Part shown: piece after piece, positions 1-8,621 of the stretch | How the letters are laid out: the number at the start of each line of letters is the position of its first letter | How positions within the stretch are numbered: the first letter of the stretch is position 1 | From: a virus | Taxonomy: Duplodnaviria; Heunggongvirae; Uroviricota; Caudoviricetes | Strand: one strand, 5' to 3' | Virus record (IMG/VR): IMGVR_UViG_2645728091_000019 | Length of the DNA stretch: 8,621 nucleotides | The notes under the pieces: model-generated | What the model was told of the DNA's origin: nothing | Seen by the model: the letters and a program-made list of their open reading frames with translations, nothing else | Databases searched by the model: none | Program-made: the position numbers and the translations under genes

Positions 1-1004
<1,004 letters not shown>

Positions 1005-1079
1005 CTTGGGTTTAGCAGATTCGATTTCTTTAACGGATAGAGGTTTGGTTTGTCTTGCCATTGCCGGGTTTCCATAGTT

Positions 1080-1132
1080 TTAGGCACCTCAAAAACAATA
1101 AAGCTTTATGAGGTGCCTAACAAGGTGCCTAA
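1080..1132. repeat. 12-bp perfect inverted repeat TTAGGCACCTCA / TGAGGTGCCTAA with 17-bp AT-rich spacer, plus a third direct copy of AGGTGCCTAA
   Basis: Read directly: arms at 1080-1091 and 1109-1120, third copy at 1123-1132. No adjacent T-run on either strand, so it looks more like a protein-binding dyad than a terminator. Confidence 0.5.
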
Positions 1133-1186
1133 AAGGTTCGGATTTAATTAGTTGGCATCAGACTTCGCGGGACAAATTCAAGGCAC

Positions 1187-1229
1187 AAAAAAGCCCGCAG
1201 GGCTTGCGCCGTGCGGGCTTGCGCCGTGC
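1187..1229 (-). terminator. Intrinsic-terminator-like GC hairpin with U-run for leftward transcription; contains a 15-bp tandem duplication
   Basis: Minus strand reads ...GCCCGCA-N12-TGCGGGC followed by TTTTTT (complement of the A-run at 1187-1192). GGGCTTGCGCCGTGC is tandemly repeated at 1200-1214 and 1215-1229. Confidence 0.4.
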
Positions 1230-1440
1230 GGGCTCTTAGGACTTCATCGGATGACTCTGGTAATCACCGATGGAGAATTTTGGTGGGCTGGCGGAGTTTG
1301 AATAAATATTATATTGCTTTGATTTTTAACGATTTTGTTTAATTCAGTTTTTGTGCGTATACCTAATTGTATACCAATGGCTGTAAGTTAATGTGAAATT
1401 AAAGCGCATTTTTACTTGGATTGATGCTATATCGTACAGG

Positions 1441-1745
1441 AAAAAAATTTTTTTTCGAAAGAACTGTTCACACTGTTCACCTTTCTTTTTTCTCCTTTTA
1501 TTTCAGTATGATAGGTGGTGAATAATGGGTGAAGGGTGAACATTCGATTCTTCACCTCCGGCATTCTGCTGGTGTGACTCATACCGGTGATTAATCCCCC
1601 GTACTGAAAATCACACAGGGAGAAAAAAGTTTTTTTTGATTTGATTGTTCACACTGTTCACCTTTCGTTTTTCTCTTTTAATTTCAGTGTGATAACGGGT
1701 GAATATACGGTGAAGGGTGAACAGTAGATTGTTCACCTTCGGGGG
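1441..1745. repeat. crr-like cis replication region: two ~120-bp direct repeats 181 bp apart, each carrying TGTTCACC/GGTGAACA iterons
   Basis: TGTTCACA+TGTTCACC doublets at 1465-1481 and 1646-1662; inverted GGTGAAGG/GGTGAACA copies at 1528-1542 and 1709-1723; further TGTTCACC at 1730-1737. The octamer is the P4 alpha-binding type I iteron (from memory). Confidence 0.75.
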
Positions 1746-1755
1746 ATGTCGGGAT

Positions 1756-1780
1756 AAAAAAAGACCGGCAGATGCCGGTC
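1756..1780 (-). terminator. Rho-independent terminator just downstream of alpha
   Basis: Minus strand: GACCGGC-AUCU-GCCGGUC (7-bp perfect stem) followed by seven U (complement of the A-run at 1756-1762), 17 nt after the alpha stop codon at 1797-1799. Confidence 0.6.
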
Positions 1781-1796
1781 AGATGAGTCATGATGG

Positions 1797-3167
1797 TCAG
1801 GTTGTCGCAGGGTCGTCACATTTTGGCAGCCAGTCGCCGTAGCTTTCCTCTTTCAGTGTCAGGTTGGTCTGTATCCCCTGTTTGGTATGGCGCTTCTCGT
1901 AATTCAGTCCGTATTCCTTCAGCATCACCGGTAGCCCCAGCCCGAACATTTTCAGACTGAGTACATTCCGGTAGCCGTTTGCCTCCATGTAGGCCAGATA
2001 GGCGTGATAGAGGTATTTACGGTAATTACGCGGGATGATACTGGCGTTCCCCATATACATGCCGCTGGTCTGCGGCAGGGTTTCCAGATAGCCGATAAAA
2101 TCAAACGTCGGGTCGGCATCCCGTTTGATGTTCAGCGCCTCGTCTGAGTTCTGCTGGGACTGAAGCAGTGACCGGGCGAGCATCGGGTCGCTGAATTTCT
2201 GCATCAGGTGACGCACGATGACCGCCAGCTCGCGGGTGATTTTGTCCTTAAGCTGCGGGTCGCGCTCCTGCGGGGCTATCTGTTCCGGGAAGTGAATAAT
2301 CACCCGCCGGCGTGACACGCCGCCGCTGCGGTCGGTGAAGCGCATCGGGTTATTGTTCACGGCCAGAATCACCGCCGGGATGTGCGTGGAGTACGCATCC
2401 CGGTATTTCGGGTCAACGGACACCGCATCGCCGCCGGTGATGGCCTTGAGTCCGGCTCCGTCGCCGCTCCATTTTTCCTGGTCCGGCAGGCGTATCAGTG
2501 AGAAGCCAGTTAACGCGGCACGTTCACGCGGGGATTCCAGCGTCTCGATGGTGGCCGACGTGGCGTTATCCTCCCCGGCCAGCAGGGTGGCTATTTCGGC
2601 CATGATACTTTTGCCGCTGCCGCCGGGACCGGTCACCTCCAGAAAGAGCTGCCAGTCGTAGCGGTTTGCCAGCACCATAAACAGTGCGGCCAGAATCACG
2701 TCGCGTTTTTCCGCACGGCCACCGGCGGCACGGTCAAGCCAGCGCCAGAACGCGGGGGCGTGGGTTTCCAGCGTTTCCCCTTCCACCGGTGGGGTGAAAT
2801 CCACATCGCACAGGGTGCGCATCCAGTGTGACGGACTGTGCGGGTGGAACGTGCCGCTCTGCGTGTCGAGCACGCCGTTACGAAAGCCAATCAGGCGGCG
2901 GGAGGGGGCTTCCTGCTGCGGAATAATCAGCTTCAGGGTGTCCACCACGGAGGCCACCTTCCCGGAGGAGAACGGCGCGCGCAGACGCTGAAACAGCCCG
3001 GCCACATCCCGGGCAAAGTCCTGTGGCGGCAGCACCTTCCAGACACCATTTTCATAGCGGGACAGAAGCTGGCCGTTGGCATCGACCGCGAGCGCCTCGC
3101 CGTAATGCTCATAGATACGCATGGCCTTTTCGCTGGTACTCATGGCGGAAAACTCCGCTTCGCTCAT
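1797..3167 (-). CDS. alpha: P4 alpha-type helicase / origin-binding portion (C-terminal 456 codons of the alpha frame)
   Basis: Walker A VTGPGGSGKS encoded around 2607-2637. Same reading frame as ORF 3258-4130. No Shine-Dalgarno upstream of ATG 3167. Confidence 0.75.
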   Translation of the reverse strand: MSEAEFSAMSTSEKAMRIYEHYGEALAVDANGQLLSRYENGVWKVLPPQDFARDVAGLFQRLRAPFSSGKVASVVDTLKLIIPQQEAPSRRLIGFRNGVLDTQSGTFHPHSPSHWMRTLCDVDFTPPVEGETLETHAPAFWRWLDRAAGGRAEKRDVILAALFMVLANRYDWQLFLEVTGPGGSGKSIMAEIATLLAGEDNATSATIETLESPRERAALTGFSLIRLPDQEKWSGDGAGLKAITGGDAVSVDPKYRDAYSTHIPAVILAVNNNPMRFTDRSGGVSRRRVIIHFPEQIAPQERDPQLKDKITRELAVIVRHLMQKFSDPMLARSLLQSQQNSDEALNIKRDADPTFDFIGYLETLPQTSGMYMGNASIIPRNYRKYLYHAYLAYMEANGYRNVLSLKMFGLGLPVMLKEYGLNYEKRHTKQGIQTNLTLKEESYGDWLPKCDDPATT

Positions 3168-3257
3168 GGTATCGAACGGGCTTTCAGCCGGTGGCCGGAT
3201 GGCATCGTAAATGGCCTTACGGGTGGCTTCCCCGCCGTACTGCGTGAAGGCATCATT

Positions 3258-4130
3258 TCAGTCACCGAAGACCGGCGGCAGGGCAACAACACCTTCACAC
3301 GCATCTGCGGCTGCGGCGGCTTTTTTCTGGCCGTCACCGCTGAGGTCACGGTCTGCGGCAAGGACAATCTGACAGGCCGGATGCTTCTGCCGGGCAAGGC
3401 TGGCCAGAGAAAGGAGGTTCACGGAAGAAAGCGCCACCATCACCGTTTCACCGGTCAGGTGATGCACGGTAAGTGCGGTCGCGTATCCCTCCGCTATCCA
3501 CAGACGTTTTCCGGCCTGATTCTGTCCTTCAAGGATGTGACAGGTGCCCCTGACCTGTCCGCCTTTCAGGGTGCGCTTACGGCCGTCAGCACTGATTAAC
3601 TGAAGGTTAACCAGTTCGCCGCTGTCGTCATACAGTGGCACCACAAGGTCACCGGCACGCCAGCTCACGCCACCGGCTCTGTGTGTGCCGGTCAGCATCC
3701 GGCATTCCCGGCCGGGAAAGCCCTTGCGGGTCAGGTAGGCGTTACCGGTTCCGGGACGGGTTTTCGCCATCAGGGTTTGTGCCAGTGCGGCGGCGTTCTT
3801 CCGGGCGGCTTCTGTTTCAGCACCGGCGGCGGCCGTCACTGCCGGGTCAGCCGGGGGCAGGCTGCCGGTCACGGCAGCCACCTTTGCGGCCGCGTCGGAC
3901 GGGGAAACACCAAACACCTTTTCAACCAGTTTCAGGCCGTCACCGGCACCACACTGATTGCAGTACCAGGTGCCGCGCCCCTCCCTGTCATCAAAACGGA
4001 AGCGGTCACTCCCGCCACAGACCGGACAGGGCTGATGACGGTTTTTCAGCACCTGAATCCCCAGCGCCGGGAGAATACGCGGCCAGTGGCCGAGTGCATG
4101 GCTGACGGTGGCGGTTACGTTCATTTTCAT
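3258..4130 (-). CDS. alpha: P4 alpha-type primase portion (N-terminal 290 codons), ending at an in-frame TGA
   Basis: Zinc-binding CPVCGG...YCNQCG near the N-terminus; TOPRIM-like EGYATAL and AADRDLSGDG. Strong RBS AAGGAG 9 nt upstream of ATG 4130. The stop is TGA (plus-strand tca at 3258-3260). Confidence 0.75.
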   Translation of the reverse strand: MKMNVTATVSHALGHWPRILPALGIQVLKNRHQPCPVCGGSDRFRFDDREGRGTWYCNQCGAGDGLKLVEKVFGVSPSDAAAKVAAVTGSLPPADPAVTAAAGAETEAARKNAAALAQTLMAKTRPGTGNAYLTRKGFPGRECRMLTGTHRAGGVSWRAGDLVVPLYDDSGELVNLQLISADGRKRTLKGGQVRGTCHILEGQNQAGKRLWIAEGYATALTVHHLTGETVMVALSSVNLLSLASLARQKHPACQIVLAADRDLSGDGQKKAAAAADACEGVVALPPVFGD

Positions 4131-4144
4131 GGTGTTGTTCTCCT

Positions 4145-4465
4145 TCAGTGCAGTACCGGCGCTTTTATGTGACGGGCACAGAGTTCATCCATCACAACCA
4201 GCCCGAGAAAGGACAGCGACGGCGCGGCCTTCAGGGGGCCGGATTCCATTAAATCTTCCAGCAGGGCACAGGCTATCTGACGCCCTTTTTCCTCACCGTG
4301 CTGGCGCAGATAAAAGCCTTCCAGCTCAGCGGCGATGGCCGCCTCCAGTGACTCAAGGGTGAGATGCGGGTAGCGGTGCTGACGTTCGCACACGGTCAGC
4401 CAGGCACAGGCGACAGCGCGACGGTAAAGGGCAGCGCGTAAGACGGGCGGTAAGGGTGTTTTCAT
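4145..4465 (-). CDS. cnr: cnr-like (P4 orf106) copy-number regulator
   Basis: 106-aa ORF immediately upstream of alpha. GGAGG 7 nt before its ATG; its TGA stop (4145-4147) overlaps the alpha RBS. Position and length match P4 cnr (memory). Confidence 0.7.
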
Positions 4466-4600
4466 TTGCTTTCCTCCCTGTGACAGATGACTGCATTCCG
4501 TGCCGGTTGCATTAACTGATAAGGCATATCTGCGTCTCCTGAAGACGTGCGTATCCCTGCGCGAATACGCACATTTAATTTTTCGGGTGTCGTTTTTTAA

Positions 4601-5056
4601 TTACAGATAATTGCGGTAACTGTTATCCGGGGTGGTTTCCGGGTCAGGCTCCGTGCGGGGAATTTCCCGCCATTCCCGCGCTACCGGTGCTGCCCGGCTG
4701 ACCGGAACAGGGTCCTGCGGGTAAATATCCAGATATTTTTCCCGCCATTTCTGTAATTCCGGGTCTCCGGCCATTTCTTTCAGTACCGCATGCCGGTTTA
4801 CGGGGCTGCGTTTGAACAGGTCAGGACGGTCACAGGTAAATTCCCGCAGAAAACGCCCCAGCGGGATGTCTGTGGTGCGCCCGTCAGCGAGGATACGCAC
4901 AAGGATACTGAATTTACGGCGGTACGGATTCCAGACAATGTCCGGGCAGCGGTACGGCATTTCCCACGGAATACCGTCTTCCAGAATGCCGACCACGGCC
5001 ACATCGGGAAAACCGGCAGAACGGTAAATCTCACCGGGCTGGGGAAAATCAAACAT
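4601..5056 (-). CDS. P4 orf151-like protein of unknown function
   Basis: 151-aa ORF. Its start overlaps the stop of the upstream epsilon-like ORF (ATGTTTGA), indicating translational coupling within the leftward operon. Confidence 0.65.
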   Translation of the reverse strand: MFDFPQPGEIYRSAGFPDVAVVGILEDGIPWEMPYRCPDIVWNPYRRKFSILVRILADGRTTDIPLGRFLREFTCDRPDLFKRSPVNRHAVLKEMAGDPELQKWREKYLDIYPQDPVPVSRAAPVAREWREIPRTEPDPETTPDNSYRNYL

Positions 5057-5336
5057 GCGTCCTGTCTCCCCGGTCTTTCTGCTGGGCGAGAAAATCGCGG
5101 CACAGGCCTTTGGCTTTCAGCTCATTCAGCACAAAATCAATATCTTCATTCAGGTAGCTGAAAATATGCGGAATGTAGAGCTGATGCAGACCGGAGAGTT
5201 CACGGTGAATCAAATCACCCCCAACAAACCGGGATACGGCGCTGGCGCGGTTGAGCTTATGGTAAGCCTCAATGCTGAGGTGTTCACGGGCGTCATGACG
5301 TGCTGAGACGGTCTGAGGGGCTTTTTTATTACGCAC
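5049..5336 (-). CDS. epsilon: epsilon-like protein (P2-repressor antagonist in P4), 95 aa with GTG start
   Basis: The ORF track extends this frame to 5492, but the only start with a ribosome-binding site is GTG at 5334-5336 (GGAGG, 6-nt spacer). No SD precedes the in-frame ATGs at 5417 and 5381, and the upstream extension is Cys/Pro/Val-rich and atypical. Assignment is by position and length. Confidence 0.55.
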
Positions 5337-5526
5337 GGGACACCTCCACCACCGGCAGACGGGCAGCAAGGGAGAGCACATAGTCACGGACAAGGGAACG
5401 GCGGGCGCTGCGTTCATCACCGGCGACGGTGCGAAGCATACAGATACGAGGATGACGGTCTGCGCGACGGACAGCCGCAAACACAAAGACAAATTCAGGG
5501 TGTGAGGGGGTAAGGGTTGTAGCCAT
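5329..5526 (-). CDS. 65-aa first ORF of the leftward operon (position of P4 kil; identity unconfirmed)
   Basis: ATG at 5526 preceded by GGAGG with 8-nt spacer. Its stop overlaps the epsilon GTG start region. It is the 3' end of a spurious-looking 214-codon frame on the ORF track. Confidence 0.45.
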
Positions 5527-5556
5527 GATGGCAGCCTCCGTTAGATAGCAGGTTAC

Positions 5557-5852
5557 GCTATCGCCGGAGTTCTCACGCTCGATGGCGATAGCCCAGACGG
5601 GGGTGAGAATACCGGCTCTAACGGATACCGGCCAGCCCGGAGGCTGCCCCGCCTGAGCTACCATTGACTCTGCGGCATAATGAGCGGACGCGGGCAGGAT
5701 GCACGGAATGCCATCTGCACGACTGACCACACACCACACCATAATCTGGCGCTCTGTGGCGTTGATTGCGACACAAAAAAAGACGCATGGCGCGTCATAT
5801 GTCGCCGTTAGATTGCTCGGGTTCTCACGCCCGGCTGCCGATTTTGCGGCAG
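5557..5852 (-). promoter_or_regulatory. Untranslated immunity leader with seqA-like and seqC-like target blocks and an internal hairpin plus U7
   Basis: 10-mer GTTCTCACGC directly repeated at 5569-5578 and 5821-5830. The downstream copy sits in the loop of a 9-bp perfect hairpin (GCTATCGCC 5557-5565 / GGCGATAGC 5584-5592). A GACGC-GCCAU-GCGUC hairpin followed by U7 lies at 5775-5796 (minus strand). Confidence 0.5.
5590..5660 (-). ncRNA. Candidate CI-RNA-like immunity RNA (seqB-like block); boundaries approximate
   Basis: The leftward transcript carries ...GGUAUUCUCACCCCCGUCUGGGCUAUCGCC..., complementary to GCGUGAGAAC blocks upstream (5821-5830) and downstream (5569-5578). This matches the seqA/seqB/seqC logic of P4 immunity (memory). 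Ends cannot be mapped from sequence. Confidence 0.3.
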
Positions 5853-5853
5853 C

Positions 5854-5895
5854 GGAAAAACTATATCCGCAAATGCCGGAAAAAGGCAAGCCAGA
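5854..5895 (-). promoter_or_regulatory. Sigma70-type promoter for the leftward operon (PLE-like)
   Basis: Minus strand TTGCCT (complement of 5884-5889), 18-bp spacer, TATAGT (complement of 5860-5865). Predicted start near 5853, about 330 nt upstream of the first ORF. Confidence 0.45.
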
Positions 5896-5924
5896 AAAAG
5901 GGAGTTTTTGCAGAGCGGGCATCA

Positions 5925-6191
5925 TCATGCGTCGTACCCCCGTTTGCGTCCGGCAATGCGCCCGGCCATCCATGCAGTGACTTCAGAGTGCAGCCAGGCC
6001 ACATTTTTACCGCCAAGACTCACCTGCGGCGGAAATTCCCCCTTACGGATGAGTTCATAGATGGTCGAGCGTGACAGGCCGCACAGGTGCATCACTTCCG
6101 GCAGACGTAAAAAACGCTCCTGCGTGATGTCCGGCAGCGGCATCAGTGGCGTCACAGGGGCGGGAGACGGGGAAGAAAAAACAGCTTGCAT
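5925..6191 (-). CDS. vis: Vis-like AlpA-family small HTH regulator/excisionase (88 aa)
   Basis: 88-aa ORF with an AlpA/Xis-like HTH core ([27 protein letters not shown]). GAGG 8 nt upstream of the ATG. Lies downstream of a TGT-N12-ACA site, as expected for a late leftward promoter. Confidence 0.65.
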
Positions 6192-6293
6192 CGGGCTACC
6201 TCGTTAATGTCCATACAGCACCGGATAAGTCCGTCCGGCTTCGGGTAGCGCTTTATTTTGTGAATATTTTCAGCAGACGCAACAGGGGGGATT

Positions 6294-6311
6294 TGTTCCG
6301 GCAGCCTTACA
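6294..6311 (-). promoter_or_regulatory. TGT-N12-ACA dyad: Delta/Ogr-type late activator site for the leftward late promoter (PLL-like)
   Basis: TGT 6294-6296, 12 nt, ACA 6309-6311. Centre is ~110 bp upstream of the vis ATG, compatible with a -55 activator site and a ~55-nt leader. Confidence 0.5.
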
Positions 6312-6470
6312 ATTGCTGTGTGTTTTTTGCACATCAACGCCAGATAGCTTTAAAACGCTCTGGAAGGAGCTGGAAAAAATTATAGTGAAATACAAATTGT
6401 TTTTTTCTTATTTATTTCAGTTAATTAATAAAAATAAAAAGTAATAAACAGCACAAAAAGTCCATGAACG

Positions 6471-6575
6471 GGTGAACAGTGGTGAACAGACGGTGAACAG
6501 TCATTACTGCGATTGTTCACCATTTAATTTACTGTATTACTTATCTTTTTTATTAAGGTGAACAGAGGTGAACAG
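6471..6575. repeat. ori-like iteron cluster: five GGTGAACAG copies and one inverted TGTTCACC, flanked by very AT-rich DNA
   Basis: GGTGAACA at 6471, 6481, 6492, 6557 and 6567; TGTTCACC at 6514-6521; AT-rich tracts at 6360-6460 and 6522-6556. Same octamer as in crr, about 4.8 kb away. Confidence 0.7.
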
Positions 6576-6653
6576 TAAAATATAAAAAAACAAACAGTAA
6601 GCCGGTTTTTCCTGCGACCTTTTCCTGGCTTGCCGGTCTGAGGATGAGTCTCC

Positions 6654-6671
6654 TGTGTCAGGGCTGGCACA
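6654..6671 (+). promoter_or_regulatory. TGT-N12-ACA dyad: Delta/Ogr-type late activator site for the sid promoter (Psid-like)
   Basis: TGT 6654-6656, 12 nt, ACA 6669-6671. Centre is ~82 bp upstream of the sid ATG, giving a predicted start near 6717. Confidence 0.55.
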
Positions 6672-6743
6672 TCTGCAATGCGTCGTGTTGTTGTCCGGTG
6701 TACGTCACAATTTTCTTAACCTGAAGTGACGAGGAGCCGGAAA

Positions 6744-7478
6744 ATGTCTGACAACACCATCCCTGAATATCTGCAACCCGCGCTGGCACAACTGGAAAAG
6801 GCCAGAGCCGCCCATCTTGAGAACGCCCGCCTGATGGATGAGACCGTCACGGCCATTGAACGGGCAGAGCAGGAAAAAAATGCGCTGGCGCAGGCCGACG
6901 GAAACGACGCTGACGACTGGCGCACGGCCTTTCGTGCAGCCGGTGGTGTCCTGAGCGACGAGCTGAAACAGCGCCACATTGAGCGCGTGGCACGCCGGGA
7001 GCTGGTACAGGAATATGACAATCTGGCCGTGGTGCTGAATTTTGAACGCGAACGCCTGAAAGGGGCGTGTGACAGCACGGCCACCGCCTACCGGAAGGCA
7101 CATCATCACCTTCTGAGTCTGTATGCAGAGCATGAGCTGGAACACGCCCTGAATGAAACCTGTGAGGCGCTTGTCCGGGCAATGCATCTGAGCATTCTGG
7201 TACAGGAAAATCCGCTCGCCAACACCACCGGCCATCAGGGCTACGTCGCACCGGAAAAGGCTGTCATGCAGCAGGTGAAATCATCGCTGGAACAGAAAAT
7301 TAAACAGATGCAAATCAGCCTCACCGGCGAGCCGGTTCTCCGGCTGACCGGGCTGTCAGCGGCAACACTCCCGCACATGGATTATGAGGTGGCAGGCACA
7401 CCGGCACAGCGCAAGGTGTGGCAGGACAAAATAGACCAGCAGGGTGCAGAGCTTAAGGCCAGAGGACTGCTGTCATGA
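6744..7478 (+). CDS. sid: Sid-like capsid size-determination (external scaffold) protein, 244 aa
   Basis: ATG at 6744 with GAGGAG 7 nt upstream; the ORF-track start at 6726 is an upstream GTG with no RBS. Coiled-coil-like, charge-rich sequence. Its stop overlaps the delta start (ATGA). Length matches P4 Sid (memory). Confidence 0.8.
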   Translation: MSDNTIPEYLQPALAQLEKARAAHLENARLMDETVTAIERAEQEKNALAQADGNDADDWRTAFRAAGGVLSDELKQRHIERVARRELVQEYDNLAVVLNFERERLKGACDSTATAYRKAHHHLLSLYAEHELEHALNETCEALVRAMHLSILVQENPLANTTGHQGYVAPEKAVMQQVKSSLEQKIKQMQISLTGEPVLRLTGLSAATLPHMDYEVAGTPAQRKVWQDKIDQQGAELKARGLLS

Positions 7479-7975
7479 TTTACTGCCCGTCGTGTGGACA
7501 TGTTGCTCACACTCGTCGCGCACATTTCATGGACGATGGCACCAAGATAATGATTGCACAGTGCCGGAATATTTATTGCTCTGCGACATTTGAAGCGAGT
7601 GAAAGCTTTTTCTCTGACAGTAAAGATTCAGGAATGGAATACATTTCAGGCAAACAGAGATACCGCGATTCACTGACGTCAGCCTCCGGCAGTATGAAAC
7701 GCCCGAAAAGAATGCTTGTTACCGGATATTGTTGTCGGAGATGTAAAGGCCTTGCACTGTCAAGAACATCGCGGCGTCTGTCTCAGGAAGTCACCGAGCG
7801 TTTTTATGTGTGCACGGATCCGGGCTGTGGTCTGGTGTTTAAAACGCTTCAGACCATCACCCGCTTCATTGTCCGCCCGGTCACGCCGGACGAACTGGCA
7901 GAACGCCTGCATGAAAAACAGGAACTGCCGCCAGTACGGTTAAAAACACAATCATATTCGCTGCGTCTGGAATGA
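7475..7975 (+). CDS. delta: Delta-like late transcriptional activator (tandem Ogr-type zinc-finger protein), 166 aa
   Basis: Two Ogr-like Cys4 modules (CPSCGH...CRNIYC and CCRRC...CTDPGC). Translationally coupled to sid. Length matches P4 Delta (memory). Confidence 0.8.
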   Translation: MIYCPSCGHVAHTRRAHFMDDGTKIMIAQCRNIYCSATFEASESFFSDSKDSGMEYISGKQRYRDSLTSASGSMKRPKRMLVTGYCCRRCKGLALSRTSRRLSQEVTERFYVCTDPGCGLVFKTLQTITRFIVRPVTPDELAERLHEKQELPPVRLKTQSYSLRLE

Positions 7976-8048
7976 GGGCTGCCGGTTAACCCCGGCCGTC
8001 GCCGCACACCGTATTTTTATTCTTCAGCATGATGAGAAAGAGATAACG

Positions 8049-8621
8049 ATGGAGAGCACAGCCTTACAGCAGGCCTTTGACACCTGTCAGAATAACAAAG
8101 CAGCATGGCTGCAACGCAAAAATGAGCTGGCTGCGGCCGAACAGGAATATCTGCGGCTTCTGTCCGGGGAAGGCAGAAACGTCAGTCGCCTGGACGAATT
8201 ACGCAATATTATCGAAGTCAGAAAATGGCAGGTGAATCAGGCCGCCGGTCGTTATATTCGTTCGCATGAAGCCGTTCAGCACATCAGCATCCGCGACCGG
8301 CTGAATGATTTTATGCAGCAGCACGGCACAGCACTGGCGGCGGCACTGGCACCGGAGCTGATGGGATACAGTGAGCTGACGGCCATTGCCCGAAACTGTG
8401 CCATACAGCGTGCCACAGATGCCCTGCGTGAAGCCCTTCTGTCCTGGCTTGCGAAGGGGGAAAAAATTAATTATTCCGCACAGGATAGTGACATTTTAAC
8501 GACCATCGGATTCAGGCCTGACGCGGCTTCGGTGGATGACAGCCGTGAAAAATTCACCCCTGCGCAGAACATGATTTTTTCGCGTAAAAGTGCGCAACTG
8601 GAATCACATCAGTCTGTGTAA
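8049..8621 (+). CDS. psu: Psu-like polarity-suppression / capsid decoration protein, 190 aa
   Basis: 190-aa ORF last in the sid-delta operon, ending with TAA at the final three bases of the window. Length and position match P4 Psu (memory). Confidence 0.8.
   Translation: MESTALQQAFDTCQNNKAAWLQRKNELAAAEQEYLRLLSGEGRNVSRLDELRNIIEVRKWQVNQAAGRYIRSHEAVQHISIRDRLNDFMQQHGTALAAALAPELMGYSELTAIARNCAIQRATDALREALLSWLAKGEKINYSAQDSDILTTIGFRPDAASVDDSREKFTPAQNMIFSRKSAQLESHQSV

Follow-up and report, generated by a model that had tools for sequence, protein, structure and literature searches.

A P4-like satellite prophage of Escherichia coli, complete in other respects, with a likely recent opal nonsense mutation in its primase-helicase gene alpha

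Two open reading frames follow each other on the minus strand of the window, by which we mean the whole analyzed stretch of 8,621 nucleotides of the virus record IMGVR_UViG_2645728091_000019. They raise the question of whether they are a primase gene and a helicase gene in their own right or the halves of one gene broken by a stop codon, and what that stop codon represents. Translated from 4130 to 1797, the minus strand reads as 778 codons; besides the terminal stop there is a single other one, at codon 291. The two listed frames, 3258-4130 (290 aa) and 1797-3167 (456 aa), are in phase and separated by 30 sense codons (292-321); retranslation thus agrees with the reading made earlier from the sequence alone, which had described one TGA within a 777-codon alpha frame. 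The frame aligns without gaps and over its whole length to the alpha gene of phage P4 (2,334 of 2,334 nt, 98.3% nucleotide identity), which bears out its assignment to P4 alpha, and to that of E. coli KCJ3K291 (99.5% nucleotide identity); these alignments indicate that the interrupted frame did not arise by chance. Codon 291 specifies Trp in P4 as well as in the closest E. coli copy, in line with the supposed ancestral TGG and C at plus-strand position 3258. The change amounts to a single transition, G>A on the coding strand and C>T at plus-strand 3258. In comparison with P4 we counted 27 synonymous and 12 non-synonymous differences (the stop included), all of which except the TGA keep the frame, while the comparison with KCJ3K291 gave 10 synonymous and two non-synonymous differences, one of the latter being the stop. 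Codon 291 is the single lesion of alpha, and a second one is absent with respect to both relatives. Since most of the remaining differences are synonymous, the mutation appears to be recent.

We consider it likely that Trp291 (TGG) of alpha has recently been turned into an opal codon, TGA, by a genuine nonsense mutation in a P4-like satellite prophage that is integrated at ssrA in one E. coli lineage and is complete in other respects. It is a case of ordinary gene inactivation, and a new mechanism is not involved. The features on which this reading is based are collected in Table 1.

Table 1. Features of the alpha locus and their positions in the window
Feature	Position	Strand	Basis or remark
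alpha (primase-helicase) gene of a P4-like satellite	1797..4130	-	777 codons plus stop, broken once at codon 291; translation and alignment to P4 and KCJ3K291
Upstream ORF, 290 aa	3258..4130	-	Zn-ribbon and Toprim domain truncated at the C-terminus
Primase zinc-ribbon (CPVCGG...CNQCG), aa 30-66	3933..4043	-	Pfam PF08273, E = 6e-19
Toprim domain footprint (aa 210-299 of intact P4 alpha)	3234..3503	-	Stop inside; Pfam Toprim_3
EGYATA motif of Toprim	3474-3491	-	Present upstream of the stop
DRD (DxD) motif of Toprim	3345-3353	-	Present upstream of the stop
D-[W/F]-[N/D]-D Toprim motif codons (D290, stop 291, N292, D293)	3252..3263	-	Conservation among homologues
Opal codon TGA, codon 291	3258..3260	-	TGG (Trp) in P4, KCJ3K291 and EC18
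Downstream ORF, 456 aa from ATG codon 322	1797..3167	-	D5_N, SF3 helicase and winged-helix ori-binding domains; without Shine-Dalgarno
GGAG (3153-3156) and in-frame ATG codon 330 (3141-3143)	3141..3156	-	Candidate internal start, 448-aa helicase-only product
Walker A GPGGSGKS of the SF3 helicase, aa 501-508	2607..2630	-	Pfam DUF5906 and D5_N matches
C-terminal Pox_D5/winged-helix origin-binding domain, aa 670-768	1827..2123	-	Pfam PF03288
Rho-independent terminator t-alpha, after alpha	1763..1780	-	Position matches the P4 annotation
crr (cis-required replication region), two 120-bp direct repeats	1442..1742	.	Repeat family D1 in parent contig L003 (12389-12508 and 12570-12689), mapped to the window; P4 annotation

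As for the position of the stop within the protein, it had been proposed that primase motifs lie upstream of it and the Walker A helicase downstream. The second half of this proposal stands: the Walker A motif is in place, and D5_N, the SF3 helicase domain and the C-terminal winged helix are all present (PF08706, PF19263, PF03288). Over P4 residues 671-770, which correspond to the solved structure 1KA8, the window differs by synonymous changes alone and encodes the same amino acids. The first half needs to be amended, as the stop sits inside the last conserved Toprim motif, where it replaces the aromatic residue and removes D293 and G299. The Toprim_3 profile (Pfam) covers positions 2-93 of 95 in intact P4 alpha (48.5 bits) and just positions 2-78 in the 290-aa fragment (37.4 bits). 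With W291 of the D-W-N-D motif replaced by a stop, no single polypeptide contains a complete Toprim domain, nor does an uninterrupted chain of primase and helicase exist because of the in-frame TGA. Among the 113 representative homologues taken, of which only non-gap residues were counted, D290 occurs in 101 of 103, W or F at position 291 in 99 of 102 and D293 in 102 of 104. The motif aligns with DPDD of Bacillus subtilis DnaG (5GUJ), although the profile match is weak (E = 0.15). We found no solved structure of a close relative of the primase domain, and the structure profile search of the Toprim part returned this marginal DnaG match (E = 0.15). Conservation, together with the weak DnaG alignment (E = 0.15), suggests that D293 may have a catalytic role.

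The TGA allele was encountered repeatedly in public data. The exact 290-aa product turned up on 24 or more contigs across 33 database blocks (NCBI, Logan, ENA). Among them are three isolate assemblies from NCBI, two assembled SRA runs and three scaffolds of gut metagenomes, which come from different BioSamples. The eight carrier loci that we compared are essentially identical across alpha, and carriers with enough flanking sequence have a common right-hand junction, attR followed by an integrase cut by IS100. This shared junction points to one vertically inherited allele, and we found no evidence for its spread by transfer. In turn, the 80 nt around the stop had no exact match in 5,426 complete E. 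coli genomes (1,203 copies of the stretch), and in IMG/VR the TGA 21-mer was detected in one contig and its TGG version in 83; a recurrent or conserved stop was rejected on these grounds. Neither the TGA 36-mer nor the 21-mer matched GTDB species representatives or JGI metagenome contigs. The TGA allele is rare and private to one E. coli clone.

The remainder of the satellite is well preserved. The window holds psu, delta, sid, alpA, ash, eps, orf151, cnr and alpha, and all genes of this set other than alpha are equal in length to those of P4. The P4-like core set (int, psu, delta, sid, alpA, epsilon, alpha) is complete and in P4 order, with alpha as a pseudogene, and in the parent contig the integrase adjoins ssrA. 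Colinearity with P4 includes the ori region, and homology to P4 stops at 1442. Both attL and attR are present; attR duplicates the 3' region of ssrA together with the terminator, and each end has arm-type repeats. Cargo genes in the int-psu hotspot are still intact. E. coli EC18 possesses the same element at the same site and with the same cargo (98.8% identical), with alpha intact. The sequence-only reading had considered a replication-defective satellite in the form of a decaying prophage. Replication deficiency is the best-supported reading, but decay was an overstatement and is not supported by the P4-length core genes and the presence of int, both att sites, crr and the terminator.

Given this context, the consequences of the mutation can be outlined. 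Translation would normally terminate at codon 291 and yield a Zn-ribbon/Toprim fragment of 290 aa. Two residues of the near-invariant D-W-N-D...G motif, D293 and G299, are missing from this fragment, and owing to their loss it is probably catalytically dead. Helicase and origin-binding domains would be produced, if at all, from a weak internal start at Met330, and then with no primase attached. Replication of P4 requires the primase, helicase and ori/crr-binding activities of alpha jointly. As the three are needed together, the satellite would replicate after induction barely or not at all, and judging from its sequence it is most likely replication-defective or strongly attenuated. In a repressed prophage alpha is presumably dispensable, which would make the mutation neutral with regard to the host; drift could then have fixed it within the clone.

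Low-level readthrough, the third option of the sequence-only reading, is favored by the context, since the base after the TGA is A and the ancestral residue is Trp, and a degree of leakiness is plausible. It is conceivable, though unlikely, that near-cognate Trp-tRNA-Trp reads the codon at about the percent level, inserts the wild-type residue and so supplies enough full-length alpha to keep the satellite replication-competent, perhaps at a lower copy number; the absence of further lesions in alpha fits such a scenario. In E. coli, tRNA-Trp misreads UGA most readily when the next base is A (PMC5289835), and a reporter in E. coli K-12 gave 2-4% UGA readthrough (PMC10570021). Because the wild-type residue is Trp, the readthrough product would be wild-type alpha, and a null phenotype may be leaky. 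RF2 of K-12 is unusually weak. Wild isolates therefore probably read through less than the reporter suggests, and since alpha is a multimeric helicase-primase, about 1% of the normal level may not suffice. Moreover, the stop is conserved in no relative, which does not suggest selection for it; the allele is confined to one clone with no sign of horizontal spread, and a stimulatory structure downstream is lacking. A rather improbable extension is that the UGA-A opal acts as a natural attenuator, which would keep alpha at roughly 1% of normal and leave the satellite mobilisable with strongly reduced, possibly growth-condition-dependent replication, or else that the helicase/ori-binding fragment from Met330 has an activity of its own.

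The latter notion depends on internal initiation, which had been considered unlikely due to the absence of a Shine-Dalgarno sequence. This is accurate for the ATG at 3167 (codon 322), whose duplex energy is -0.1 kcal/mol, but not for the next in-frame ATG, at 3143 (codon 330), which is preceded at 9 nt by GGAG and reaches -6.1 kcal/mol vs -8.8 kcal/mol at the native alpha start. Wild-type P4 has the same GGAG/ATG330 stretch, with one synonymous difference at codon 320. A helicase-only product from Met330 is thus possible as far as its initiation signals indicate. It could be envisaged that such a 448-aa helicase/ori-binding fragment and the 290-aa primase cooperate in trans, as in other elements where primase and helicase are encoded by different genes. 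The recorded gene calls of the carrier contigs do start at codon 330 and give the 448-aa product, D5_N, the helicase and the winged-helix domain are complete 3' of Met330, and among representative homologues of the N-terminal domain roughly every second one is a short protein (<400 aa) consisting of a primase only. Yet, most of these short primases keep D-[WF]-[ND]-D and typically end 10-50 residues beyond it (the majority of stand-alone homologues terminate at or after P4-equivalent positions ~299-345), whereas the 290-aa frame ends at D290, within the motif, and does not include the whole Toprim fold. A clean split at a domain boundary was rejected, as both Pfam coverage and motif conservation put the stop within Toprim. 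The arrangement is also absent in every relative examined, 115 untranslated nt extend from the stop to ATG330, and the Shine-Dalgarno match there is weaker than the native one; we regard a functional split as very doubtful.

A sequencing or assembly error, one of the explanations raised by the sequence-only reading, would mean that the true genome has TGG, and the deviation of one base from all complete genomes might be taken in its favor. It is effectively refuted by the recovery of the same product from independent isolate, SRA-run and metagenome assemblies, and the change is a substitution rather than a homopolymer indel. Programmed recoding at the UGA (selenocysteine, regulated readthrough or frameshifting) merits practically no credence, as it has the in-frame UGA in its favor and nothing more, homologues have W or F at position 291 and a stop in none, the allele is private to one clone, and a SECIS or readthrough hairpin was rejected because, over the 106 nt that surround and follow the stop, folding is not better than in shuffled sequence (MFE -30 vs a shuffle mean of -32.6 kcal/mol, z = +0.74).

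For annotation, inactivation of alpha by W291* implies that both ORFs should be recorded as one alpha pseudogene rather than as a "DNA primase" and a "toprim domain" protein. Beyond annotation, the finding is of little importance. Pseudogenised alpha has been described before in P4-like elements: in defective elements of this type, no other core gene is recorded as a pseudogene as often as the primase (PMC13586616), and variants without alpha are frequent (PMC8628076, Moura de Sousa and Rocha). In our own comparison, alpha is frameshifted in four of the 62 close IMG/VR relatives. The single-lesion alpha is consistent with the published view of the primase as the core gene most often lost. Its likely value is that of a clean, datable first step in the immobilisation of a P4-like satellite, with one lesion in a replication gene and the rest intact, and the natural opal allele is convenient for asking what amount of alpha such a satellite requires.

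Among known systems, the closest is P4 alpha itself (NP_042036), which combines a Zn-ribbon/Toprim primase, D5_N, an SF3 helicase and a winged-helix ori/crr-binding domain. The window gene is equal to it in length, order, domains, terminator and crr, and differs by TGA instead of TGG at codon 291 and by 11 further amino-acid substitutions, mostly in the linker (100-126) and at the very end of the C-terminus. The stand-alone Zn-ribbon/Toprim primases encoded beside separate helicases (~300-350 aa, many of them in the representative library) have the same N-terminal architecture as the 290-aa fragment, but unlike it they retain Toprim in full, with the D-[WF]-[ND]-D motif. With leaky UGA mutations read by tRNA-Trp in E. 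coli, the locus shares the UGA-A context and the Trp ancestor codon. Finally, as in the alpha pseudogenes of defective P4-like satellites (PMC8628076; PMC13586616), a replication gene is inactivated in a prophage; yet, while the reported defective elements usually contain several lesions or fragmentary genes, this one carries one nonsense substitution and no other decay.

We found that positions 4130..1797 of the window (minus strand) form a single frame of 778 codons, with stops at codon 291 and at the terminus. Translation confirmed the sequence-only reading that the ORFs 3258-4130 (290 aa) and 1797-3167 (456 aa) share one phase and are split by a single in-frame TGA: 30 sense codons separate this stop (3260-3258, minus strand; context GAC TGA AAT) from the first downstream ATG. 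This frame is alpha, which encodes the primase-helicase of a P4-type satellite. It aligns end-to-end and without gaps with phage P4 alpha (98.3% nucleotide identity), and it aligns with a chromosomal copy in 1,154 of the 5,426 complete genomes of E. coli (best 99.5%). Codon-by-codon comparison revealed TGG (Trp) at codon 291 in P4, in E. coli KCJ3K291, which carries the closest complete-genome copy, and in E. coli EC18, where the same element, with identical cargo, occupies the same site. A single G>A transition in the coding strand, read as C>T at position 3258 of the plus strand, accounts for the lesion. Alpha differs from that of P4 by 27 synonymous and 12 non-synonymous changes, none of which, apart from the stop, breaks the frame, and from that of KCJ3K291 by 10 and 2, one of these two being the stop itself; relative to both, no second lesion has been acquired. 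Such mostly synonymous, frame-preserving differences imply that alpha was under purifying selection until very recently. W291* (TGG>TGA) is a real, recent and clonally inherited nonsense mutation, and it cuts short alpha's Toprim domain.

As for the place of the stop in the protein, the Toprim_3 match, which covers profile positions 2-93 of 95 (48.5 bits) in P4 alpha, is reduced to 2-78 (37.4 bits) in the 290-aa fragment. We compared this fragment with 1.84 billion cluster representatives, aligned the 113 sufficiently long matches and counted non-gap residues; residue 291 sits in a near-invariant motif (see table), the Toprim glutamate E214 being kept, for comparison, in 113/113. A profile of the Toprim region matched the catalytic core of B. 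subtilis DnaG (5GUJ) marginally (E = 0.15), and in this marginal alignment EG, DxD and DWND lie opposite EG, DSD and DPDD of DnaG. In Toprim enzymes these acidic clusters bind catalytic metals. The earlier picture of a clean stop between primase and helicase is thus not upheld: the shortened Toprim_3 match and the motif cut at 290-293 show that the stop does not fall at a primase/helicase linker but deprives the catalytic fold of its end. About half of the representative homologues are shorter than 400 aa and primase-only in appearance, yet most of these keep the motif and typically end 10-50 residues past it, whereas the 290-aa fragment stops inside it and is thus no example of the natural short-primase architecture. 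We consider a replication-defective or strongly attenuated satellite most likely.

Coordinates of features of alpha and of the element's right-hand end and flank (residues refer to intact P4 alpha, nucleotides to the window)
Feature	Position	Strand	Detail
Zn-ribbon	residues 30-66		Pfam
Toprim_3	residues 210-299		Pfam
D5_N	residues 336-467		Pfam
SF3 helicase core	residues 500-608		Pfam
Pox_D5 / winged helix	residues 670-768		Pfam
Motif position	290		D in 101/103 non-gap homologues
Motif position	291		W or F in 99/102 non-gap homologues
Motif position	293		D in 102/104 non-gap homologues
Motif position	299		G in 91/106 non-gap homologues
GGAG-ATG330	3141-3156	minus	also in wild-type P4 alpha
attR	1181-1302	minus	diverged ssrA 3' end (...aactccgccagcccacca), then ssrA terminator-region copy, 93% identical
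Second integrase remnant	1061-1005	minus	first 19 codons only (MARQTKPLSVKEIESAKPK), beyond attR
IS100 terminal sequence	977-1004		
istB of IS100	276-938	plus	

Of the three stops, UGA leaks most in E. coli; the RF2 of K-12 is unusually weak, so natural isolates probably read through it less than this strain. In a K-12 reporter, Trp-tRNA-Trp, competing with RF2, decodes UGA at about 2-4% (PMC10570021). Unprogrammed leakiness at codon 291 is plausible: the stop context is UGA-A, and since the ancestral residue is Trp, each readthrough event would give wild-type alpha. We regard it as unlikely that Trp readthrough is functionally sufficient.

As for expression of the downstream half, the claim that no Shine-Dalgarno sequence precedes the ATG at 3167 (ATG322) is borne out, as complementarity is absent (-0.1 kcal/mol). 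In turn, the in-frame ATG330 (window 3143), immediately ahead of the D5_N domain, has GGAG 9 nt upstream (-6.1 kcal/mol vs. -8.8 at the native alpha start), and the recorded gene calls of the carrier contigs start there. Some amount of a 448-aa helicase/ori-binding protein may therefore be produced, and this product would hold D5_N, the Walker A motif GPGGSGKS (aa 501-508) and the domain solved as 1KA8 (the P4 alpha C-terminal ori-binding domain), with no primase. Its partner, the 290-aa fragment, would nevertheless lack the end of the catalytic fold, and short homologues mostly keep the motif, which makes a working two-piece enzyme very improbable. The GGAG-ATG330 signal is not a product of the mutation, since it already exists in wild-type P4, where intact alpha might itself give rise to a helicase-only isoform.

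The alternative of a sequencing or assembly error, also put forward from the sequence alone, was rejected. The 290-aa product is present, by exact sequence, among public proteins, and a contig look-up, read from 33 database blocks, placed it on at least 24 contigs. These come from three isolate assemblies at NCBI (GCA_001266375.1, GCA_001265845.1, GCA_002460965.1), two SRA runs assembled by Logan and three ENA gut-metagenome scaffolds from different BioSamples. Two isolate contigs are 100% identical to the window; the remaining carriers differ only in the length of a homopolymer (by 1 nt), in one 15-nt repeat unit, in a few SNPs that all lie outside alpha or in N runs, and all with enough flank have the right-hand junction in common. 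The near-identity of carriers from isolate, SRA and metagenome sources, together with this junction, shows that the TGA is one vertically inherited allele, and an artefact is scarcely credible. Programmed recoding, the least probable reading of all, was dismissed because a 106-nt stretch spanning and following the stop contains no SECIS-like or stimulatory RNA structure (its folding does not surpass that of shuffled sequence, z = +0.74) and because codon 291 is a stop in none of the homologues.

The TGA allele is rare. Across 5,426 complete E. coli genomes, the 80 nt around the stop have no exact match (best, one mismatch), a 36-mer and a 21-mer across it were not found in GTDB species representatives or JGI metagenome contigs, and in IMG/VR the TGA 21-mer occurs in 1 contig vs. 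83 for the TGG version; the former, at 9,500 nt, equals one of the isolate contigs in length. Among the carriers, L004 (GCA_002460965.1) and L007 have one extra T after window 6406, in the sid-alpA intergenic (ori/promoter) region, and in the metagenome scaffold L009 the epsilon and orf151 calls are joined into one 231-aa product by a gap of 50 nt (5058-5107); both may be assembly artefacts.

Colinearity with P4, running from crr to psu, spans window 1442-8621, and psu, delta, sid, alpA, the ash/icd-like gene, epsilon, orf151, cnr (DUF5375) and alpha have product lengths as in P4. On L003, the parent contig with host flank, the order is smpB and ssrA; integrase (397 aa); a two-gene cargo (HAD hydrolase and PUA-like metallophosphoesterase); psu, delta, sid, alpA, ash, eps, orf151 and cnr; interrupted alpha; the alpha terminator, then crr (two 120-bp repeats); and an attR copy of the ssrA 3' end with terminator. 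With gene order, crr, terminator and attR all present, the element looks complete except for codon 291. Of the proposed replication-defective, decaying prophage, the defect most likely stands, decay is not supported, and 'freshly disabled' is the better description.

The attR holds a tandem 15-nt duplication (AGCCCGCACGGCGCA x2), one unit of which is missing in the metagenome carrier L005, and each end of the element carries an arm-type repeat (ATTGGTATAC..TAGGTATACG). The second integrase is cut by the end of the IS21-family IS100, a junction common to all TGA carriers with enough flank. The int-psu interval (L003:2787-5242, outside the window) is the P4 defence hotspot; its HAD-family hydrolase (279 aa) and PUA-like/metallophosphoesterase (537 aa), a pair also present in EC18, whose alpha is intact, may be an uncharacterised defence system. 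The host tmRNA tag (L003:1108-1143, in ssrA, outside the window) reads ANDESFALAA vs. the usual E. coli ANDENYALAA, through two substitutions (AAC TAC to AGC TTC), and the exact 80-nt tag region occurs in 2 of 5,426 complete E. coli genomes, A25 (monkey) and NZ_CP090611 (pig). In L004 (1-1335), the TGA element does not directly adjoin smpB-ssrA. Its att region is preceded by the 3' part of a gene whose 516-aa product has no Pfam match and whose DNA matches none of the complete E. coli genomes, which suggests an unknown island inserted in tandem at ssrA.

Loss of alpha is documented in P4-like satellites, and variants without it are frequent among near-complete elements (PMC8628076). In our sample of 62 closely related P4-like IMG/VR contigs covering the whole gene, alpha is intact in 57, carries an in-frame 9-nt insertion in one (L057) and is frameshifted by indels in four (L029, L039, L054 and L055, with aligned lengths of 2339, 2335, 2335 and 2330 nt); these five differences may be real or draft-assembly errors. 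W291* adds to a known phenomenon, and is unusual only in that one clean opal substitution, in a Trp codon, makes up the lesion.

Follow-up and report, generated by a model that had tools for sequence, protein, structure and literature searches.

In the satellite phage P4, superinfection immunity is conferred by the CI RNA, which brings about premature termination of transcription at t1, at t4 and at the Rho-dependent timm. This RNA is produced from the primary transcript by RNase P and PNPase/3' exonucleases. It reportedly raises the efficiency of t1 via the seqA target, t1 being thought to autoregulate CI RNA, and translation of the eta frame from PLL transcripts is said to prevent termination. 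Such switches can come in variants that differ in immunity specificity: P1 and P7 establish this principle, as do P4 and phiR73, which are reportedly an established instance of it, and the concept of an immunity address dates from work on P1/P7 and P4/phiR73. The Rfam families isrK and C4 represent structural homologs, respectively, of P4 seqA and of the P4 CI RNA (PMC3632133; PMC4825925).

Here we examine an 8,621-nucleotide stretch of DNA (the window) from a Caudoviricetes virus record (IMG/VR IMGVR_UViG_2645728091_000019). Its minus strand from 8621 to 1442 aligns collinearly with P4 positions 11460 to 4291 over about 7.2 kb, at 97.6% identity and without rearrangement, and the two share their gene order from psu to crr, i.e. 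psu, delta, sid, ori, ORF88 (vis), the old 'cI' ORF, epsilon, orf151, orf106, alpha and crr. The region under study, 5557-5852, is accordingly set in the P4 context, with vis upstream, epsilon, orf151, orf106 and alpha downstream, and sid-delta-psu divergent. A 901-base stretch containing it (5300-6200) is 97.1% identical to P4 across its full length, its counterpart (97% identical) being the PLE-seqA-t1-cI-seqC-kil/eta immunity region at about 8400-8730 of the P4 sequence (GenBank X51522/NC_001609). Shared by both are the promoter sequence, the two leader hairpins, the t1 stem with its U7 tract, the CI RNA scaffold, the a recognition block (GUGAGAA/UUCUCAC), the seqC hairpin, the Shine-Dalgarno sequence and the kil and eta frames; apart from the b recognition block considered below, the window shows a few further substitutions, located in the t1 loop and just 3' of the -10 hexamer. 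A first-pass annotation, made from the raw sequence, had proposed that the region follows the logic of P4 CI RNA immunity and had made its reading depend on similarity to the P4 cI/seqA/seqC region. Both points are borne out by the P4 alignment and by matches to the Rfam families C4, isrK and c4-a1b1 above their gathering scores, so that a real antisense-RNA immunity switch had been correctly recognized from the sequence. We regard it as highly likely that 5557-5852 serves as the immunity region in a close P4-family satellite prophage and that it works by the P4 mechanism. The feature as such is already known, a textbook antisense-RNA immunity switch, and the b block is the exception to its ordinariness.

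A 401-base query covering the region (5500-5900) matches 1056 of 5426 complete Escherichia coli genomes, with 100% identity in strains such as E. coli MDR_56. The regulators are masked in genome annotation, RefSeq giving only an 'Icd-like protein' CDS over the RNA genes. In E. coli MDR_56 (NZ_CP019903; locus L083, 6973-7572), for instance, a 199-aa 'host cell division inhibitor Icd-like protein' covers seqA, t1, cI and seqC and no RNA gene is annotated. In this copy alpha is intact, the element adjoins ssrA, and HEPN and DUF262 genes lie between int and psu.

Conservation was assessed on two sets of relatives. Eighty IMG/VR loci fetched via the Kil protein yielded 43 distinct leaders, which were aligned (alignment A2); a wider set of 147 distinct complete leaders (including loci L084-L203) was gathered by exact match to an identical 25-nt segment of the CI scaffold. 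All elements of the switch lie on the minus strand, and descending coordinates below run 5' to 3' along it.

Transcription would begin at a predicted PLE-type sigma-70 promoter (5889-5860) comprising a -35 element, TTGCCT (5889-5884), an 18-nt spacer and a -10 element, TATAGT (5865-5860). This is the sole promoter-like site found by scanning 5200-6300, and the P4 record X02534 annotates an identical -10 hexamer. The transcription start probably lies near 5853, where the match to the isrK model also begins; together with the terminator t1, such a start therefore implies a terminated RNA of 79 nt. The seqA/IsrK-like 5' leader RNA (5853-5776) consists of hairpin I (5853-5834), hairpin II (5833-5818) and t1. 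It matches isrK (RF01394) over the full length of the model, terminator included (5853-5776; 72 bits against a gathering score of 50), and a second model, c4-a1b1 (RF03163), likewise matches in full at 5866-5814 (49.5 bits; gathering score 46.7). The leader helices are 99.7-100% paired across the 43 distinct leaders. The 8-nt loop of hairpin II holds the first copy of GCGUGAGAAC (5830-5821), with the pairing core a1, GUGAGAA, at 5828-5822, and the first b target, b1 (UCUAACGG, 5812-5805), lies single-stranded after hairpin II and before t1, the P4 sequence at this place being UUCACAGG. The loop of hairpin I, CAAAAUC (5846-5840, within 5834-5853), is also invariant in all 43 leaders; a partner for it was sought, and there is no GAUUUUG in the leader.

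The terminator t1 (5796-5775) is formed by the hairpin GACGCG-CCA-UGCGUC (5796-5782) and a U7 tract (5781-5775), and is the only terminator-like site detected by a scan of 5200-6300. We take it to be the Rho-independent terminator t1 of P4, which lies between PLE and cI. The first-pass annotation had noted this hairpin with its U7 between the seqA-like and central blocks, exactly as found, and was unable to place a terminator only some 60-80 nt after the start. It falls into place as the 3' end of the isrK match; its stem and U-run show no variation in the 43 leaders, a hairpin with a T-run is kept at this position in 143 of the 147 leaders sharing the CI scaffold, and in the phage-plasmid phiKO2 a terminator is annotated at the corresponding position. 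When a1 and b1 were masked in a model of the nascent RNA, the probability of the t1 stem rose from 0.68 to 0.95, a modest effect that disappeared once the U-tract and downstream bases were included; the modelling thus gives a weak hint that pairing at seqA may favor t1. The spacer between t1 and cI (columns 91-188 of A2, about 5766-5670 in the window) varies by deletions of 9, 21 and 45 nt. These are all multiples of three, which fits selection for an open eta frame rather than for RNA structure in this interval.

The cI gene (5668-5581) encodes an RNA of the C4 antisense RNA family (RF01695), matched over its full length at 74.5 bits (gathering score 45). By itself it folds as the Rfam model predicts, with a basal stem (about 5663-5586) topped by two hairpins, at -48.1 kcal/mol (z -4.8), and all three helices are 100% paired in the 43 leaders. 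Its recognition block b' (UCCGUUAGA, 5625-5617) occupies the loop of hairpin 2, and its block a', UUCUCAC (5609-5603), the 'central block' of the earlier reading, lies in a single-stranded joint. In the minimum-energy fold of the unprocessed RNA, a' and b' are instead paired in cis with the downstream targets a2 and b2. Folding prediction, which had been put forward as a check, thus bears out the central RNA, whose energy alone stands out; z is only -1.4 for the 5' leader and -1.1 for the seqC hairpin stretch, and folding energy is therefore not used as evidence for either. The case for these two structures as real elements is instead drawn from the Rfam matches, conservation and covariation.

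The seqC hairpin (5592-5557) is a perfect 9-bp helix of GCUAUCGCC (5592-5584) with GGCGAUAGC (5565-5557), which displays in its loop the second copy of GCGUGAGAAC (5578-5569; a2 core 5576-5570) and ends 17 nt before the GGAGG (5539-5535) that serves as the kil Shine-Dalgarno sequence. The helix is 99.0% paired in the relatives, with two compensatory pairs. The first-pass annotation had described a 9-bp hairpin about 20 nt before the ribosome-binding site with the second repeat copy in its loop; this is correct, but it had not noticed that the 5' arm (5592-5584) also forms the 3' side of the CI basal stem, and hence that the seqC hairpin and the basal stem are mutually exclusive. At alignment columns 270 and 272, the CI stem accommodates changes through wobble pairing and the seqC hairpin through compensation on its other arm, so that both helices are maintained. 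The second b target, b2 (UCUAACGGA, 5545-5537), overlaps the GGAGG: with the pair U5625-A5537 the b':b2 duplex reaches 9 bp and takes in the initial bases of the Shine-Dalgarno sequence, itself 8 nt before the kil ATG (5526). This duplex is 99.2% paired in the relatives, with compensatory changes in 6 of its 9 pairs. In two relatives (L016 and L061) b2 carries small deletions. The kil gene (5526-5329) codes for a 65-aa Icd-like protein, a size that reportedly agrees with P4 kil. Counting from PLE it is the first gene to be translated, and what RefSeq names Icd-like protein is a longer ORF that shares its frame.

Targets and CI RNA are connected by two sets of complementary blocks. The sequence GCGTGAGAAC occurs exactly twice in the window (5830-5821 and 5578-5569), where 0.04 occurrences are expected and none of 200 shuffled sequences reaches two; the a' block UUCUCAC is the exact complement of the GUGAGAA in both copies (5828-5822 and 5576-5570). 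The first-pass annotation had seen precisely this repeat and its complementarity to 5603-5609. Block a is therefore as it described, but the pairing is in fact bipartite (blocks a and b), as in the c4 RNA of P1/P7, and the second block had been missed. Thus, TCTAACGG or its complement is present three times (5812-5805, 5545-5538 and, as complement, 5624-5617) against an expectation of 0.15, with 0 of 200 shuffles reaching three, and the CI hairpin-2 loop CCGUUAGA (5624-5617) pairs with UCUAACGG at both 5812-5805 and 5545-5538.

It is in block b that the window departs from P4. In the alignment of the leader stretch most of the differences fall in three clusters, which are the three b sites: the CI hairpin-2 loop reads CCGUUAGA in the window against CCUGUGAA in P4, and the two targets, one following hairpin II and the other abutting the kil ribosome site, both read UCUAACGG against UUCACAGG. 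The b block has, in other words, been exchanged relative to P4 at all three sites together. In modelled duplexes the cognate b pairings reach about -11 to -14.5 kcal/mol (e.g. -11.3 and -13.5), whereas crosses between window and P4 reach only about -4 to -7.3 kcal/mol. Since the b block differs at all three sites, the P4 CI RNA should recognize the window element via the a block only. The change predicts an immunity specificity different from that of P4, and with it incomplete cross-immunity between the two elements.

The comparison of relatives extends this picture. For seqA with CI, 98.8% of the 15 pairs are maintained across the 43 leaders, nine of them with changes on both sides, including three pairs in which a1 covaries with a' and six of the eight pairs between b1 and the CI loop; for CI with seqC the corresponding figures are 99.6% of 16 pairs, with nine doubly changed. 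Pairings slid out of register are only 41-53% (seqA:CI) and 35-54% (CI:seqC) paired, and no shuffle among 500 scores as high in either case. The helices within the leader and within CI RNA are 99.9% paired and near invariant. As read from the alignment, the pattern is that of a fixed scaffold bearing variable, matched recognition blocks.

In the wider set of 147 leaders we count at least eight 'a' alleles, 28 'b' loop variants and 46 combinations of the two. In 126 of these leaders, each of the four target blocks finds a match of 7 or more contiguous nt in the leader's own CI RNA; of 1456 random non-cognate pairings, only 43 attain this. The a alleles assort independently of the b alleles despite the interleaved order of their sites in the DNA (a1-b1 ... 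b'-a'-a2 ... b2). The address of the window combines an a block of P4 type with a b block of UCUAACGG type, and this combination recurs in five distinct leaders of the 147, i.e. it is not unique. Two natural recombinant leaders (L071 871-1207 and L057 871-1207; IMG/VR) have a seqA whose address type differs from that of their own CI RNA and seqC, from which it follows that seqA pairing is not indispensable. Satellites sharing one genome were found in two pairs only, of which one (L026/L027) has the same address and the other (L005/L075) different ones. One might tentatively propose, as a conjecture we hold to be improbable on balance, that the P4/N15/P1-related family uses a combinatorial address code generated by diversifying selection that favors a lack of mutual immunity between competing satellites. 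A large survey of P4-like satellites makes no mention of RNA immunity. That one scaffold carries such a combinatorial diversity of alleles is a side lead of modest weight, and the family-wide extent of this diversity offers a natural data set on the evolution of RNA-RNA specificity.

The whole leader is at the same time overlaid by a reading frame. An eta-like ORF of 214 aa (5973-5329), in the frame of kil, starts upstream of PLE and spans the RNA leader entirely; it is presumably P4 eta. It matches the Pfam family Phage_ASH (PF10554; E = 4.9e-27), and in 77 of 79 related loci no stop codon interrupts its frame within the leader. Pfam Phage_ASH thereby models the translation of an RNA leader. 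Epsilon (5336-5049) for its part matches PF25738 (Derepression; E = 9e-51) and has no Phage_ASH match. A survey of P4-like satellites uses PF10554 as its epsilon marker (PMC8628076), and this 'epsilon' marker probably detects the neighboring leader ORF instead.

Given this overlay, the stretch could be supposed to be simply protein-coding (eta/'Ash'/Icd-like), with the GCGTGAGAAC repeat as an Arg-Glu-Asn peptide repeat and the hairpins as incidental. Indeed both GCGTGAGAAC copies encode R-E-N, the Pfam match and the widely open frame are as just described, and RefSeq records a CDS here and no RNA gene. Yet the variable positions at three separate sites change jointly in a way that preserves base pairing and freely alters residues: the b swap converts NLT versus NSQ, VR versus CE and YLT versus YSQ between window and P4, which argues for selection on the b blocks at the RNA level. 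Three curated RNA models, moreover, match above threshold. Coding and RNA roles coexist, and coding alone leaves the pattern unexplained; we reject the coding-only reading on the strength of the covariation and assign it a negligible probability.

Whether the RNA switch still has something to control in this particular prophage is a separate question. The alpha primase-helicase gene (4130-1797), otherwise collinear with that of P4 with 10 other substitutions, has an in-frame TGA at codon 291 (3260-3258) where P4 has TGG (Trp291). P4 homology stops at 1442, just past crr, at the point where P4 has attP and int, and an IS21-family IstB ATPase ORF lies beyond it at 276-938 on the plus strand (Pfam IstB_IS21, E = 2e-100; IS100kyp family by its RefSeq name). 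A search of the window for tRNA and tmRNA genes found none, and hence no attachment-site tRNA was identified. A match to the IsrM model at 1234-1187 was dismissed, as it reaches 26 bits where the gathering score is 376 and involves no more than a terminator hairpin. The element may be replication-defective, and with such a possible defect (the alpha stop and the flanking istB) the circuit might no longer control anything useful. It would then be a relic in a decaying prophage, intact in sequence, controlling no replication and at most excluding satellites of the same address. The alpha stop, the truncated homology and the IstB ORF all speak for this, but every RNA element as well as PLE, kil, eta, epsilon, sid, delta and psu is intact, and a leader of 100% identity occurs in an element with an intact alpha. 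We consider it a real but lesser possibility; it bears in any case on the current use of the circuit and not on the identity of the feature.

Taken as a P4-type immunity region, the locus would operate as follows. A constitutive PLE (5889-5860) would transcribe leftward from about 5853, and the first 79 nt would constitute the seqA/IsrK-like leader, presenting a1 (GUGAGAA) in a hairpin loop and b1 (UCUAACGG) single-stranded and ending at t1. Transcripts that read through t1 would contain cI and, if handled as in P4 (RNase P and 3' exonucleases), would be processed to a C4-family CI RNA of roughly 80 nt, on which b' (CCGUUAGA), lying in a hairpin loop, and a' (UUCUCAC), lying in a single-stranded joint, would both be exposed. 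By pairing with seqA (a1 and b1) on nascent transcripts, CI RNA would favor termination at t1 and so limit its own synthesis, whereas by pairing with seqC (a2 and b2), with b2 overlapping the Shine-Dalgarno sequence, it would leave kil untranslated. In the immune state transcription would be halted before epsilon and alpha, presumably at sites 3' of seqC corresponding to t4 and the Rho-dependent timm of P4. On PLL transcripts from the upstream promoter, eta could be translated straight through the leader and immunity thereby escaped.

Beyond P4, the leader has a likeness in the Salmonella prophage Gifsy-1, where IsrK (RF01394) is similarly a 5' RNA of 77-79 nt that comprises two hairpins and an intrinsic terminator; a C4-like RNA (STnc1160) sharing complementarity with it is processed from the sequence that follows. 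The Gifsy-1 short RNA, however, activates translation of orf45-anrP in trans, whereas the window has cI-kil-epsilon downstream, and the documented role of P4 seqA, unlike that of Gifsy-1 IsrK, is as a target of CI RNA. One could ask if the short terminated RNA of the window activates a long isoform in trans rather than being a target of a repressor RNA. In keeping with this, the isrK model matches in full at 72 bits with its terminator, and the seqA RNA has been called a structural homolog of IsrK (PMC4825925); IsrK-like sequences of P4-like prophages have also been found to be required in S. Typhi by a mechanism that is unclear (PMC3632133). Against it, orf45 and the antiterminator gene anrP are not downstream in the window, their place being taken by P4 cI, kil/eta and epsilon at 97% identity, and the variable blocks of the leader change in step with the CI RNA loops, as is characteristic of a target or decoy for that RNA. 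A Gifsy-1-type function in place of the target role is thus very unlikely; the two roles are not strictly exclusive, since the short RNA could also titrate CI RNA, and an activating role of the Gifsy-1 type could be an additional one.

At the anti-immunity locus of the N15-like phage-plasmids (N15, phiKO2 and PY54), phiKO2 is 77-79% identical over the leader and the C4-like RNA and, like the window, has an icd-like gene after a terminator at the t1 position; downstream, however, these elements encode antA and antB, antirepressor genes of a full-size temperate phage, whereas the window encodes satellite replication genes. In the immI region of P1/P7, the c4 RNA (RF01695, RF03163) has the fold seen in the window, i.e. 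a long basal stem and two hairpins with the recognition blocks in a loop and a joint. Its a' block differs from that of the window (the model consensus of the P1-like form being UgCcAA), and the antirepressor gene ant lies downstream of icd where the window has epsilon and then orf151, orf106 and alpha. As in the window, the targets are duplicated on either side of the RNA gene, and the downstream one covers the ribosome site of an icd-like gene.

Follow-up and report, generated by a model that had tools for sequence, protein, structure and literature searches.

The 552-bp intergenic region between the divergent genes vis and sid (6192–6743) in the analyzed window, by which we mean the whole 8,621-nt stretch of DNA, is very probably the orthologue of the late-control and origin region of satellite phage P4, with two outward-directed Ogr/Delta promoters bracketing the replication origin. 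The preliminary description had proposed a comparison with the PLL-ori-Psid region of P4, and side-by-side comparison bore this identification out. The corresponding part of P4 (about nt 9030–9583) contains the same genes, vis, sid, delta and psu, its intergenic region also measures 552 bp, and in the P4 record the annotated rep_origin, six type 1 repeats, ORF88 (vis) and sid all fall at positions matching those in the window (around vis–sid, window coordinate = P4 coordinate − 2839). No difference separates the two sequences between 6529 and the start codon of sid, a stretch that covers the −10 region, the leader and both Psid dyads. In the PLL dyad, three spacer positions differ between P4 (TGTTCAGGCTGTCTTACA) and the window (TGTTCCGGCAGCCTTACA), while both half-sites and the position are the same. 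The segment 6330–6445 has been replaced (about 50–80% identity), and with it the three tandem Cox boxes of P4 are gone. Divergent late promoters flanking ori have long been established for P4; what is somewhat new is confined to the replaced Cox-box segment.

The arrangement restates textbook P4 biology, in which either Ogr from the helper or Delta from the satellite switches on two outward promoters bracketing the satellite origin. Applied to the window, PLL, a sigma-70 promoter dependent on an activator, would transcribe vis and the early/immunity operon to the left, and Psid, of the same type, would transcribe sid-delta-psu to the right. Helper Ogr or the element’s own zinc-finger protein Delta would bind a dyad ~55 nt upstream of each start and recruit RNA polymerase, with Psid possibly using an additional exact dyad over its −10 region. 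The ori between the promoters would consist of six alpha iterons and an AT-rich tract, and the segment between ori and the PLL dyad would correspond to the place where P4 has P2 Cox boxes, by which PLL is turned on when a helper infects. The Cox-box array is the means by which a P4 prophage senses an incoming P2. P2 late promoters, which are transcribed in an Ogr-dependent manner, have TGT-N12-ACA as their consensus (PMC3931495), and Delta is an Ogr homologue and late-gene activator (PMC7552001, PMC8628076). Vis also regulates the P4 late promoters (Polo et al. 1996, as cited elsewhere).

The likeness to P4 extends along the element. Window positions 1442–8621 aligned with nt 4291–11460 of P4 (X51522 / NC_001609) at 97.7% identity using megablast, and identity per 100 bp was 98–100% throughout, except across 6300–6500 (70% and 82%). 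The products of vis, sid, delta and psu each differ from their P4 counterparts by one to three residues. The gene vis (5925–6191, minus strand), first in the PLL transcript, encodes an AlpA-type helix-turn-helix excisionase/regulator (Pfam Phage_AlpA, E = 7e-21; P4 record) with one residue different from P4 ORF88. On the other side, sid (6744–7478, plus strand) is the capsid size determination gene heading the Psid operon; its product is one residue off P4 Sid and returned 88 homologues. It is followed by the late activator gene delta (7475–7975, plus strand), which matches Pfam Ogr_Delta in two stretches, and by psu (8049–8621; Pfam Psu and P4 record). Delta is intact, with two CX2CX22CX4C zinc-finger motifs at residues 4–35 and 87–118, and a cognate activator for the two promoters is therefore encoded in the element itself.

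The replication module differs in its state. The gene for alpha, the primase-helicase and origin-binding protein (1797–4130, minus strand; Pfam primase zinc ribbon, Toprim and D5 helicase domains), is interrupted by a stop at codon 291 (W291*, TGG to TGA at window positions 3258–3260), which splits it into open reading frames of 290 and 456 amino acids and precedes the D5-type helicase/C-terminal part. This copy thus lacks the intact alpha of a P4-type alpha-dependent origin. In place of the int/attP of P4 stands an IS100 element of the IS21 family (window 1–1005, with an IstB reading frame at 276–938). The second cis-acting replication region, crr, is present at 1442–1741, homologous to P4 4291–4590 where it is annotated as such, and contains seven type 1 iteron cores (TGTTCAC/GTGAACA), as in P4-type origins. 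With alpha truncated and int replaced by IS100, the replicon is probably dead, and judged from the sequence the copy is probably a decaying prophage in which the late module, comprising vis, sid, delta, psu and the two promoters, is intact and the replicon inactive. The chief value of the region lies in the correct annotation of a P4-like prophage remnant.

Exact TGT-N12-ACA dyads occur at both places named in the preliminary description. The PLL dyad, TGTTCCGGCAGCCTTACA, lies at 6294–6311 (center 6302.5), and the Psid dyad, TGTGTCAGGGCTGGCACA, at 6654–6671 (center 6662.5) and is identical in P4; both are putative Ogr/Delta sites. A third exact dyad, TGTCCGGTGTACGTCACA, had been overlooked: it occupies 6692–6709, 38 bp downstream of the first Psid site, with its center at about −17.5 and overlapping the −10 sequence CACAAT (6706–6711), and it is identical in P4 and in the related locus L003. 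It fits a second Delta site reported near −18. Julien and Calendar (1995) reportedly found Delta footprints at −55 in all six promoters and additionally at −18 in the two P4 promoters; the −55 and −18 assignments for P4 follow from that report together with analogy to P2. PLL has no second exact dyad near −18, the nearest sequences being TTT-N12-ACA at 6267–6284 and TGT-N13-AGA at 6259–6277. The preliminary description also had the dyads facing outward. The outward direction holds, as given by the flanking genes and the −10 regions, but the dyad is symmetric and in itself directionless. Separately, a CRP site in TGTGTCAGGGCTGGCACA was considered and rejected by inspection, as its second half-site does not fit TCACA at 6-bp spacing.

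Because the pattern fixes only six bases, we weighed the alternative that these matches are chance intergenic occurrences and that the true promoters lie elsewhere. Counts over the whole window leave room for it: five exact dyads were present against 2.06 expected, and 15 of 200 shuffles reached at least five, an excess that is not significant alone. The positions of the matches speak against it, as three of the five fall within the 552-bp vis–sid intergenic region. Three dyads inside 420 bp were seen in 26 of 2,000 dinucleotide shuffles of the window, and at least three in the shuffled intergenic region in 7 of 5,000 shuffles (0.24 expected). Clustering of the three dyads is beyond chance.

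Further evidence that the dyads belong to promoters came from their spacing relative to the −10 regions. On the minus strand, the predicted PLL core promoter and vis leader span 6192–6271, with a −10 region, TCACAAAAT, at plus-strand positions 6254–6262 and, by geometry, a start at about 6247 ± 3, seven nucleotides after CAAAAT. Such a start agrees with a location of PLL ~400 nt upstream of PLE, which we take to be its position in P4. On the plus strand, P2 geometry would place the Psid start at about 6718, six nucleotides after CACAAT, followed by a sid leader (6718–6743) with the Shine-Dalgarno sequence GAGGAG at 6732–6737. Both dyad centers then lie 55.5 nt upstream of the starts predicted from the −10 regions, a shared geometry that speaks against chance matches. 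The −10 regions of PLL and Psid both read TCACAA(A)AT, and neither promoter has a usable −35. A promoter scan of 6100–6800 found no sigma-70 consensus promoter (0 versus 0.8 in shuffles), as expected for activator-dependent promoters with weak cores. Neither P4 record annotates promoters or start sites, and full-text searches for literature on Psid and PLL mapping returned secondary mentions only.

The late promoters of P2 provided a reference, as dyad centers could be computed from the late starts and activator sites given in its RefSeq record. These lie at −55.5 (PO), about −57 (PV) and −57.5 (PF) from the annotated starts, and PP/PO, PV and PF thus resemble the window in combining an activator dyad at −55 to −57 with a poor core promoter. 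PP and PO are, like PLL and Psid, a divergent pair, and the PO/PP site begins with the same eight nucleotides as the Psid site, TGTGTCAG. They differ in sharing one central site, whereas the window has two sites 360 bp apart with the origin between them. P2 also has no second site over a −10 region, and its late promoter sites are imperfect versions of TGT-N12-ACA: PO/PP and PF keep five of six half-site bases and PV has N11 spacing. P2 does contain five exact matches, but none is located at a late promoter, which is in keeping with chance occurrence of the pattern. Since P2’s own late promoters miss it, TGT-N12-ACA is a loose consensus and by itself a poor predictor.

Conservation among P4-like loci bears on the same question. 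We fetched 19 loci via Sid homologues from Klebsiella, Raoultella, Citrobacter, Enterobacter, Scandinavium and others, with Sid 57–67% identical to that of the window, except for L003, which is near-identical. In all 13 loci that include vis, vis and sid diverge from an intergenic stretch of 529–560 bp in which GTGAACA iterons keep the same offsets. Of the 19 loci, 18 have an exact TGT-N12-ACA 85–91 nt upstream of sid, counting L017 after its start codon was corrected by alignment; the remaining locus, L007, is too short upstream. The Psid dyads share the consensus TGTGCCA-N4-TGCCACA, with fixed half-sites and a variable center, the signature of a protein-binding dyad. Psid thus keeps its site in position and in both half-sites across elements whose Sid proteins have diverged considerably, and the sequence as a whole is orthologous to P4. 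The conservation data largely refute a chance origin of the dyads, which we regard as highly improbable.

Other parts of the region are conserved to different degrees. The −18 Psid site is exact only in the P4 lineage, and distant relatives carry a degenerate TGT-N12-AGA. At the position of the PLL dyad, 8 of 12 diverse relatives have TGT-N11/13-ACA, a match expected by chance at a rate of about 4% per 60 nt, and the other four lack it; conservation of PLL is therefore partial, N12 spacing is confined to the P4 lineage, and the site falls where the intergenic region is variable. Within 12 diverse P4-like loci, the PLL core and vis leader (6192–6271) formed the best-conserved intergenic block, at 0.65–1.00 identity per 10 nt. 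Further conserved blocks are 6472–6600 (iterons), 6612–6621, the Psid half-sites and 6682–6691, while 6272–6470 varies across relatives. In summary of what these P4-like satellites (L004–L021) have in common with the window, they share divergent vis and sid, the iteron offsets and the Psid dyad upstream of sid, and differ in the PLL and −18 Psid sites as well as in lineage-specific boxes upstream of PLL, for example TGGCAAACG, ATTGGCC and GTTTGCCAGC. Constraint across Enterobacteriaceae is thus seen on the Psid half-sites, the PLL core, the iterons and the block 6612–6621.

For the conserved stretch 6597–6640, we considered likeness to crr and dropped it, as ori and crr share iteron arrays only.

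Between the two dyads, the preliminary description placed six alpha-type iterons and AT-rich DNA, and both are there. The iterons span 6471–6575 (TGTTCACC, or GGTGAACAG on the other strand), with five direct copies of GGTGAACAG at 6471, 6481, 6492, 6557 and 6567 and one inverted copy at 6513–6521. They correspond one to one to the ‘ori type 1 repeats’ of the P4 annotation, also six in number, and are identical in sequence, as in a P4-type origin. According to Ziegelin et al. 1993, as cited in PMC8628076, the alpha primase-helicase binds such type 1 iterons. The AT-rich tract at 6375–6449 has 10–14% GC, lies inside the P4 rep_origin annotation and presumably serves unwinding; GC content over 6500–6599 is 26–28%. 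Rfam gave no matches inside the vis–sid intergenic region. What the account of the interval had omitted is the segment that in P4 carries the P2 Cox boxes and is replaced here. The origin sequence belongs to the P4-type family, yet this copy is probably not self-replicating.

The preliminary description further suggested that alpha binding could affect late promoter activity or the reverse. Such coupling of replication and late transcription, with alpha at the iterons and Ogr/Delta-RNA polymerase at PLL and Psid influencing each other, is argued from proximity: the iteron array stops 78 bp short of the Psid dyad, and 160 bp separate the PLL dyad from the first iteron. The compact layout is also kept in all relatives examined, although a separate need for each element explains this conservation equally well. 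The literature searched contained no paper, and the computations gave no result, bearing on an interaction of alpha with these promoters. Late transcription of P4 can also be switched on from plasmid constructs when no replication takes place, which counts against coupling. In the present copy, the premature stop at codon 291 means that its own alpha cannot take part, and alpha would have to be supplied in trans. Functional coupling of alpha and the late promoters is thus unsupported, and we consider it improbable.

We then turn to the one part of the region that departs from P4. In P4, the three ‘ori type 2 repeats’ (P4 9176–9205; ACTTAAAGTC, ATTTAAAGCC and ACTTAAAGCA) match the Cox-box consensus TTAAA(G/C)NC(A/C) at 8/8, 8/8 and 7/8 positions, the boxes being located at P4 9180, 9190 and 9200. 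This consensus and the box spacing have been described (PMC3936717), and P2 Cox binds upstream of PLL and activates it via boxes 10–11 bp apart (PMC3936717). The equivalent segment of the window (6330–6420) is 70% identical to P4, compared with 98–100% in the flanks, and contains CTGGAAGGAG and CTGGAAAAAA. It shares with the P4 array the location upstream of PLL and, with the P2 Cox-box arrays in general (P2 Pe-Pc, P2 attP and upstream of P4 PLL), a roughly 10-bp periodicity. It departs from the P2 Cox-box consensus in having one reversed 7/8 box, at 6345, in place of the three tandem boxes of P4, and so lacks the several boxes at 10–11-bp spacing that characterize a P2 Cox-responsive region. 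Its closest counterpart was an SI7/WPhi-type switch region.

That counterpart emerged from aligning box segments (intergenic +126 to +215) to C-cox switch regions taken from twelve P2-like phages and from three E. coli prophages. Scores were judged against shuffles and against 650 real 150-nt windows from helper loci, the whole P2 genome included. As a positive control, P4 was compared with the P2 Pe-Pc switch, which ranked first of the 650 (score 14.0, z = 5.3); across the Cox boxes the two agree at 27 of 34 positions. The segment from the window had no match in P2 (p = 0.86). Its best hit of the 650 was the C-cox switch of Salmonella phage SI7 (score 14.5, z = 6.9; next-best 12.0), where 19 of 22 positions are identical between AAACGCTCTGGAAGGAGCTGGA in the window and AAACGGTCTGCAAGGAGTTGGA in SI7, a score reached by zero to one of 1,000 shuffles. 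SI7 encodes a Cox protein of the WPhi-like group that shares 45% identity with P2 Cox.

These data are suggestive of a segment replacement whose best match is the SI7 Cox operator region. On this basis, ~6330–6420 may be an exchanged helper-sensing module that mimics a WPhi/SI7-type Cox operator, a reading that would add to the orthology with P4 and that we advance tentatively, at somewhat less than even chance. Several observations point this way. The type 2 repeats of P4 are Cox boxes that best match the Pe-Pc switch of its helper P2, while the window has no P2 boxes and best matches SI7. Every distant lineage has its own ~10-bp tandem repeats at that position. L003 combines the PLL dyad of the window with the three tandem Cox boxes of P4, and this mosaic indicates that the box segment recombines as a module. 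E. coli commonly carries both satellite alleles, with the window allele of 6312–6460 in 373 of 5,426 complete genomes (at least 80% coverage) and the P4 allele in 436, as well as both Cox classes. Helper-specific arrays are plausible because WPhi Cox fails to activate P4 and recognizes different repeats (PMC5009727).

Weighing against an exchanged module, the case depends on one 22-nt match, and the segment matched WPhi and three WPhi-like E. coli prophages weakly or non-significantly (p = 0.04–0.8). It contains two clear repeat units only, and Cox/Apl proteins need at least three adjacent sites. Real-sequence background is also heavy-tailed: the segment of L016 scored 17 against an unrelated P2 coding region. 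The segment might instead be merely a fast-evolving spacer of the origin. A related candidate, the match of L016-type boxes to the switch of Enterobacter phage T5282H (p = 0.005 against shuffles), was dropped, since that unrelated P2 coding region outscored it. A BLAST search of all phages with the 75-nt variable segment returned noise only, with hits to tail genes of Listeria, Vibrio and Klebsiella phages.

On the same evidence, we offer as a possible but less than even proposition that the stretch from the PLL dyad to the iterons is a swappable helper-recognition cassette, in which P4 would mimic the P2 operator, the window a WPhi/SI7-type operator, and other lineages other boxes. If true, this element would have its PLL turned on by another class of helper, and satellites would tune which helper’s early protein wakes them by swapping an array of ~100 bp. 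The array would then be a sequence-level determinant of satellite–helper specificity that can be read from genomes. As an observation in its own right, the Cox-box array is the most variable part of the vis–sid region.

In addition to the dyads that mark the presumed Ogr/Delta activator sites of the two outward-facing late promoters (PLL, 6294-6311; Psid, 6654-6671), the window contains a third exact TGT-N12-ACA dyad at 6692-6709 (TGTCCGGTGTACGTCACA), which lies 38 bp 3' of the Psid dyad, where it overlaps the Psid -10 region. The equivalent dyad in phage P4 is identical, whereas distant P4-like relatives carry TGT-N12-AGA at this position. In phage P2, none of the annotated late-promoter activator sites (3057-3087, 10239-10266 and 17555-17583) is an exact TGT-N12-ACA; the PO/PP and PF sites end in CCA, and the PV site has N11 spacing. 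All five exact matches in P2 are located away from these annotated sites.

The segment upstream of PLL differs from that of P4. P4 carries three tandem Cox boxes at 9176-9205, labelled ‘ori type 2 repeats’ in its annotation, while the equivalent window segment (6330-6420) consists of unrelated sequence with CTGGAAGGAG and CTGGAAAAAA in place of these boxes. The closest match to this segment was the C-cox switch region of Salmonella phage SI7, a member of the WPhi-like Cox group (19 of 22 positions), and the window allele is carried by ~373 complete Escherichia coli genomes. Tandem repeats of ~10 bp also occur upstream of PLL in the distant P4-like loci (L004-L021), ~120-215 nt 5' of the vis start codon, and are lineage-specific. 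Examples include a TGGCAAACG-type, an ATTGGCC-type and, in L010, three copies of GTTTGCCAGC, which is the inverted form of the TGGCAAACG-type motif; comparison of these repeats with the sampled helpers yielded no convincing match. A further P4-like element with a 100% identical Sid, L003, combines the PLL dyad of the window with the Cox boxes of P4 and has one altered iteron. This 6.8-kb contig (URND01000141.1) is labelled as an uncultured Clostridiales MAG and is almost certainly an Enterobacteriaceae contig that was mis-binned.

A block at 6597-6640, located 3' of the final iteron and 5' of the Psid dyad, is kept in distant P4-like elements, especially at 6612-6621. The block contains TTTTCCTGCGACCTTTTCCTGGC with the direct repeat TTTTCCTG and had no counterpart in crr, the second cis-acting replication region (1442-1741). 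The block could represent a Vis site, an upstream element of Psid or a part of ori.

The alpha primase-helicase gene is free of indels relative to P4 alpha, with a nonsense change (TGG to TGA) at codon 291 (3258-3260) that splits it into two ORFs (290 and 456 aa) and probably rules out autonomous replication of the element. The window also has two insertions compared to P4, one of 1 bp within crr (1607) and one of 9 bp (AGTCATGAT, 1786-1794) in the interval that separates crr from the alpha stop codon. P4 homology begins no earlier than crr, at 1442. The left end is occupied by IS100 of the IS21 family (1-1005) with its IstB ORF (276-938), and in other E. coli genomes, integrase annotations span the equivalent of the intervening sequence (1005-1442); IS100, therefore, seems to have truncated the int/attP side of the element.

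Downstream of vis, Rfam searches identified on the minus strand the P4 immunity RNA of the C4 family (5581-5668, 74.5 bits), isrK (5776-5853, 72 bits) and the C4 target a1b1 (5814-5866, 49.5 bits), indicating that an RNA-based immunity system is present. A 214-aa Ash-family ORF on the same strand (5329-5973), which includes the former ‘cI’ frame (137 aa in P4) and overlaps both the CI RNA and the 3' end of vis, probably reflects an ORF-calling artefact across the RNA immunity region.

What the first reader, a model, noticed from the sequence alone, without database searches (positions are those of the whole stretch)
8049..8621. Window ends exactly at the psu stop, just before the P4-family accessory hotspot
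In P4-type satellites the segment downstream of psu, between psu and the integrase, is a known variable cargo site that often carries anti-phage defence genes. The window stops at the last base of psu, so any such cargo is not visible here.
Basis: established knowledge. Interest (0 to 1): 0.5.

Follow-up and report, generated by a model that had tools for sequence, protein, structure and literature searches.

The report
P4 satellite psu; Metis defence lies beyond
The window does end on the last base of the psu gene of a P4-type phage satellite, and public contigs identical to the window show that the hidden slot beyond it holds an already described anti-phage system (type I Metis, misA-misB), so the finding is correct but ordinary.

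Summary
ORF 8049-8621 (+) is psu: 190 aa, Pfam Psu E=1e-88, 187/190 identical to P4 Psu. Its TAA is the last three bases of the window. Window 1442-8621 is collinear with phage P4 (97.7%).

Two NCBI draft contigs (L012, L015) are 100% identical to all 8621 bases, and a metagenome scaffold (L009) is identical over 8250. All continue the same way:
- a 163-nt spacer, then the 19-nt cos core, with P4 homology ending 7 nt after it;
- a convergent integrase, an att repeat and ssrA.

The first 399 nt of each cassette gene match the published 'Metis 401675' construct with no mismatch, and every residue mutated in that study is at the same position. Rousset et al. 2022 already list a contig of this lineage (NKPB01000060) as 'Metallophos + HAD' in the P4 hotspot, and they cloned a near-identical cassette (pFR96).

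The slot is variable. 2,251 of 5,426 complete E. coli genomes share the ~189 nt after psu, but only 3 share the cargo.

Verdict: already known, low interest.

The parts
8049..8621 (+). psu (polarity suppression / capsid decoration protein), 190 aa. Its TAA stop is the last three bases of the window.
   Evidence: Pfam Psu E=1.1e-88; 187/190 identical to P4 Psu.
7475..7975 (+). delta (Ogr/Delta zinc-finger late activator), 166 aa
   Evidence: PF04606, E=5.7e-22; collinear with P4 delta.
6744..7478 (+). sid (capsid size determination), 244 aa. The mechanical ORF list starts it at GTG 6726.
   Evidence: Gene call at L009 6373-7107, plus 371; P4 sid 9583-10317; annotated 'capsid size-determining scaffold Sid' in relatives.
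5925..6191 (-). AlpA-family regulator (P4 ORF88), 88 aa
   Evidence: PF05930, E=7.3e-21.
5329..5928 (-). Ash-family / Icd-like protein in the P4 cI region, 199 aa as called
   Evidence: PF10554, E=4.9e-27; gene calls; annotation.
5049..5336 (-). epsilon (derepression protein), 95 aa
   Evidence: PF25738 Derepression; L009 4678-4965, plus 371; P4 epsilon.
4601..5056 (-). P4 ORF151 homologue
4145..4465 (-). P4 ORF106 homologue (DUF5375)
   Evidence: PF17345, E=2.9e-63.
1797..4130 (-). alpha primase-helicase, same length as P4 alpha (777 codons) but interrupted by an in-frame nonsense codon, W291* (TGG to TGA at 3258-3260). This splits it into a 290-aa primase part and a 448/456-aa helicase part.
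   Evidence: (codon-by-codon comparison with P4 alpha).
1442..1742 (.). crr, the cis replication region: two 120-nt direct repeats (1442-1561 and 1623-1742)
   Evidence: family D1 at L009 1071-1190 and 1252-1371, plus 371; P4 crr annotation at 4291-4590.
1181..1235 (.). att-like repeat (probable attR). Its first 40 nt (1181-1220) are 93% identical to a copy between int and ssrA, 11.5 kb away beyond the window end.
   Evidence: (family D2).
1..1005 (+). Right end of IS100 (3' end of istA, then istB). istB (156-938) carries a nonsense codon, Q36*. The IS sits outside the satellite, just beyond the att-like repeat.

Best explanation
The finding region is the intact psu gene of a P4-type satellite prophage of about 11.5 kb integrated next to ssrA. 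The window was simply cut at the psu stop codon. From contigs identical to the window, the continuation in L009 coordinates is listed below (add 371 for window-equivalent positions).

- A conserved 163-nt spacer with a strong hairpin.
- The 19-nt cos core at 8414-8432. Homology to P4 ends 7 nt after it.
- misA at 8518-10131: 537 aa, an N-terminal PUA-like sensor fused to a calcineurin-like metallophosphatase.
- misB at 10134-10973: 279 aa, a HAD phosphatase.
- A convergent tyrosine integrase at 11001-12194 (-).
- An att repeat at 12305-12344 and the ssrA tmRNA gene at 12379-12741 (-).

The cargo is type I Metis, also published as PUA-Cal-HAD and related to DS-9. Its mechanism comes from the literature and was not tested here. 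Lytic phages degrade the Dam-methylated host chromosome, releasing N6-methyl-dAMP. The PUA-like pocket of MisA binds this nucleotide and switches on the phosphatase domain. That domain depletes an essential nucleotide pool and aborts the infection. MisB either removes basal m6dAMP to keep MisA silent, or acts as the first step of a dNTP-degrading cascade.

Shown here: gene identities, order, boundaries, conserved catalytic and sensor residues, and sequence identity to the tested allele over the published prefixes. Inferred: that the window's own source record continues in the same way, and that the cassette is active in its native context.
For: Psu identity and window end. P4 collinearity.

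Continuation: L012 and L015 are 100% identical to window 1-8621, and L009 is 100% identical to 372-8621. L013, L014 and L016 are at least 99.8% identical. L009, L012, L013, L014 and L015 have identical or near-identical sequence after psu as far as each contig reaches; L016 extends only 184 nt past psu.

cos and hotspot boundary: cos lies 164-182 nt after psu and P4 homology stops at +189/190. 2,251 of 5,426 complete E. coli genomes share that first ~189 nt, but only 3 share the cargo.

Cargo domains:
- Pfam Pua-like 1.4e-38 plus Metallophos 1.7e-13; HAD_2 3.6e-15.
- NCBIfam 'DS9_1_antiphage, anti-phage phosphoesterase' 2.3e-119.
- PADLOC 'Hydrolase' 4.7e-64 for the HAD protein.

Identity to the validated system: the first 399 nt of misA and of misB each show 0 mismatches to the 'Metis 401675' constructs. 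MisA R9, W39, D251, N288, H289 and H467 and MisB D8 and D10 are at identical positions. The PUA motifs VWWGWWxKxxExxP and TPxYY are present.

Prior record: Rousset Table S1A lists NZ_NKPB01000060 (which is L013) as Metallophos + HAD. Their clone pFR96 has 0 mismatches over 399 nt and 1 difference over 399 aa.

Mechanism from the literature.

Element ends: att repeat and tmRNA.
Against: - The source record itself was not identified. No record in the E. coli complete-genome, phage or plasmid collections is identical to the window.
- The hotspot is swap-prone by nature. The closest complete genome with the same IS100 junction (98.1%) carries an unrelated 293-aa gene in the slot. One contig with a residue-identical Psu carries type II Metis instead.
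- Only the first 399 nt of each published 401675 gene could be compared.
- The NCBIfam DS9_1 score (399.4 bits) is below its curated cutoff of 420. The ECOR28 residue numbering is offset by 1-5 residues, so those two validated systems are homologues and not the same allele.
- The near-identical pFR96 clone is listed among 'additional tested systems' and not among the validated ones.
- The two mechanistic papers disagree on the depleted metabolite (NAD+ or dNTPs) and on whether the HAD protein is needed for defence.
Confidence: 0.88

Rival explanations
1. The window's own source genome carries a different, possibly uncharacterised, cargo after cos, because the hotspot was exchanged by recombination even though the 8.6 kb shown is identical to the Metis-carrying contigs.
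For: The hotspot turns over quickly. A 98.1% relative with the same IS100 junction has a 293-aa unannotated gene there. A contig encoding the identical Psu protein has a Hydrolase + TM (type II Metis) cassette in the opposite orientation. Only 3 of 5,426 complete genomes share the cargo, against 2,251 that share the post-psu spacer.
Against: All five contigs that are at least 99.8% identical to the window and reach the cargo (L009, L012, L013, L014, L015) continue with the same sequence, with no exception. L016 reaches only 184 nt past psu and matches over that stretch. They share the lineage markers alpha W291* and the IS100 junction.
Confidence: 0.06
2. The element is a decaying, immobile remnant and the cargo is a non-functional fossil. 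On this view the slot is historical and not an active defence locus.
For: alpha carries a nonsense codon, W291*. An IS100, itself with a nonsense codon in istB, abuts the element just outside the att-like repeat. The near-identical cassette cloned with its native upstream sequence (pFR96) was not among the validated defence systems.
Against: misA and misB are full-length ORFs with all sensor and catalytic residues intact and match the active 401675 allele over the comparable parts. psu, delta, sid, alpA, epsilon and int are intact, and both att repeats and cos are present. The ECOR28 homologue defends from its native promoters. Loss of mobility would not by itself inactivate the cassette.
Confidence: 0.05

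Closest known systems
Satellite phage P4 (X51522 / NC_001609)
   Same: Window 1442-8621 is collinear with P4 4291-11460 at 97.7%: crr, alpha, ORF106, ORF151, epsilon, the cI/ash region, ORF88/alpA, sid, delta, psu. Psu is 187/190 identical. The psu-cos spacer and the cos core are conserved in the continuation.
   Different: P4 carries gop-beta-cII after cos; this lineage carries misA-misB. The integrase is 397 aa next to ssrA, against 440 aa in P4. P4 integrates at leuX (my own knowledge, not tested). alpha has W291*.
P4 psu-int defence hotspot (Rousset et al. 2022, PMC9122126)
   Same: The position is the same: immediately after cos, between psu and int. The conserved-to-variable switch is sharp. 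A contig of this very lineage (NZ_NKPB01000060) is in their Table S1A as 'Metallophos + HAD'.
   Different: Nothing structural. In that study the cassette (pFR96 from E. coli HVH3) was tested but is not listed among the validated systems.
Type I Metis, MisA-MisB (Osterman et al., bioRxiv 10.1101/2025.11.05.686725), allele 'E. coli 401675'
   Same: The two-gene operon and domain architecture are the same. The published first 399 nt of both genes show 0 mismatches, and all mutated functional residues are at identical positions.
   Different: Full-length identity could not be checked. The paper does not mention the P4-satellite context: the words 'satellite', 'prophage' and 'hotspot' do not occur in it.
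PUA-Cal-HAD of E. coli ECOR28 (Zhang et al., bioRxiv 10.64898/2026.01.15.699771) and DS-9 (DefensePredictor, PMC13092281)
   Same: The architecture is the same: a PUA-like + Calcineurin-CE protein plus a HAD protein. The PUA motifs II and V, the metal-binding D/H residues and HAD motifs I-IV are conserved.
   Different: These are different alleles. Residue numbering is shifted by 1-5 positions relative to ECOR28. The NCBIfam DS9_1 score of 399 bits is below the equivalog cutoff of 420. The proposed chemistry also differs from the Metis paper: a dNTP to dNDP to dNMP cascade in a filament, against an NAD+ diphosphatase.
Type II Metis / 'Hydrolase + TM' (Rst_Hydrolase-TM)
   Same: It occupies the same slot in a satellite with a residue-identical Psu (L004). 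Its HAD protein belongs to the same PADLOC 'Hydrolase' family as MisB here.
   Different: The partner is a 210-aa membrane protein (MisC) and not the PUA-phosphatase MisA, and the cassette is in the opposite orientation.

Membership tests
Psu (PF07455) of P4-type satellites | Full-length match to the Psu profile and to P4 Psu | tested here: met
   E=1.1e-88 covering profile positions 1-181 of 182; 187/190 identical to P4 Psu, no gaps.
[quoted passage not shown] | [quoted passage not shown] | tested here: met
   Alpha is present but carries W291*.
P4-like satellite | Integrase and cos present | tested here: met
   Neither is in the window. In contigs identical to the window, cos is at L009 8414-8432 and a 397-aa tyrosine integrase at 11001-12194.
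P4 psu-int defence hotspot | A variable gene cassette immediately after cos, between psu and int, with conserved flanks | tested here: met
   P4 homology ends 7 nt after the cos core. 2,251 genomes share the flank but only 3 share the cargo. Three different cargos were seen among close relatives.
Type I Metis (MisA-MisB) | MisA: an N-terminal PUA-like domain fused to a calcineurin-like metallophosphatase | tested here: met
   PF24405 at residues 6-171 (1.4e-38) and PF00149 at 206-468 (1.7e-13) in the 537-aa protein.
Type I Metis (MisA-MisB) | An adjacent, co-oriented HAD phosphatase MisB with the catalytic aspartates | tested here: met
   A 279-aa HAD_2/Hydrolase protein starts 2 nt after the misA stop. 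D8 and D10 are present.
Type I Metis (MisA-MisB) | m6dAMP-pocket and catalytic residues shown by mutagenesis to be needed for defence | tested here: met
   R9, W39, D251, N288, H289 and H467 are at the same positions as in Metis 401675. Motifs VWWGWWAKADEQCP and TPPYY are present.
Type I Metis (MisA-MisB) | Dam-dependent, abortive anti-phage activity triggered by m6dAMP | not testable with these tools
   Known only from the literature, for an allele identical over the published 399-nt prefixes.
DS-9A equivalog (NCBIfam NF053862) | Score at or above the curated cutoff of 420 bits | tested here: not met
   399.4 bits. It is a clear homologue over the whole profile (positions 1-479 of 486), but not the same equivalog by NCBI's criterion.

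The most novel reading that the evidence does not exclude
In its native setting the misA-misB cassette might be expressed mainly as a read-through extension of the P4 late operon (sid-delta-psu). It is co-oriented with psu and separated from it only by the 267-nt cos spacer. Defence would then be switched on by helper-phage/Delta activation and helped by Psu's inhibition of Rho. That would explain why the clone pFR96, which starts 27 nt upstream of cos and lacks the late promoter, was not validated in Rousset's screen, while the arabinose-driven identical allele defends strongly. The evidence does not exclude this, but it leans against it. A 13-bp hairpin followed by a U-rich tract lies just after psu. 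Hotspot systems occur in either orientation. The ECOR28 homologue works from its own promoters.
Probability: 0.08. Interest if true: 0.4.

Novelty: already known. Interest (0 to 1): 0.15.

Why it matters
The result adds little. It confirms that a reader working from sequence alone correctly recognised a P4-type satellite and the position of its defence hotspot, and it shows that the hidden slot holds type I Metis. Two small points are useful. First, the reference Metis allele ('E. coli 401675') sits in a P4-satellite hotspot next to ssrA, a context the Metis and PUA-Cal-HAD papers do not mention. Second, type I and type II Metis occupy the same slot in satellites with identical Psu proteins, which illustrates cassette exchange at this site.

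Tried and rejected
- **Plasmid origin.** P4 can replicate as a plasmid, but no plasmid record covers more than the IS100 part, apart from chromosome-sized records in PLSDB.
- **Exact source in the complete E. coli genomes.** The best full-length match is 98.1%, so the source is not in that collection.
- **Naming the source strain from the assembly accessions.** A paper search for JHTG/JHSF and GCA_001266375/GCA_001265845 found nothing. I could therefore not show that L012 or L015 is strain 401675.
- **Solved structures.** Sequence searches of the PDB copy with both cargo proteins gave no hit at E<=1e-3, so the ECOR28 cryo-EM chains could not be used for a direct comparison.
- **ECOR28 residue numbers applied literally.** Most positions 'failed'. 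This was a register offset between alleles and not a loss of residues; the motifs are present and the 401675 numbering fits exactly.
- **Consensus promoter/terminator scan of the psu-to-int interval.** Counts were no higher than in shuffled sequence, and no promoter-like site was found between cos and misA. It was uninformative.
- **Structure prediction, large protein-database searches and collection scans.** Not used, because exact-sequence look-ups and the literature settled the question.

Full report
**1. The observation**

The ORF at 8049-8621 (+) starts with ATG and ends with TAA at 8619-8621, the last three bases of the 8621-base window. Its 190-aa product matches Pfam Psu (PF07455) over the whole profile (E=1.1e-88). 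It is 187/190 identical to P4 Psu without gaps. Window 1442-8621 aligns as one block with phage P4 (X51522) positions 4291-11460 at 97.7% identity, and 11460 is the last base of P4 psu. That the window ends on a stop codon reflects how the window was cut.

**2. What the window is**

From right to left the window carries the P4 gene set:
- psu (8049-8621), delta (7475-7975) and sid (6744-7478);
- the AlpA-family regulator (5925-6191, -), an Ash-family/Icd-like gene (5329-5928, -) and epsilon (5049-5336, -);
- ORF151 (4601-5056, -), ORF106/DUF5375 (4145-4465, -) and alpha (1797-4130, -);
- the two 120-nt crr repeats (1442-1742).

alpha has the same length as in P4 but carries one in-frame nonsense codon, W291* (TGG to TGA at 3258-3260). 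Left of crr there is a 40-nt repeat (1181-1220) whose partner lies between int and ssrA 11.5 kb away. It is probably an att site. Positions 1-1005 are the right end of IS100, and its istB carries a nonsense codon, Q36*.

**3. Finding the continuation**

No record in the phage, plasmid or complete E. coli genome collections is identical to the window; the best full-length match is 98.1%. Exact-sequence look-ups were more useful.

- The Psu protein is on many contigs.
- The lineage-specific 290-aa primase fragment created by W291* is on a smaller set.
- Two NCBI draft contigs, JHTG01000057.1 (L012) and JHSF01000101.1 (L015), are 100.000% identical to window 1-8621.
- A metagenome scaffold (L009) is identical over 372-8621, that is 8250 of 8250 bases.
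- L013, L014 and L016 are at least 99.8% identical.
- L009, L012, L013, L014 and L015 have the same sequence after psu as far as each contig reaches. L016 extends only 184 nt beyond psu.

I use L009 coordinates below; window-equivalent position = L009 position + 371.

**4. What lies beyond 8621**

- The 163 nt after the psu stop match P4 11461-11624 (one indel, three substitutions). They contain a 13-bp hairpin followed by a U-rich stretch.
- The 19-nt P2/P4 cos core GGCGAGGCGGGGAAAGCAC is at L009 8414-8432, which corresponds to base 1 of the linear P4 record.
- Similarity to P4 stops 7 nt later, at +189/190.

This is the sharp conserved-to-variable switch next to cos that Rousset et al. describe. 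It is visible at population scale too. 2,251 of 5,426 complete E. coli genomes share the first ~189 nt after psu, but only 3 share what follows.

What follows is:
- a 537-aa gene (8518-10131, +);
- a 279-aa gene (10134-10973, +);
- a convergent 397-aa tyrosine integrase (11001-12194, -);
- the att repeat (12305-12344);
- the ssrA tmRNA gene (12379-12741, -), then smpB.

From att repeat to att repeat the element is about 11.5 kb, the size of P4.

**5. Identity of the cargo**

The 537-aa protein has a Pua-like domain (PF24405, 1.4e-38) fused to a calcineurin-like phosphoesterase (PF00149, 1.7e-13). The 279-aa protein is a HAD phosphatase. NCBIfam gives 'DS9_1_antiphage, anti-phage phosphoesterase' at 2.3e-119, with 399 bits, just under the 420-bit cutoff. 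PADLOC assigns the HAD protein to the 'Hydrolase' family of the Hydrolase-TM system (4.7e-64).

Three papers describe this architecture as a defence system:
- DS-9;
- PUA-Cal-HAD of ECOR28;
- type I Metis, MisA-MisB.

The Metis supplement prints the start of the synthesized genes. The first 399 nt of 'Metis 401675' misA and the first 399 nt of its misB each match L009 with 0 mismatches. All residues mutated in that allele are at the same positions: MisA R9, W39, D251, N288, H289, H467 and MisB D8, D10. The PUA motifs named in the ECOR28 paper are present, while ECOR28 numbering is offset by 1-5 residues, so that system is a homologue and not the same allele.

**6. Already on record in this context**

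Rousset et al. 2022, Table S1A, list NZ_NKPB01000060, which is my locus L013 from the window's lineage, with 'Metallophos/Metallophos_2 + HAD_2/...' between psu and int. They also cloned the cassette from E. coli HVH3 (pFR96, 'Phosphoesterase + HAD'). Its printed DNA prefix has 0 mismatches to L009 from position 8387, and its protein prefix has one difference, N231 against D231. pFR96 is in Table S2B, 'additional tested systems', and not in S2A, 'validated'. The Metis and PUA-Cal-HAD papers do not mention satellites or hotspots.

**7. How it most likely works (from the literature, not tested here)**

Phages that degrade the host chromosome release N6-methyl-dAMP from Dam-methylated DNA. The PUA-like domain of MisA binds it and activates the metallophosphatase. 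The infected cell is starved of an essential nucleotide pool and the infection aborts.

The two studies differ on the chemistry:
- Osterman et al. find an NAD+ diphosphatase, with MisB as a safety phosphatase that removes basal m6dAMP and is dispensable for defence.
- Zhang et al. find a filament in which HAD converts dNTP to dNDP and the calcineurin domain converts dNDP to dNMP, with HAD required.

The allele here matches 401675 over the comparable parts, so the in vivo results of the first study apply most directly.

**8. Variability of the slot among close relatives**

A contig encoding a residue-identical Psu (L004) carries, in the opposite orientation, a 288-aa HAD protein plus a 210-aa protein. 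These match PADLOC Hydrolase and Hydrolase-TM at 6e-198 and 7.5e-141, which is Rousset's HAD + TM system, now called type II Metis. The closest complete genome with the same IS100 junction (NZ_CP148334.1, 98.1%) has a single 293-aa gene with no hit in Pfam, NCBIfam or PADLOC. This is why inferring the cargo from relatedness needs the 100%-identical contigs, and why I leave about 6% for a different cargo in the actual source.

**9. Verdict**

The only correction is that cos lies before the cargo. The content of the slot is a known, experimentally characterised system in a known hotspot, and this contig lineage is already tabulated in the 2022 paper. Novelty: already known. Interest: low.

Noticed in passing
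window 3258-3260 (- strand), within alpha 1797-4130: The alpha primase-helicase carries a single in-frame nonsense codon, W291* (TGG to TGA). It separates the zinc-ribbon/Toprim primase part (290 aa) from the D5-type helicase part. The exact 290-aa fragment is listed in 33 blocks of the public collection, so this is an established lineage and not a sequencing error.
   Followed up: partly
window 156-938 (+), codon 36 of istB: IS100 istB has a nonsense codon (Q36*) compared with the intact copy in NZ_CP148334.1. The gene caller splits it into 34-aa and 220-aa pieces, so this IS100 copy may no longer transpose on its own.
   Followed up: partly
L009 12379-12741 (-) and L012 1019-1381 (+): the ssrA gene flanking the element, outside the window: The window's lineage has a rare ssrA allele encoding the degradation tag ANDESFALAA in place of the usual E. 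coli ANDENYALAA. Two substitutions are in the tag codons and two are elsewhere. Only 2 of 5,426 complete E. coli genomes carry this exact allele.
   Followed up: partly
L001 24033-24914 (+) (NZ_CP148334.1, same hotspot slot): The closest complete-genome relative with the same IS100 junction carries a single 293-aa gene (WP_024225804) in the hotspot. It has no hit in Pfam, NCBIfam or PADLOC. Rousset's Table S1A lists it as 'hypothetical' cargo. It is an uncharacterised candidate in a defence slot.
   Followed up: partly
L004 10847-12347 (-): A satellite whose Psu is residue-identical to the window's carries type II Metis (HAD + 210-aa membrane protein) in the same slot and in the opposite orientation. 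Type I and type II Metis therefore exchange at this site on near-identical backbones.
   Followed up: partly
window 1006-1441: The IS100 end abuts sequence that in other E. coli (L007, L010) continues into a truncated 145-aa integrase gene of a neighbouring island. This suggests tandem islands at ssrA, with IS100 inserted into the neighbour's integrase.
   Followed up: no
L009 8283-8313 (window-equivalent 8654-8684): A perfect 13-bp hairpin followed by UUUGCAUGCGUUUU lies 32 nt after the psu stop. The 190-nt psu-cos spacer folds much more stably than shuffled sequence (z = -5.2). It may be the terminator of the late operon, or part of the structured cos region.
   Followed up: partly
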